A stretch of DNA of 50,054 nucleotides, taken from IMG/VR virus record IMGVR_UViG_3300020358_000009, positions 1-50,054 of that record; one strand, given 5' to 3'. The notes beneath the pieces are model-generated. The model saw only the letters and a list, made by a program, of their open reading frames with translations, searched no databases and had not been told where the DNA came from. Shown here piece by piece: positions 1-50,054 of this stretch. Position numbers and translations under genes: made by a program. Source of the stretch: a virus. Taxonomy: Duplodnaviria > Caudoviricetes. Positions within the stretch are counted from its first letter, which is position 1; each line of letters begins with the position of its first letter.

Positions 1-3
1 ATT

Positions 4-165
4 ATGCCAACAGTAAAATATAGTTGTCCAGATACTGGAAAGTCAATGAAAAAAAGTTTTCCTTACAATGCAGTAGGTAAAGCTCAAGCACACACATTTG
101 CAAAAACCATGGGTGGGTCTATGAAGAACAATCCTACTACAAAAATGACAGAAGAAGGTTATTAA
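4..165 (+). CDS. small hypothetical protein (53 aa, MPTVKYSCPDTGK...)
   Basis: Read manually; below the ORF-track cutoff; its TAA overlaps the next ATG (TAATG). Confidence 0.7.
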   Translation: MPTVKYSCPDTGKSMKKSFPYNAVGKAQAHTFAKTMGGSMKNNPTTKMTEEGY

Positions 166-413
166 TGGGTGAGCTTAAAAAATGGCGAGATGAAAAATGG
201 GTAAGGATTGGAACAGATGGTTCAATCAAGGGAGCTTGTGGAACAAGCAAAAATAAAAAAAATCCTGATAGATGTCTTCCATTAGCTAAAGCCAAGTCTT
301 TAAGCAAAAGAGAAAGAGCCAAAACCGCTAGAAAAAAGAAAGCATCAGGTGGTAAAAAGCAGTTTGTATCAAATACAAAAAAAGCAAAAGTAACTAAAAA
401 GTATACTAAGTAA
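165..413 (+). CDS. small Lys-rich phage protein (DUF5872-like)
   Basis: LKKWRDEKWV...CG...RCLP pattern common in marine phages; translationally coupled to neighbours. Confidence 0.7.
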   Translation: MGELKKWRDEKWVRIGTDGSIKGACGTSKNKKNPDRCLPLAKAKSLSKRERAKTARKKKASGGKKQFVSNTKKAKVTKKYTK

Positions 414-703
414 TGGCTGACAAAAGTAAAATGTCTTGTAACAAACCTACTCGCTCAGATAGAGCAGGTAAAAAGAAAATGGTAAAAGGTTGCGAAGGCG
501 GTAAAGAAAAACTTATTCATTTTGGAGCAAAAGGATATGGACATAATTATTCAGCAGCTGCAAGAAAAAGTTTTAAAGCACGTCACAAATGTGGAACAGC
601 TAAATCAAAATTAACTGCACGCTATTGGTCATGCAAAAATTTGTGGGCCGGAAAAGGAGGATCGACTAAATCTAGTCCTTCAAATAGAAGAGGAAAATAT
701 TAG
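413..703 (+). CDS. small basic phage protein
   Basis: KLIHFGAKGY...ARKSFKARHKC...ARYWSC..LW motif typical of marine phage small basic proteins. Confidence 0.8.
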   Translation: MADKSKMSCNKPTRSDRAGKKKMVKGCEGGKEKLIHFGAKGYGHNYSAAARKSFKARHKCGTAKSKLTARYWSCKNLWAGKGGSTKSSPSNRRGKY

Positions 704-711
704 TATATTTG
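704..711 (+). promoter_or_regulatory. Bacteroidota-type -7 promoter box TATATTTG
   Basis: Matches TAnnTTTG; intergenic, 20 nt upstream of ATG 732. Confidence 0.6.
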
Positions 712-731
712 TAAAAACTAAAACAATTATT

Positions 732-950
732 ATGGCACAAGGATACAATGCTCGTTTAGATGAATCAATCGGAGCGAGAAATGGAAAAAAGAAACAATCT
801 TTAAAAGATCGTAGAGACGAGTCTAAAGCAATGTCTAAAAAAGATTACGGACATTCTTATGGCGCAGATAGTGGAATGTCTTACAGACATCATCATCCTG
901 CACATGTTAAAGGAGTTAAAAAACACTTGACAGGTTTAATAAAAAAGTAA
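732..950 (+). CDS. small basic hypothetical protein
   Basis: ORF with A-rich start context; QGYNARLDESIG motif. Confidence 0.75.
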   Translation: MAQGYNARLDESIGARNGKKKQSLKDRRDESKAMSKKDYGHSYGADSGMSYRHHHPAHVKGVKKHLTGLIKK

Positions 951-951
951 A

Positions 952-1152
952 ATGGCAATAAAGAAAAAAGCATTTCCTGCTATTAAAAAAAAGAATGAGG
1001 GAAAATTTTCTTCATGGGCTAAAAAAAATGGGTTTTCGGACACATGTAAGGCTGCATCAGCAGTAATGAAAAGCCCAAAGAAATATTCTCAGACTATAGT
1101 GAAGCAGGCTAATTATGCTAACAACTTTGGCTGTTCAACAAAAAAGAAATAA
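952..1152 (+). CDS. small basic hypothetical protein
   Basis: IKKKNEGKFSSWAKK...KQANYANN motif; tight gene packing. Confidence 0.75.
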   Translation: MAIKKKAFPAIKKKNEGKFSSWAKKNGFSDTCKAASAVMKSPKKYSQTIVKQANYANNFGCSTKKK

Positions 1153-1292
1153 TGGGAAAATTTTTGGTAAAGGCAGGATTATGGATTCAAAAAGTTTGGT
1201 GCAAGATTTTATGTAAATGGAATTGGTTAGTATCTAAACTTATTGTTGATGTTCAAGAATGTCCTGTAGCACAATGTATGTGTAAAAAATAA
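1152..1292 (+). CDS. Cys/Trp-rich hypothetical protein (46 aa, MGKFLVKAGLWIQKVWCK...)
   Basis: Read manually; TAATG overlap with the upstream gene. Confidence 0.6.
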   Translation: MGKFLVKAGLWIQKVWCKILCKWNWLVSKLIVDVQECPVAQCMCKK

Positions 1293-1298
1293 ATTAAA

Positions 1299-1454
1299 AT
1301 GAAATCAAAAGGATTAGGAGATAGCGTTGAAAAATTTACTAAAGCGACTGGAATAAAAACAGTTGTGGAATCAATCAGTAAGGCAACAGGGAAACCTTGC
1401 GGATGTAATCAAAGACGTGATAGTTTAAACAGAATGTTCCCTTATAATAAATAA
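1299..1454 (+). CDS. small phage protein (51 aa, MKSKGLGDSVEK...CGC..RRDSLN)
   Basis: Read manually; GLGD...CGC motif common in marine phages. Confidence 0.75.
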   Translation: MKSKGLGDSVEKFTKATGIKTVVESISKATGKPCGCNQRRDSLNRMFPYNK

Positions 1455-1457
1455 GAA

Positions 1458-1715
1458 ATGGCTTATACAAAATTACAAGCAGGTAGAGCTGCATTAGTTG
1501 TCCCAAGTGACACAGACCAAATTCCAGCAGTAACTGGTGGAACAAATAATGGCTGTGCTTTGTATATAGGCACACCTGGAAATATTAGAGTAAAAACTGT
1601 AGGAGGTGACGATGTTATTTTTACAGGAGTTTATGCAGGGCAATTTTTCCCTGTAAATGTTTTGCAAGTATTTAGTACAGGAACTACTGCAGGAGAAATT
1701 GTAGCACTATGGTAG
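1458..1715 (+). CDS. head spike base protein, RcGTA Rcc01079-like
   Basis: V.PSD...ALYIG..GNIRV....G..V.F..V.AG...PV.V..V..TGTTA..IVALW pattern matches the Rcc01079 family as recalled. Confidence 0.7.
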   Translation: MAYTKLQAGRAALVVPSDTDQIPAVTGGTNNGCALYIGTPGNIRVKTVGGDDVIFTGVYAGQFFPVNVLQVFSTGTTAGEIVALW

Positions 1716-1780
1716 GATATACTCAAAACAACAGTGCATTATTAGACTTAGAAGTGAATTATATACTTATAAGAAAATAA
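1709..1780 (+). CDS. possible 23-aa micro-ORF (MVGYTQNNSALLDLEVNYILIRK)
   Basis: Fills the gap exactly, overlapping the upstream stop and the downstream ATG. Confidence 0.35.
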   Translation: MVGYTQNNSALLDLEVNYILIRK

Positions 1781-1941
1781 TGACAATGCAGGATACTAAA
1801 ATATATGTATTAAATTTCTTAAGTCTAGCTGTGTCATTTACCCATGTTGAAATGGCTTTAAAATTAATTCTATTATCAGCTTCTATTATTTATACAGCTC
1901 AAAGAATATGGATTAATTACAATGAGAAGAAAAATAAATAA
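1780..1941 (+). CDS. small membrane protein, putative holin (53 aa)
   Basis: MTMQDTKIYVLNFLSLAVSFTHVEMALKLILLSASIIYTAQRIWINYNEKKNK: hydrophobic core and basic C-tail, directly before the endolysin. Confidence 0.65.
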   Translation: MTMQDTKIYVLNFLSLAVSFTHVEMALKLILLSASIIYTAQRIWINYNEKKNK

Positions 1942-2332
1942 AATAATCATTCATTGTTCAGCAACTCCACCTAAAATGGATGTAGATGCAGAAACAGTAA
2001 ATGAATGGCATTTGAAAAATGGGTGGTCAGGTATTGGCTACCATTTTTTTATTAAAAGAGATGGTCAGATCGAACTAGGTCGACCAATAGAAAGCAAAGG
2101 AGCGCACACAAAAGGACAAAACAGCAATAGCATAGGAGTATGTTATGCAGGTGGGGTAGATTCAGATATGTGTCCAGAAGATAATAGAACAGAAAAACAA
2201 AAAGAAAGTTTTATTTTATTGTTGAAATTTTTAAAAAATATATTTCCTAAAGCAGTTATACATGGGCATAGAGATTTTTCACCAAAATCATGTCCAAGTT
2301 TTGACGCAACTAAAGAATACAACAAATTATGA
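1922..2332 (+). CDS. N-acetylmuramoyl-L-alanine amidase endolysin (T7 lysozyme/Amidase_2 type)
   Basis: IIIHCSAT, GWSGIGYH, GAH, SIGVCY.GG, GHRDF..KSCPSF Zn-amidase motifs. Confidence 0.95.
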   Translation: MRRKINKIIIHCSATPPKMDVDAETVNEWHLKNGWSGIGYHFFIKRDGQIELGRPIESKGAHTKGQNSNSIGVCYAGGVDSDMCPEDNRTEKQKESFILLLKFLKNIFPKAVIHGHRDFSPKSCPSFDATKEYNKL

Positions 2333-2724
2333 AAAAACTATGGCAATGGCTCAGCGGAAATGTAATAAAAGACGTTGGCGAAGTATTAGATAATCTTATA
2401 ACAACTGATGAGGAAAGGTTAGAAGCAAAACAAAAAATAACAAAAATTTTAGAACAAGCTGATAAAGAAGCTCAAGAACAAGTTACCGAACGTTGGAAAT
2501 TTGACATGGCATCAGATTCTTTCTTGTCTAAAAATATTCGTCCAATGGTACTTATATATTTAACAGTTATATTTACTGCATTATGTTTTACAGATGGAAA
2601 CATTGGTAGCTTTACAATATCAAAAGAATACATTCCCATTTTTCAAACATTACTTGTTACTGTATACGGTGCTTATTTTGTTGGAAGAAGCTGGGAGAAG
2701 GCTTCAAAGAAAATTAAAGAATAA
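2329..2724 (+). CDS. 3TM holin (GTA_holin_3TM-like)
   Basis: RW..DM.SDS.LSKNIRP plus hydrophobic segments and YFVGRSWEK; follows the endolysin. Confidence 0.8.
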   Translation: MKKLWQWLSGNVIKDVGEVLDNLITTDEERLEAKQKITKILEQADKEAQEQVTERWKFDMASDSFLSKNIRPMVLIYLTVIFTALCFTDGNIGSFTISKEYIPIFQTLLVTVYGAYFVGRSWEKASKKIKE

Positions 2725-2728
2725 TTAT

Positions 2729-2736
2729 TACCTTTG
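2729..2736 (+). promoter_or_regulatory. Bacteroidota-type -7 promoter box TACCTTTG
   Basis: TAnnTTTG in the intergenic gap upstream of 2760. Confidence 0.6.
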
Positions 2737-2759
2737 CATAATAACCTTAATTTAATAAA

Positions 2760-2990
2760 ATGAAAAATTTAGAAAAAACAGAATTAGTAAATTTACAAAC
2801 TTTAAATTCAGATTTTGTAAAGTTAAAAACTCAATTAGGTGATTTAGAATTACAAAAGCACTTAATAATAGAGCAAGTACAAGAAGTTAGAAAAAACTTC
2901 TCTGATTTAGAAGCTAAGCTTATAAAAAAATACGGAGAAAACACAACTATTAACTTGCAAACAGGTGAAATAAAAGAAAAAGAAAAATAA
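2760..2990 (+). CDS. small coiled-coil protein
   Basis: Heptad-like Leu pattern; KYG...INLQTGEI C-terminus. Confidence 0.8.
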   Translation: MKNLEKTELVNLQTLNSDFVKLKTQLGDLELQKHLIIEQVQEVRKNFSDLEAKLIKKYGENTTINLQTGEIKEKEK

Positions 2991-2994
2991 TAAA

Positions 2995-5900
2995 ATGGCA
3001 AAAATTAGCAATACTTTATCGTACCCAGGTCAATCTCCGATTGAAGGGGCAGACTATTTAATTGGAACAGCAGCTAACTCTAACCCAATTAGTCTACAAA
3101 CAAAAACATTTACAATACAAGGTATTGCTGATTTTGTCATTGATACCGCATTTCAAGGTGTATCATATCGACTTCCTATTTTTACAGCATCAAGTGCAGG
3201 ACAAGAGTCAGTTTTATTGGTAAACTCATTATTTTATCAAGATACAGCAGCTCCAGCAGGAGACAAAGTTGATTCAGTACTTGGTACAACAGTATATTTA
3301 GATGATGGTTTTGGAGTAGGAAGCCTAGAGATTGCTGAAAATTTAACTATTGGAAAAATAACTGTTGCAAATGGATTAGTAAATGTAAACGGAGGAATTT
3401 ATTTTAATTCTGAAGTTTACGATGCAAATAATAATGCAGGTACAGGGGAGCAAGTTTTAGTTTCTCAAACCGATGGTACTGTCGAATGGCAGAACTATCA
3501 GGGTTCTGGACTAGAGTTTCAAGGTAGCTGGGATGCAAGAACAGCAGCAGAGGGTGGAGCTTTAGGTGATGGAGGTATTCCTGATTTATTACAAGTACCT
3601 TTAATTGCTTCTAACACAGGTAAATATTGGATTGTTACTGCAGATGGTAGCGCTGCTCTAACCACTGAAGGTGGTGGAACAATAACTGATTGGAAAATTG
3701 GAGATTGGGCAATAGTATCAGAAGACTTAAACAACAATATATTTTGGGATAAAATAGACAACTCATCAGTATTAACAGGTGCAGGTACAGCAGGTAACAT
3801 TGCAATATGGACTTCTTCTAATGAATTAGGGGATGCTCCAATAGTTGTAGATCCTATTCCAGGAGGCACGTCACTTGCGTTTAACAAAACAGTAACTCAT
3901 ACAATTACAGGTACTGCAGGATCGAATGCATTTGGTAGTGACCAGTTAATTACAGCAGATTTAGCTATTAGTGGTGGAGAAGACAATGAAAATTCTGGTC
4001 AATCATCAATTGTAATTGGAGCTAATATTACTAACGCTGCTGAAGAAGCAGCTGTATTTGGAGGAGGTCATACAGTTAGCGTAACCGCCACTGCATCTTT
4101 AGTTGGAGGCTCTAGTAATTTAGTTGATGGAGAACAAAGTATTGTAGGAGGTATCACCCATACTGTTACAGGAGATAACACTGCTGTATTTGGAGACACA
4201 AATGATGTTAGTGGAGCTAACAGCTTAGCTTCAGGAGCTACTAATATTGCTTCTGGAGTATCTTCATTAGTAAGTGGAGAAACCTCAACAGCAAGTGGAC
4301 AGTATTCTGCGGCTATAGGTAAATCCGCCACAGCATCTGGAAAGGCTTCTATGGCACTCGGAGCTTCTGCATTAGCATCAGGTGATGCTAGTTTTGCTTC
4401 AGGAGAAGATACAATAGCAAGTGGAGATTTTTCTACAGCAATGGGAAAAACCTCAACAGCCTCTGGAATAACTTCCACAGCTATAGGTTTTGGAAATTCA
4501 GCAACCGGAGGAAATTCAGTAGCTATAGGAAGTAGCACAACAGCTTCAGCAGGTCAAAGTTTTGCATGTGGAAGCAGCACAACAGCTTCAGGAGACAAAT
4601 CTTTTGCATCAGGACAAAGCACAATAGCAAGTGGAACTTCTTCTACAGCAATGGGAAAAGACACAGAAGCAAGTGGACTACAGTCTATGGCTACAGGTGA
4701 GAATACTGAAGCAAGTGGAAATTGGTCTTTTGCGACTGGAGACTCCACAATAGCAAGCGGAAACTTTTCTTTGGCAGGAGGAGACACCTCTAAAGCAGGA
4801 GGGAATTATTCTGTGTCACTAGGACTAGGTTCAGAAGCAAGTGGAGATGCGGCAATAGCAATGGGTGACAATTCAACAATAGCAAGTGGAGCTACTTCGG
4901 TATCAATGGGACAAGGCACATTAGCAAGTGGAATTGCTTCTGTATCAATGGGAGGCGGCACAACTGCAAGTGGAGATTTTTCTATTTCATTAGGTAAATC
5001 AAATCAGGCAAGTGGTGATGTTTCTATAGCTATAGGTGATGCAAACATAGCTTCAGGTTTTTTTGCACAAGCTTATGGTAAAGATTCAGAAGCAAGTGGA
5101 GATAATTCTTTTGCTTTTGGAACACTTAGTACAACAACAGCATCAGGTGAAGGTAGTTTTACTTTTGGTGAGGATAATGAATCTGTAGGTGTGGCATCTT
5201 TTACTTTTGGAGGGGGCAATATAGCTAACGGAGATAATTCTTATACTTTGGGTAAAGGAAACACAACAAGCTCAACGGCCGATTTTTCTATTGCTTTAGG
5301 TGATTCAAACCAAGTTGCAGGTGAAAAATCAATTGTAATTGGGACAGGTTTAAATGGGACTGATTTTAGACAGATAATTTTAGGCTCACATAATGTTCCT
5401 GTTATTGGAAGTGTAAACACTTGGAGTGCTATTGACAACTTGTTAATCGTTGGTAATGGTGAAGATGCGGCTAACCAATCAAATGCTTTAGAAATAAAGA
5501 AAAATGGATTTTTTAAACTACCAAGTTATGGTTCAGGAACTGTTATAGGAATTCCTGAAAGAAATATAGTAGTAGATTCTAGTGGTAATTTAATCGAAAG
5601 TGGATTACCTGAAAACAAATTTATTTTAACTGGAATGGTAAATAATTTAGCTAGCCAAGCGAGTGGATATGACTTTATGCAGTGGACATCAAATGTTACT
5701 CCAGACACTCAAATTCCTTTATTTAGAACACCTGTAAATTTCAGGCTTACAAAAGTAACTTGGGTATGGTCAGGAGCTTCAGCATTAAATATACCTTCAG
5801 GAAGTGATGTTAAATTTTCAATAGGAACAATTCCTAGTAATACTAACCCTGTGATTGCTAACTATACATCAATTAGTGATATATTTGTTATTGACAATAC

Positions 5901-6057
5901 CGATAATGGAACTTGGGCCTCTGGCGATGCTAACGTATCAGCTTCTAACATAACCGCATCATCAGGAGACCATATAGCTATAATAGGTACTGAAACAGGA
6001 GCTATAACACCAAATGATGGAGAGTTGTCAATATCATTGATGTTTACTGAAATATAA
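2995..6057 (+). CDS. fibre/spike protein with YadA-head (Hep/Hag)-like beta-roll repeats
   Basis: Long run of about 14-aa ASGxxSxAxG repeats, then LLIVGNG...SNALEI; FQGSWDA...W.IGDW..WDKIDN fibre domain in the N-terminal part. Confidence 0.85.
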   Translation: MAKISNTLSYPGQSPIEGADYLIGTAANSNPISLQTKTFTIQGIADFVIDTAFQGVSYRLPIFTASSAGQESVLLVNSLFYQDTAAPAGDKVDSVLGTTVYLDDGFGVGSLEIAENLTIGKITVANGLVNVNGGIYFNSEVYDANNNAGTGEQVLVSQTDGTVEWQNYQGSGLEFQGSWDARTAAEGGALGDGGIPDLLQVPLIASNTGKYWIVTADGSAALTTEGGGTITDWKIGDWAIVSEDLNNNIFWDKIDNSSVLTGAGTAGNIAIWTSSNELGDAPIVVDPIPGGTSLAFNKTVTHTITGTAGSNAFGSDQLITADLAISGGEDNENSGQSSIVIGANITNAAEEAAVFGGGHTVSVTATASLVGGSSNLVDGEQSIVGGITHTVTGDNTAVFGDTNDVSGANSLASGATNIASGVSSLVSGETSTASGQYSAAIGKSATASGKASMALGASALASGDASFASGEDTIASGDFSTAMGKTSTASGITSTAIGFGNSATGGNSVAIGSSTTASAGQSFACGSSTTASGDKSFASGQSTIASGTSSTAMGKDTEASGLQSMATGENTEASGNWSFATGDSTIASGNFSLAGGDTSKAGGNYSVSLGLGSEASGDAAIAMGDNSTIASGATSVSMGQGTLASGIASVSMGGGTTASGDFSISLGKSNQASGDVSIAIGDANIASGFFAQAYGKDSEASGDNSFAFGTLSTTTASGEGSFTFGEDNESVGVASFTFGGGNIANGDNSYTLGKGNTTSSTADFSIALGDSNQVAGEKSIVIGTGLNGTDFRQIILGSHNVPVIGSVNTWSAIDNLLIVGNGEDAANQSNALEIKKNGFFKLPSYGSGTVIGIPERNIVVDSSGNLIESGLPENKFILTGMVNNLASQASGYDFMQWTSNVTPDTQIPLFRTPVNFRLTKVTWVWSGASALNIPSGSDVKFSIGTIPSNTNPVIANYTSISDIFVIDNTDNGTWASGDANVSASNITASSGDHIAIIGTETGAITPNDGELSISLMFTEI

Positions 6058-6072
6058 ATAAAATTAAATATA

Positions 6073-6303
6073 ATGGATATAAGAAAAATATCAATTGGCG
6101 CTGATTATAAATCTAGCGCCATGCACTACATAGTTAATCAGGAGATTTTTAATGGAAGTTATTATATTCATTTAATAAAGCATATAAGCGAAAGCAACTC
6201 TATAAAAGTTTGGATTGAAAATAAAAAAGGAGAAATATTCCTTTGGAAAGAATTCAATTCTAATATGCCAATATCAATTGAATATAATATTAATTTTGAA
6301 TGA
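6073..6303 (+). CDS. conserved hypothetical phage protein
   Basis: IRKISIGADYK...WKEFN.NMPISIEYN pattern; sits before the GroES-like gene. Confidence 0.8.
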   Translation: MDIRKISIGADYKSSAMHYIVNQEIFNGSYYIHLIKHISESNSIKVWIENKKGEIFLWKEFNSNMPISIEYNINFE

Positions 6304-6863
6304 AATCACCTTTTTATTTCATTGTAAAACCAAGCAATGACAAAAGATATGATAATACTAAAAAGATTGGAAATGTTAACTTTATAACAAGTACATCTAA
6401 AGAAGATCATACCTCATCAAATAGATACGCAATAGTTATTGAAACACCCATAAACTATTCAGGCCCTGTAGAACCAGGAGACACACTTTTAGTTCATCAT
6501 AATGTTTTTAAATATTATAATGATATGAAAGGAAAAGAAAGAAGTGGAAAAAGTTTTTTTAAAGATAATTTGTTTTTTATTGATTACGATCAATTTTTTA
6601 TGTTTAAAAGTAAAGACACTTGGTCGTGCCACTCCAAATACTGTATGGTAAAACCTTTACCTAAAAAAAACAATTACCTTAAAACACATCAAGAAGAAGA
6701 ACCATTAATTGGATTAATAAAGTATTCTAATGAAAACTTAATTAGTAAAGGGATTAATAAAGGTGATAAAGTTTCATTTCAACCAGATAGTGAATATGAA
6801 TATAATGTGGATGGAGAAAAACTATATAGAATGCTTACCAATAACATAACCTTGGTTTTATGA
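6300..6863 (+). CDS. GroES-like co-chaperonin (apparently two tandem domains)
   Basis: FIVKP...VE.GDTLLVHHN and MVKP...G.IKY...GINKGDKV.F...EYEY.VDGEKLYRM resemble two GroES folds. Confidence 0.6.
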   Translation: MKSPFYFIVKPSNDKRYDNTKKIGNVNFITSTSKEDHTSSNRYAIVIETPINYSGPVEPGDTLLVHHNVFKYYNDMKGKERSGKSFFKDNLFFIDYDQFFMFKSKDTWSCHSKYCMVKPLPKKNNYLKTHQEEEPLIGLIKYSNENLISKGINKGDKVSFQPDSEYEYNVDGEKLYRMLTNNITLVL

Positions 6864-7147
6864 ATAATATTGAATTAAAATTAGAAATAATTAAAGCAGG
6901 GAAAAAAGCTGTAAAAGAGCTTATAAAAGTTGCAAATGAAGGTATATTAAAAAAAGACTTAGATGGGTTAGCTCCTGACATTGCAGCAGATAGATTAAAA
7001 AATGCAGCCGCTTCTAAAAAGCTAGCTATTTTTGATGCATTTGAAATATTATCTAAAATTGAAGAAGAAAATAGTATGATTAACACAGATAACGCAGAAA
7101 CAAAAGCAGCGTCATTTAAAGGCTTTGCAGAAGGTAGGTCAAAATAA
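6860..7147 (+). CDS. putative terminase small subunit
   Basis: Small helical protein coupled directly upstream of TerL. Confidence 0.55.
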   Translation: MNNIELKLEIIKAGKKAVKELIKVANEGILKKDLDGLAPDIAADRLKNAAASKKLAIFDAFEILSKIEEENSMINTDNAETKAASFKGFAEGRSK

Positions 7148-9372
7148 TGTATATACAAACTTTATATAAAATACTTGAAAATGTTATACCTGAAAAGGCA
7201 TTAAATTCTTACAATAAAAAGAAAGCATGGAAGTATGGATATAATAAAGAATATGACATTGTTATCATTTCAAAAGACGGCACAATTGGTGATGTATATG
7301 AAATACAAAAACTAAGAATAGCTTTACCAAAAGTAAAGGACGTTCATAGTTTTAAAAATAATTATTGGGATAAGTTAGAATATCCTAAAGAATTAAGTAA
7401 AATAAAAAATGTGTTTGATTGGGATAAATATCCTGATTCTTTTAAAGAAAAATGGTATGACTATATTGACAAAGAATTTGAAAGACGTGAAGAAGGTTTT
7501 TGGTTTAATAACAAAGGTGTTTCTACTTATATTACTGGTTCTCACTACATGTACTTGTGCTGGACCAAGATTGATGTTGGGCAGCCAAACTTTAGGGAAT
7601 CAAATAGATTATTCTACATATTCTGGGAAGCATGTAAAGCAGACATTCGTTCATACGGAATGTGCTATCTTAAAAACAGGCGTTCAGGCTTTTCGTTCAT
7701 GTCCTCATCAGAGCTGGTGCATGCAGCAACCACCTCACGTGACTCACGTTTTGGCATATTGTCAAAAACAGGGTCGGATGCTAAGAAGATGTTCACTGAT
7801 AAAGTCGTTCCCATATCACTTAACTATCCCTTCTTCTTCAAGCCCATCCAAGACGGTATGGACAGGCCGAAGACCGAGCTTGCCTATAGAGTACCTGCCT
7901 CCAAACTTACCAGAAAAAAACTTGATGCAAATCAGGCCGTTGAGGAACTCGAAGGTCTTGATACAACCATCGATTGGAAAAACACAGGGGACAACTCCTA
8001 CGATGGGGAAAAATTAAAAATACTTGCTCATGATGAAAGCGGCAAGTGGGAAAGACCTGACAACATACTAAATAATTGGAGAGTTACAAAAACTTGCTTA
8101 AGATTAGGTTCTAGAATTATTGGAAAATGTATGATGGGAAGTACATCTAATTCAATAGAAAAAGGTGGTGGTAACTTTAAAAAGTTATATGCAGATTCTA
8201 ATGTAGTAAAACGAAACAAGAATGGTCAAACTAAAAGCGGATTATATTCACTTTTCATCCCTATGGAATGGAATTATGAAGGGTTTATAGATGTTTATGG
8301 ATACCCTGTATTTGATGAGCCAAAAGAAGATTTAGAAGGGCCATTTGGAGATGTTATAGATGAAGGTGTTATTAATCATTGGAATAATGAAGTAGAAGGT
8401 TTAAAGTCTGATCCTGATGGATTAAACGAATATTATAGACAATTCCCTAGAACAGAGTCTCATGCATTTAGAGATGAAAGCAAACAATCATTATTTAATT
8501 TACAGAAAATTTATCAACAGATAGATTATAACGATTCTTTAATAAAAGATAGGTTTGTAACACGAGGTTCTTTTAGTTGGAAAAATGGCGTTCAAGATAC
8601 AGAAGTTATTTTTTCACCAAATGATAGAGGAAGATTCTATGTTTCTTGGACTCCTAACAAACAATTACAAAACAAATACTATTATAAAAACGGAGTTAAG
8701 TATCCAAGCAATGACCACATGGGAGCGTTTGGTTGTGATAGCTACGATATATCAGGAACAGTAGGTGGTGGAGGTTCTAACGGAGCTTTGCATGGAATGA
8801 CTAAGTTTCATATGGATGAAGGCCCAACTAGTGAGTTTTTTTTAGAATACATTGCTAGACCTCAAACTGCAGAAATATTTTTTGAAGATGTACTTATGGC
8901 TTGTGTGTTTTATGGAATGCCAATTTTAATAGAAAACAATAAACCTCGTTTATTGTATCATTTTAAAAATAGAGGATATAGAGGTTATAGTATGAATAGA
9001 CCTGATAAAATTTACACTAAATTATCAAAAACAGAAAAAGAATTAGGAGGAATACCTAACAGTTCAGAAGATATAAAACAAGCACACGCAGCAGCTATAG
9101 AGTCGTATATAGAAAAGCACGTAGGGTTTGATATGTCAGGTACATTTAGAGAGTTAGATGTAATAGGTTCTATGTATTTTATTAGAACATTAGAAGACTG
9201 GGCAAGGTTTAATATTAACAACAGAACTAAGTTTGATGCGTCAATAAGTTCAGGTTTAGCTATAATGGCTACACAAAAAAACCTTTATCAACCCATTAAA
9301 AAGAAATCAAAAATAAAACTTAACTTTGCAAGATACGACAATAAGGGAAGTTATAGCCAAATTATACAATAA
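7147..9372 (+). CDS. terL: terminase large subunit
   Basis: Walker A-like LKNRRSGFS, Walker B LAHDESGK, MGST coupling motif, nuclease FGCDSYD. Confidence 0.93.
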   Translation: MYIQTLYKILENVIPEKALNSYNKKKAWKYGYNKEYDIVIISKDGTIGDVYEIQKLRIALPKVKDVHSFKNNYWDKLEYPKELSKIKNVFDWDKYPDSFKEKWYDYIDKEFERREEGFWFNNKGVSTYITGSHYMYLCWTKIDVGQPNFRESNRLFYIFWEACKADIRSYGMCYLKNRRSGFSFMSSSELVHAATTSRDSRFGILSKTGSDAKKMFTDKVVPISLNYPFFFKPIQDGMDRPKTELAYRVPASKLTRKKLDANQAVEELEGLDTTIDWKNTGDNSYDGEKLKILAHDESGKWERPDNILNNWRVTKTCLRLGSRIIGKCMMGSTSNSIEKGGGNFKKLYADSNVVKRNKNGQTKSGLYSLFIPMEWNYEGFIDVYGYPVFDEPKEDLEGPFGDVIDEGVINHWNNEVEGLKSDPDGLNEYYRQFPRTESHAFRDESKQSLFNLQKIYQQIDYNDSLIKDRFVTRGSFSWKNGVQDTEVIFSPNDRGRFYVSWTPNKQLQNKYYYKNGVKYPSNDHMGAFGCDSYDISGTVGGGGSNGALHGMTKFHMDEGPTSEFFLEYIARPQTAEIFFEDVLMACVFYGMPILIENNKPRLLYHFKNRGYRGYSMNRPDKIYTKLSKTEKELGGIPNSSEDIKQAHAAAIESYIEKHVGFDMSGTFRELDVIGSMYFIRTLEDWARFNINNRTKFDASISSGLAIMATQKNLYQPIKKKSKIKLNFARYDNKGSYSQIIQ
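7409..8017 (+). CDS. candidate overprinted +1-frame ORF with lipoprotein-like signal (alternative start 7457)
   Basis: 202 stop-free codons, local GC rise, basic/hydrophobic/LTTC N-terminus. Confidence 0.45.
   Translation: MCLIGINILILLKKNGMTILTKNLKDVKKVFGLITKVFLLILLVLTTCTCAGPRLMLGSQTLGNQIDYSTYSGKHVKQTFVHTECAILKTGVQAFRSCPHQSWCMQQPPHVTHVLAYCQKQGRMLRRCSLIKSFPYHLTIPSSSSPSKTVWTGRRPSLPIEYLPPNLPEKNLMQIRPLRNSKVLIQPSIGKTQGTTPTMGKN
9321..9328 (+). promoter_or_regulatory. -7 box TAACTTTG for the portal gene, inside the terL 3' end
   Basis: TAnnTTTG about 45 nt upstream of the portal ATG. Confidence 0.45.
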
Positions 9373-11829
9373 ATGGAGGATGTAAAAATCACGTTAAATC
9401 CCACAGGTTTTCCTAGTCAATTTGTTTCAGACAAAGAAAAGGATTCCTTTGAGTTTGGATTACAAATAGGACAAGCTATTCAATATGAATGGTTCAGAAA
9501 AGATGGTGGACAAAGTAGATTCTACAATCAATGGGCAGATTTCCATAGATTGAGACTATATGCTCGTGGAGAGCAGTCAATACAAAAATATAAAAATGAA
9601 TTAGCAATAGACGGAGATTTAAGTTATTTAAACTTAGACTGGACTCCTGTTCCTATTATTCCAAAATTTGTAGACATTGTTGTAAATGGAATGGCAGATA
9701 GAGTATTCAAGATAAATGCCTATGCTCAAGACGGAATGTCTTTAGATAAAAGAAGTGAATACCAAGTAAATTTAGAAAAAGACATGCTAGCAAAACCTGT
9801 TATGAAGCAGGTACAACAGCAATTAGGAATAAATACATTTGCTACGTCAGAAGAAGATGTTCCTAATACATCAGAAGAATTAGCATTACATATGCAGTTG
9901 AAGTATAAGCCTTCAATTGAAATAGCAGAAGAAGAAGCAATAAATACATTACTTTCTGAAAATAGATATTACGAAATACAAAAACAGTTGTATTACGATC
10001 AAACTGTTTTGGGTGTTTCAATGTGTAAAAATACATTTCAACCTGGAGCTGGAATAAGAGTAGAGTATGTAGACCCTGCTAATGTTGTTTATAGTTATAC
10101 GGAAGATCCTCATTTTGAAGATTGTTTTTATTGGGGTGAAATTAAAACATTACCAATAACCGAATTAAAAAAGATAGATACAAGTTTGACAAGACAAGAT
10201 ATGGATGAAATATCTAAGTATAGTCAAAGCTGGTATGATTACAATAACACAGCTCAGTATTACAATAATAGTTTATTTAGTAAGGATAGTGCTACTGTTT
10301 TGTTTTTTAATTATAAAACAACACATACGTTTACTTATAAGAAAAAAATAAATTCAGCTGGAGCAGAAAAAGTAATAGAAAAAGAAGACACATTTGATCC
10401 CACTCAGGAAATGCAAGAAGAAGGAAACTTTAAAAAAGTTTCTAAGACCATAGATGTTTGGTATGAGGGTGTAATGGTAATGGGAACAAACATTTTACTT
10501 AAATGGAGAATGGCTGAAAACATGGCTAGACCACAATCTGCATCTCAAGAAGTTTATCCTGAATATATAGCTTGCGCACCTAGGATGTATAAAGGCGTTT
10601 TTGAATCATTAACAAGACGTATGATTACGTTTGCTGATTTAATTCAAATAACACATTTAAAATTACAACAAGTAATATCTAGAGTTGTACCTGATGGTGT
10701 TTTTATAGATGCAGATGGATTAAATGAAGTTGACTTAGGAACAGGTCAAGCATATAATCCAGAGGATGCATTACGAATGTTTTTTCAAACAGGTTCTGTT
10801 ATTGGTAGAAGCTATACTCAAGATGGAGATTACAATCAAGCAAAAGTACCTATTCAACAATTAAATAGTAATTCAGGACAGGGTAAAATACAAAGTTTAG
10901 TAGGTTCATATAATCATTATATGCAAATGCTAAGAGATGTAACTGGCCTAAATGAAGCAAGAGACGGCTCTACACCTGATAGTTATTCATTGGTAGGGTT
11001 ACAAAAACTTGCAGCATTAAGTAGTAACACTGCAACAAGACATATTTTAGATGCAGGTATTCAAATGAGTCAAAGACTTTGTACGGCATTATCTAGTAGA
11101 ATTGCTGATGTATTAGAGTATTCTGAATTTAAAGAAGAGTTTGTTAATCAGATTGGAAAATTTAATGTTGGGTTGCTTGAAGAAATAAGTAAGTTATACT
11201 TAAGTGACTTTGGAATATTTATAGAAATTGAGCCTGATGAAGAAGAAAGAAAAATGCTTGAACAAAATATTCAAATGGCATTACAAAGAGATTCTATAAA
11301 TCTAGAAGATGCTATTGATATTCGTGAAATAAGAAACTTAAAGTTAGCTAATCAAATACTAAAATTAAAAAGAATAGCTAAACAAGATAGAGTTCAAAAA
11401 GAAAAAGCCTCTGCAGCTCAACAGCAAGCTCAAATAAATCAGCAGTCACAGCAAATGGCAGCACAAGCAAAAATGCAACAATTTCAAATGGAAAATCAAG
11501 CAGCTATGCAGTTAGAAGAGGCAAAAACTCAATTTGCTGTTAAGAAGATGCAAGGTGAGGCTACAATAAAAGCTGAGCTTATGAATCTTGAATTCTCACT
11601 ACAGATGAAATTAAAAGGTGTGGATGTCGATATGAAAAAAATGGAGCAAGAGGGTTTGAAAAAAAGAGAAGATGAAAGAGAAACCGCCAAGTCTGCTAGG
11701 ATATCTCAAGCAAATACAGAGCAATCAAAACTTATAGAACAAAGAAAAAATAATCTACCATCAGTTAGTTTTGAATCTAATGAAGATAGTTTAGATGGAT
11801 TTGACTTAGCTGAATTTGAACCAAGATAA
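9373..11829 (+). CDS. portal protein
   Basis: Follows TerL; 818 aa; LNLDWTPVPIIPKFVDIVVNG motif and Gln-rich C-terminal coil typical of podovirus portals. Confidence 0.88.
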   Translation: MEDVKITLNPTGFPSQFVSDKEKDSFEFGLQIGQAIQYEWFRKDGGQSRFYNQWADFHRLRLYARGEQSIQKYKNELAIDGDLSYLNLDWTPVPIIPKFVDIVVNGMADRVFKINAYAQDGMSLDKRSEYQVNLEKDMLAKPVMKQVQQQLGINTFATSEEDVPNTSEELALHMQLKYKPSIEIAEEEAINTLLSENRYYEIQKQLYYDQTVLGVSMCKNTFQPGAGIRVEYVDPANVVYSYTEDPHFEDCFYWGEIKTLPITELKKIDTSLTRQDMDEISKYSQSWYDYNNTAQYYNNSLFSKDSATVLFFNYKTTHTFTYKKKINSAGAEKVIEKEDTFDPTQEMQEEGNFKKVSKTIDVWYEGVMVMGTNILLKWRMAENMARPQSASQEVYPEYIACAPRMYKGVFESLTRRMITFADLIQITHLKLQQVISRVVPDGVFIDADGLNEVDLGTGQAYNPEDALRMFFQTGSVIGRSYTQDGDYNQAKVPIQQLNSNSGQGKIQSLVGSYNHYMQMLRDVTGLNEARDGSTPDSYSLVGLQKLAALSSNTATRHILDAGIQMSQRLCTALSSRIADVLEYSEFKEEFVNQIGKFNVGLLEEISKLYLSDFGIFIEIEPDEEERKMLEQNIQMALQRDSINLEDAIDIREIRNLKLANQILKLKRIAKQDRVQKEKASAAQQQAQINQQSQQMAAQAKMQQFQMENQAAMQLEEAKTQFAVKKMQGEATIKAELMNLEFSLQMKLKGVDVDMKKMEQEGLKKREDERETAKSARISQANTEQSKLIEQRKNNLPSVSFESNEDSLDGFDLAEFEPR

Positions 11830-11856
11830 CCTTAAAAATTAATTATAATTATATAT

Positions 11857-11864
11857 TAACTTTG
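11857..11864 (+). promoter_or_regulatory. -7 box TAACTTTG
   Basis: Intergenic TAnnTTTG upstream of the scaffold/capsid genes. Confidence 0.65.
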
Positions 11865-11879
11865 TAAAAATTAAATCAA

Positions 11880-12977
11880 ATGGAAATTAAAGTAAAATCA
11901 CTAGATTCTGTGCCAGAAAAATCTACACAGGAAGTAGAAGAAACTCTACTAAAAAAACACGAAGAAGAAAATGACGATAAATCTACTGATGTTGTTGAAG
12001 AACAACCTGTAGAACAAGTAGCCGAAGATTCGGCAGTTGAAAGTCCAACTTTAAAAGACGAAGACGTTCTTTCATATATTAAAAATAGATATGATAAAGA
12101 TATATCTTCAGTTGATGATTTGTTTTCTGAAAGAGAACAGTCAGATAATTTACCTGAAGAAGTATCTAAATATTTAGATTATAAAAAAAATACAGGTCGT
12201 GGATTTGAAGATTTCGTAAAAGTAAATAAACAATACGATAATTTAGATGACGATCAAGTATTAGCAGAGTACTATTCTTTAACGGAATCAGATTTAGATA
12301 AAGAAGACATCCATTATTTAATGGAAGAAAAATTTTCTTATGATGAAGACATTGATGATGAAAAAGATATAAAGAAAAAGAACATTGCTAAAAAAAGAGA
12401 ACTTTCAAAAGCTAAAACATATCTTAATGAGTTAAAAGAAAAATACAGAATTCCTCTTGAGTCAAGTGGGAATTCTATTTCAGAAGAACAAATTAAGGAA
12501 ATTGAAGCTTACAAGAGTTATATTAAAAATTCTCAATCAGCTAACGAAATTGCACAAAAGAAGAATGAGTTTTTTGTTAAAAGAACTAATGAAGTTTTTA
12601 ATCCTGAATTCAAAGGTTTTGAGTTCGAAATAGGAGACAAAAAAGTAAAATATTCTTATGGTGATGTTAACGAGATGAAGTCTAAGCAAAGTGATTTAAA
12701 CAATCTAGTCAAAAAATATGTAGGCGATGATGGTTTAATAAATGATGCTACAGGATGGCATAGAGCGCTAAGTGCTGCTATGGATCCTCAGCGATTTGCT
12801 AGTTATTTTTATGAGCAAGGAAAAGCAGATGCGATTGGTGACGTTACTAAAAAAAGTAAAAATGTCAATATGTCAATTAGGCAAACTCCTCAATCAATTG
12901 GAGATACAGGTTTTAAAGCTAGACAAGTTTCAGATACGAGTGGCAGAGGGTTAAGAATTAAAAGTAAAAAAAAATAA
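11880..12977 (+). CDS. putative capsid scaffolding protein
   Basis: Acidic and helical; FYEQGKADA motif; lies between portal and capsid. Confidence 0.7.
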   Translation: MEIKVKSLDSVPEKSTQEVEETLLKKHEEENDDKSTDVVEEQPVEQVAEDSAVESPTLKDEDVLSYIKNRYDKDISSVDDLFSEREQSDNLPEEVSKYLDYKKNTGRGFEDFVKVNKQYDNLDDDQVLAEYYSLTESDLDKEDIHYLMEEKFSYDEDIDDEKDIKKKNIAKKRELSKAKTYLNELKEKYRIPLESSGNSISEEQIKEIEAYKSYIKNSQSANEIAQKKNEFFVKRTNEVFNPEFKGFEFEIGDKKVKYSYGDVNEMKSKQSDLNNLVKKYVGDDGLINDATGWHRALSAAMDPQRFASYFYEQGKADAIGDVTKKSKNVNMSIRQTPQSIGDTGFKARQVSDTSGRGLRIKSKKK

Positions 12978-13001
12978 GTTTAAAAATTTAAAACAAAAAT
13001 T

Positions 13002-14423
13002 ATGGCAGTAGATGCAGTACCTGGGTTTGACTTACAACCAAGTTCGGAACAGGTTTTATTACAGACAAATTATATTACTAACTTTGATTTCTTGAATCAG
13101 TATCTTCCAGATACTTATGAAAAAGAATTTGAACGTTATGGAAATAGAACAGTAGCATCATTCTTAAGAATGGTAGGCGCTGAAATGCCTTCTAACTCTG
13201 ACCTTATCAAATGGGCTGAGCAAGGAAGATTACACACTAAATATGCAGATGTAACATCAGGAGCAGCGGCAGGTTCAGGTGTAGCTACACTAACAGTTAA
13301 TGATGTATTAGTACCTGGTTCAGGTTCTATTGCAATTCGTGTTGGACAAACAATTATGCTATCTGATAGTTCAATTGGTTCAACTAATAGCAACAAAGCA
13401 ATTGTTACTGATGTAGATACAGCAAACGGAACAATTGATGTAGCTTACTACGAGTTAGCAGGTCAAGCGATGGCAGCAGCAGTAAAATGTTCTTTATTCA
13501 TTTATGGTTCTGAATTTCAAAAAGGAGCTATTGGAATGCAGGGACAATTAGAAGCTGATGACAGTATTTTCCAAAATTCACCAATCATCATAAAAGATCA
13601 CTACGCAGTAAGTGGTTCTGACATGGCGCAGATTGGATGGATTGAAGTAACAACTGAAAATGGTGCTACAGGATACTTATGGTATTTAAAATCAGAGCAT
13701 GAAACTAGACTTCGTTTTGAAGACTATTTAGAAACAGCAATGGTTGAAGCAGTACCAGCGGAAGCAGGTTCAGGTGCGGCATTAATTGTAGAAGGTGTAG
13801 CTTCAGGTGTAGGTAACAAAGGTTCAGAAGGACTTTTCTATGTTATTGAAGAGCGTGGAAATGTATGGAGTGGTGGTAACCCAACAACTCTTGCAGATTT
13901 TGATGCTATCATTCAAAGACTTGACAAACAAGGTTCTATTGAAGAAAATGTTATTTTCTTAAACAGAGAGTTTGGATTTGACATTGATGATATGTTGGCT
14001 TCTCAAAACTCTTATGGTAACCCAGGTGGAACTTCTTATGGTCTATTTGACAATGATGAAGAAATGGCACTAAACTTAGGATTCTCAGGATTCCGAAGAG
14101 GTTATGATTTCTATAAGACAGACTGGAAATATCTTAACGACCCAACAATGCGTGGTGATATAGTTGGTGGAGCTATCAATGGGGTACTAGTACCTGCAGG
14201 TTCTACAACTGTATATGACCAAGTATTAGGAAAGAATGCTAAGCGTCCTTTCTTACACGTTCGTTATAGAGCTTCAGAAACTGAAGACAGACGTTACAAA
14301 ACTTGGATTACAGGTTCTGCTGGTGGAGCAGCTACTTCTAGCTTAGATGCAATGGAAGTAAACTTCTTATCAGAAAGAGCTTTATGTACTTTAGGTGCTA
14401 ACAATTTCTTTATCTTTAAATAA
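13002..14423 (+). CDS. major capsid protein
   Basis: Position, size 473 aa, biased high-expression codons, followed by a strong terminator; W.EQGRLH motif. Confidence 0.85.
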   Translation: MAVDAVPGFDLQPSSEQVLLQTNYITNFDFLNQYLPDTYEKEFERYGNRTVASFLRMVGAEMPSNSDLIKWAEQGRLHTKYADVTSGAAAGSGVATLTVNDVLVPGSGSIAIRVGQTIMLSDSSIGSTNSNKAIVTDVDTANGTIDVAYYELAGQAMAAAVKCSLFIYGSEFQKGAIGMQGQLEADDSIFQNSPIIIKDHYAVSGSDMAQIGWIEVTTENGATGYLWYLKSEHETRLRFEDYLETAMVEAVPAEAGSGAALIVEGVASGVGNKGSEGLFYVIEERGNVWSGGNPTTLADFDAIIQRLDKQGSIEENVIFLNREFGFDIDDMLASQNSYGNPGGTSYGLFDNDEEMALNLGFSGFRRGYDFYKTDWKYLNDPTMRGDIVGGAINGVLVPAGSTTVYDQVLGKNAKRPFLHVRYRASETEDRRYKTWITGSAGGAATSSLDAMEVNFLSERALCTLGANNFFIFK

Positions 14424-14441
14424 GATATTGAATTAAACTAT

Positions 14442-14486
14442 GTAGTAGTTACCCTCGTTGAAGTTACGAGGGTAATTATTACTTTT
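14442..14486 (+). terminator. intrinsic terminator after the capsid gene
   Basis: GTAGTAGTTACCCTCGT / ACGAGGGTAATTATTAC long stem followed by TTTT. Confidence 0.75.
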
Positions 14487-14508
14487 ATTAAAATTAAATC
14501 GTAATCAA

Positions 14509-15252
14509 ATGAAAAAAAAGAAACAAGCTTTTGTAGATAAAACCTACAAGCTTACCAGAGACAAAGCTCCATTGAGCTACACTATTCCATCAAGGAATAC
14601 AAAAAGAAGTACATTATTATATTTTGACGAAGAGACCGGAACAAACAGGTCAATGCGTTATGCTAAAAATCAAAAAAGTATTTTTGAAGATGAGCAAGAC
14701 GGTAATGTAATTTTAGAGCCAATTATTTTTGAAGATGGCTTTTTAAGAGTAGAAAAACAAAACCAAATATTACAGAAATTTTTATTACATCATCCTGGCA
14801 ACGGAAAAGAATTTATCGAAGTTGATAAAGAAAGAGATGCTAGCTTAGATGTTGATTTCTTAGACGTGGCATTAGACGCTCAAGTTTTAGCTAAAGATTT
14901 AGATATTGAAATGCTAGAAACAGTTGCAAGAATTGTAGTTGGACTTAGAGTTGATAATTTAACATCAGCTGAATTAAAAAGAGATGTTAGAATGTTTGCA
15001 GGAAGATATCCTGAAGATTTTATGGAGGCTTTAAATGATCCTTTATTAAAACTTCAAAATAAATGTGCTAAGTTTTTTAGTGAAGGTTTGTTGATATTAA
15101 AGAATAAAAAGGATGTTTATTACAATTTAAAAGGAAATAAGAAAAAATTACTTACAGTTCCTTATGGTGAAGACCCTTTATTTATCCTAGCGTCATTTCT
15201 TCAAAGTGATGAAGGCTTAGAAGTATTAAGAATATTGGAAGATAAACTATAA
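14509..15252 (+). CDS. hypothetical protein, probably virion-associated
   Basis: Good ORF in the structural module. Confidence 0.75.
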   Translation: MKKKKQAFVDKTYKLTRDKAPLSYTIPSRNTKRSTLLYFDEETGTNRSMRYAKNQKSIFEDEQDGNVILEPIIFEDGFLRVEKQNQILQKFLLHHPGNGKEFIEVDKERDASLDVDFLDVALDAQVLAKDLDIEMLETVARIVVGLRVDNLTSAELKRDVRMFAGRYPEDFMEALNDPLLKLQNKCAKFFSEGLLILKNKKDVYYNLKGNKKKLLTVPYGEDPLFILASFLQSDEGLEVLRILEDKL

Positions 15253-15278
15253 CCAATACAAAAAATCTGTTTTTATAT

Positions 15279-15313
15279 AAAAGGGGCTTCAAAAAAATGA
15301 AGCTCCTTTTTTT
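15279..15313 (+). terminator. intrinsic terminator
   Basis: AAAAGGGGCTTCA / TGAAGCTCCTTTT stem plus T-tract. Confidence 0.8.
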
Positions 15314-15314
15314 G

Positions 15315-15322
15315 TATCTTTG
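15315..15322 (+). promoter_or_regulatory. -7 box TATCTTTG
   Basis: TAnnTTTG immediately after the terminator, upstream of ATG 15340. Confidence 0.6.
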
Positions 15323-15339
15323 TGAAAAGATTAATAGGT

Positions 15340-16296
15340 ATGATAAATACAGTAAGAGCTACCGTCCTTTCTATAGCAAATAAAAACAATTACGGTTATA
15401 TAACCCCTAACGATTTTAATTTATATGCAAAGCAAGCACAATTAGATATATTTGAAGATTATTTTTATCAATATAACTCACAATTAGTAAAACAAAACGC
15501 CAGGGTTTCAGGATCAGGGTATGCGGATATTGTAAAAGGATTAGAGGAAGTGGTTGATAGTTTTTCAAGTACAAAATCAGTTGTAAGTAAAGGGTTATCT
15601 AATTACGATTTGCCTGAAGACTACTATTTAATTAATAAAATTAATTATTACAATAATTTTCAAACATCAGGAAGTGCCACTAGTTTTACTACTAATAAAC
15701 TAATTGATAGTAATGCATTATTTACCACAACAGTTCAAGTTGGTAGTTTAGTAAGTAACGTTGAAAGCGGAAACACAGCTTTTGTTGTTCAAATTATTAA
15801 CAACACAGAACTTTTATTAACTCAAAATCTTTTTGGGGGAGGTGCAGGTTCATCATATTCAATAGTAGGTACAGCTTATAACTCTATAAGAGAAGTTGAA
15901 AGAGTTTCTCAAAACAAAATATTTTACTTAAACTCTAGTCCATTAACTTCGCCATCTGTAATATATCCTGCATATGTTTTAGGAGGTGCAAACGACACCA
16001 TATCTGGCAACACAATTACAATATACCCTCAAACTCTTACTATTGAAGGAACTATAATAACACAATACATTAGATATCCTAAAGATCCTAACTGGACATA
16101 TTTTAATATTATAACAGGTGGTGAACCTAGCTTTGATGAAACAGCTGCAGATTACCAAGATTTTGAATTGCCTGAATCTGATGAAACTAATATAATTAAT
16201 AAAATTTTGCAATATGCAGGAATGTCTATAAGAGAAGTAGCACTAGCGCAATTTGGAAAAGTAGAAGAGACCGAAGCAACCAAACAAGAAGGATAA
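15340..16296 (+). CDS. tail ring/adaptor protein (crAss ring-protein-like)
   Basis: MINTVR...NK.N.GYITP.DFNL.AKQAQL; YIRYPKDP.W; the track's GTG start overlaps the promoter, so ATG 15340 is preferred. Confidence 0.65.
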   Translation: MINTVRATVLSIANKNNYGYITPNDFNLYAKQAQLDIFEDYFYQYNSQLVKQNARVSGSGYADIVKGLEEVVDSFSSTKSVVSKGLSNYDLPEDYYLINKINYYNNFQTSGSATSFTTNKLIDSNALFTTTVQVGSLVSNVESGNTAFVVQIINNTELLLTQNLFGGGAGSSYSIVGTAYNSIREVERVSQNKIFYLNSSPLTSPSVIYPAYVLGGANDTISGNTITIYPQTLTIEGTIITQYIRYPKDPNWTYFNIITGGEPSFDETAADYQDFELPESDETNIINKILQYAGMSIREVALAQFGKVEETEATKQEG

Positions 16297-16299
16297 ATT

Positions 16300-17223
16300 A
16301 TGGCATATATAACAGAATATCAGTATTATGAGAATGGAGGATTAATTCCTGAAGATGAAAATTGGGGGTCATATCAGTATGTATCATTAGATGACATTGT
16401 AAATAATTTTATTTTAATGTATGTTGGAAATGATAAATTAATAAATAACGTTGAAAAATTTAATATTATATTTCATGCTAAGAGAGCAATTCAAGAGTTG
16501 AATTACGATTCAATGAAAGAAATTAAAATTTTAGAATTAGAAGTTTGTGACACGTTAAGATATGTATTGCCACACGACTATGTAAATTGGGTTAGAATAT
16601 CTTTGTATAAAAATGGTACACTATTGCCTCTTACTGAAAATATTCAAACTAATTGGAGTGATGCATATTTACAGGACAATAATTGTAGAATACTTTTTGA
16701 CCATGAAGGAAAAATATTAAAACCATCTACTTCAACTCTAGACTTACAAAGAATTACAGGTGGTAAGAAAAGCATTTACTTAAACGAACAGAGTCAGTAC
16801 AATGGGCAAGAGGGATATTTTTATAATGGGCTTTGGTATTTTGAGTATCCAGTGGGAGCTAGATATGGATTAAATACAGAAACAGCAAATGCAAATCCTA
16901 CTTTTAAAATAAATAAAAAATCAGGAGTAATAAATTTTAGTTCTGATATGGCAGGTGAGCTTTGTGTTTTAGAGTATGTATCTGATGGAATGGAAAACGG
17001 AAATGATTCTGAGATAAGTATAAATAAATTGTTTGAAGAGTTTATATATTCTTACATGAAATATGTAATACTGTCTAGTAAATATGGTGTTCAAGAGTTT
17101 ATAATAAATAGAGCTAGAAAAGAGAAATCAGCTCTTTTAAGGAACGCAAAATTAAGATTGAGCAATATACACCCAGGAAGATTATTAATGAATCTAAGGG
17201 GACAAAACAAGTGGATAAAATAA
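16300..17223 (+). CDS. tail ring/structural protein
   Basis: LPHDYVNWVRIS, LEYVSDG, RNAKLRLSN motifs; located in the tail module. Confidence 0.65.
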   Translation: MAYITEYQYYENGGLIPEDENWGSYQYVSLDDIVNNFILMYVGNDKLINNVEKFNIIFHAKRAIQELNYDSMKEIKILELEVCDTLRYVLPHDYVNWVRISLYKNGTLLPLTENIQTNWSDAYLQDNNCRILFDHEGKILKPSTSTLDLQRITGGKKSIYLNEQSQYNGQEGYFYNGLWYFEYPVGARYGLNTETANANPTFKINKKSGVINFSSDMAGELCVLEYVSDGMENGNDSEISINKLFEEFIYSYMKYVILSSKYGVQEFIINRARKEKSALLRNAKLRLSNIHPGRLLMNLRGQNKWIK

Positions 17224-17224
17224 C

Positions 17225-20200
17225 ATGGCTAAAATTCAAAAAAACTTTGTTGCAGGTAGAATGAACAAAAGCATTGATGAACGATTAGTTCCTCAAGGCG
17301 AGTACATAGATGCGTTAAATGTAAGATTAGGTTCTACTGAAGGTACTGAAATTGGTGCTGTAGAAAACTCAAAAGGAAATACTTTATTAGTTGAACTAGA
17401 ATTTCAAAACTCTCCTTTAAGTCTTCAGGCAAGATGTATTGGAGCTTTTGAAGATGGCGCAAATGAAACCATGTATTGGTTTGTACATGATGAAGCAAAT
17501 ACTCAATCATCCACAGGTAAAGTGGACTTAATAGTTTCTTATAATACAAGAACATTTGTTTTGTTTTATCACGTAATATCTACATCCATATTAAACTTTG
17601 ATAAAGAGTATTTAGTAAATGGAGTTAATTTAATAGGAGATTTATTGTTTTTTACAGATAATTTAAACGCTCCTAGAAAAATAAATGTAAATAGAACTTA
17701 TTTACAACCAAATAATATAACAACAATTGATGACATTACAGAACAAGATATAGGTGTAATTTTAGCTCCTCCATTAAATCCTCCTACTTTAGATAGCTAT
17801 CAATTAGGCGGTGGTGAAAACTATATGGAGCAACTTTTTTTAAGTTTTGCTTATAGGTGGCAATATGAAGATGGAGAATATTCAGCTTTATCACCATTTA
17901 GTCAGGTTGCTTTTACTCCAGGGCCTTTTGAGATAAATTTTGATACGTTTGATAATGATGGAATGCTTAATCAGTTTAACACTACTGATGTTACATTTGA
18001 AACAGGCGGCAGAAACGTAAAAGATATAGATGTAATATTTAAGTTTAGCACAAGCCAAACTGTCAATGTTATAGAAAGATTTAATAAGATAAATGAAGGA
18101 TGGCAAGACAATTCTCTTCAAACATTACCATTTACCAATAAAAAAATATTTACAACTTTACCTGAAGCACAGTTGCTTAGGTTGTTTGATAACGTGCCTA
18201 AAAAAGCTCAGGCTCAAACAATTATGGGTAATAGATTAATGTATGGTAATTATATTGATGGATACGATGTAGTTAACTCACAAGGTAAAGAAATATATTT
18301 AGACTACAATTTATCTTTAATCTCACAAGATCTTACTGCGGATGAAATTGATGGAACACTAGAACCTGTTACATATACAATAGAAGGAACTAGTGTTCTT
18401 GTAAATAATGCAAAGACAACGATTGATTTTAGTGGGCTAGATTTAATAGCAGGTTCACAGATAGGTGTTGATTTTACTTATGAAAGTAACACGTTTGGTG
18501 GAGATGCATCTTATGATGATGGAACACAACCTGAAAACTCATACGAAAGAACTTTTCTTTTTAATATACAACAAGATTATTCAAGTGTTTTTGAATTAGC
18601 GACAAGCCCTGAGTTTGTAAATGCAGTTAGTAACTTTGTTGCTATAGCTGATTCAAGCTGTTTTAATGTTTGTCAATCAAACTGTACATCAGGTAGCAGT
18701 CAAACTGACCTTTTTAATTGTGGTATTCTTAGCAAGAATGAATGGGAGTATATTGGATTTGGTATAACAGGAACACCACAAGGTATATTGATTGAAACAT
18801 CACAAGGTAGTAATGAAATTTCTTTTACTTTCCCAGCTTTAAAATTTGAACAATATGACCAAACAGTAACTCCTCCAGCACCATTAGGTATATTTGCTTA
18901 TGAGTATTTGGGGGCAATTGAAGCGACAGGTTTGTATGCTAAAGATAGTTCAAAACAATCTTTACATAGTAATCGAGATTATGAAATAGGTATTGTATAC
19001 ATGGATGAGTATGGAAGAAGCTCTACTGCTTTGGTTGATACTAATAATACAGTTTTTATACCATGTGATAAATCTATAGCAAAAAACAATATAAGAGTTG
19101 AGTTAAATAACTATCCTCCATTTTGGGCTACTAAATATAAATTTGTAATTAAAGAATCAAAAGGTTTATACAGGACTATTTACTCAAACATATTTTTTCA
19201 AGAAGAAGAAACAGGTTTAATATACTTTAAACTTGAAGGAGATAATAGAGATAAAGTAAAAGATAATGATACTTTGTTTGTAAAATCTGACACAAATGGT
19301 GCTGTATTAAATTGTGCATCTACAAAAGTTTTAGGATTTGGTGTAGAAATAGATGATTTTCTTTGCGATAAAAATGCAGATGGAGAATTAATAGAAGGAA
19401 GTCCTGCATGTGGACAATTAGGAGGAACTTATATGCAGTTAAAACCAAATGGGTTTGCAGCAAATTATCCACCTAATGCTTTTATTGATAGAAAAGATGA
19501 CTGTAGAGGGAGTTTTTGTGTTTCACTAGTAAGCACTTCTATTGATAATCCTGATGCTGACCCTGCCGCAACACCACCTCAACTTCCGTTTATACCCTAT
19601 GACGTACCTGCAGGTAGCCTTGTTAGGATTAAGCTAAGAGCGCATAGAAACAGAAGAGGAAGCAAGTGTGGTGGTCGTACATACGATTATGAAAAAAGAT
19701 TTACAGCTTCTCAAGATTATAGTAGTTTATATGCTTGGGCTATAGGAGACAATATAGATTTTACAAACGGTGCAACAACAGGGTCAGATAATACTATTAA
19801 TAGTGTTTCATTTGACGAAGCAATTCAATCATTTCCTTTTCAACCGTTTAATATAGGACTCCCAGGGGGAGCTGGGCAAAACGTTGTGTTTTTTGCAGAA
19901 GACGCAGCTGATGGTAGACAATTCATGTGTTGGAGAAATGGAACTCCTACTTGTTCTTCACCTAACAAAAGAAACTCTTTTGGTAACATTGCAGTTACAA
20001 TAAATAGAGCTACTTCTTTAATGGTATTTGAAACAGAACCTTTAGATGCAAATGATGAATTGTATTTTGAAAATGAGCAAACATTTGATATTGTAAATGG
20101 ATTTCATTTATCAGGTGATGCAGACGATGACCAAGACCAAACATTAACAGACCCTGCTATTGTAGATTTAACCTTTTTTAATTGCTTTACTTTTGGTAAC

Positions 20201-21661
20201 GGTGTTGAAAGTAATACCGTTTTAGATGCATTAATAAAGCCTACCTTAAGTTTAGGAGACAAAGTAACCTCTGTATCTGAAGAGCAATATAAAGAGGCAG
20301 ATAGATTTGGAGATGTAACTTATAGTGGAGTGTTTAATCAAGAAACTAACTTAAATAAATTAAATCAATTTAATTTAGCGTTAGCCAATTTTAAAACACT
20401 TGAAACATCTTATGGGCCTATAAGAAGAATGCACTCAAGACAAACAGATATATTAATCTTACAAGAAGACAAAATATCTTCTTTACTTGTAGGAAAAAAT
20501 TTACTATCTGATGCAGCTGCAGGTGGAGCTATTACTTCAGTCCCTGAAGTTTTAGGAACACAATTAGCTAGAGTAGAAGAATACGGAATAAGTAATAATC
20601 CTGAAAGTTTTTCAGTTTATGGGAAAGACGTTTTTTTTACTGATGCAAAGAGAAGTTCTGTTATTCAATTAAAAGGAGCAGGAACTAGAGGAGATTCAGG
20701 TGGTATGTTAGGTGTTATATCTGAAGTTGGCATGAGGTCATGGTTTAGAGATTTATTTGTTGATGCTTTTCAAACTCAAAAATTAGGTGGGTTTGATCCA
20801 TACATGAATGAGTTTGTTTTAAGCTCTAATACAAGAAAAATACCTCAACCTCCAATTGAAAGAGAATGTGGATATACTTTATTAATGAATGACTCCACAG
20901 AGCCTTATAATTTAAATGTTGATTTAGGAACAGTTATAGGAGATGTTACGTTTGATTATGAAGCAAGTAATCCATTAACTATTTTAGTTGAATTAGATGG
21001 TGTAATTGTAGTTAATCAAACTGTAACAGGTAATGGGTTTGTTACTTTTACTAAGTCATCTAACTTTCCAACAACTGCAAATGTGACATTAACACCAGGA
21101 GTTAACCCTGTTACATATGAAGTAGATTTTAATTGTCCTGAAGGAGAAGATATTACTGTTAAAGAGATTGTTCTTAATTTTGCAGGAGATGCAGACCTTA
21201 CAACTACATGTAGATATCGATGGGCTTTAGGAACTGACGTAAGTCCATACAGTACTAATCAAGTAACTCTTGATGATGATGCAGTTAGTTTATTTAATGA
21301 AACAACAGGAACTTCATCAGTTGGAACATTACCTGCTTTGGGTTCTGTAATTACAATGAAAAACAGACAAAATCCAGGACAGACATTTGAGTTTGTGCCA
21401 GGGCAAGATAAGTTTAAATATTTAGTAACTAACACAAATTATGATGAAGCCGACTTATCAACTTTAATTCCGTTGTTAAATACAGCTAGTCCAACAACAG
21501 GGTCGTTTCCTGAATATCAAGCTAGTTTTACATATAACAGTCAATCAGACTACATTTATTTAGTTTGGGATTTAAGAGAGCCAACACCATTGCAGTTTTG
21601 TTATGATACAGCAAGTCCAAGTGAAGCGTGCTGTGAATGTGCCGAACCACCAACACCTTAA
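17225..21661 (+). CDS. tail stabilization/muzzle protein (N-terminal major part)
   Basis: F..GRMNK..DERLVP.GEY.DALN, LFFTDNLN.PRKIN, YGISNNPESF, FFTDAKR motifs. Confidence 0.8.
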   Translation: MAKIQKNFVAGRMNKSIDERLVPQGEYIDALNVRLGSTEGTEIGAVENSKGNTLLVELEFQNSPLSLQARCIGAFEDGANETMYWFVHDEANTQSSTGKVDLIVSYNTRTFVLFYHVISTSILNFDKEYLVNGVNLIGDLLFFTDNLNAPRKINVNRTYLQPNNITTIDDITEQDIGVILAPPLNPPTLDSYQLGGGENYMEQLFLSFAYRWQYEDGEYSALSPFSQVAFTPGPFEINFDTFDNDGMLNQFNTTDVTFETGGRNVKDIDVIFKFSTSQTVNVIERFNKINEGWQDNSLQTLPFTNKKIFTTLPEAQLLRLFDNVPKKAQAQTIMGNRLMYGNYIDGYDVVNSQGKEIYLDYNLSLISQDLTADEIDGTLEPVTYTIEGTSVLVNNAKTTIDFSGLDLIAGSQIGVDFTYESNTFGGDASYDDGTQPENSYERTFLFNIQQDYSSVFELATSPEFVNAVSNFVAIADSSCFNVCQSNCTSGSSQTDLFNCGILSKNEWEYIGFGITGTPQGILIETSQGSNEISFTFPALKFEQYDQTVTPPAPLGIFAYEYLGAIEATGLYAKDSSKQSLHSNRDYEIGIVYMDEYGRSSTALVDTNNTVFIPCDKSIAKNNIRVELNNYPPFWATKYKFVIKESKGLYRTIYSNIFFQEEETGLIYFKLEGDNRDKVKDNDTLFVKSDTNGAVLNCASTKVLGFGVEIDDFLCDKNADGELIEGSPACGQLGGTYMQLKPNGFAANYPPNAFIDRKDDCRGSFCVSLVSTSIDNPDADPAATPPQLPFIPYDVPAGSLVRIKLRAHRNRRGSKCGGRTYDYEKRFTASQDYSSLYAWAIGDNIDFTNGATTGSDNTINSVSFDEAIQSFPFQPFNIGLPGGAGQNVVFFAEDAADGRQFMCWRNGTPTCSSPNKRNSFGNIAVTINRATSLMVFETEPLDANDELYFENEQTFDIVNGFHLSGDADDDQDQTLTDPAIVDLTFFNCFTFGNGVESNTVLDALIKPTLSLGDKVTSVSEEQYKEADRFGDVTYSGVFNQETNLNKLNQFNLALANFKTLETSYGPIRRMHSRQTDILILQEDKISSLLVGKNLLSDAAAGGAITSVPEVLGTQLARVEEYGISNNPESFSVYGKDVFFTDAKRSSVIQLKGAGTRGDSGGMLGVISEVGMRSWFRDLFVDAFQTQKLGGFDPYMNEFVLSSNTRKIPQPPIERECGYTLLMNDSTEPYNLNVDLGTVIGDVTFDYEASNPLTILVELDGVIVVNQTVTGNGFVTFTKSSNFPTTANVTLTPGVNPVTYEVDFNCPEGEDITVKEIVLNFAGDADLTTTCRYRWALGTDVSPYSTNQVTLDDDAVSLFNETTGTSSVGTLPALGSVITMKNRQNPGQTFEFVPGQDKFKYLVTNTNYDEADLSTLIPLLNTASPTTGSFPEYQASFTYNSQSDYIYLVWDLREPTPLQFCYDTASPSEACCECAEPPTP

Positions 21662-21670
21662 AATTTAATT

Positions 21671-22591
21671 ATGCCAAGTATAGAAAACAAATTTATAGAC
21701 TCATCAAGTTTTGCAACTGCAACTAGAGTATACGATGATATAAACTTAATAACTGTATCACCTGATGGATTTTATCAAAATAATAATGAATATAGAAATC
21801 AGCTAAATGGGCTTTTAGGGCCTCTTACAATATGTGAAGAATGCGGAATACCATGCGGTGGAACTTTAAATCCTCCTGCTGGTCAAACAGGTCTTTATCA
21901 GCTAGATATTTCCGTTGGAAGCACCTCTAATGACACAGGAGCTATTCTTGTTTATTTTAATCCTCAGAGTATTCCTGACGCAATAAGAGTTTTATATGAC
22001 GGAGTCTACTATAATAGGCTTTCATCTCCTACTGATGGGAACAGACAAAGCACAAGTGGGGTTGCAGATGCGTTTACTATATTAGGAAATCCTAATGATG
22101 GATGTGTTCCTACCCTTCCAAACACATCTAATTATAATTTCTTTAATGGTTTTGATAACACAGGCTGGCTAGCTGGTACTCCATCACCTCAGAGTATTAC
22201 TTTAAATACAGGAGATGACATTAGAGGGGGTCAAAGCGAATTTAGCGTTTTGGTTGTTCCTAAGCCAAATGCATTACCAGGAAACGTAACAATACAAGTT
22301 TTAGGGCCATGTGCCGACACAGGTTGGAACATATCAGTAGAATGTCCTTTGGCTTTACCTAGCTTTACGGCTAGCGCCAATGGTTCTTCTTTTAGTTGTG
22401 GAGCTACAACAGAAACTTTTTTCTTTGCACCATTTCGGAACGCAACTAACGTTTATCCTGTAATAAATAATCCTGTGTTTTTAGACCAAGATGGAGCAAA
22501 TAGAGCTTCAGACCAAAACTACTTAATGGATAACAGTCAAGTTATTACAGTAACAAATGGAGTTGTTAGTAATATTCAAAACTGTACTTAA
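21671..22591 (+). CDS. Cys-containing beta-rich virion accessory protein
   Basis: T/N/G-rich ORF with several Cys, located within the tail module. Confidence 0.65.
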   Translation: MPSIENKFIDSSSFATATRVYDDINLITVSPDGFYQNNNEYRNQLNGLLGPLTICEECGIPCGGTLNPPAGQTGLYQLDISVGSTSNDTGAILVYFNPQSIPDAIRVLYDGVYYNRLSSPTDGNRQSTSGVADAFTILGNPNDGCVPTLPNTSNYNFFNGFDNTGWLAGTPSPQSITLNTGDDIRGGQSEFSVLVVPKPNALPGNVTIQVLGPCADTGWNISVECPLALPSFTASANGSSFSCGATTETFFFAPFRNATNVYPVINNPVFLDQDGANRASDQNYLMDNSQVITVTNGVVSNIQNCT

Positions 22592-22601
22592 AATATAAAT
22601 T

Positions 22602-23375
22602 ATGCCAGCAGAAATTAATTATACCTTAACATTTAGTGAATCAGTAAAAGGATGGCCTTCTTTTTATAGTTACATGCCTGATATGATATTAGGAATGAAT
22701 CAATATTTATATACTTTTAAAGGTGGTAGTTTATATCGACATAATACCAATGAGATAAGAAATAGATATTACGGAATAGACTATGATTCTACAATTACAG
22801 GTGTATTTAATCAAGAACCAACAACTGTTAAAGTGTTTAAAACCATTGAGCTTGAAAGCGATGATTCTTGGGATTGTTCAATAACAACAGATTTAGGGAG
22901 TGGTTTTATGGATGAAAACTATTTTGAACAAAAAGAAGGGGCTTGGTTCGCTTTTATTAGAAGAATAGGTGGTAGTCAAGACTTTGCTCAAAGATCAACA
23001 CAGGGGATTGGTGGTTTTGCATCAACAACAGGGGCATCACCAGGTACAATTGAAATAGTATTTAATGTAATAATAAGTAATATTATTAATTACGGAGATA
23101 CTGTTTTTTATAAAGACCTTTTTGGCACAATTAAAAAAATAGGCCCAATAACAGATATATCTTCTGATAGAAAAGAAATTTTAATAGACGCATCAGACCT
23201 TACCCCAATTGGACAAGCTGTACCTGTGGGTTCATATATTTTTACAACTAAAGATAGTGTTGCCGAATCTTATGGAGCAACAGGATATTACATGGAGTTT
23301 AAATTAACAAATAACAGCAAGACGCCTGTTGAACTATTTACAATAGATTCAGATGTCTTTAAAAGTTTTCCTTAG
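22602..23375 (+). CDS. muzzle/stabilization protein C-terminal-like polypeptide
   Basis: TLTFSESVKGWPSFYSY..D...LYTFKGG.LY.HN...KVFKTIELES...KEG.WFAFI...GYYM...ELF motifs. Confidence 0.65.
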   Translation: MPAEINYTLTFSESVKGWPSFYSYMPDMILGMNQYLYTFKGGSLYRHNTNEIRNRYYGIDYDSTITGVFNQEPTTVKVFKTIELESDDSWDCSITTDLGSGFMDENYFEQKEGAWFAFIRRIGGSQDFAQRSTQGIGGFASTTGASPGTIEIVFNVIISNIINYGDTVFYKDLFGTIKKIGPITDISSDRKEILIDASDLTPIGQAVPVGSYIFTTKDSVAESYGATGYYMEFKLTNNSKTPVELFTIDSDVFKSFP

Positions 23376-23381
23376 ATTTTG

Positions 23382-23389
23382 TATCTTTG
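23382..23389 (+). promoter_or_regulatory. -7 box TATCTTTG
   Basis: TAnnTTTG just upstream of ATG 23395. Confidence 0.55.
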
Positions 23390-23394
23390 CATTA

Positions 23395-23805
23395 ATGAAA
23401 TTTAATGTTAGAAAATTAAATCCCCTAGACTACGAGTCTATTTTAATTAAATGGTGGAAAGACTGGAGATGGACACCACCTCCAAAAGATTTTTTACCTG
23501 ACAATGGAGAAGGTGGATTTATTGTGTATGATAATGATATTCCTGTATGTGCAGGATATATTTACATAACTAACTCTAAAGTAGGATGGTGTGATTGGAT
23601 AATATCTAATTTCGACTATAAAGACAAAGTAAAAAGAAAAGAAGCATTAATAGAGCTTGTAAAAATATTAACGCATACTTTAAAACTGTCAGACTGTAAA
23701 TACGCATATGCTTTAATAAAGTCTGATTCTTTGATAGAACATTACAAAATAAATGGATATATTGAAGGAGACAGTTATAATAAAGAAATGATAAAAGGAT
23801 TATAA
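23395..23805 (+). CDS. GNAT-fold-like protein preceding the ejection proteins
   Basis: PVCAGYIY.TNSKVGWCDWIISN; position analogous to T7 gp13. Confidence 0.55.
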   Translation: MKFNVRKLNPLDYESILIKWWKDWRWTPPPKDFLPDNGEGGFIVYDNDIPVCAGYIYITNSKVGWCDWIISNFDYKDKVKRKEALIELVKILTHTLKLSDCKYAYALIKSDSLIEHYKINGYIEGDSYNKEMIKGL

Positions 23806-23806
23806 T

Positions 23807-24808
23807 ATGGCAGCATTTACAACAATAGCAGCGGCAACAGTAGCAATAGGTGGTAGTGCTGCAAAAGGTTTTTTAGCATCAGATGCGTCTTCTGATGCAG
23901 CAAGAGCAGCTGGGAGGTTTAGAGTACAGCAAGAGGAATTAGAAAAAGAATCTGTCGCAAGATTAGAAGCTAATTACTATGATGCTGTTAGAGCTACAAC
24001 TGATGTTTACGACAAACAACTACAATTAGCAAACCAACAAGGTGCTCAAATCTTAGAGGCTGCTCAAGAAGGAGACCAAAGAGGTGTAGGCGCAACTGCA
24101 GGTAAAGTAAAGCAAGTAATGGACGCAACTTCAGGCGCTATTGCTGATAAGTATGCTGATCAAAAAATAGAAATAGACCTGAAGCGTGCCCAGGCTTCTG
24201 AAACAGATGCTGCAGAAATAGCGAAGTTATTTGATGATAGAGCAGCAGCAGCAGGTGTAAAAGCAGATGCCTTAACCCAACAAGCAGACCAATTATCAGG
24301 ACAAGCTACAGGAGCATTTATAGATGCAGGAGTAAGTGCTTTAAGCGCAGGAGTTACTGCGTTTGGAGGGTTAGGTGGTATGAAAAATAAAATGGGTAAA
24401 GCCGCAGATGCATTATCTAAATCAACAGGAATGGACAGGGCAGCAGCTTTAAAACAAATTCAAGGTCTTGGACTAGATAGAAAAGGGTTAAATGGTATAA
24501 TAGATAGTGGAGTATTACCTAGCGTAAGCTCTGTTACTGCTCCTGTAACAAATTCGGTAACAAAACCGATTGTACCTGATGTAACAACCCCTACATCGCC
24601 TGCTGATGTAAAAACAATGTCAATAGGAGGAGCGCAATTTGATATGAATTCTTTTTTAGACAGTCCTGAAGTACAGGCCGCAATTAAAAAAAGAAAGCAG
24701 GAAGAAGAAACTGCTGTTAGTGGTTTATTCAGTGCTATTGATGGAACAGTATTGAGAATTAATGATATTATGGGTAATATATTTAATCCTGAACCAGATT
24801 ACAAATAA
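23807..24808 (+). CDS. internal virion/ejection protein (small, Ala/Gly-rich)
   Basis: Hydrophobic Ala/Gly N-terminus and Gln/Ala coils; position analogous to T7 gp14. Confidence 0.6.
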   Translation: MAAFTTIAAATVAIGGSAAKGFLASDASSDAARAAGRFRVQQEELEKESVARLEANYYDAVRATTDVYDKQLQLANQQGAQILEAAQEGDQRGVGATAGKVKQVMDATSGAIADKYADQKIEIDLKRAQASETDAAEIAKLFDDRAAAAGVKADALTQQADQLSGQATGAFIDAGVSALSAGVTAFGGLGGMKNKMGKAADALSKSTGMDRAAALKQIQGLGLDRKGLNGIIDSGVLPSVSSVTAPVTNSVTKPIVPDVTTPTSPADVKTMSIGGAQFDMNSFLDSPEVQAAIKKRKQEEETAVSGLFSAIDGTVLRINDIMGNIFNPEPDYK

Positions 24809-24815
24809 TTAAGAT

Positions 24816-26783
24816 ATGGGCAACGCATTAGACGCAGCAAAGTTTTCGATACTACAAGGCAATACAGGGGTAGGTACTAAAAAGGAATTACTAGCAGGTA
24901 TTGATAGAGGGATAGAAGGTGTTAAAACTTGGAAAAGTAACATCGACCAACAACGCCTTGACTTAAAGAAAAACACAGCTGAAAAATATAGACAAGCTGA
25001 GTTAAAAACAATGGAAAATCTTCCTAGTGATAAAACTAGTAGAGATTTAGCAATAAAAGCATTAGCAAATTATAAAGACCGATTATATGGAAACATGGGG
25101 TTGGTTCAATCAGGTAACATAAAACCTGAAGATAATTTAATATTTCAAGAAAACGGAAAACAATCTTTTGATATACTTGCTCAGCAAATAAATGGTTACG
25201 CCAAAGAAAAAGAAAACTACATAAAAAGACTTAAGGGATACTACGAATTAAATGAAGATGGAACTAAAAAAACAGGTGCAGATGGTTTACCAATTTATGT
25301 TCCCCCATCTTCAGGTGGTGTAGACCAATCACTTCAAGATTTACATGACAGAATGGGTAACCCTGATTTTACTGATATGACATTTGGAGAAAATGGAATG
25401 GGTAGAATAACTTTTTATCAAACAAAAATTGACGAAACAACTAAGACAAGAGTTTTAGATTTAGATGCTGAGGGAAATCCTCAGCCTTATGATGGCATTA
25501 AGGATATGAGCGTTTTAGCTTTTAATAACAAAAGAAATCAAACTGCAGAAAAGGTAGACTTAGCACAAGAAACTAAAGCAGCTATTGGTAAAGACAGTCC
25601 ATTGGGACAAATTTTTGAGAAAATGGATAATTTTGGTAAAATGCTCGGAGTTGTTACTGATGACATGAGAAATAACCCACAATTAAACAGATTGCTTAAA
25701 GATGCGGTATCTGCGGCTGCTGCAACTACTGACAAACAGGCTAGCATATTAAGTGACAATGGCCCTGAATCAGAAAGGTCAATAACATTAAATGAGTTTG
25801 AATCTCAAGAGTTAGAGAAACAAGGCATAAATTTAGATGAAAAAATAGATTATACGTATATTGATACAGACCCTAAAAGTGAGACCTATGGTGAAGAGTT
25901 AACAGGGCAAAAGAGTAAGTACATAAAAATGGTTATGGCTAAGAATAATCAAATTGTTCCTGTAATAAGTGCTAGTGATAAGTTAGCTGCTGAAAGAATT
26001 GCTGGAAGTAGTTTTTATTCAGGACTAAGAAGAGACATTACAGATGGAGGAACTAAAAAGAGTGAGTTCCAAGCTCGAGCAAAAAGTGCAGCTACAATTA
26101 AAAAAGAGGGAGATGATGAAGATTATCAGTTTACAGTAAAACTTATTGACCAAGCCTCTACAGGTGATGTGGAGAGTTTACAGGCTTTAGTAAATGAAAG
26201 CGATATTGTAGAAAAATACACAATAGATACCATAGATGGTAAACAGGTATTAAACTTTTATACTTTCTCTGGAGACAAGCTTGCCGACATTTTAATTGAT
26301 GGTGAGGGTAAAGCTGTAGGTAAACAAATTGCATCTCAACTTAAAAAACAAGCTGAAAAATATATTAATAAGACAACTCTTAAAAATGAAGAGGCTAAAG
26401 GAACAGATGCTGAATTTAATTCTAGGTCAAGAGAGTATACTAATTTAGATGATGTAGTTTTTGGGGTAAATAATCAAGGAGTAACGACAACAACAAGTGA
26501 TTTATTTGCAGATGCAGGAAAAAGTTCAGGTAAAATTAAAGCTGCTTTTGACAGAACAATAGCTGAAATGGCTAGACTATATGGTTTTCCTGAAGGCTTC
26601 CTAACAGTAGAAATAGATGATACGGATTTCAATGATAGAATGACTATAAGGGATGCTAATGGAAAGGAAATCGATCAATTTGAAGAAGATGCTTCGAATG
26701 GTGCAAACATAAAGAATGCATTAGACAAATACATGAAAACAGTTAAGTCAGGCGAGGTAAAATTAAATAAAGATTTCGGTTAA
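24816..26783 (+). CDS. internal virion/ejection protein (medium)
   Basis: Position and size; no catalytic motif recognised. Confidence 0.55.
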   Translation: MGNALDAAKFSILQGNTGVGTKKELLAGIDRGIEGVKTWKSNIDQQRLDLKKNTAEKYRQAELKTMENLPSDKTSRDLAIKALANYKDRLYGNMGLVQSGNIKPEDNLIFQENGKQSFDILAQQINGYAKEKENYIKRLKGYYELNEDGTKKTGADGLPIYVPPSSGGVDQSLQDLHDRMGNPDFTDMTFGENGMGRITFYQTKIDETTKTRVLDLDAEGNPQPYDGIKDMSVLAFNNKRNQTAEKVDLAQETKAAIGKDSPLGQIFEKMDNFGKMLGVVTDDMRNNPQLNRLLKDAVSAAAATTDKQASILSDNGPESERSITLNEFESQELEKQGINLDEKIDYTYIDTDPKSETYGEELTGQKSKYIKMVMAKNNQIVPVISASDKLAAERIAGSSFYSGLRRDITDGGTKKSEFQARAKSAATIKKEGDDEDYQFTVKLIDQASTGDVESLQALVNESDIVEKYTIDTIDGKQVLNFYTFSGDKLADILIDGEGKAVGKQIASQLKKQAEKYINKTTLKNEEAKGTDAEFNSRSREYTNLDDVVFGVNNQGVTTTTSDLFADAGKSSGKIKAAFDRTIAEMARLYGFPEGFLTVEIDDTDFNDRMTIRDANGKEIDQFEEDASNGANIKNALDKYMKTVKSGEVKLNKDFG

Positions 26784-26792
26784 AAAAAAAAG

Positions 26793-29700
26793 ATGGACGA
26801 AGAGATTTTAAAAAACATATGGAACGCATTATCTAGTGACAAAAAAACAGAAAGTGATTTTGAAACTTGGAAGTCAAACTTTTCAGGAAACTCTGAAGTT
26901 CAAGACAATGTTCATGTATATCTTACTCAAAAAGGATATACTAAAAATGACCTTGAAACTTGGAGAACTAATCTGGGAATAAAAAAAAAAGACAATTCCG
27001 ATTTCACTTCAGAAGAGGTCGTTACGGAATCCACTACAGATGTGGAAACAAATCCGTCCTCCTTGGACTCTTCTTCAACAACAACAAGCGTTGATGTACC
27101 TTTAATAGAAGAGACTTTAATTGACTTTCCTAATGCGCCAGAAAGAAAAGGTGTGTTAGAAAATGAAGATGGTTCTGTATCTACACATAAAATGAAAACC
27201 GAAACCTTAGATGGTAAGAATTGGGTTTCATTCCCTACAATATTTCAAAATGAGAACGGAGAGTTTGTTGACATGTCTGAGCAAGCAGAATCAGATTGGA
27301 AATCTGTTTACGAAGAAGCTAAAAAAAGAGGAGAGGTTATTGATTTTTTAGAAGATAAAGATTCAGCTATTAAATATGGAGAAGGAGCTTGGAAGCAAAA
27401 ATACAATGCCAATAAAAAAAATAACTTACTTGAAGAATCAGGATATTTAGCATATGCAAATGACCCTGAAAGAAAGAAGTTTATGTCAATACTTGATAAC
27501 GAAGAATTAAGTGCCAATCTACCTGATTACGTTAAAAAAGACTATGAAAAACAATACGGATTTGTTAACCCTGAAACAGGGGAAACAGAGTTTAAAAAAG
27601 AATCCGAAATAAACCCAAGTTTATTAGAAGCTATAAAAGAACATGATTCCATGACTGGAGAAGTAAAAGCTCCTAACTATGTTGACGTTGATATTGATGA
27701 TGACGATTACAGTAAGCTAGGAAATAATGTAAAAAATATTCTTAGAAAGCAAGAGATAGATGTAGAAGATTATTTAAAATGGCAAAAGAAAAACACACGA
27801 AATGAAACAAAAGTTTATAAGTGGATGAAAACCCTTTTGCCAAATGAGGAAGGTGATCAATATTTCGAAGAAAAAAATGCCTATGAAAAAGTACAATCTT
27901 ATAAAACAGCTCAGCTAAATCAAATAACTAAACGATTGGAAAAAATCCAATCTACTATGAATTTGACCTCAGACAGGAATGAATTGAGAGAGCTTGAGAA
28001 ACAAGCAGATGAAGTTAGAAAAGAGTTTTATGCTAAAGTACAATCAGTTACTGAGACTATAAATTACTTTCCTAAATTTAAAGAATATACAGAAGATGCT
28101 GACTTAAGAAGAAGAAAAGCAATGTATAAGGCTGCTCAAGAAGGTGGTTTGTCTGAGGGAGGTCAAGCAATGGTTGAGTTGGCTGCTGTAACAGGTAATG
28201 GTCTTGTAGGATTTGCTACAGATTTTTTTGGTGGAATACCTGGTTTTTTTGACCAAAGAATTGCTACTCTAGGTGGAGAAAATAAGTTTGATGGTAAAGG
28301 AGTATTAAAAGGTCTTGAAGAAATGTTTACAGACTCTGCAGAAAGCTTAGAGGGAGAAACAGGGGCTGTACAGAGACAGGCGTTTATAGAGGGTAAGCCT
28401 GTTTTTCAAGGAGGAAATCGATATATTGTTGATGGTAACGGAACTGTATATGACCAAAACACCAACATAAGAATGGATGGCATCATTCCAAGTGAAACGA
28501 TTAAGAAAATTGTAAGCTTATCCAAGGATGTAACAGAAACTGAAGTTAATTGGACAGGAGGAGCAGTACTTCAAGGCGGTGTAAGTACACTTGTAAATTT
28601 ATTTGCATTAATAAGAACAGGTGGTAAAGTAAAAGGCGCTCTTGGATTAAAGGGAAAAAAAGCAGGATCAATAGGAATGGGTATTTCCTCATTTGTTTCT
28701 AGTGTTGCAGGTAATGTAGAGGATGTACGCTCTCAATTAGTGGCTTCAGGAATGAGTGAAAAGGAGGCGTTAGATATTTCTGTTAATGCAGGTCAAGCAA
28801 TAGCCACTCTTGATGGTATTTTCTCAGGACTAGCAGGAGGAAACGAAAAACTTCTTGTTGGTTTTCAAGGAATTAAAGACCAAATTAAAAACTTAGCAGT
28901 AAAAGAAGGTAAAAAGTTTACAGTAAAACAACTTGTAGATAAGGGTAAAGGCTTAGTAAAAGAAAACGCTAAGGAGCTTTTTATTGAAGAGCTTCCAGTT
29001 TATTTTTCAGAGAAAGGCATAAATCACTTAGTAAATAGACATATTGGAAATGATGTTTTAAATGATAAAATAACAAGAGCAGGGATTACAGAAACAGTAG
29101 TTATGACAGTAGGAGCTACCTCAACTTTAGGTGGTAAGAAATTATTGTCAGGAAATAAGAGAGCGAATTTAGTAAGATTAGCTGCAGCAAATGTACAAAA
29201 CTTACAAGCTACACTAGATGTTTTGGTTAAAGAAGGTTCTTTAACTCAAATAGAAGCTTCAAATGCTTACACAGAAATATACAATGCACAATCAGCTGAG
29301 TTAAAAACTCAAGGTACTGTTAAGATGACTGAAAACATTGAGCCTGCTGCTGATTTATTAACAGAAAGACAAAACTTAATAAATAAAAAACAAGGTTTAG
29401 AAGGCCCTGGCAAAGTTGATATTGATAAACAAATAGCAGCTGTTGACCAACAGTTAGACGCCCTGTATGAAAAAGATAAGATAGAAGTTCAAGAACAATT
29501 AAAAAAAGAAAACGATGCCATTCAAGAGCCAAGCACAGAGAAGCAAGTGTTACAAGATGATGCAGCAAGCAAAGAAGATGGGGCAGAAACCGAAGTGGGA
29601 CTGCAACAAGTGGGAAAAGGAGACGTTGAGTCAGACACTACCCAAGAGGGTGACACCGAAACGGAAACAGAAACCGACCAAGCTATCGACACGACTACGC

Positions 29701-32700
29701 AGACAGATACTGAACAGTTAACAGACACCACTTCTGAAACAGAAGTGATGAGTGTGAACAAGGAAAGAGTAGACTCTATTGTTGATGGTATAGTTGAGAA
29801 AACAAAAAGCCGAAACGTAGGAAAAAGCACTAACCCACAAAAAGTTGCAGACAACGCAATTGAATATATAAAAGGTTCTAAGTTATTTGAACAGTCAAAT
29901 GATATAGAAAGAGAAAATATTATTAGAGATGTTAGCAAACAACTAGGCGTAGAAATTAAAGCTCCTACTGCCAAGAAATTATTAGGCATAAAAAGAATAG
30001 GAAAGCCTAAGACTATTAAAGTAAAAAGTGACTATGCTGCAATGAAGAAAGATCTTCAGAAAGAAGCTAAGGTTGCTAGAGATGCTAAAAACGATGTAAA
30101 CAGCAGAAGAAAGGGTTTACAGAATGCTATAGATTTAGTTGTTAAAGCAGGTAACATTAGTACTAAGAAAGCAAACTCATTGCTTAAAAAAGTTTCTAAT
30201 GTAAATCTTTATAACGCTAAAAAGGTTCAGGACGTAATAGACTTTACTACAAAAGCCATGAATGATGCTGAGTATTCTAAAAAGTTAGATAAGGCAAAGT
30301 CAATTCAGAAGGCTATTAAGAAAAAACTAAAAGGCAAAGAAGCAGGTTTATCAGATTCTGCTAAAAAGTTTAGTGAAGTTAATCCGAGTAATGTAGCTGA
30401 TATCGATGTGTATTTAGAAAAGGCTACTGAAGTAAGCAAGGGATTACAACCAACTAGAAAACCATCTAAGGGGAAACTTAAAGTAAGTAAACCTTTTGAT
30501 ATTAAAAAAATGGACGAGTACTCCAAGAAAGAAGTAGAGTTAGAAGCAGAAAGAAACTATGAGCTTGCAAAAGAATCTTTTCAAGAACTTACAGGTCTAG
30601 AGCCAGGAGATTTAACTCTTGACCAAATGAAAGATATGATGTATGAGATAGATGGAGTTAAAACAGACTCTGAATCTGACAATAAAACATTAAAAAAGAA
30701 GGAAGCTGTAATTGATAAAGCTGTAAAAAACGCATTTAAGAATACTAAAATAAACATAAAAGGTGCTATAGAGTCAGGAGATATAAAGGTTACTAAAGAA
30801 CAAAAGACTTTGATTGACAAATTCCTAAATATGGATTTAGATTTAATGACTACTAAGCAAAAAATGGAGGCACTAGATTCAATCATAAACTTCGAACTTA
30901 ATCAATCAACAGGTGGAATGGATGCTGTGTTTAGTCAGCAGGTTGGTGCTGTTAAGATGAATAAAGCAAAAAATCAAAAAATTGAAACACCTAAGAATCC
31001 AAAACTTTTTGGGCTAGGAAGTGTGTGGAATAAATATATATCAACACTACCTAATGTATTTGAACTTGCTTTTAAATCACAAAAGAAAGCTAGGATTATA
31101 ATGGATGCCATAGGTTTAAATGGGATAATAAATGGTAGTGCAAAAGCTCAAACCGAAGGTGCTAATACAGAAAAAGATTATGCGAATGCTTTTTCAAAAA
31201 AGAAAATGCAAGATGGTATATACTTTGACGAAGCTAATGATACTGAAAGAGCGATACTAGCAGATGTAAGGAGATTTACTCCAGGGACAGAGGCTGAACA
31301 GCAAAAAGAATTTGATGATAGTAAGAATCTTATTAAGGAAACTTACGAAAGACTTATGGAGTCAGGGGACAAGTTAAAAGTTAAAAAAGGTGAAATTGTT
31401 AAAGCTCAATATGACAAACTTTTAAAAGACTCTAACTCTATAGCAGATGTTGAAAGTAAAGTAGATCCTGTAAATTTAGAAGGAGTAAAATATGTTACAG
31501 AGATTTGGTCTAAGAAGTATAATGATTTAGCAAATGTTTCCTTAAACATATACAATAGAAATTTAGGAAAAGACGTTAATTATACACCAAGAAACATAAG
31601 AAATGTAGCTCAAGTAGAGCCTGAAGTAGATATTACTCAACCTGTATTTAATCCAGAAGGGTTACAGAGAAAGAATGCTTACGATAAAAAAACAGGTGTT
31701 TTAAAAGAAGCAACTAAACCTTCAAGCTTAGGGAAGGGGAAAGTTTTAAATTTAAGTTTTGATTCACAAAACATGAGCAACTACAAAGCTGCTTTAACTG
31801 ATATTTATACAGCATCTTCAATACAACAAGTAAAAGGTGCAAGAGATTCAAAAGCTTTTAATGAAGTTTTTACAGACCCTGAATCAAGAGATATAATAAA
31901 CAAAAGAATTAATGGATACGTTGATACTAAGAGAGGTAAAAATTACATTGATGGAAAAAGTAAAAGAGCTTTAAATCGTTTGAACAAATTAGCTACGCTA
32001 GGTGTGGCTAGAGTTTTAGGTGGGCCTACTCAGATGCTAAAGCAAATTGTTCCAATATTCAATACAGGTGTAAATGCAGGTGTTGTAAATACTTTAGAAG
32101 GAGCAAAGCTAATGTTTAACCCTGATGTTAGAAAAGCAATAAATGAATCAGGACTTCCAATTGCAAATAGAGGTATATCATCTCAAACAGATATTGAGAA
32201 TGCAGATAGTAGGATTGCAAAAAAAGCAAACACATTTGAAGGTAAGGCTATTGATATAGCTGATTCTGTAAATAAAAAGACATTAGAGATTTTCTTAGTT
32301 AATCCTGATGTTGCTACTGCTAAAGCTTCTTTTATTGCTTACTATTTGAACGCAATGAATAAGAAAGGCGTTAAAACAAGCGAGGTAGATTTTACAAAAC
32401 CTCTTGATAAAGAAGCTGCACAATTTGCACAGCAACAAGTAGATAGACAGCAAAACACATCTGACCAAGATTTGCAAGGAGATTTATTTACTAGTCAAAA
32501 ATTTGGCCCACAATTAGTTCGTAAAACATTATTTCCCTTTGCAAACTTCTTGTTAAATCAAAAAACAAGAATGTATTCTGACATTAATACCTTGTATAAT
32601 AACCCTACAGCTGAACCTGGTGCAAAGAAAAGAGCAATACAATCGTTAGTAGGATTAGGTCTTGAGACAACGGTGTTTAATTCAATTGGATTAGGAATTA

Positions 32701-33410
32701 CTCAGGCCATGGCTGCCGCTGCTAGAGCTTTATCAGGAGAGGATGAAGAACTAGGGTTAGAAGCGGATATGAAGCGTGAAGAAAGAGATGAAAAAGATTT
32801 TATGAACAGGGTTAAAGGAAGAACAGGAAATATGATTGCTGATATTGTTTCTCCTATACCTGTGCTTAATGACCAACTTTTAGATAAGATTAATGGAGTT
32901 ATGGGTATATTTCAAGATGATGAAAAAGACCCTTGGAAGTTTTTTTCCAAGACAGATAAAGGAATAAATGAAAGACTAGGTGTTTTAGGAATAGGTATTA
33001 AAAAGGGAGCAATACTTACAGACATGATTAAAACAATTGTTACAGGTGAAAAAACCACAGAGTATATGGGTAAGAAGAGTACGAAAAAGATTGAACCTGA
33101 TAAACTTGAAACTTTAAAGGGAATTGCAATGGCATATACTCTTCACTTGATAGGTGTTCCTATTTTAAACTCAACTGAAGTTGGTTACATTTCTGAAAGA
33201 GCTTATAAAAATATAGGTAAAATGAAAGAGAAAGAGCCTGAAACAATAAAGCCTATTACAATCAAGCAAATGGAAAAGATAAATCCAAAAAAGGCTGAAG
33301 CAATGAAACAAGAGGTAGCAAGAAAAAAGAGAATTCAAAAAGCTGACCCTAGATTAAATTTAGCTAAAAAAAGAAAAGAAGAAATATTGAGAAGAGTAGA
33401 CAGAAAGTAA
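26793..33410 (+). CDS. large internal virion/ejection protein (2205 aa)
   Basis: Last late gene; mostly helical with Gly-rich membrane-like segments. Confidence 0.7.
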   Translation: MDEEILKNIWNALSSDKKTESDFETWKSNFSGNSEVQDNVHVYLTQKGYTKNDLETWRTNLGIKKKDNSDFTSEEVVTESTTDVETNPSSLDSSSTTTSVDVPLIEETLIDFPNAPERKGVLENEDGSVSTHKMKTETLDGKNWVSFPTIFQNENGEFVDMSEQAESDWKSVYEEAKKRGEVIDFLEDKDSAIKYGEGAWKQKYNANKKNNLLEESGYLAYANDPERKKFMSILDNEELSANLPDYVKKDYEKQYGFVNPETGETEFKKESEINPSLLEAIKEHDSMTGEVKAPNYVDVDIDDDDYSKLGNNVKNILRKQEIDVEDYLKWQKKNTRNETKVYKWMKTLLPNEEGDQYFEEKNAYEKVQSYKTAQLNQITKRLEKIQSTMNLTSDRNELRELEKQADEVRKEFYAKVQSVTETINYFPKFKEYTEDADLRRRKAMYKAAQEGGLSEGGQAMVELAAVTGNGLVGFATDFFGGIPGFFDQRIATLGGENKFDGKGVLKGLEEMFTDSAESLEGETGAVQRQAFIEGKPVFQGGNRYIVDGNGTVYDQNTNIRMDGIIPSETIKKIVSLSKDVTETEVNWTGGAVLQGGVSTLVNLFALIRTGGKVKGALGLKGKKAGSIGMGISSFVSSVAGNVEDVRSQLVASGMSEKEALDISVNAGQAIATLDGIFSGLAGGNEKLLVGFQGIKDQIKNLAVKEGKKFTVKQLVDKGKGLVKENAKELFIEELPVYFSEKGINHLVNRHIGNDVLNDKITRAGITETVVMTVGATSTLGGKKLLSGNKRANLVRLAAANVQNLQATLDVLVKEGSLTQIEASNAYTEIYNAQSAELKTQGTVKMTENIEPAADLLTERQNLINKKQGLEGPGKVDIDKQIAAVDQQLDALYEKDKIEVQEQLKKENDAIQEPSTEKQVLQDDAASKEDGAETEVGLQQVGKGDVESDTTQEGDTETETETDQAIDTTTQTDTEQLTDTTSETEVMSVNKERVDSIVDGIVEKTKSRNVGKSTNPQKVADNAIEYIKGSKLFEQSNDIERENIIRDVSKQLGVEIKAPTAKKLLGIKRIGKPKTIKVKSDYAAMKKDLQKEAKVARDAKNDVNSRRKGLQNAIDLVVKAGNISTKKANSLLKKVSNVNLYNAKKVQDVIDFTTKAMNDAEYSKKLDKAKSIQKAIKKKLKGKEAGLSDSAKKFSEVNPSNVADIDVYLEKATEVSKGLQPTRKPSKGKLKVSKPFDIKKMDEYSKKEVELEAERNYELAKESFQELTGLEPGDLTLDQMKDMMYEIDGVKTDSESDNKTLKKKEAVIDKAVKNAFKNTKINIKGAIESGDIKVTKEQKTLIDKFLNMDLDLMTTKQKMEALDSIINFELNQSTGGMDAVFSQQVGAVKMNKAKNQKIETPKNPKLFGLGSVWNKYISTLPNVFELAFKSQKKARIIMDAIGLNGIINGSAKAQTEGANTEKDYANAFSKKKMQDGIYFDEANDTERAILADVRRFTPGTEAEQQKEFDDSKNLIKETYERLMESGDKLKVKKGEIVKAQYDKLLKDSNSIADVESKVDPVNLEGVKYVTEIWSKKYNDLANVSLNIYNRNLGKDVNYTPRNIRNVAQVEPEVDITQPVFNPEGLQRKNAYDKKTGVLKEATKPSSLGKGKVLNLSFDSQNMSNYKAALTDIYTASSIQQVKGARDSKAFNEVFTDPESRDIINKRINGYVDTKRGKNYIDGKSKRALNRLNKLATLGVARVLGGPTQMLKQIVPIFNTGVNAGVVNTLEGAKLMFNPDVRKAINESGLPIANRGISSQTDIENADSRIAKKANTFEGKAIDIADSVNKKTLEIFLVNPDVATAKASFIAYYLNAMNKKGVKTSEVDFTKPLDKEAAQFAQQQVDRQQNTSDQDLQGDLFTSQKFGPQLVRKTLFPFANFLLNQKTRMYSDINTLYNNPTAEPGAKKRAIQSLVGLGLETTVFNSIGLGITQAMAAAARALSGEDEELGLEADMKREERDEKDFMNRVKGRTGNMIADIVSPIPVLNDQLLDKINGVMGIFQDDEKDPWKFFSKTDKGINERLGVLGIGIKKGAILTDMIKTIVTGEKTTEYMGKKSTKKIEPDKLETLKGIAMAYTLHLIGVPILNSTEVGYISERAYKNIGKMKEKEPETIKPITIKQMEKINPKKAEAMKQEVARKKRIQKADPRLNLAKKRKEEILRRVDRK
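26981..27030 (+). other. candidate -1 frameshift signal (A10 run plus downstream stem)
   Basis: ATA AAA AAA AAA GAC followed by the ATTCCG...CGGAAT stem; -1 frame stays open to TGA 27092-27094. Confidence 0.5.
29515..29721 (+). CDS. nested +1-frame small basic protein (MPFKSQAQR family-like)
   Basis: A-rich start context with A at -3; sequence resembles stand-alone small phage proteins; local GC about 50%. Confidence 0.6.
   Translation: MPFKSQAQRSKCYKMMQQAKKMGQKPKWDCNKWEKETLSQTLPKRVTPKRKQKPTKLSTRLRRQILNS
29747..29760 (+). repeat. GATGAGTGTGAACA repeat, copy 1
   Basis: Exact 14-mer also at 41534, 46299 and inverted at 37999. Confidence 0.85.
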
Positions 33411-33530
33411 CTACTTACTTGTATTTTCTTTAGGCTGATCTAATAATTGCTGAAGCTTTCTTATTAATTTATAATTAGGTTTTGGCTTGAGCTTTTCTTT
33501 AATAATCTGACTTGTTATGTGTTCTTTCAT
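33411..33530 (-). CDS. small basic hypothetical protein (39 aa, MKEHITSQIIKEKLK...)
   Basis: Read manually; overlaps the DUF5664 gene end; its stop abuts the late-gene stop. Confidence 0.5.
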   Translation of the reverse strand: MKEHITSQIIKEKLKPKPNYKLIRKLQQLLDQPKENTSK

Positions 33531-33831
33531 TTTCTATTTCTTTTTGTAGGTTAGCTAAGGCTCTCCAAGCTACCTTAGCCGAGTGTCTTATTCCATCTGC
33601 ATCTACAGTACCACATTCCATTAAGTGCCTTGTAAGGGCATCTAATTCGTCTCCTGACTTATCTCTGTCCCAATGTAATGGAAGGTCAGGGTTGTGTTGT
33701 TTTTGTCCTGCGTGACTGCATTGAGCTATTTCTCTTATAGCATCAGGGAAGTACATTAAAACTCCTGTATAGACTGGAGTTTCTTTTCTGTCTCTTGCTT
33801 TGTCCATAAATCGCCATTCTGGTTTAATCAT
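33499..33831 (-). CDS. dATP/dGTP diphosphohydrolase-like protein (DUF5664)
   Basis: YFPDAI...S..G..QH....LHWDR.KS.D..DAL.RHL...D..H.AKVAWRALA; start 33831 is coupled to the upstream stop. Confidence 0.75.
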   Translation of the reverse strand: MIKPEWRFMDKARDRKETPVYTGVLMYFPDAIREIAQCSHAGQKQHNPDLPLHWDRDKSGDELDALTRHLMECGTVDADGIRHSAKVAWRALANLQKEIENERTHNKSDY

Positions 33832-34847
33832 TAAAATATATGTGTTAGTCTTGCAACTTGACCATGTTCTTTGGAGTGTATGAAACCTTCTACTGCTTTT
33901 ACACCACCTACTCCATATCCGTTTCTGTGATGCCAAGAGTCTGTTCCACTAGGTGATCGTAAAGACTCTACCGTAATTCCATGATAGTCTTTACTAGACT
34001 TGTGGTGTATATGGTGAGTATAAACATATCTGTGTTTTGTTTCTGCCCATTCTTTAGAAAACTCATTAGCCATAATTAATGGAAGGTCAGCCAACTTAGC
34101 ACCATCTCCATGCGTAGTTCCTATAAGGTTTTCTCCGTACTTGAATCCTTTTCTATGAGCAATACTGCAATCAAATGTAATGTTCTTGCACTTTCTAAAC
34201 CAAGACTGTATTGAATCAGATAACATGAATCCAGACATATAATCATGATTGCTTGGATTGTATACAAAGTGTACGTCCGCAACACTTATTAATGTTTCTA
34301 GTATATCTACATAAAGTTTTTTGGCTGTAAGAAAATTATCATACCACATTCCATGCGTATCTTGAGGAGTTCCTGCTGTAGTAACTCGTTTAGGTGTGTC
34401 TATATGGAGTATATCATTACCTCCAACAAAAAGTATTTTATCTATTTTAAATCCGTTTGACTTTTGAAGTATGCCTTTGACACCTTTTTTGACTCTCTTT
34501 ACAGCTATCTGCGAATCATAATCTTCACCTGTTTCAAAACTACTAGATAGTTTTCCAATATGAATATCTGCAGGATCAATAACTAGCAAGTGTCCGTTTT
34601 CGCTTTTAGTTCTTTTAATTTTTTTGTAGGAAGGCGAATGTTCATCCATTGCCTTAATAATATCATCTCTAAGTTCTTCTGGTGATACTCCTTTGTTTTT
34701 TACGTGTAAAGAGAAGTGTTTTCCTTTGTGCCAGTAATGGTCTACATCTTTCATTGGAATACCCATTGCCTTACATTCTCTCTGCAAAGCTCTATCCTTT
34801 TGAATTATATCATTCTCTCGCTCTGTTAATCTAGGTCTATATTTCAT
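33831..34847 (-). CDS. calcineurin-like metallophosphoesterase
   Basis: DIHIG, GND..H.D, SNHD, HGD, HHIHH motifs. Confidence 0.85.
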   Translation of the reverse strand: MKYRPRLTERENDIIQKDRALQRECKAMGIPMKDVDHYWHKGKHFSLHVKNKGVSPEELRDDIIKAMDEHSPSYKKIKRTKSENGHLLVIDPADIHIGKLSSSFETGEDYDSQIAVKRVKKGVKGILQKSNGFKIDKILFVGGNDILHIDTPKRVTTAGTPQDTHGMWYDNFLTAKKLYVDILETLISVADVHFVYNPSNHDYMSGFMLSDSIQSWFRKCKNITFDCSIAHRKGFKYGENLIGTTHGDGAKLADLPLIMANEFSKEWAETKHRYVYTHHIHHKSSKDYHGITVESLRSPSGTDSWHHRNGYGVGGVKAVEGFIHSKEHGQVARLTHIF

Positions 34848-35025
34848 CTTCTGTTAATTTTTGCGTTTCACGCAAAACAGATTGAAGCTCTTTGATGCTG
34901 GAGTTTAAAGAATTGTAATCCTCATCCATCAATGATTCGTAGATGTCATCGGTTAGATTGTTAATGTTTTTCATTAACAAATTAATAAAGTTTATTGAGT
35001 TTCGACTGTTCTTGTGTATCGACAT
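34837..35025 (-). CDS. hypothetical protein
   Basis: ORF overlapping the next gene start. Confidence 0.65.
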   Translation of the reverse strand: MSIHKNSRNSINFINLLMKNINNLTDDIYESLMDEDYNSLNSSIKELQSVLRETQKLTEDEI

Positions 35026-35078
35026 TTGTAATTCTGTTTCTGTAAGCTACAAATATTTGCTTAAAAGAAATGATAAAG

Positions 35079-35087
35079 TTATCCACA
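35079..35087 (+). promoter_or_regulatory. perfect DnaA box TTATCCACA
   Basis: Exact consensus in a short intergenic gap near a DnaA-domain gene. Confidence 0.4.
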
Positions 35088-35094
35088 ATAAGTC

Positions 35095-35325
35095 TTAATC
35101 CATGCTAGAAAGCAAGTGTTTTCCTGTACTTGGATTTATCTTTGCTACAGTTTTATAAATAGCTTTTGACTTTCTTTTTACCTCATCTCGTTCTGTTTTA
35201 GTCGAATCTGTACCCAAGTTTGTATACATTTCGCAATCAATTCTAAATAGTTCATCTATTTTCTTTCTGTCTGTCCAGGTTTTAAATTCTAAGACTTTTT
35301 CGATATCATTATACTTGTATTCCAT
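35095..35325 (-). CDS. hypothetical protein
   Basis: Good ORF; KIDEL.RIDC.MYTNLG motif. Confidence 0.75.
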   Translation of the reverse strand: MEYKYNDIEKVLEFKTWTDRKKIDELFRIDCEMYTNLGTDSTKTERDEVKRKSKAIYKTVAKINPSTGKHLLSSMD

Positions 35326-35331
35326 ATTTAA

Positions 35332-35688
35332 TTAAATTATTGTTAAAAACTCTTCTTGTAATTCTTGTATTTCTTTTAATATTTGTTCCTTTCTTAAATT
35401 TCCTGTAGCCAGTTGCTTAATTACCTTGTTGTATGTTTCTCTAAAAAAGGGATCTGTTTTAATTAAAAAGTCTACGTCTTTTATTCCATGCATAACGGAT
35501 GCGTGATTTTTATCAAACTCTTTTCCTATAACCTGAAACGGAAGTCCATGTATACTTCTAAGTATATGATATGCAATTCTTCTAGCATCTACATATTCTC
35601 GTTTCCTAGTCTTTTCTTTTATGTTTAAGACACCTGATGAATATTGAACAGCATCTATAACATACTCAAATAAATCTCCTCTTCTCAT
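35332..35688 (-). CDS. DnaA C-terminal (domain IV)-like HTH protein
   Basis: TRKREYVDARRIAY...IGKEFDKNHASVMHGIK matches the Bac_DnaA_C pattern. Confidence 0.8.
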   Translation of the reverse strand: MRRGDLFEYVIDAVQYSSGVLNIKEKTRKREYVDARRIAYHILRSIHGLPFQVIGKEFDKNHASVMHGIKDVDFLIKTDPFFRETYNKVIKQLATGNLRKEQILKEIQELQEEFLTII

Positions 35689-35996
35689 TTTATATTTATA
35701 TTAGCGTTAATTGAATCTAGATATTGGTCTACCTCTATATTATATACATCAATAAGAACAATAGGCCCTTCATCATCTCTATAATAATCTATAGCAAAAA
35801 ACACAGGCTCATTATTGTCCATGTTTACATGTCCTGTTTTGTTTCTAATCTGCCCATTAGTTGATTGAATACCATACATCTTATCAACTAAGCTTGCAAT
35901 TCTTATTGATGCTCCTCCTTTAAATTCTTGCATCTGTTCAATAAAATGCTCATCTATTTCAAATTCCTCCTCTGTATACTTCTGTTTTACACCCAT
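35685..35996 (-). CDS. hypothetical protein
   Basis: ORF within the operon; start uncertain. Confidence 0.6.
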   Translation of the reverse strand: MGVKQKYTEEEFEIDEHFIEQMQEFKGGASIRIASLVDKMYGIQSTNGQIRNKTGHVNMDNNEPVFFAIDYYRDDEGPIVLIDVYNIEVDQYLDSINANINIK

Positions 35997-36204
35997 GTTT
36001 TTCTAATTCTTTTAGTCTATATTCTTGTAGAGCAGACACCCTGCCCTTTGGCTTTTTTACTTCTGAAAATAACACACCACAATTAGGTGGTATGGCTATA
36101 AGATCAGGAATCCCATTCTTATTAGTCTTTACTAGCTTGATTACATAGTAACCTTCAGCTTCTAACTCTTTAATTCTTTTAGCTTGTATTTGTTGTTCAG
36201 TCAT
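35959..36204 (-). CDS. VRR-NUC / Holliday junction resolvase-like nuclease
   Basis: TEQQIQ...GIPDL...F.EVK..KGRVSALQ. Confidence 0.85.
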   Translation of the reverse strand: MTEQQIQAKRIKELEAEGYYVIKLVKTNKNGIPDLIAIPPNCGVLFSEVKKPKGRVSALQEYRLKELEKHGCKTEVYRGGI

Positions 36205-36382
36205 TTTGGCTTTCATAATCATACATAAAACCTATAAAAACTATTAGATTCATGCTAATTGATGAACATATCTCAATTACATCATGAAAATCGTGTATTG
36301 ATAAATGAATATGTCCGACCACCCAAAAGGGTATTGCTAGATTTTGGCTTATCCAAATTAATAAAAATTTTATAAATTTCAT
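36197..36382 (-). CDS. small membrane protein
   Basis: Two hydrophobic segments. Confidence 0.65.
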   Translation of the reverse strand: MKFIKFLLIWISQNLAIPFWVVGHIHLSIHDFHDVIEICSSISMNLIVFIGFMYDYESQND

Positions 36383-36831
36383 TTATTAAAAGTTCTAAAG
36401 TTACACAATTGCTTTGGTACATGATATGCTATATCAATTCCATATCTTTTATTTGTATCTACTTGTTTAACAACCTGGTATTGTTTATTAAATATTAAAC
36501 TACTATTGCAAAATAAAAAACTATTTATATCATTTGAAACAAGGAAATACCAAAACATACTTGGTTTACAATATTTTTCTTTTCTACCTAAAAATGATAC
36601 TGTGCTATACGGATAGTCTTTTTCTGAAGTCCAATTTAACTTTGTCCTAACTTCAACTTCTATCCTGTATTCAATATTATTTTTATATGCAACTATATCA
36701 ATGTCGTAATCTTCATCTTTATAAGGCACAGTAAAACCTTTTTTGATTAAAAAATCAGTAACTTTTTTTATTGATATATCGTTATATTCATTATAATCAT
36801 CTTGTCTAAATTTACCAGCTTTTGTTCTCAT
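36379..36831 (-). CDS. PD-(D/E)XK-like nuclease
   Basis: DIDIVAYK...RIEVEVR pattern. Confidence 0.6.
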   Translation of the reverse strand: MRTKAGKFRQDDYNEYNDISIKKVTDFLIKKGFTVPYKDEDYDIDIVAYKNNIEYRIEVEVRTKLNWTSEKDYPYSTVSFLGRKEKYCKPSMFWYFLVSNDINSFLFCNSSLIFNKQYQVVKQVDTNKRYGIDIAYHVPKQLCNFRTFNK

Positions 36832-36846
36832 TAATATTTAATTTTA

Positions 36847-36907
36847 AAGGGGCGCTCTGTGTCGCTCCGCAACGACCAAGTTTAAAGAGCTAGTAGTTAC
36901 ACCCCTT
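36847..36907 (-). ncRNA. GC-rich nested stem-loop, candidate structured RNA/regulatory element
   Basis: AAGGGGT/GCCCCTT, GCTCT/AGAGC and GTCGTT-GCGG-AGCGAC nested pairings in an intergenic gap. Confidence 0.45.
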
Positions 36908-36910
36908 ATA

Positions 36911-38149
36911 TTAGTTTAAAGTCAATAAATCTTTTTTAAAATGATTCAAAGTATAGTTCTTTTTTTTGCTTACTGCCTTATATATTTTACTTTCTATGCC
37001 ACCTTCTGTAAAAACCCAAAACACTTCGTTTTCAAGTCTTTCTTTGGTGGTCATTCTATCTCTAGATTGCCAATAACTAGTAGCACTAAAATCTATGTTG
37101 TAATATACTAAATACTTAGCATTTCGTAAAGATATACCCTCACGACCTGATACAATTTGCAATGCTATAGATTTATCCGTAGAGTTAAACTCTTCAAGAT
37201 CGGTACATATTTGGTTTCCAAATACTTCTTTCAAAGCATTAAGCTCTTCTTTAAACTTATAGAATATTCCTATTTTATTACAACAAAAATTATCGTATAT
37301 GTATTCAGCTTTAAATAAATCTAGCACCATAGATTTGCCACTCTCAAACTTAACAGTACCACTATACATTTGATGTAGCTTTTGCATAAGCTTTACACTT
37401 GTGTCTGCAAGTATAACCTCATCAGAACCCTCAACTACTAAGTCTTTTTTTAATTTAGAACATAGTGAGTGTATTTTATCTGGAGCATCAACAAACAATA
37501 CCTTTTCTTTAATAGAAGATTCAAAACCTGCTTCTTTTTGAGTGTATGAAATCGTATAAGGATTCATGTCATAAATTATAGTTTTTTTGGCATTAGAATA
37601 ATCATTAACCATAAATCCACCAATTCTTTTAGTAGTAACGGTTACGTAATCTCTAGCAAACTTATAAAAGTTAGAGTACTTATTAAATGGATTATTTGGA
37701 ATGGCATATACTTGATGATACATTTGACTATAAGATTCAGGTGTTGGTGTACCTGAAAGCAATATAACATATGGTTTGTTTCTTCTAATAAGTTCAGATA
37801 CAGCTTTAGCTCTTTTACTTGGCTTTGGAAAAGCCCCCATACCATGTGCTTCATCACAAACTACGGCATCCCAACCCACTTGGTCAATCTTGTGGAGTGA
37901 TTCGTAGTTTATAACCTGCAGTTCATAGCCAGGCTCAAGTATATTGTAGTCTGACTCTATTGAGCTTATCGCTCTCTTCTTCGTGATGAACAATACTCTG
38001 TTCACACTCATCATTTTATTTAAAATTCCTAGAGAGGTAAGTGTCTTTCCTGTTCTTACTTCCATAGATAGATACAGAAATTTTTTAGCTGCTAAAACTT
38101 CTGTTCCTTTATCTATGATGTTTTGCTGGTAGTCTCTAAATTTTATCAT
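36911..38149 (-). CDS. SF2 (SNF2-like) helicase
   Basis: FRDYQ, MEVRTGKT, VVCDEAH, LSGTP, SGREGISL, QSRDR. Confidence 0.9.
   Translation of the reverse strand: MIKFRDYQQNIIDKGTEVLAAKKFLYLSMEVRTGKTLTSLGILNKMMSVNRVLFITKKRAISSIESDYNILEPGYELQVINYESLHKIDQVGWDAVVCDEAHGMGAFPKPSKRAKAVSELIRRNKPYVILLSGTPTPESYSQMYHQVYAIPNNPFNKYSNFYKFARDYVTVTTKRIGGFMVNDYSNAKKTIIYDMNPYTISYTQKEAGFESSIKEKVLFVDAPDKIHSLCSKLKKDLVVEGSDEVILADTSVKLMQKLHQMYSGTVKFESGKSMVLDLFKAEYIYDNFCCNKIGIFYKFKEELNALKEVFGNQICTDLEEFNSTDKSIALQIVSGREGISLRNAKYLVYYNIDFSATSYWQSRDRMTTKERLENEVFWVFTEGGIESKIYKAVSKKKNYTLNHFKKDLLTLN
37999..38012 (-). repeat. GATGAGTGTGAACA repeat, copy 2 (inverted)
   Basis: TGTTCACACTCATC on the + strand, inside the helicase gene. 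Confidence 0.85.
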
Positions 38150-38378
38150 ACTCGTGTCTTATTTCTGTTAATACTTGACATTTCTCATACTCTTCCAATT
38201 CCTCAAAATACATAATCAAATCATCAACAACTTTTGTTGTAATGGGTTTTGTTATGTCATGAATGAAAAAGCTATAATCTGAAAATGAAAGCTCAGAAAA
38301 AGGCACTTTATAGACAACTATGTCGTAGGAATTAAGCATTCCGTAATGTATTTCATCAAACTGATCAAATTCCTCCAT
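38136..38378 (-). CDS. hypothetical protein
   Basis: YFEELEEYEKC motif (UVR-like coil). Confidence 0.7.
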   Translation of the reverse strand: MEEFDQFDEIHYGMLNSYDIVVYKVPFSELSFSDYSFFIHDITKPITTKVVDDLIMYFEELEEYEKCQVLTEIRHEYDKI

Positions 38379-38646
38379 ATGTTTGTCTTAAATAAAGATA
38401 TACTTTAGGTAGGTTTTTTGCTGCTTTTTTTTGTGATTTATACTCAACAGAACCTAATGTTTCTTTACTATATAAAGTTAACCCTTTTTCTTTACAATAC
38501 TTGGAAGGCTTACCTTCTGTAGATATGCCTCCCTTTCTAATTGCAATCTTACATGTACCTGTATTATTTAGTGGTTGTATGTAAACTTGAAAATCATTAT
38601 CTATACACCATTTAAGGTTTTCGTTAAAACTCCAATTGTCCTTCAT
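38365..38646 (-). CDS. hypothetical protein
   Basis: ORF overlapping both neighbours. Confidence 0.65.
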   Translation of the reverse strand: MKDNWSFNENLKWCIDNDFQVYIQPLNNTGTCKIAIRKGGISTEGKPSKYCKEKGLTLYSKETLGSVEYKSQKKAAKNLPKVYLYLRQTYGGI

Positions 38647-41050
38647 TCTTTTTGTTGTTTGTTTTATCTGTTAAAAATATAATCCAACGTCCGTTCAAGT
38701 CTCTACCTTCATCAGGTATTATGTCAGTTTTAAATATTGCAAATGATTTTAACCATCTATAAAACTCTGTTCTAGATATGGTTCGTTTAGCTTTAGGCGC
38801 AAAGTCTGGATTGTCTTGAATGAAATCCATATACAAATCATTCTTGTATATTTTTTCATCGAATCTAATTAATTCGTTCTTGTATTCATTATCAAATAAT
38901 CCACACCATTCAACAAACTCATGAGAAGTATCTGCCCCTAAGTTTCTTACTGTTTGATTTTTGAAGTTACCTTTGATTAGCCCCTTGGTTAAATAGAACA
39001 TAACATTCTCAATCATATAGTTGTCAAATGAACACCATTCATCTTCATCCCATTCAGTAAATAATAGTCTACCAAACTCAACCAATGGTGTAAAGTCTTT
39101 AGTATAGAACTGAGCAAATTCAAGTTCCCATTTTCTCCTGGCGAATGAATTACCTCTACCTTTAATAGCATAGTTGGTTGTAATAGCAACTTTAGGTGAC
39201 TTACTAAAAGGAATTTTGATAGCATCCTTGTTTTTCTTTTCCAATGTAAGACCCTCAGTTACTACACTAAACAATCTTTCAAAGTCAAAATACTTTTTTA
39301 CATCGTCAAAGCATAGTATCTGAGTGTCAGCGCTTACCAATTGATATGCAAAACTTTTCTCAAAGTTGAAAGACTTTCCATCAATAGTTACAAGCTTTTT
39401 CATTTGAGATAGAGCATTCATAAACAAACCCTTACCTGTTCCTCCTTCAGGATTTTCAGATATTATTTCATCGTTCAGTATAATTGCAGGACAATACGAT
39501 AAGTTCTTATATGCGTGTAACATATACCCTATAGTACTTCTCATTGATAATATTGTCTGCTTATCTCCACCAGATATGTTATTAATAAATGTTTTGTAAT
39601 CACAATTAAAAGAATCACACATGTCAAAGTCACGATCAATGACTTGGTCTTTCCAAACATAGCCTCCAAGATCTAAATAATCTATTGTTATTTTTTTAGT
39701 CTTAGTTACTTTAACTGCACAATTTCTGTAATAGAGATAAGCTGTGTCTTTATCATCCTCAATAAAGTATACATCAACTGTACCTAGTAAAGACAAAAAC
39801 TCTTCCCTGAAGAATCTAGTCTTATCTGCAAAGTAATTGTATACAGACATATCATCAAGGTCTTCCAAATATCCAAGTACAAAATCCTTAATTTCTTCTT
39901 CGTTAGTATGGTCTATAAGATTGTTTGTAACCCTTACAAAAATAAAGTTCTTACTTCCTTCTGGACTGTACTTATAAAAACCATTATCTTCTAAGAATTG
40001 TCTAAACAGATAGTGTATAATAGTTATAACCCCTTTGTCATTCTTGTTCCAAAAACGCTTCTCGCTTTCATCCTCTTCAATGGATGTAATAACAGAGTCA
40101 ATTACAGCGTCTTCAATTTGGGATTCAGATAATTGAAGACGGATTTCTTTTTTTGACACTCCACGTTTGAGCTTCATCCTTACTTGATTAACCCTATCTT
40201 CATCCTCGTAATACTTTGAGCCAAAGTTTTGTGTCTGTGAATAAGCTGAATTAATAGTCGATTTAATTTCATTCATTGTGAAATCACTACTTTCAAATTG
40301 ACTCATAATGTATTCTGATAAAGACCTGCTTACTCCATAGTCATTAAAAGCAGCTGCTAGTATGTAAATGTTATTGTTTCTTTCTCCATCTATTATACCA
40401 AATTTCTTAGTCCACCATTTCATAAGAATATCAACTATCTTATTTTCATCGGTGACTGGTATTGTAGGTCTTGATGAATACTTATCTACAACCCTGTACT
40501 CTTGCTCTTCTATCTTATCCCATAAATTAGAGTTTAGATTTATGTATATTAGTGGGTCATAAGATTCGTAACATACCCTAGATACATTCTTACTTGTCTT
40601 ATCAAAGTAATCTGAATTATAATATCTCTCTAAGGATATAAAGTAGTTCTTATGATTGTTTGGCTCTTTAGGTATCTTAACTAAAGCTTTTAATCCATTA
40701 CCACTTGGTGATATGAATACTGAATACACATACCGATCTTTTGATAGTCGTTCTTTTTCAGACATCATATCTTTCTTTGTCTTATATCCATCAAAGTCAA
40801 GACATATAAATCCACTATGCTGAGTTATACTATCATCGTTTCTCTTGTTGAACATTCCTGAAAAACATATTGCAGGAAGACTTTTCTTAAGCTCTTGCCT
40901 TACTTCTTTGTTTTTTTCAGAACGTATTTGTTTTATTAAGTCTTTAGAAGTTCCCTCTTTTATCCTAACTAGTATAGATTCTATGTCCCTAAAGAAAGGA
41001 GTAGAGGTGTCTTTTATGTTTCTAAATATAGTAACTTGATTTTGTTCCAT
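38624..41050 (-). CDS. primase-helicase (BT4734/VirE-N domain + PriCT + P-loop)
   Basis: LPAICFSG.F..R...HSG.ICLDFD, FISPSGNGLK, DG.RNN, PEGGTGKG, FDDV. Confidence 0.88.
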   Translation of the reverse strand: MEQNQVTIFRNIKDTSTPFFRDIESILVRIKEGTSKDLIKQIRSEKNKEVRQELKKSLPAICFSGMFNKRNDDSITQHSGFICLDFDGYKTKKDMMSEKERLSKDRYVYSVFISPSGNGLKALVKIPKEPNNHKNYFISLERYYNSDYFDKTSKNVSRVCYESYDPLIYINLNSNLWDKIEEQEYRVVDKYSSRPTIPVTDENKIVDILMKWWTKKFGIIDGERNNNIYILAAAFNDYGVSRSLSEYIMSQFESSDFTMNEIKSTINSAYSQTQNFGSKYYEDEDRVNQVRMKLKRGVSKKEIRLQLSESQIEDAVIDSVITSIEEDESEKRFWNKNDKGVITIIHYLFRQFLEDNGFYKYSPEGSKNFIFVRVTNNLIDHTNEEEIKDFVLGYLEDLDDMSVYNYFADKTRFFREEFLSLLGTVDVYFIEDDKDTAYLYYRNCAVKVTKTKKITIDYLDLGGYVWKDQVIDRDFDMCDSFNCDYKTFINNISGGDKQTILSMRSTIGYMLHAYKNLSYCPAIILNDEIISENPEGGTGKGLFMNALSQMKKLVTIDGKSFNFEKSFAYQLVSADTQILCFDDVKKYFDFERLFSVVTEGLTLEKKNKDAIKIPFSKSPKVAITTNYAIKGRGNSFARRKWELEFAQFYTKDFTPLVEFGRLLFTEWDEDEWCSFDNYMIENVMFYLTKGLIKGNFKNQTVRNLGADTSHEFVEWCGLFDNEYKNELIRFDEKIYKNDLYMDFIQDNPDFAPKAKRTISRTEFYRWLKSFAIFKTDIIPDEGRDLNGRWIIFLTDKTNNKKNEGQLEF

Positions 41051-41153
41051 GTCGATTTTGTTTTACTATATACTGTTTTATATTATTATATTAAATTTAT
41101 TTTTGATTTGCCATATCTAAGGAAAATAATTGACATTTTCGTCATGACTAATA

Positions 41154-41180
41154 GAAAAGAAAAGGGGTTATTAAACCCCT
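41154..41180 (-). terminator. intrinsic terminator after ssb
   Basis: Minus strand AGGGGTT-TAAT-AACCCCT followed by TTTCTTTT. Confidence 0.7.
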
Positions 41181-41202
41181 AATCTTCTATTAACCTGGTT
41201 AT

Positions 41203-41478
41203 TTAGAATGGTAAATCCGTCTCTTGAACAGGTGCTTGGTTGGGAGCTGTGTCCACGCCATTAGTCTGTTTTTTAGGGACAAACGTATCAAGTTCAATGT
41301 ATGGTTTACCTCCCTTGCTGTTCAGCACATTGAGGTTTACCCATCCATTTTTTTGATTGTTATTTAAAAACGCAACGGCTTCTTCAACTTTAACGCTGAT
41401 GTTACCTATTACGAACTCTGGTGCGTTCTCTCTTCTTTTGAAAAGAAATCCGTCTGCAAATACTTTGTCTTGTGACAT
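41203..41478 (-). CDS. putative single-stranded DNA-binding protein
   Basis: Small beta-rich protein ending DLPF, downstream of the recombination genes. Confidence 0.65.
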   Translation of the reverse strand: MSQDKVFADGFLFKRRENAPEFVIGNISVKVEEAVAFLNNNQKNGWVNLNVLNSKGGKPYIELDTFVPKKQTNGVDTAPNQAPVQETDLPF

Positions 41479-41492
41479 ATTTATAGTATTAA

Positions 41493-41548
41493 TGTTGAGC
41501 GCTGAGTTGGAGCAGCGCATCTGACTCCATAATGATGAGTGTGAACAA
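41493..41548 (-). ncRNA. structured 5' leader of the ssb-like gene (three-way junction)
   Basis: TGTT/AACA, ACTC/GAGT and GCGCTG/CAGCGC stems; contains repeat copy 3. Confidence 0.45.
41534..41547 (+). repeat. GATGAGTGTGAACA repeat, copy 3
   Basis: Exact 14-mer, intergenic. Confidence 0.85.
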
Positions 41549-41549
41549 T

Positions 41550-42287
41550 TTAAAATTCTTCACGCTCTATGTATTGTGTAATGTCTTCTCCTGAGTCTTC
41601 AGCGAAGAACGTCTTATATATTTCTATGGCCTTCAAAACTTTCTCTCTACCTCTCAGTATAGTATCAGGAGATGGCTTGGCTATCTTAAGTTTCAATGTA
41701 GTTTTATCTATAATGTAAAACTCTACAGGTTTACCAAACAGCTGCTCATATAAATATGCTTGGCTGTCGTAATTGTAGTCGTTAGCACTCCACTTAAATT
41801 TATCTGAATTTCCTGAAGTTTTGATGTCAATTACTTTGGTGTCGGTAATTATATCTGCCTTACCTTTCCACTCTATCCCAAAGATAGTAGCTACGGCAGG
41901 CTGCTCATATTGATTACCCTCTGCGTATATGTCTGTATACATTTCAAAGTTAGACTTCATAGCATCAACCCATGTATTAATCTTTTCTACTTCTTTTGTA
42001 AGCAGTACATCGTATGGATCAAGACTGTTCTCCTTGATATATTCTTTAAAACCTTTAGTGGCTCTACTAGACACATCCATTGTGTTGTATGTATCTATCT
42101 TCTCTGGCTCTAACATAGCCGTATGAAAATAGCCACCCTCAAGTAAGGGTAGGCTTTTTTCTTTGTGTCTGAATTTTCTAGGGTTTTTAAGTAAGCTATA
42201 AATATCTGAATTAGATAGGTATTGCTGGCCAAATTTACCATAGTAATTACTATCGTCTTTGAGTTGTTCTATAATGTTATTTTGCAT
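41550..42287 (-). CDS. RecE/exonuclease VIII-like PD-(D/E)XK nuclease (DUF3799-like)
   Basis: LSNSDI, G..FH...LEP, KGKAD, IDIKTS, Y.YDSQA..Y. Confidence 0.85.
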   Translation of the reverse strand: MQNNIIEQLKDDSNYYGKFGQQYLSNSDIYSLLKNPRKFRHKEKSLPLLEGGYFHTAMLEPEKIDTYNTMDVSSRATKGFKEYIKENSLDPYDVLLTKEVEKINTWVDAMKSNFEMYTDIYAEGNQYEQPAVATIFGIEWKGKADIITDTKVIDIKTSGNSDKFKWSANDYNYDSQAYLYEQLFGKPVEFYIIDKTTLKLKIAKPSPDTILRGREKVLKAIEIYKTFFAEDSGEDITQYIEREEF

Positions 42288-42873
42288 AGTTCGAAAGGTC
42301 TTTTTTGATTGCTACGGATAACGTAAACTTCTGCTCTACCTTAGATATTGTAGAAGCAAATGGTTCGTTCTTATTGGATTTTACAAAGTTCACTACATCA
42401 TTCCACTTAGCGTGTGTCTTTTTTAATGTAGGTTTCTTTGCTGAGGTTGTTACTTTCTTTGGTGCAGTCTCACTAATATCAGCTAAGTCTTCACCTGCCC
42501 ATAATGACAACCCTAATCCATGCATAGCAATAGCCTTTACAGTACTACGTTGTATGGTTTTGTTAACTGCAAACGATGTAATCTTGTCTACACTTAACGA
42601 TTGATTGTTATGTCCCATAATAGGTAAGTAGTCAATGTGTTCAATGTCATTGATTGTTATACCTACTTTTACATAACCTGTATTGCCATCTGTAAAGTAA
42701 TTAAGACCAGTGTGGTCTGACTCATATACTTTTCTGTTGGCGTTAGGATATTTATCCTTAACTATTGCCCAGGCGTAAGCCCAAGACAAATAGTCAAATC
42801 TTCCCTTCTTTTCTACTTTGTCTTTTACATTGATTGATGTAAGCTCTTTGAATGTTGATTGTGTGTTTCCCAT
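42277..42873 (-). CDS. Sak-like single-strand annealing protein (DUF1071, Rad52-like)
   Basis: YLSWAYAW, LPIM...N, NKTIQR..VKAIAMHGLGL.LWAGED. Confidence 0.88.
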   Translation of the reverse strand: MGNTQSTFKELTSINVKDKVEKKGRFDYLSWAYAWAIVKDKYPNANRKVYESDHTGLNYFTDGNTGYVKVGITINDIEHIDYLPIMGHNNQSLSVDKITSFAVNKTIQRSTVKAIAMHGLGLSLWAGEDLADISETAPKKVTTSAKKPTLKKTHAKWNDVVNFVKSNKNEPFASTISKVEQKFTLSVAIKKDLSNYAK

Positions 42874-42880
42874 TGTTTAC

Positions 42881-43258
42881 TTATTTTAAATTACTATATT
42901 TATTAATTAATGTTTCTCTTTTTAATTTTAAGGAATCATAATGTTTCTTATTATTCCTAGTGTTAATCTCTGTCTTTATCTTTTTATTAATCATATCAAT
43001 CTTACCTTCATACTGTTTTTTTACTACAGCGTGAACGCCTTCTTTGTATCCAAGTTGATGGAACAAAAGGTATTGAATGTCGTTCATTTCGTGATAAGCA
43101 TACCTAGCATTTGATGTGGTATATATTTTAATATCATTCTCAATTTTGACAATCTTAATTCCTCTGTACATATAAGCTTCCTGATTCTGGTAACTCATAT
43201 TACAAGCTTTGTGTAACTTAGTTGCTTGTTCCCATACTTCTTGAATACTATAACTCAT
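42881..43258 (-). CDS. hypothetical protein
   Basis: ORF within the operon. Confidence 0.7.
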   Translation of the reverse strand: MSYSIQEVWEQATKLHKACNMSYQNQEAYMYRGIKIVKIENDIKIYTTSNARYAYHEMNDIQYLLFHQLGYKEGVHAVVKKQYEGKIDMINKKIKTEINTRNNKKHYDSLKLKRETLINKYSNLK

Positions 43259-43560
43259 ACTGCGCTATGATGGTATTTTTGAATAGTACTAGATATAAAA
43301 TCCTGAACATCAGGATCGGCTTCGTTATCTATTTTAGAAATGCCGTATTCAATTGTCTGTCTTGATGTTGTGTACCCTCTCTCTGACATAAGGTCTGAAA
43401 TCTGAAGTATATTCATAGGCCTTTGATAGCACATTGAATATAATATAAATCTTGCAGAAGATACCTTACTTGCCTTGCTTTTTTTGAACAGTTCTTTTTC
43501 AGATATACCCACCTCTTTACATAAGAGCTTTACGTATTTATTAAATATTCCTCTTTTCAT
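43255..43560 (-). CDS. second DnaA domain IV-like HTH protein
   Basis: ELFKKSK...SSARFILYSMC...I...M...SRQTIEYGI; start MKRGIFNK preferred. Confidence 0.6.
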   Translation of the reverse strand: MKRGIFNKYVKLLCKEVGISEKELFKKSKASKVSSARFILYSMCYQRPMNILQISDLMSERGYTTSRQTIEYGISKIDNEADPDVQDFISSTIQKYHHSAV

Positions 43561-43789
43561 TTTTAGATTTTGATAAATTAAACTTAGTTTCTTTGGATTT
43601 TGATAAATTAAATCCACTCTCTTTAACACCCCCAAATATCTCCCCCCACGCTGTAAATATCTCATTCAATACTAAGCGCTGTTGGTTGTGATGATACTCA
43701 GCTGCCTGGTATTCATCATCAATAAATGATGCTAATGTTTCTGATTTGTGTTCACGTTCTCTGTTGAACATTTCTTTTGATTTTCCCAT
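43541..43789 (-). CDS. hypothetical protein with duplicated FNLSKSK
   Basis: MGKSKEMF start in a good context. Confidence 0.65.
   Translation of the reverse strand: MGKSKEMFNREREHKSETLASFIDDEYQAAEYHHNQQRLVLNEIFTAWGEIFGGVKESGFNLSKSKETKFNLSKSKNEKRNI
43566..43612. repeat. two 17-bp direct repeats GATTTTGATAAATTAAA, 30-bp period
   Basis: Copies at 43566-43582 and 43596-43612. Confidence 0.85.
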
Positions 43790-43815
43790 ATATATATTAA
43801 ATTAAATTGTGTTTG

Positions 43816-43846
43816 TAAAAATAATAATAATTTGTTTATTATGCAA
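43816..43846 (-). promoter_or_regulatory. putative Bacteroidota-type promoter (TTG...TATTTTTA)
   Basis: Minus strand TTGCATAATAAACAAATTATTATTATTTTTAC in the intergenic gap. Confidence 0.45.
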
Positions 43847-43858
43847 CTTTTTTTTGCT

Positions 43859-44464
43859 TTAATGAAAAACTAATCCTACTTTATTAGTATTATTAAACCA
43901 CTTGGTTGCGTAAAGGTCTGTGTCTGAGGCGTCTATATAACCTGCCTCGTGTAAATTATCTTTAGTGTCAAAGATCTGTGTGTGTCTGTCAACTGACTTG
44001 TCTATCAAGTGTTTCTGCTTGCCTGAGTCACTAAATATTATGTCATAATTATTTGGAAGCTCAGCCTTGTGCATCATGTCTACCATATTTGTGTAGCTAT
44101 AAAACCTTACCTCTGGATTAGACTTGGCAATTGTTATCCACTTAGCTAAATAGCTGCGTGAATAGTAGTCACCACTATCGTGTACCCTGACATAATCAGG
44201 ACGCTTCTTTTTTATCTCTGAATTCATTGCATCAATAAACTCTAGCGTCTTACTAAGTTGGTATCTCTTTTCAAATGCAGGCTGCACATTACTCCATATG
44301 TACGCACCCTTCTTCGCATAACAGAACTTGACACACTCGTCAGCCATAGGGCAGGTAAGCTTGCCGCTTGCTGATTTGTATGCAGGTATTCCAAAATTAA
44401 AAACCCTCAAATTGAGGGCTTTACTTGTCTTCTTTAACTTACTGTTTTGTGTTAATAAATTCAT
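43859..44464 (-). CDS. GP88-family protein (radical-SAM-like Cys cluster)
   Basis: NSKLKK, TCPMADECVKFCYA, RVHDSGDYYS, FYSYT. Confidence 0.8.
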   Translation of the reverse strand: MNLLTQNSKLKKTSKALNLRVFNFGIPAYKSASGKLTCPMADECVKFCYAKKGAYIWSNVQPAFEKRYQLSKTLEFIDAMNSEIKKKRPDYVRVHDSGDYYSRSYLAKWITIAKSNPEVRFYSYTNMVDMMHKAELPNNYDIIFSDSGKQKHLIDKSVDRHTQIFDTKDNLHEAGYIDASDTDLYATKWFNNTNKVGLVFH

Positions 44465-45462
44465 ATCTCTAGGTTTTTTAATATATGTTCGATTACTTTA
44501 ATTGTCCACCCATTACCCAACATCTTGTATCGTTGTGCGTTTGACACGCCCTCTGTATAATTGTCAGGTACAGTTTGAAGTCTTTCACATTCTATAGGCG
44601 TGAGCTTTCTCCAATTGTATTTCTCATTGATGATACCTTGATTGGGTGATATGGTAGTTAGGCAATGGGCTTTCTCTGTCAATGCCCTACCTCTTCTAGT
44701 TGTGCTAGTAGGGTAAGACAAATCTAAACCTTCTCCAACACCTACGGCAGCATAGCCTTTCTTTGTTGCTTCAGGGAAGCATACCTTGTCACCTATCCTA
44801 ATCATAGTACGTTGGCTTCTCTCTATGCTGTTCCACCATACAGCACCATCGTATCGTGCTGTAAGACAATACGCCTTACCTTTGTTGGTTACCATTCTCT
44901 CATCAACAATAGAACCCTTAAGCTCTCCTTCTGTTTGAATAATATCTTTAAGGATTATGTGTTGATTGATTGGGCCAAACAGGTAAGGTATATTAGTCCA
45001 ATAGTATCTCTTCCTGGTTTGTGCAGACACAAGTGCTGAGTCTATGTATATAGCTTCAACACCTAACACATCTGATATAGTATCTCTGTGTTCCTTTGTC
45101 ATCTTTACATTCTCTAATAGGAAATACTTTGGTTTGAGTTCCTTGACCAACCTGACAAACTCAAAGAACAACTTGCTCCTAGGGTCATCAAAGTTGAGGT
45201 TCTTACCTGCTTTACTAAATCCTTGACATGGGCTACCACCCATGATAAGATCTATCTTTGTATTGAATCCATCAGCACCAAAGTGTTTGGATTCTACCTG
45301 AGTAACGTCCCCAACATGAATCATGTCAGGGAAGTTTTTCTTTGCTATTTGTATAGCATACTTGTCAATCTCTGATGCATAGTAGTTGTCTACTTTTACA
45401 CCAAGATTCTTGAGGGCTAATTGTCCACAGGACATGCCATCGAATAATGATAGTACATTCAT
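44461..45462 (-). CDS. DNA (cytosine-5)-methyltransferase
   Basis: VLSLFDG, GGSPCQGFS, LLENV, R.RYYWTN, TPIECERLQT, LGNGW. Confidence 0.93.
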   Translation of the reverse strand: MNVLSLFDGMSCGQLALKNLGVKVDNYYASEIDKYAIQIAKKNFPDMIHVGDVTQVESKHFGADGFNTKIDLIMGGSPCQGFSKAGKNLNFDDPRSKLFFEFVRLVKELKPKYFLLENVKMTKEHRDTISDVLGVEAIYIDSALVSAQTRKRYYWTNIPYLFGPINQHIILKDIIQTEGELKGSIVDERMVTNKGKAYCLTARYDGAVWWNSIERSQRTMIRIGDKVCFPEATKKGYAAVGVGEGLDLSYPTSTTRRGRALTEKAHCLTTISPNQGIINEKYNWRKLTPIECERLQTVPDNYTEGVSNAQRYKMLGNGWTIKVIEHILKNLEI

Positions 45463-45463
45463 A

Positions 45464-46108
45464 TTATATTGCTTTAGCTGCTTCTTCAAGCGTTTCTCCT
45501 ATGTATTCGTGGAGGGATCCGAATGCATAGTAACCTGTTTTAAATTCACCCTCTCCATTTATATGTTTGTTAGCAAGATAATAAATATCTCCGTCAACAT
45601 GCTCTAAATCAGGTGTGTCCCATGAAACCCCACGAGTTTCCTCTCCATTTTCAAATTCAAACTCTGCACCCCAACCTTGTTCCTCTTCAAAATAATAACT
45701 AAAAGTTGGTATGTCTTTGACTAAAAACTCTAAGATGATGCTATCATCAATCGGCCCCCATGCTGAGGTAAATCTGTACGTCCCATCATCATACTCGTTA
45801 TCATAACAACCCCACTTTGTCCCCCAATTCTTGTAGGCCCAGTCGTACCAATTGTCATACCCATATCTATCTAATAGGTATTTTCGTCTCTCTTTTGTGA
45901 TTGGATAAGACTTGTGCTTAGCTGTCTCGTTTTCTTTCATTTGCTTTGCATATTCTTTCTCGCTCACTACTCTAGTCGGACTAGTGGTCTGTTCTAGTTC
46001 TTCAGGCATTGGCCTGTAGTATCTACATAGCCCTACTTTGGCTATCTCTTGTAGTTTTTTCTCGTACTTTTTTTGCACAGCTATCTGTGCGTAACAATGA
46101 TTCGGCAT
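45464..46108 (-). CDS. DUF1281/YubB ferredoxin-like domain protein
   Basis: MPNHC...PMPEEL...WYDW...NWGTKWG...F.SAWGP. Confidence 0.8.
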   Translation of the reverse strand: MPNHCYAQIAVQKKYEKKLQEIAKVGLCRYYRPMPEELEQTTSPTRVVSEKEYAKQMKENETAKHKSYPITKERRKYLLDRYGYDNWYDWAYKNWGTKWGCYDNEYDDGTYRFTSAWGPIDDSIILEFLVKDIPTFSYYFEEEQGWGAEFEFENGEETRGVSWDTPDLEHVDGDIYYLANKHINGEGEFKTGYYAFGSLHEYIGETLEEAAKAI

Positions 46109-46125
46109 AATATATTTAATTTAAA

Positions 46126-46312
46126 GTTACCTCCTTGGAGGGGCGTCTTTCCGTCCTGTCAGTCTTATTGTAATTATTGGTTTACTACCTTGAAGCTTGG
46201 AGTTTCAAGGCGTGAGTTCCAATTTAACATTTAAGCATTACAATGGCCTACATTAGCGACAACTAAGGATTTTTAATAACTCACATGAATAATTTAAAGA
46301 TGAGTGTGAACA
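46126..46312 (-). ncRNA. candidate structured ncRNA / leader
   Basis: Nested TGTC/GACA, ATTGTAAT/ATTACAAT, ATTGG/CCAAT, CCTTGAA/TTCAAGG stems, then a CG-GAAAGA-CG hairpin and CCTC-CAAG-GAGG. Confidence 0.55.
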
Positions 46313-46593
46313 CCGTTCCCCAAAGCGTTGTTCAACTCTGTGTACTTTTGTTCTATTTGACTTCTTATTTCTCTACCTGTTCGTGTCTCGAATCCATAGC
46401 TATGCATGTATAGTCCCTGCACAGGTTCATTCTCTATAAGAAAATGAAACATATCTGTAGGGTCTACGTGATGTTTCTTTGCGACTATTTCACAAGCTCT
46501 CTTCAAGGATTTGCAATCGTGTCGAGGTTGTCCGTAATTGTCAGTCAGGTATTCTTTGATACCTGATGCTGACCAGTTTTCTACTCTTTCCAT
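46294..46593 (-). CDS. hypothetical protein
   Basis: Start MERVENW preferred because it avoids overlap. Confidence 0.65.
   Translation of the reverse strand: MERVENWSASGIKEYLTDNYGQPRHDCKSLKRACEIVAKKHHVDPTDMFHFLIENEPVQGLYMHSYGFETRTGREIRSQIEQKYTELNNALGNGVHTHL
46299..46312 (+). repeat. GATGAGTGTGAACA repeat, copy 4
   Basis: Exact 14-mer at a gene end, at the start of the structured region. Confidence 0.85.
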
Positions 46594-46603
46594 AATGTTT
46601 AGT

Positions 46604-46873
46604 TTAGCAGGCTGCCCACCCAATGAATACATAATGTTTGTCTGTCTCATAATACACACACTCTCTTTTGTCTACCCTATCCAATGCTTCGTCATAAGCA
46701 TCGTCATCTTTAGGCTCGGATATCTTACCCTCCAATGAACACGTAGTAATTGTTCCGTTGTACGGATCGTGTCCGTACTCATACGACTCCTCTTCTCTTA
46801 AGGATTGGTATGCTTCTCTTGCTGATTTGTACTGCTTTTTACTTGCTTCGTAATGAATGTTTGTTGCTCCCAT
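46604..46873 (-). CDS. hypothetical early protein
   Basis: MGA...EYGHDPYNGTI...YVFIGWAAC; AATTAAATTATG start. Confidence 0.8.
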   Translation of the reverse strand: MGATNIHYEASKKQYKSAREAYQSLREEESYEYGHDPYNGTITTCSLEGKISEPKDDDAYDEALDRVDKRECVYYETDKHYVFIGWAAC

Positions 46874-46886
46874 AATTTAATTGTGT

Positions 46887-47342
46887 TTATTGATTATTAT
46901 TATATTCGTATCCGTTCTCTGTTAGTGTTTCTATGATGTCCTCTATAATATCATCTTTCATTATCTGATATAGATTCTCCAACGCATCTTCAACATATTG
47001 TGCATCAACGTCATCAACATAGATGGCATCAATATGAGTCTCTTGCATTGCCTCCATTAATACATCTGATAAATTGTTGTCGTAATAGTGTACGTCTGTG
47101 CTTACATCTATGTAATAGTTAGGTTCGTGTGCTATCCACACCTCGTACCCATCTGCTGTATCTTCTTGGTAGATAACAAAGTCACGTCTGCATGAATCTT
47201 CCTCTACTAATTCAAATCCGAAATGAATTTGTAGTTGTGCATGTCCCTTCTCAGGGTTGTCATAGTAGTCAGCCAACACATCTCTGTTGAATAACTCTTG
47301 AGAGATTATCTCTTCGGTAATTTGTTTTACTTGTTTTCCCAT
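46887..47342 (-). CDS. highly acidic early protein
   Basis: D/E-rich ORF with AATTAAATTATG start. Confidence 0.8.
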   Translation of the reverse strand: MGKQVKQITEEIISQELFNRDVLADYYDNPEKGHAQLQIHFGFELVEEDSCRRDFVIYQEDTADGYEVWIAHEPNYYIDVSTDVHYYDNNLSDVLMEAMQETHIDAIYVDDVDAQYVEDALENLYQIMKDDIIEDIIETLTENGYEYNNNQ

Positions 47343-47360
47343 AATTTAATTATTAATTGT

Positions 47361-47627
47361 TTATAAATGTCCTGCTATTTTTCTTTCTTCGCATTCGTAT
47401 CTCCACTCATGCTCTGCCTCTGAATCCTCGTGACCAGGGTGGTCGTATAATCCTGTCCCACTAACAAACTCTGTCTCGTTTAGCTTGTGGTCTATATCAT
47501 CTATCCACTCTTCTTCAATAGATAGTAGATACTCGTCAATCATATCTGTGTCAACTGAGTCAGGTATCTCTATCTCTAACTCTACAAACTTGTGGTATAC
47601 ACTACGTTGTTCGATTTTTACTTTCAT
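47361..47627 (-). CDS. acidic early protein
   Basis: ORF with AATTAAATTATG start. Confidence 0.8.
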   Translation of the reverse strand: MKVKIEQRSVYHKFVELEIEIPDSVDTDMIDEYLLSIEEEWIDDIDHKLNETEFVSGTGLYDHPGHEDSEAEHEWRYECEERKIAGHL

Positions 47628-47651
47628 AATTTAATTGTATTTAGTTAATGT

Positions 47652-48470
47652 TTATAGTTTAAGTCTGTTAATCTCTTTTATTGTTATGTTGTGACAACCT
47701 ACTTTTAACACGCTATCAAATGCATTTACAATAAACTTATTGTCTACCCTTTGACCTACAATATTCTTTTCTTTGATAAGTCTTAAAAGTCTTTTGCCTT
47801 CGTCTATAGATATCTTAACATTCTGTGATGTCTCAATAACATTGTTCTCCCTATCTACCCTTAAGTAGTCTTCATTTGTTTTGTTAACAAACCATGACGT
47901 CTTAAACGTGCGCCAGTCTTTTAACTTCTTCTGTGTCTCCTTAACTCTTATCTCTCTTTCTTTTTTGAGCTGTGTCTTTATGTCTTCTAATAGGTCTTCA
48001 CTATTACTATAGAAGCTTTTAAATAGTTTTAATATCTCCCTATGTTTCGGATTCTTTTTTGACTTTGTTCGCATCTTTTTAAAATCTATGTAATCAAAGT
48101 AACTTTTAAAGAGTCTGTCTATGGTGGTGTTATAGTAACTAGCCTTCAATCTAGTGCGAGACAATAACTTTAGAAGTTTTTTTATTTCACCTAAAACTAA
48201 ATCTGTATCTGTTTGGGTTATATAAAATTGTTTCTTGTCTCTAGTTGCGCTACTTAACAGACTTATATGTCTGCTCGTAGTGTTGCTGTACCCTCTATCG
48301 TTTATCATTATTGTGTTTGAGTCTATAAACTCTCCCAATATATAATGATTGCCATAAGAAAATATTCTTTTGTTATAGAAATACATAGATCCGTTTGACG
48401 TTCTGCCTTCGGTTTGGTTTTGCAAATTAAATGCATGTACTATCTCTGAATTTGTAAATACTGTTTTCAT
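47652..48470 (-). CDS. hypothetical early protein
   Basis: IFSYGNHY...YSNTTSRH...YLR...IETSQ...VGCHNI pattern seen in phage early genes. Confidence 0.8.
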   Translation of the reverse strand: MKTVFTNSEIVHAFNLQNQTEGRTSNGSMYFYNKRIFSYGNHYILGEFIDSNTIMINDRGYSNTTSRHISLLSSATRDKKQFYITQTDTDLVLGEIKKLLKLLSRTRLKASYYNTTIDRLFKSYFDYIDFKKMRTKSKKNPKHREILKLFKSFYSNSEDLLEDIKTQLKKEREIRVKETQKKLKDWRTFKTSWFVNKTNEDYLRVDRENNVIETSQNVKISIDEGKRLLRLIKEKNIVGQRVDNKFIVNAFDSVLKVGCHNITIKEINRLKL

Positions 48471-48480
48471 AATTTAGTTA

Positions 48481-48657
48481 TTAGTTAATAATATAGGCTT
48501 GTCCTTCTGCTTTTGTTGGCACTGATATGTCAAACGGATATCCTTCAGGTCTTACCCTTACTCGTCCAAATCCGTCTGTTCCGTCCTCTACTATGGTTGC
48601 TTGTGTTGTCCCACTACCATCTTTTAATGTTACTTTGTTTCCTTTTTTGTACTCCAT
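48481..48657 (-). CDS. small SH3-like hypothetical protein (58 aa, MEYKKGNKVTLKDG...)
   Basis: Read manually; carries the conserved start cassette. Confidence 0.7.
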   Translation of the reverse strand: MEYKKGNKVTLKDGSGTTQATIVEDGTDGFGRVRVRPEGYPFDISVPTKAEGQAYIIN

Positions 48658-48945
48658 AATTTAATTGTTATTTAGTTATTAATCTACTACTCCACCTCTG
48701 TAGTAATTTCTTATTGTGTGGTGTTTAGGAAAGAATTCTTCACTGTATCTTATCCTTACTTCATCACTTACAAACTTGTAATGACTTCCGTTACAATATT
48801 TCAATTGATTGTTTAATCTATAATACTGTGCAAATGACTCATCTGTATCAGGCCATTCCTCTGTTCTTACTAACTCACTTTTAGCACCTTGATAAGGTGA
48901 GTCCCAATATTCTACTTTCATAATTTAATTGTTATTTAGTTATTA
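48655..48945 (-). repeat. 27-bp direct repeat TAATAACTAAATAACAATTAAATTATG at gene junctions
   Basis: Identical copies at 48655-48681 and 48919-48945 flank ORF 48679-48921. Confidence 0.85.
48679..48921 (-). CDS. hypothetical early protein
   Basis: ORF ending YY.GGVVD; conserved start cassette. Confidence 0.75.
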   Translation of the reverse strand: MKVEYWDSPYQGAKSELVRTEEWPDTDESFAQYYRLNNQLKYCNGSHYKFVSDEVRIRYSEEFFPKHHTIRNYYRGGVVD

Positions 48946-49163
48946 TCTCTTGCGTATTCTATTACTTGTTGGTATACATCATCTTCTATGTAGTCCCAAA
49001 ATAAATTTGTAATGTCCATTCCATTTAAGTCTACGGATTCAATCTCCAAGTCCTCTTCTGGCGGCTGCTCGTATGTTCCTGTGTTGTAGTAGTATGAGTA
49101 GTCTATACTTATTTCATACTTCTCTCCTTTAATTGTGTACGTACCCTTGCTATTTATATTCAT
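48936..49163 (-). CDS. small acidic hypothetical protein
   Basis: GTYEQPPEE..EIESV.LNG.DIT motif. Confidence 0.75.
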   Translation of the reverse strand: MNINSKGTYTIKGEKYEISIDYSYYYNTGTYEQPPEEDLEIESVDLNGMDITNLFWDYIEDDVYQQVIEYARDNN

Positions 49164-49345
49164 ATGTCATAAATGTTTTTCTTGTTAATAAATATTTCTA
49201 CGCATTGCTCCACATCATCTGTGTGCATTATGCTGAATTGTCCTGAAGCAAAGTAATCTTTGTCCTCATCACCCACAAGTATCTGTAGGTCTCGATCTTG
49301 GTTTTTAATCTCTTGCAAGATTTCTACTAATTGTTTTACTTTCAT
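49160..49345 (-). CDS. hypothetical protein
   Basis: MKVKQLVEILQ start typical of phage small proteins. Confidence 0.7.
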   Translation of the reverse strand: MKVKQLVEILQEIKNQDRDLQILVGDEDKDYFASGQFSIMHTDDVEQCVEIFINKKNIYDI

Positions 49346-49363
49346 CTGTTTAGTGTTTATTAA

Positions 49364-49546
49364 TTAACAGCAATCGCATTTTGCCCATTGCTTACCATTC
49401 CTACAGGTCTCTCCCATAGGCCATTCGTTTATATCCCAAAAGAATATTTCGTTCTCATCTTCGTCAAACTCAGCCCATTCTAGGCAAGCTCCACATAACT
49501 CGTCACTTAAGTGACTTGGCTCTGCGCCACAACAATTACTCATCAT
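49364..49546 (-). CDS. small Cys-rich putative Zn-binding protein
   Basis: SNCCGA...CGAC and CRNGK...CDCC. Confidence 0.7.
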   Translation of the reverse strand: MMSNCCGAEPSHLSDELCGACLEWAEFDEDENEIFFWDINEWPMGETCRNGKQWAKCDCC

Positions 49547-49565
49547 ATCTATTTAGTATTTATAT

Positions 49566-49739
49566 TTAATATCCTTCCATTTCTACCCATTGCTCGTAAC
49601 TTCTGTAGCCAACACGCACATAAATAATAGACTCTAATGACTCTACATTTGTTCCGTTGATACTGCATACTAATCTCATTTCTTCTTCGGTTGCGATGCT
49701 CATTACATCGTCCCATACTTGATTAAATTTGTCTCTCAT
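49566..49739 (-). CDS. hypothetical protein (57 aa, MRDKFNQVWDDVMSIATEEEMRLV...)
   Basis: Read manually; below the track cutoff. Confidence 0.7.
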   Translation of the reverse strand: MRDKFNQVWDDVMSIATEEEMRLVCSINGTNVESLESIIYVRVGYRSYEQWVEMEGY

Positions 49740-49755
49740 AATATCTATATTGTGT

Positions 49756-49947
49756 TTATTGATTAATAAATTGTTCTAACTCTTTTATTCTTTGTATAAT
49801 AAAGGCAGTATTCATTCCGTTGTTAGGGTCGTTGTAATAAGACTTCAACCTAACAATATTATCTTTAGCATCTTTTATGTCTAATGCCTTGCGTATTATC
49901 TCGTCTGTGTAGAGGTTTACTCTTTGTTCTTGTTCCATTTCTGTCAT
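49756..49947 (-). CDS. hypothetical protein
   Basis: ORF in the early array. Confidence 0.65.
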   Translation of the reverse strand: MTEMEQEQRVNLYTDEIIRKALDIKDAKDNIVRLKSYYNDPNNGMNTAFIIQRIKELEQFINQ

Positions 49948-49949
49948 AT

Positions 49950-50054
49950 CTATTTATTTAATTGATTAATAAATTCTGCTACTACTTTATATACTTTGTC
50001 TATATCACAAGTCATAACTGCATCTGCAATATGCTTACTCATGTGTTCTTGATA
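49950..50054 (-). CDS. partial hypothetical protein (C-terminus; 5' end outside the window)
   Basis: Open frame ...YQEHMSKHIADAVMTCDIDKVYKVVAEFINQLNK*. Confidence 0.5.
   Translation of the reverse strand, partial: YQEHMSKHIADAVMTCDIDKVYKVVAEFINQLNK

Follow-up and report, generated by a model that had tools for sequence, protein, structure and literature searches.

Does the gene for the large terminase subunit (terL) of an uncultured marine phage carry a second gene in its +1 frame and, if so, what would the product of that gene do? We addressed this question in a stretch of 50,054 bases from an uncultured phage record (hereafter the window, meaning the whole stretch analysed), which has an estimated completeness of 83%. 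Upstream of terL lie a GroES-like gene, an amidase and a holin, and downstream lie the portal gene and structural genes; within terL are what we take to be the Walker A and Walker B motifs. The closest annotated relatives of this terL belong to Manatee Spring phage (68%), Flavobacterium elemo phages (45%), and Cellulophaga and Tenacibaculum phages (31–38%), from which we infer that the host is a flavobacterium. The family is abundant in IMG/VR, where terL patterns match roughly 12,000 stored stretches by the estimate of the search tool. Two features define the problem:

7147..9372, + strand: terL, 741 aa, host gene of the nested frame (phrog_6681, E=2e-170; diagnostic sites; AU test)
7409-8017, + strand: +1-frame ORF of 202 aa inside terL, the frame being open from 7406

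The +1 stops that flank the open frame lie at 7403 and 8015, leaving a stop-free run of 203 codons. This run was matched in none of 20,000 recodings of terL with the codon usage of the genome and in none of 20,000 permutations of synonymous codons within terL, and when synonymous codons were permuted inside the GC-rich region alone it recurred at a frequency of 0.00055. The longest +1 runs in the other 23 long ORFs of the window span 26–81 codons. The 202-codon stop-free frame reported in a preliminary description of this DNA is thus confirmed, as is the accompanying shift of terL to C/G-ending codons: GC at third positions (GC3) is 0.44 in codons 105–290 and 0.19 elsewhere in terL, and the four GC counts given there (32, 29, 13 and 15 per 60) were exact on recount.

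To determine whether the frame is open in homologues, as the preliminary description had proposed, we compared the window with 80 IMG/VR relatives of 69–98% identity, taken as the best 80 of 600 matches. No +1 stop was present in terL codons 108–250, an interval picked after the data had been seen, in 57 of the 81 TerL sequences, whereas the codon usage of each sequence predicts about 6 stops in this interval and 0.02 stop-free sequences overall. The remaining 24 sequences contained 2–8 stops and none contained exactly one. No other non-overlapping 143-codon interval of terL was free of +1 stops in any of the 81 sequences. An open sequence by definition has no NTA codon followed by a purine (0/510), but before a pyrimidine, where no stop arises, such codons are still used at 0.55, so it is the +1 stop and not the codon that is avoided. 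The +2 frame, by contrast, is interrupted by 8 or more stops in every one of the 62 open representatives. With two added scans that used closed sequences as queries, the set grew to 236 TerL sequences, with some contigs counted twice, of which 82 were open, 147 closed, 4 truncated and 3 shortened. The frame was absent from five annotated relatives (elemoF, phi19:3, phi38:1, Gundel_1 and Manatee Spring phage) and from 63 of 66 representatives of one of the two main clades, clade A. As is characteristic of overprinted genes, the alternate frame is therefore open beyond chance in divergent relatives and has a narrower phylogenetic range than its host frame. A second gene in the +1 frame of terL is highly likely to be real and translated.

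The start of this gene had been placed at ATG 7409, with ATG 7457 as the alternative. ATG 7409 does lie in an A-rich context, better than that of 7457, which is moderate (88th percentile of internal ATGs), but it is not conserved and is missing even from the relative with 98% identity (L001). Since, in addition, codon 107 is occupied by a +1 stop in 24 of 57 open relatives, the conserved gene starts at terL codons 104–111. ATG 7457, at codon 104, is common to the window and its three closest relatives (L001, L002 and L004), and is the likely start, with TTG 7466 as an alternative. Within codons 97–111, open sequences carry ATG (58/64) or TTG/GTG (6/64), whereas 37 of 55 closed sequences of the other main clade, clade B, have no start codon there. 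Programmed frameshifting was rejected because in many open relatives a +1 stop directly precedes the ATG. A search with the nested protein gave 47 matches; the 18 that we examined were either full ORFs of the nested type or fusions to TerL at differing junctions, which we read as assembly indels rather than as programmed frameshifts. RNA runs yielded only contigs, at small shares (0.05–0.18), and were uninformative on expression and start sites. The nested gene is accordingly described as follows:

7457..8017, + strand: nested +1-frame gene, likely a 186-aa precursor (ATG 7457 = terL codon 104)
7520..7555, + strand: hydrophobic leader core, selected, ending in T-C-T (terL codons 125–136)
7556..7558, + strand: Cys137, likely the lipidated Cys by prediction (59/64 open versus 30/119 closed sequences)
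7559..8014, + strand: hydrophilic tail rich in S/T/Q/P/R, predicted to be disordered and to lack a transmembrane segment (hydropathy; AlphaFold)

What does selection on this frame preserve? A home-made hydropathy rule recovered the N-terminal pattern described previously, a basic region and a hydrophobic core followed by a conserved Cys. Several residues encoded there in the +1 frame distinguish open from closed representatives, in counts that are not phylogenetically independent: L130 (49/49 versus 10/22), L132 (48/49 versus 5/22), T/S136 (46/49 versus 6/22) and, in this smaller set, Cys137 (46/49 versus 5/22). The additional Cys residues noted previously were only partly borne out, as Cys137 (7556) is clearly selected but most others are forced by Met-Tyr/Cys/Phe codons of TerL; Cys135 (7550), for example, is invariant only because TerL Met135 dictates it. 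At comparable Leu sites in the tail (codons 205 and 155) Cys occurs in 55% and 12% of open sequences, compared with 94% at position 137. At four-fold degenerate sites of terL, a third-position T, which yields a hydrophobic +1 residue, has a frequency of 0.87 in codons 126–137 of open sequences versus 0.47 in closed ones, then falls to 0.20–0.25 in codons 138–250 of the open set, against a baseline of 0.44 outside and about 0.5 throughout closed sequences, which again are not phylogenetically independent samples. This two-way shift implies that GC rises because selection favours hydrophilic residues in the tail once the hydrophobic leader has ended.

We also measured synonymous divergence relative to the terL 3′ half in disjoint close pairs (21 open and 38 closed, likewise not phylogenetically independent). 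The leader diverged at 0.64 of expectation in open pairs versus 1.39 in closed pairs, whereas the tail diverged at 1.15–1.34 and 1.18–1.23, respectively. The synonymous-site constraint anticipated for the frame thus holds for the leader and fails for the tail, which, diverging as in closed pairs, is free in its exact sequence. Counted from Cys137, the tail spans 83–185 aa in relatives, with a net charge from -1 to +22 and no enrichment of positive charge over closed sequences. None of 64 mature tails contained a transmembrane segment (maximal 19-residue hydropathy with a median of 0.52 and a highest value of 1.54). An AlphaFold model of the mature part (60 rows) had a pLDDT of 40.5 and a pTM of 0.10; such low confidence fits disorder but does not prove it. 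As judged from these comparisons, selection is for a start codon, a hydrophobic leader, Cys137 and a hydrophilic tail of at least ~85–115 aa, and the case for an overprinted gene that encodes an export leader and a Cys under selection is strong.

The product is very probably exported or otherwise targeted to the membrane, and probably lipidated. It could instead be exported and remain unlipidated, being cleaved by SPase I near C-T-C/S-G or serving as an uncleaved inner-membrane anchor, with some other role in the periplasm or export machinery. Several features fit this alternative: the selected residues 136–137 are also simply small, the leader is long (~29–33 aa, with Lys/Arg at codon 123 in 32/49), and Cys137 is replaced in 5 of 64 open sequences, by Ser in 2 and by Tyr/Phe in 3. 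The residue before Cys137 is mostly Thr, in sequences such as ITCT-C or LIT-C, where the lipobox is [LVI][ASTVI][GAS]C; Thr is non-canonical at -1, lying outside the [GAS] consensus given in PMC6139136. TerL Tyr136 permits only two +1 residues, of which Thr is the smaller, and where TerL has Phe, Ser was chosen in 4/4. Weighing against this alternative, Cys is kept in 59 of 64 sequences although a synonymous Leu codon would give Ser, its rate far exceeds that at the comparable tail sites, and Cys135 offers a second possible lipidation site in all. We consider an unlipidated product rather unlikely and retain lipidation as the preferred reading.

To place the frame in the history of the family, we built a tree of 186 rows from terL outside the overlap. 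Clade A comprises 63 closed sequences, the window and two close relatives; clade B comprises 61 open or short and 55 closed sequences. We had at first read the frame as ancestral in the whole set of 81 sequences, a view that was revised once clade A and outgroups had been added. On the present tree the frame appears ancestral in clade B, with ~8 losses, a count taken from FastTree in which some nodes are weak. The terL of the window is assigned to two clades at once, as the following features indicate:

6300..6863, + strand: GroES-like gene of clade-A type (best identity 81% to clade A versus 44% to clade B)
6860..7147, + strand: likely terS of clade-A type, labelled from its position (74% identity to clade A versus 61–66% to clade B)
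7147..8430, + strand: likely imported segment, TerL residues 1 to ~420–437 (diagnostic sites; AU p=3e-6)
9373..11829, + strand: portal gene, downstream of terL, of clade-A type (phrog_6547; 86% to clade A versus 54% to clade B)

Diagnostic sites of TerL are of clade-B type up to residue 418 (17/20) and of clade-A type from residue 438 (9/14), which places the breakpoint between ~8400 and 8460. An AU test on 26 chosen sequences rejected grouping of the N-half with its genomic sisters (p=3e-6), while the C-half groups with them with a support of 98, and the terS, GroES, portal and capsid genes of the window are all of clade-A type. By these sequence criteria the terL of the window is a chimera of a clade-B N-terminal (ATPase) half and a clade-A C-terminal half. 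Given the diagnostic sites and the AU test, this lineage most likely acquired the nested gene along with the ATPase half, and the frame is still open after ~0.33 synonymous differences per site since import.

What might such a protein do? Applied to every frame of the window and of G001, a relative that is 94% complete, the hydropathy rule picked out the nested ORF and no other lipoprotein candidate, and the lysis cassettes of both genomes are without a spanin. In the window this cassette consists of:

1780..2724, + strand: lysis cassette without a spanin gene (PHROG amidase and holin matches; Amidase_2)
1780-1941, + strand: holin-like ORF of 53 aa, a label inferred from hydrophobic stretches and position
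1922-2332, + strand: amidase endolysin (PHROG amidase match; Amidase_2)
2329-2724, + strand: holin (PHROG holin match)

We hypothesize, tentatively and as the foremost of several readings, that the nested product is a dispensable, late-acting helper for breakage of the outer membrane at lysis. Selection keeps the +1 frame of the terminase ATPase region open, and translation would begin at ATG 7457 on the late packaging transcript. The product would then be exported by Sec and lipidated at Cys137 or Cys135. It would probably face the periplasm, because the acidic signal that directs lipoproteins to the surface in Bacteroidetes, as described in PMC5080379, is missing (D/E at +2 to +6 in 0/64 open sequences). 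After removal of the wall by holin and endolysin, this anchored chain, flexible and mostly basic, might bridge or weaken both membranes with neither a fold nor a partner, doing weakly what a u-spanin does. A bolder form of this idea, which we regard as a less likely possibility, is that the lipid-anchored disordered chain represents a new type of lysis protein born in a packaging motor gene, one that breaks or fuses the outer membrane without a partner, second anchor or fold, moves by swaps of the ATPase domain, and is dropped once a u-spanin has been acquired.

The distribution of u-spanin genes bears on both forms. The nested product itself lacks the C-terminal transmembrane helix of u-spanins, its hydropathy staying below the 1.8–2.8 over 17 residues found in a u-spanin-type family. 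Members of this family, with a lipobox and a C-terminal helix, lie beside the endolysin in some closed relatives (L061 and L129). Searching with the L061 gene recovered 27 loci. Those with terL in the flank, 11 in number, are all in clade B and all closed, forming two lineages nested among open clades. Only one of these lineages is an independent test, as the other suggested the idea, and the chance for this one ranges from 0.08, if it has to fall on a branch of loss, to 0.41, if every closed branch counts. Wider scans added 107 loci, of which 8 had terL, all closed; these fall in the same two lineages and so provide no new independent test. The u-spanin gene occurs in none of 50 open contigs, most of which are fragments (2 are at least 90% complete), and in one of 50 clade-B closed contigs, the other 49 being without it. 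The closed sequence L044, on a contig that does not reach the lysis cassette, groups as sister of the first u-spanin lineage in the N-half tree, and frame loss in that lineage may therefore predate the u-spanin. Four closed genomes of 90–100% completeness contain no credible lipoprotein at all, so such phages manage without one. We take the absence of the nested frame from u-spanin-carrying lineages as a weak hint of a lysis role. For isolates of flavobacterial phages, u-spanins are recorded in some genera, with none listed for Calle and Gundel (PMC8776804).

As a further hint, other closed relatives (L121 and L173) carry, between endolysin and holin, stand-alone lipoproteins with a floppy tail and no C-terminal helix. 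On the other side, genes of this family are often distant from terL and only sometimes adjoin the endolysin, and a stand-alone lipoprotein is present at one open locus (L241) as well. Three of 23 new loci from a scan for the floppy-tailed family had terL, all in clade A, and are uninformative since clade A is closed anyway. A module of F136 (outer-membrane-protein-like) and F46 was also considered as a substitute for the nested gene; we rejected it, as F136 occurs in 3/20 and F46 in 8/20 open contigs.

Cor and T5 Llp are lipoproteins of superinfection-exclusion and receptor-masking families, and superinfection exclusion was one of two functions put forward in the preliminary description. Although the lipoprotein anatomy and a patchy, mobile distribution typical of accessory genes are consistent with a protein of this kind, we obtained no positive evidence for it and consider it rather improbable. 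A protein that blocks a receptor depends on a specific surface, yet identity-level constraint and a confident fold are both missing from the tail, no family match or conserved receptor-binding domain of the Cor/Llp type was found, and searches of PHROG and Pfam matched no family. The ESM Atlas gave no usable match either, which shows neither novelty nor absence. The frame also lies in a late gene with no shared internal promoter: upstream of it in the lineage of the window there is no TAnnTTTG promoter motif, and the motif is not specific to open genomes.

A further alternative is that translation of the frame is selected and not the protein, with +1 ribosomes tuning TerL output or bringing the packaging transcript to the membrane. 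The unconstrained tail would be explained in this way, as would its wandering end, which ranges from codon 254 to 320 among open relatives and falls at codons 220–225 in the two lineages with shortened frames. That a hydrophilic tail and Cys137 are consistently selected implies instead that the product is exported and that its chemistry matters, making this alternative improbable.

The other proposed function, an o-spanin, would make the product one half of a two-component spanin with its i-spanin encoded elsewhere. Lambda Rz1 is indeed an unstructured, Pro-rich lipoprotein encoded in a +1 frame (PMC6139136), and F46, with an N-terminal helix and a coil-like tail, is present in the 8/20 open contigs mentioned above. 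An o-spanin gene is embedded in, overlaps or adjoins that of its i-spanin, whereas the host gene here is terL; no type II membrane (i-spanin) candidate was found in the window or G001; F46 is absent from G001, from G003 (82% complete) and from the called genes of the window, and occurs in closed genomes too; and the tail has no conserved binding segment. With the widest known separation of the two spanin genes being ~1 kb (PMC6139136), we consider an o-spanin very improbable.

That there is no second gene, the open frame arising by chance, from RNA structure or as a by-product of a GC-rich recombined segment, is scarcely credible: the segment did arrive by recombination, as had been suggested, and higher GC3 lowers stop frequency, but only stops of the +1 frame are avoided, the imported half reaches far past the GC-rich stretch and beyond codons ~105–295 is AT-rich, so that recombination does not explain the GC island, GC3 is back to 0.20–0.27 in lineages without the frame (7 u-spanin loci measured), and no folding signal in the overlap separates open from closed sequences. 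A folding signal upstream (codons 60–99) with a z of -2.05 in up to 12 open sequences was discarded, as it vanished at 45 each (-0.63 versus -0.63 in clade-B closed sequences).

The comparisons thus indicate a de novo overprinted, selected gene within the terminase ATPase, likely for an envelope protein. Overprinting has produced a membrane-targeted lysis gene inside a morphogenesis gene in phiX174 (E in D), and colicin lysis lipoproteins are small lipoproteins that weaken the outer membrane. By contrast, the phage of the window already has holin and endolysin genes, and the nested tail is much longer and selected for length. The closest parallels are lambda Rz1 in Rz and T7 18.7 in 18.5, in which a lipoprotein-type gene likewise lies out of frame inside another gene (PMC6139136; T7 record). 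Rz1, like the nested gene, is in the +1 frame and easily missed by gene callers, and its product is unstructured, as is predicted for the nested one (same source), but here the host gene encodes a terminase instead of an i-spanin, and no partner was found. The nested tail is 2–4 times longer than the 40 aa of Rz1 and has no conserved binding segment, and the nested gene is dispensable. With u-spanins of the T1 gp11 type it shares the form of a single lipoprotein without a partner (PMC6139136), although it has neither a C-terminal transmembrane helix nor a predicted beta-rich domain and its gene is not beside the endolysin; in the clade-B loci examined, a u-spanin gene and the nested frame never occur together. 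The phiKT gp28 disruptin, a cationic protein that disrupts the outer membrane independently of spanins, offers a possible functional analogy (bioRxiv 10.1101/515445). It is a predicted amphipathic helix of 56 aa, and the abstract of the preprint mentions no lipoprotein signal for it, whereas the charge of the nested product is variable and not clearly selected.

Spanin-less genomes make up ~13% in PMC6139136. If the lysis role is true, the nested gene bears on how such phages cross the outer membrane and suggests that an unfolded lipoprotein can suffice. Independently of function, the birth of a gene by overprinting can be followed here, in a natural dsDNA phage, at unusually high resolution, with one origin inside a highly conserved motor domain, ~8 losses and one import by intragenic recombination, and with leader and tail readable as a codon-level signature. 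It also serves as a warning: exchange of domains skews terL trees of this group, and envelope genes that lie within core genes are concealed by gene calling. Full-text searches, covering the main text of mainly open-access articles, showed no report of the terL-nested gene among the matches listed. Embedded lipoprotein genes (Rz1 and T7 18.7) and hypothetical ORFs inside T7 terL are already known. The latter, T7 19.2 and 19.3 (NC_001604), are also nested in a terminase large-subunit gene and, by the coordinates of the record, both lie in its +1 frame; they are short (85 and 57 codons), annotated as hypothetical, and belong to an unrelated terminase lineage.

The window's terL (7147-9372, + strand) contains a breakpoint at about 8400-8460 and, judged from its sequence, is a chimera of two clades, the rest of the genome belonging to clade A. 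Because terL is chimeric in this way, single-gene terL trees put the window's lineage in the wrong place.

Variants of the nested frame, the +1-frame ORF within terL, were found among the relatives at loci L007, L014/L224, L185 and L225. Shortened frames in this set end at terL codon 220-225 with the leader retained, and in two frames that are open (free of +1 stops) Phe replaces Cys137, the likely lipidated residue. One of these, L185, lies beside or inside the large closed clade, whose sequences carry +1 stops. Just 5' of ATG 7457, the likely start, a small hairpin is predicted (window 7416-7437), as it is in several relatives. This hairpin is in part dictated by TerL residues, and comparing folding between open and closed sequences revealed no difference.

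Some relatives also carry unannotated genes with u-spanin architecture (a lipobox and a C-terminal helix), each directly after the endolysin, or genes for predicted stand-alone lipoproteins whose central part is rich in Tyr and followed by a Pro/Ser/Asn tail:

L061:395-829, u-spanin architecture
L276:611-1033, u-spanin architecture
L129:6603-7019, u-spanin architecture
L121:330-743, stand-alone lipoprotein
L173:507-884, stand-alone lipoprotein
L252-L274, stand-alone lipoproteins

The L061 family, without a match in PHROG or Pfam, is a mobile cassette that occurs in unrelated phages too. The stand-alone lipoproteins, for which a family search matched nothing, frequently lie between endolysin and holin. 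Two further loci lie by endolysin genes:

L083:10694-11062, phi19:3 gp100, signal-bearing and coil-like, near the endolysin
L092:13381-16839 (genome G002), module of protein families F46, F81 and F136, near endolysin genes

The start of gp100 lies upstream of the annotated one, giving a longer protein, a possible unannotated spanin part. The module recurs in G034, G108 and G113. F46 combines an N-terminal helix with a coil-like part; F81 is secreted, with weak thioredoxin likeness; and F136, also secreted (350-430 aa) and without a Pfam match, has a C-terminal end resembling an outer-membrane barrel.

Upstream of the window's lysis cassette, at 4-1454, lies a series of small, very basic ORFs rich in Lys/Arg, which are conserved among clade-A relatives. 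In relatives, further nested frames on the same strand, free of stops over 100-133 codons, occur in replication-side genes:

G003:36751-38469
G101:36591-39017

Follow-up and report, generated by a model that had tools for sequence, protein, structure and literature searches.

A conserved A10 run as a probable slip site for a second protein in the giant gene of Flavobacteria-type podophages

A run of ten adenines is conserved near the start of the 2205-aa giant gene of a marine Flavobacteria-type podophage and its relatives, and it is probably a transcriptional slip site that yields a second protein of 100 aa. The window, by which is meant the whole stretch of DNA analysed, is a 50-kb virus record (IMG/VR IMGVR_UViG_3300020358_000009; 50,054 nucleotides) that is 83% complete. 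According to the proposed mechanism, RNA polymerase would add one A at the run in a fraction of transcripts. Normal transcripts would then give the 2205-aa protein and A11 transcripts the 100-aa protein, which would consist of 66 shared N-terminal residues followed by a selected 34-residue tail read in the -1 frame. The slipping would be done by the host RNA polymerase, because no match to an RNA polymerase was found among the 25 window proteins scanned from this incomplete record. More tentatively, the shared domain may carry the short protein into the virion, and at ejection the tail may bind DNA or the outer membrane of the host.

The analysis points to a conserved, unannotated protein in widespread aquatic Bacteroidota phages. 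No description of this element was found in the literature outside subscription papers and supplements, and no prior description of polymerase slippage used by a tailed phage was found; the words 'frameshift' and 'slippage' do not occur in the accessible part of PMC8776804, nor does 'frameshift' in that of PMC5335546. The features on which the argument turns are the following.

23353..23805, plus strand: 150-aa gene (phrog_17252); relatives were collected through it, as an anchor that does not depend on the A run
23807..26783, plus strand: two genes upstream of the giant gene (333 and 655 aa; open reading frames) in the same module, the background for A-run counts in relatives
26793..33410, plus strand: giant gene (2205 aa; open reading frame), third and last in a three-gene module after the tail module
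26793..26980, plus strand: N-terminal domain of about 63 aa with two imperfect repeats and a net charge of -4, shared by both predicted products
26981..26990, plus strand: candidate A10 slip site (ATA AAA AAA AAA G) after codon 63 of the giant gene, from the sequence and its relatives
26990..27094, plus strand: -1 frame of 34 codons and TGA, which overlaps the giant protein's S/T/E linker; aromatic and basic, net charge +9
26995..27030, plus strand: weak predicted hairpin, ATTCCG (26995-27000) with CGGAAT (27025-27030), after a 4-nt spacer

Conservation of the A10 run

The local sequence reads GGA ATA AAA AAA AAA GAC, with the run at 26981-26990 exactly as an earlier, sequence-only reading of this DNA had claimed, and the run is one of three A or T runs of at least 9 in the 50-kb window. 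Eighty loci were collected through the anchor gene, which lies 3.4 kb upstream, and 22 of them were dropped since they end before the third gene; 20 loci found with the N-terminal domain and the window were added, and 58 were left after removal of identical 5' ends. A run of at least nine A lies within the first 360 nt of 56 of these 58 distinct 5' ends, and in all 56 it is exactly A10, although the loci are related and not independent (24 clusters at 70%) and, with the Lys codons (KKK or EKKN) held fixed, 39% of draws per locus produce an A10. All of the distinct giant genes derived from the anchor (46/46) combine A10 with 33-39 open codons in the -1 frame. The run occurs in two codon phases, GAA AAA AAA AAY (n=34) and NTA AAA AAA AAA G (n=22), and in none of the 56 is it broken by AAG, a pattern that had been named beforehand as speaking against a slip site.

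Moreover, a metagenome search with the tail DNA alone, blind to the run, returned an in-frame A10 in 28/28 contigs (26 distinct), and the contigs of five other sequencing runs across the site also have A10. A pattern search for runs of nine or more A gave mostly chance matches: 13/121 passed the element filter, 12 of these with in-frame A10 and one (L210) with an in-frame A9 variant. That A9, one in-frame A11 and five deposited out-of-frame A9 runs are the exceptions to A10. Of three RNA runs, one gave a single spanning contig, which has A10 at a depth of 4.85, contigs being a form of data that drops minor variants; the contigs of runs X18 and X19 do not reach across the site.

Long A runs are otherwise avoided in these genomes. 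In 277 kb of neighbouring coding DNA, 4 runs of at least 9 A were observed vs 52 expected from codon usage, a 13-fold depletion that holds in all three phases (observed/expected 0.04-0.18); for A8 the counts are 65 and 86. In-frame A_AAA_AAG is not depleted elsewhere (0.9 of expectation) and A_AAA_AAA stands at 0.64. Other Lys-rich motifs reach 9 A in 3/90 cases.

The N-terminal domains that precede the run are diverse, and those of the 56 A10 genes fall into 15 clusters at 50% identity and 4 by any BLAST link. To judge from this clustering, the domain is exchangeable between lineages. Run and tail persist although the domain before them has been exchanged among four or more unlinked sequence types, and P0026 and P0030 are near-identical giants with different N-terminal domains. 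Two homologues seen as protein only, P0028 and P0029, have a domain of the window type without the KKK or EKKN motif.

All 10 named phage records examined carry a run of A9-A11 at this site. It is an in-frame A10 in elemoE, phi38:1, Calle_2 and Gundel_1, an in-frame A11 in MW202828, and an out-of-frame A9 in phi46:3, phi18:3, phi13:2, phi19:3 and Panino as deposited (L107:15758, L110:10507, L111:12268, L112:13250 and L114:18750, minus strand). In those five deposited genomes, which the analysis flags, the A9 splits or truncates the annotated giant gene, leaving either a small and a large ORF or a late start. The four Cellulophaga genomes with A9 were presumably sequenced by 454. Since Panino is a Nanopore-only genome (PMC11590407) and metagenome relatives of phi46:3 have an in-frame A10 in 4/4, the five A9 runs are likely to be homopolymer under-calls; less probably they are real, and the full giant protein would then depend on obligatory slippage. 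In the five A9 genomes the -1 peptide matches the tail profile (E about 1e-3 among 24), and those of phi38:1, Calle_2, Gundel_1 and MW202828 gave no profile match (E 0.4-1.2), the MW202828 locus being the one with A11 in frame (L109:16468). In crAss001 and phi14:2, no such run was found in the first 600 nt of five cargo genes each.

The -1 frame and its predicted product

Read from 26990, the -1 frame gives the 34-residue peptide of the sequence-only reading and ends in TGA at 27092-27094, so that one extra A, or a -1 shift, leads to a product of 66 + 34 = 100 aa; both the peptide and the length of about 100 aa that had been claimed are thereby borne out. The frame is open for 30-39 codons in 51/56 A10 genes, in comparison with 5/255 that reach 30 codons after other runs of at least 7 A. 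When the 0-frame protein of the window was fixed and its codons were redrawn, the -1 frame was open for 30 codons in 1/1000 draws; over 53 sites with 1000 draws each, the frame was open in a mean of 3% (for the window, 0.1%), and 0.05% of draws contained the motif. The immediate -1 stops that had been expected of homologues if the idea were wrong are absent from 54/56 A10 genes. The other two, L094 (1689-1718) and L095, retain A10 with a -1 frame that closes after 7 codons, and three more frames close at 19-27 codons.

Of the R/F/Y/G residues of the peptide, whose conservation the same reading had proposed to check, two glycines are invariant in 51/51 distinct -1 frames, and strands 1 and 2 of the tail alignment show alternating aromatic columns. 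Differences at 0-frame positions 1/2/3 number 36/57/49 in the overlap (20 disjoint pairs) and 77/40/145 in the upstream domain (18 pairs), a shift of the substitutions in the overlap toward the -1 wobble position (chi-square 32.6, p 8e-8). Indels within the overlap preserve both frames. As these sequence comparisons indicate, the amino acids of the -1 frame are under selection, and its product is very probably functional.

The tail carries a net charge of +9 in the window; among relatives the charge ranges from +4 to +11, and acidic residues are nearly absent. AlphaFold predicts a three-strand meander (strands 8-14, 17-24 and 27-34; pLDDT 73.5, pTM 0.39), a model in which the sheet would be aromatic on one face and basic at its edges. 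No family match to the tail was found in Pfam, in PHROGs or by tblastn in the named phages, and Atlas matches were all <0.9; the best Foldseek E was 1.2 and the best VIA Z 3.3, which does not imply a new fold. A profile search of 1.84 billion proteins returned 23 matches, all of 76-127 aa and all with the tail C-terminal behind an N-terminal domain; no stand-alone tail occurs among them. Of those looked up, 19/20 form single-member clusters. These fused database proteins could stem from assembly slips, from transcripts or from rare genomes, and they are no sign of expression.

As to function, we would tentatively suggest that the short protein enters the virion with the giant protein through the shared domain and that its tail binds the host outer membrane or DNA at ejection. 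A role in the infected cell is about as likely. The product would then be a cationic membrane-active peptide (lysis or superinfection exclusion) or a chaperone like gpG/gpGT, in keeping with a tail of net charge +4 to +11 that is almost devoid of acidic residues and with the absence of gpG/gpGT from the final particle (PMC5009743); such a role sits less easily with a tail that is in every case joined to the giant's N-terminal domain. This alternative concerns function alone and is compatible with the slippage mechanism. A more far-reaching reading, which we regard as doubtful, is that Flavobacteria podophages encode within the giant gene an unannotated fourth ejection protein, made by polymerase slippage or ribosomal frameshifting according to lineage, with the aromatic tail forming the outer-membrane part of the DNA-ejection channel. 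With regard to an outer-membrane beta-barrel subunit, an oligomeric amphipathic beta-sheet in the membrane, the observations are the alternating aromatic columns in strands 1/2 and the meander predicted for the monomer tail.

Mechanism of the shift and alternative explanations

The sequence-only reading had proposed ribosomal or transcriptional slippage to a short isoform, with a downstream stem as stimulator. The stem (ATTCCG/CGGAAT) and the G+C rise (26/60 at 27001-27060) are present as described, and both are unremarkable: the hairpin folds at -9.9 kcal/mol with a z of -1.9 over 37 nt (12/200 shuffles are as good) and -1.4 over 70 nt, and 8.8% of the 60-nt windows of the giant gene reach 26 G+C. 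The inner helix that is predicted is ACTTC/GAGGT instead of the proposed pairing CGATTTC/GAGGTCG. In the A10 class, pseudoknot-free 3' structure has a mean z of -0.26, with 1/53 sites below -2, and a 5' hairpin has a mean z of -0.24 over 53 sites. The 3' stem was consequently rejected as a stimulator at A10, being weak in the window and without conservation in relatives, and the hairpin at 26995..27030 is probably not one.

A different signal is found in a second class of relatives. In the two genes that lack A10, L104 and L105, G_GGA_AAG occupies the position of the run and precedes a YG..FFG tail; a stem lies 5 nt further on (z -2.05), and the N-terminal domain is 50% identical to that of the window. 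A pattern search for this class II element gave 122 loci, 50 of which (49 distinct) have all parts in one frame and a 0 frame open to the end of the locus; their identity as giant genes is presumed. The heptamer ends in AAG in 48/49 class II loci vs 21/72 of the other, chance matches, and the next 45 nt have a mean z of -2.07 (25/49 below -2) with about 6 unpaired bases before the hairpin. No run of 9 A lies nearby in any of the 49. The tail profile scores E<0.05 in 47/49, a result partly built in by the search pattern, which imposes part of the tail motif, and hence not independent. Class II tails (L104:1695-1800 and 49 distinct loci among L277-L398) end in YGI..GR(W/Y)FFG, and 30/49 have at least two cysteines. 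G_GGA_AAG is highly shift-prone in E. coli, where A_AAA_AAG is more so than A_AAA_AAA (PMC5009743, accessible part). Ribosomal -1 frameshifting at G_GGA_AAG with a hairpin is thus the likely route to a similar tail in some relatives, and the family appears, from sequence, to have two slip signals for one product. The contrast matters for the mechanism, since AAG and a stem accompany the family's ribosomal-type signal and are both missing from the A10 class.

The A10 site shows three features of transcriptional slippage: a run of at least nine A, nine being the usual threshold length (PMC1088944, PMC5009743, accessible parts); retention across two codon phases together with avoidance elsewhere; and a selected product in the alternative frame. 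As to a further feature, mRNA of mixed length from a uniform DNA template, the one spanning RNA contig has A10. Among the features of ribosomal -1 frameshifting, A_AAA_AAA is in frame, and an AAG second codon (0/56) and a conserved 3' structure are missing. The shift into the -1 frame that had been proposed is supported, and for the A10 class the evidence favours transcription; slippage at the window A10 would, in our judgement, be rather likely to occur at that level. The same 100-aa product could also be made by ribosomal -1 frameshifting on A_AAA_AAA, with a weak stimulator or none, which is distinctly unlikely. The slippery heptamer is available in both codon phases and its in-frame form is somewhat depleted elsewhere, but it needs 7-8 A and the run is 10 in both phases. 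Likewise, class II relatives use a ribosomal-type signal and a stimulator is dispensable for some phage frameshifts (PMC5009743), yet neither 3' nor 5' structure is conserved at A10 and SD-like 4-mers lie upstream of the run in just 16/56 genes.

Two further explanations are both very improbable. If the tract were phase-variable by replication slippage, a minority of A11 phage genomes would supply the short protein. Such slippage also depletes long runs in all phases, and it could account for the 23 database proteins that are already the fused short form and for the five named genomes deposited with an out-of-frame A9; however, the length is 10 in 56/56 genes and 28/28 metagenome assemblies as well as in the contigs of five runs, the fused proteins are nearly all single-member clusters, one A9 genome is Nanopore-only, metagenome relatives of the other four have in-frame A10 (4/4), and an A11 genome would lose the giant protein. 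Alternatively, there may be no second protein at all: a Lys-rich motif would produce the A10 incidentally, and linker codons or an RNA element would account for the -1 pattern. The frequency of A10 under fixed KKK/EKKN codons, the loss of the -1 frame in L094/L095 and the fact that no slipped transcript or protein was seen agree with this, whereas other Lys-rich motifs avoid 9 A, the substitution pattern moves toward the -1 wobble position, both frames survive the indels in the overlap, an unrelated second slip signal precedes a similar tail, and no RNA fold is conserved. The preferred explanation, polymerase slippage at A10, is directly testable, because phi38:1, Calle_2, Gundel_1 and elemoE are cultured and RNA-seq of phi38:1 infection is public (SRP066570).

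Genome setting and comparison with known systems

PHROG matches in the window comprise terminase, portal and virion-protein families; GroES and the crassvirus muzzle domain PF25729 are also present. The terminase shares 31-45% identity with its counterparts in cultured Flavobacteria podophages (Elemovirus, Pachyviridae, Pervagoviridae) and 68% with the one in MW202828. The window comes from a Flavobacteria-type podophage, with the relation to Pachyviridae and Pervagoviridae based on terminase and anchor-gene similarity, and the closest cultured phages are podoviruses (PMC8776804, PMC11590407). Its gene order, in which a module of three genes (333, 655 and 2205 aa) lies 3' of the tail genes, is that of Pachyviridae, Pervagoviridae and Elemovirus (PMC8776804, accessible part); the giants of the cultured members do not align with that of the window. 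A promoter and terminator scan gave no signal above shuffles. Two further A runs were observed near the start of the giant gene. A second A10, at 26782-26791, covers the stop codon of the 655-aa gene, and a single base separates it from the ATG of the giant; it is shared with L001 and L002, and L003-L006 are without it. In the A6 run at 26810-26815, an extra A occurs in a single RNA contig (run X18, depth 8.4) and may be an error.

No match to the 2205-aa protein was found in Pfam, PHROG or PDB sequences, and two of its homologues contain a large-polyvalent-protein domain (LPD23 or LPD38). In phi18:3, MS/MS is the basis for annotating the syntenic gene as virion structural. The giant is likely to be an internal virion (ejected) protein by analogy, on the grounds of synteny, this annotation and the cargo-protein model of crAss001 (PMC10172136). 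The term ejection protein is one that we infer from synteny and the crAss001 cargo model, because the phi18:3 and window giants do not align.

Several known systems share parts of this arrangement. Lambda makes gpG and gpGT from a g-t site that is also G_GGA_AAG, and the slippage run of Shigella spa13 is itself an A10. The class II heptamer is the g-t site of HCTV-5, and like gpG/gpGT the two predicted products would have a common N-terminal domain and belong to virion assembly (PMC5009743). Unlike gpG/gpGT, the gene belongs to a short-tailed phage module, its shifted product would be the shorter of the two, and there is no chaperone homology or family match. In Shigella spa13, spa33 and mxiA, slippage likewise takes place after about 58 codons in an injection-apparatus gene, but the slip there yields a longer, needed product (PMC5009743). 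Potyvirus P3N-PIPO provides the parallel of a short overlapping -1 frame within a long ORF, fused to the N-terminal part; it differs in being made by the viral polymerase of an RNA virus, with one A added at a GA6 site (PMC5009743).

The closest comparison is with dnaX tau/gamma, for which T. thermophilus slips on a 9-base run and E. coli uses ribosomal -1 frameshifting on A_AAA_AAG (PMC5009743, PMC1088944). As in dnaX, the 0 frame would give the full-length protein and the slip a shorter one, apparently by either mechanism according to lineage; in T. thermophilus, any change that is not a multiple of three gives the short form. Unlike dnaX, the gene described here belongs to a phage structural module, its site comes after about 3% of the gene, and the shift would add a conserved new tail of 30-40 aa. 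If, as it appears, two recoding mechanisms have been exchanged ahead of a single product, the family would offer a natural comparison for which dnaX is otherwise the basis.

Follow-up and report, generated by a model that had tools for sequence, protein, structure and literature searches.

A small basic-protein gene nested within a giant late gene of a tailed phage: a likely movable two-frame cassette

When an open reading frame lies wholly within a much larger phage gene, does it encode a protein in its own right, and if so, where did it come from and what might its product do? This question is raised by a locus within a 50,054-nucleotide stretch of DNA from a marine tailed phage (IMG/VR record IMGVR_UViG_3300020358_000009; termed here the window). 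The last gene of its late operon (26793-33410, + strand) encodes a giant protein of 2205 residues with modular, shuffled domains, which has no match in Pfam or PHROG and which, from its operon position and the annotation of relatives, is likely an ejected cargo protein. Entirely within this gene, on the same strand and in its +1 frame, a complete small gene (29515-29721) overlies host codons 908-976. The reading favored here, with a probability of roughly 0.6 and judged from sequence comparisons, is that an old, widespread basic-protein gene has become nested, conserved, translated and movable, and that it probably encodes a nucleic-acid-binding accessory of the phage head.

The nested gene and the selection acting on it

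The preliminary description of the window, which was made from the sequence alone, had pointed to a complete basic-protein gene opposite an acidic linker, and both are present. The small protein (68 residues, pI 10.96) begins MPFKSQAQR, contains 20 K+R and only 3 D+E, is predicted to form two helices (residues 6-22 and 30-38), and shares with its relatives a conserved core, M-P-F-K-S..Q..Y..W..T..L-P, followed by a K/R tail. In the giant's frame the same DNA (29514-29720, + strand; residues 908-976) encodes 69 residues with 21 D+E and 3 K+R (pI 4.05); the two stretches are equal in length, and the net charges of their products are +17 for the small protein and -18 for the linker. GC content is 48% over the nested ORF versus 34% over the giant, and a recount reproduced the reported 31 of 60 at 29581-29640. 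The small protein has no family match in Pfam, PHROG or NCBIfam and no relative found among solved structures; a fold search with it was uninformative (best Z 3.4). The published literature searched yielded neither a description of the nested gene nor a proteome of any carrier phage (a motif match in one phage paper was an unrelated sequence end).

Conservation was assessed through a host-anchored survey, in which relatives were picked via a neighboring gene (23353-23805) rather than via the small ORF. (This survey replaces an earlier selection test on peptide-selected loci, which was set aside as circular.) The giant was reached in 57 of 80 loci, of which 41 read at least 1400 codons; a +1, ATG-initiated ORF of the small-gene family occurs in 39 of these 41, so that the linkers of other giants do keep the ATG and ORF, as the preliminary description had proposed to check. 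Because other ATG-started +1 ORFs of at least 36 residues arise in the same giants at a rate of merely 0.0008 per host codon, this nesting exceeds chance. When 36 dereplicated loci were aligned by host protein, the nested stretch gave a pN/pS of 0.34 in the +1 frame, indicating purifying selection, versus 1.00 in the host frame; in the flanks the pattern is reversed (0.98 and 1.18 in the +1 frame; 0.40 and 0.32 in the host frame). (Split host frames in L060 and L063 were handled as probable sequence errors.) Moreover, identity is 72-87% for the small protein but about 20% for the host sequence that flanks it. Over the nested stretch, evolution conserves the small protein and not the giant's own sequence. 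The small gene is dispensable in some relatives: it has a 5' deletion in L134/L136, a stop at codon 32 in L142, and an ATA start with an early stop in L241; it is scored by rule as absent from 16 of 79 scaffold-like genes (see below); and no copy was detected in the cultured phages phi38:1, Calle_1, Gundel_1 or Panino.

The likely initiation region of the nested gene (29500-29514, + strand), TAAAAAAAGAAAACG, is unstructured and A-rich, with an in-frame TAA at its 5' edge, five codons ahead of the ATG, just as had been reported; among relatives an in-frame stop likewise usually lies a few codons upstream. Its adenines at -13, -12, -6 and -3 match the Flavobacterium initiation pattern as given in the part of PMC6847099 drawn upon here. 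Adenine occupies these positions in 95/92/95/85% of 29 giant contexts and in 94/92/84/82% of 56 scaffold contexts, versus 33-42% in 2891 other +1 ATGs, and the median folding energy at nested starts is 0.0 kcal/mol versus -4.1 kcal/mol for those other ATGs. An initiation signal of its own is thus found in two host contexts, albeit with a moderate score from a position-weight matrix trained on ordinary starts: ranked among other +1 ATGs, the window's nested start reaches the 89th percentile, and the share of nested starts above the 90th is just 28% in giants and 11% in scaffold-like genes. Because of the purifying selection and the conserved initiation context, the small gene is very likely translated from its own ATG, in agreement with the earlier suggestion that it is still expressed; ribosomes would, we are confident, initiate internally on the late mRNA at this A-rich, unstructured site. 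An internal host promoter was rejected as a candidate: a TAHHTTTG element stands no more than 250 nt upstream at just 3 of the 36 loci, and the window's giant is not among these.

RNA libraries of two studies contain contigs that are fully identical to the window over 29415-29844 and 29514-29735; these contigs were not counted, because level, strand and frame are invisible in contigs and because one of the samples is possibly the source of this DNA.

Two features follow the stop codon. The first is a hairpin at 29726-29750 (+ strand), previously described as 11 bp long, which does exist there but pairs at only 10 of 11 positions around an 8-bp core. A fold of -9.8 kcal/mol or below is reached at this site by only 8 of the 36 related loci, so the hairpin is a non-conserved feature; it has no U-tract, and a terminator role was rejected. 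Its right arm overlaps the second feature, a conserved 14-mer (29747-29760, + strand) with four copies in the window, whose 11-nt core follows the nested gene in 24 of the 36 related giants. Four independent contigs terminate at the same base within it, and it is probably a strand-nick site. An in-frame internal start at the methionine after the cassette was rejected as the reason for its conservation, since the 11-mer does not vary even at silent sites, is found outside genes as well and has no A-rich context.

Origin, recoding and movement

A word-indexed protein search for homologues of the small protein gave no candidate; a profile search succeeded, defining a family of 2703 clusters at E ≤ 0.001, and an estimated 2700 stored viral stretches match one short pattern. 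Stand-alone homologues, which the preliminary description had mentioned and proposed to seek, occur in many unrelated phages, whose hosts and capsids differ greatly, and in soil bacteria. There are 291 matches in bacterial genomes; chromosomal homologues occur in Acidobacteriota, Gemmatimonadota, Chloroflexota and betaproteobacteria among non-phage neighbors, and the 80 copies examined have ordinary, unconserved neighbors that offer no functional clue. Cultured Flavobacterium 'elemo' phages (host Flavobacterium sp. BAL314) also carry the small gene, as a nested copy of 42 codons from position 52379 of NC_055853.1, which is missing from the annotation of the record examined. Because the small gene stands alone in so many phages and in soil bacteria, the nested frame is the older of the two.

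Three arrangements are seen: within the giant, within a scaffold-like gene, and alone. The scaffold-like gene, which is unrelated to the giant, is the pre-capsid gene; in the window (11880-12977, + strand) it lacks the cassette, but a capsid-anchored survey of the pre-capsid genes of 79 other relatives finds the cassette in the first 110 codons of 63. Within giants the cassette follows a conserved N-terminal region, and other giants have other domains in that slot; those of G004, G016, G017 and G005 contain no cassette. Records with the gene in the scaffold-like gene or alone have one match each (10 of 10). (Apparent nesting at the N-terminus of a terminase in a 63% GC phage, L394/L478, was not counted, the host start being uncertain.)

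It had been suggested that an ancestral gene was absorbed by read-through of the giant ORF. The antiquity of the small frame stands; absorption through this giant's read-through is not supported, because in the relative G005 the giant is unbroken and has regions homologous to either side of the cassette but no cassette, the small gene following its stop, and because the cassette occurs in an unrelated gene as well. Read-through at a gene end is nevertheless a plausible first step, since in L457 and L529 an upstream gene runs into the small gene and stops inside it.

How a stretch that is closed in one frame could come to be open is suggested by a comparison of nested and stand-alone copies. 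None of the 26 stand-alone copies examined has an open linker frame; they carry about five host-frame stops each, and D+E make up 8% of their host-frame residues versus 27-28% in nested copies. At the wobble position of K, Q or E codons that precede AA, G occurs in 84/106 and 220/257 cases in nested copies, versus 32/83 in stand-alone copies and 658/3069 in the giants' own frame (pair counts that are non-independent observations). Nested copies use wobble positions to hold the host frame both open and acidic, and, given its pN/pS of 1.00, the linker is under no sequence-level selection, its composition alone being biased toward acidic residues. Because the first base of any host-frame stop is a wobble base of the small gene, silent T-to-C changes in the small gene would remove every such stop; G at K/Q/E wobble positions would turn host lysines into glutamates. 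Recoding probably would have occurred first at a gene end, whereupon the stretch would have become an in-frame acidic linker that recombination could move between tolerant regions of late genes. In a tree of the small gene (56 columns, quick search), giant- and scaffold-nested copies interleave, which suggests repeated moves, and well-supported branches force at least three host switches. It is thus reasonably probable that the gene has hopped repeatedly between host genes, and a course of recoding with silent stop removal followed by recombinational movement among late genes appears equally so. In short, an old gene has likely been turned into a movable two-frame cassette.

Possible roles of the small protein

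The small protein is small, basic and encoded in a late structural module, as internal head proteins are, and among 30 chosen phage loci the neighbors are head or packaging genes in 12, tail genes in 4, and replication or metabolic genes in 6 (6 others have no annotated neighbor). On this basis a two-helix mini-domain with a K/R tail may bind DNA or RNA and be packed into the head, a specific proposal whose odds we put slightly below even. A purely capsid role fails to explain the bacterial copies, given the ordinary, unconserved surroundings of those examined. The product might instead act within the infected cell, late, by binding RNA, the ribosome or host DNA, without being a virion part. 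Consistent with this are the chromosomal homologues, the diversity of hosts and capsids among carriers, the dispensability of the gene and the polymerase, helicase, reductase or metabolic genes that adjoin it at the 6 loci just mentioned. Such a role is rather unlikely, however: head, packaging or tail genes are no more than two genes away at 16 of the 30 loci; each of the two hosts of nesting belongs to the late structural module; and among the best 150 library hits, 50 are proteins of at least 110 residues with the motif starting at residue 1, four of which carry DUF5661, which we take to be internal-head-like.

A further proposal, made in the preliminary description, is that the basic peptide binds the acidic linker encoded by the same DNA, which might then escort or store it during head assembly. 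The equal lengths and opposite charges invite this idea, as do the acidity itself, which is not automatic but selected by way of silent positions in the small gene, and the excess of acidic and shortage of basic residues in the nested stretch relative to the 70 residues that flank it on each side. Yet a host-frame pN/pS of 1.00 implies that only the linker's composition is kept; stand-alone copies persist without any linker, and the G005 giant has none; and, because the N-terminal regions of scaffold-like genes are acidic whether or not they contain the cassette, the linker's acidity may just suit its surroundings. Binding is accordingly doubtful, and so, to the same degree, is a broader version in which a dual-coding module hops between unrelated essential virion genes with its two products as partners, in head escort or in ejection with the giant.

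It is improbable in the extreme that a programmed frameshift out of the host frame truncates the giant or scaffold protein and gives it a basic tail: although A-rich runs precede the ATG and family members occur fused to other domains, those fusions have the motif at the N-terminus rather than the C-terminus, the methionine is invariant while the overlying host residue varies (D, N or Y), an in-frame stop usually lies just upstream, and the four host codons before the ATG share no slippery motif, taking 21 different forms across the 36 loci. Least credible of all is that the ORF only reflects the conservation of a host linker or is a relic that goes untranslated, for although relics occur in L241 and L236 and a partial duplicate in L096/L098, and the search pattern of the host-anchored survey was drawn up after sequences had been seen, selection acts on the +1 and not the host frame in loci chosen without the small ORF, identity of the small protein far exceeds that of its flanks, and two unrelated hosts share the same start context.

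Comparison with known systems

Internal head proteins such as T4 IPI-III are small, basic, late, dispensable and variable between relatives, and the small protein resembles them in each respect, without any sequence or fold similarity having been found. The function-unknown family phrog_1375 is matched weakly by some members (10 of 40 at E ≤ 1, best E 5e-5; FlowerPower gene 48 at E 0.012), but not by the window's small protein. The nearest named Atlas cluster is DUF3008 (PF11450, function unknown; score 0.83, 37% of members), whose HMM matches neither the window's small protein nor any member of sets of 40 and 46 at E ≤ 10 (no hit among the 86 rows scanned).

Among tailed phages, nested genes are familiar chiefly from the spanins, in which the pair is fixed. 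Like embedded spanin genes of the lambda Rz/Rz1 type, in the part of Kongari et al. 2018 (PMC6139136) considered here, the small gene lies wholly inside another on the same strand, in the +1 frame and over a flexible linker of its host, with selection acting on different frames in different stretches. Unlike Rz1, however, the small protein has no signal peptide, lipobox or membrane segment, its host is a 2205-residue gene rather than an i-spanin, and it has two unrelated structural-module hosts and no fixed partner. Moreover, in that part of the paper no spanin family is reported to combine embedded members with overlapped or separated ones, whereas the small-gene family shows all three forms.

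The giant host gene has an analogue in the crassvirus cargo proteins (Bayfield et al. 2023, PMC10172136), likewise very large late-operon proteins of a Bacteroidota podovirus-like phage; the portion of that report used here mentions no nested gene. The window also encodes a crassvirus muzzle C-terminal domain.

Finally, the cassette resembles genes born de novo by overprinting, for which the older frame is told by its wider distribution (Sabath et al. 2012, PMC3494269, in the part cited here), in that two frames share one stretch and one is low in constraint. The polarity, however, is reversed: the nested frame, with its homologues across phages and bacteria, is not the narrower one, and the newly written text is one segment within a far larger host protein. 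This analysis exposes a large unannotated family, which its carriage by cultured elemo phages makes experimentally testable, and it suggests that, wherever a giant phage protein has an acidic linker beginning DA(I/V)Q, the +1 frame be read. With one family embedded in two unrelated hosts, terminally overlapped or separate, and with the steps of recoding visible, it offers a natural series of stages through which an old gene comes to be nested and, later, movable.

A conserved gene nested in a giant late gene

The final late gene of the window (26793-33410, plus strand; 2205 codons), the 'giant', encloses over its residues 908-976 a small ORF of 68 codons in the +1 frame (29515-29721, plus strand), just as the preliminary description had claimed; the GC content, the upstream in-frame stop and the contrast between an acidic host product and a basic nested one that it reported are likewise borne out by the sequence. 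The giant has no match among Pfam or PHROG families; its position and the 'structural protein' labels on its equivalents in elemo phages and phi38:1 suggest a role in the virion. The phage is of a marine Bacteroidota type, its capsid and portal matching those of Flavobacterium elemo phages, Maribacter phage Panino and Cellulophaga phages, and the window also encodes a crassvirus muzzle domain.

The small nested ORF is a conserved gene. A peptide search found 141 relatives; among the 80 retained, a set that is circular in having been selected by the peptide itself, the gene is nested in the +1 frame in 71 (54 in giants and 17 in a gene of ~400 aa between portal and capsid) and stands alone in 9. 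Because of this circularity, loci were re-selected via a neighbouring gene (the best 80 of 168). The giant was reached in 57 of these and was readable for at least 1400 codons in 41, of which 39 keep the small ORF, as counted with a pattern drawn up after the sequences had been seen; this retention in other giants was a point that the preliminary description had singled out for checking. The two giants lacking the ORF have one 5' deletion in common. Selection was assessed as pN/pS for 36 dereplicated loci aligned by their host protein, using pairs of at least 45% identity that are not independent of one another: within the nested stretch the ratio is 0.34 in the +1 frame versus 1.00 in the host frame, while the corresponding values are 0.98 and 0.40 in the upstream flank and 1.18 and 0.32 in the downstream flank. 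Identity of the small peptide often stays at 72-87% at loci where that of the giant's flanks is ~20%.

The gene also appears to have its own initiation signal, from which translation is predicted. In Flavobacterium, initiation is favoured by adenines at -3, -6, -12 and -13 together with low structure (PMC6847099). Adenine frequencies at positions -13/-12/-6/-3 of the nested starts are 95/92/95/85% in giants and 94/92/84/82% in scaffold-like genes, versus 33-42% among 2891 other +1 ATGs, and the median folding energy is 0.0 versus -4.1 kcal/mol. The nested starts score only moderately with a matrix trained on ordinary starts, that of the window falling at the 89th percentile; no slippery site common to the loci was found just 5' of the nested ATG.

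A second +1 ORF, of 202 codons, lies within the terminase large subunit gene (7409-8017, plus strand). It contains a basic-then-hydrophobic segment ending in Cys, resembling a lipoprotein signal, from which the long frame is open in the window and in 5 of the 9 relatives displayed; it may be either a nested gene of a spanin-like kind or a shadow.

Wobble recoding and the hosts of the small gene

Host-frame stops begin at the small gene's wobble base, where a T-to-C change is silent in every case. Every one of the 26 stand-alone copies, which come from AT-rich loci, contains at least one such stop, the mean being 5.3; nested copies have zero by definition. Moreover, G at the wobble position of K/Q/E codons before AA, which gives the host frame Glu instead of Lys, occurs in 84/106 and 220/257 cases in nested copies, in 32/83 in stand-alone copies and in 658/3069 in the giants' own frame. 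D+E content of the host frame is 27-28% in nested copies versus 8% in the same frame of stand-alone copies, which shows that the host frame is under selection at the level of composition; the raised GC of the small ORF is due to this recoding. At two loci an upstream gene runs into the small gene and stops inside it, a plausible intermediate toward nesting. The small gene was probably recoded stepwise at a gene end, and the recoded cassette then relocated by recombination.

The cassette's other host is the pre-capsid gene (11880-12977 in the window, where it lacks the cassette), whose position and acidity suggest the label 'scaffold-like' and whose phi38:1 equivalent is labelled structural. 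In a capsid-protein-selected set of 80 loci, 63 of 79 pre-capsid genes contain the ORF within their first 110 codons; those without it are shorter (median 379 versus 399 aa), and at least two of them retain relics. All 10 carrier records searched, two of them >90% complete, yield one match each, and the cassette is absent from the giants of the three scaffold-nested genomes and one stand-alone genome examined. A quick tree built from 56 columns of 121 peptides interleaves the copies from giants with those from scaffold-like genes, forcing at least three host switches on branches with SH-aLRT of 95 or more.

The preliminary description had proposed that an ancestral gene was absorbed by read-through. 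Its premise that the small frame is the older one stands; simple trapping between two ancestral genes does not, since a genome with a stand-alone copy (G005) contains an unbroken giant in which homologues of the sequence on either side of the cassette are both found.

Another nested copy (L396) lies in a giant of a 58% GC phage. In a phage of 63% GC (L394:3291-5324, L478 and L506), the small gene and the open frame 5' of the gene for the terminase large subunit overlap, a doubtful case of nesting. In L011:4326, L096 and L098 the giant repeats 13 codons from the 5' end of the cassette upstream of the intact copy (about 225 codons ahead of it in L096/L098), a trace of local duplication.

The hairpin (29726-29750) noted after the stop of the small gene is not conserved across related loci. 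The right arm of this hairpin extends into one of four copies in the window of a 14-mer (29747-29760, 41534-41547 and 46299-46312 on the plus strand, 37999-38012 on the minus strand), the 11-nt core of which occurs in 24/36 related giants, 9 to 530 codons 3' of the small gene. Inside related giants the 14-mer is invariant at silent sites, and four independent contigs (L001, L002, L096, L112) share their terminal base, which lies inside it, a pattern that a nick would produce; the 14-mer is probably a strand-nick site. Giant segments 5' and 3' of the cassette vary independently (in L112, for example, 61% before it and 18% after it). Related giants have inserted domains between cassette and 14-mer. 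Both elements may serve as recombination anchors.

Family spread and function

A profile search yielded 2703 clusters at E<=0.001. Among the best 150 matches, 55 are at least 110 aa long, 50 of which carry the motif at residue 1, before diverse tails (DUF5661 in four long proteins). In P0061, P0081, P0093, P0125 and other long matches, K-x-A or E-S repeats often come after the motif; we take them to resemble prohead-protease sites. The stand-alone homologues anticipated earlier exist, both annotated (Streptomyces phage FlowerPower, phage 023Pt_psg01) and unannotated (P-RSP2, C75C1). The nearest large neighbours at 30 loci, hand-chosen out of 77, are head/packaging genes at 12, tail at 4, chaperonin or endolysin at 2, replication/metabolic at 6 and unannotated at 6. 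A chromosomal branch in soil bacteria comprises 291 matches, 80 of which were examined and have no shared neighbours; its members L255-L334, from several soil phyla, are 58-91% identical to one another's representative and have K/R/A/T-rich tails.

The predicted structure (pLDDT 83.5, pTM 0.45) is a pair of helices plus a basic tail, and a fold search with this model gave no informative match. Nucleic acid would be the simplest ligand common to such different settings, and the protein may be packaged in the phage head. No copy could be detected in four cultured relatives, and the gene is therefore accessory.

Relation to known systems

In the mostly open-access literature covered, no description of the arrangement, the phages or the motifs was found; the family may be listed in small-ORF catalogues among supplements. 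The nested small gene is real, and the embedded-gene type is already known: it works like Rz/Rz1-type embedded genes but is no spanin (PMC6139136). Nor is it overprinted de novo, because here, unlike in genes of that kind (PMC3494269), the nested frame is the older of the two. The analysis adds the alternation of a single copy between locations, the interleaving of the tree, the recoding at wobble positions and a cultured test system.
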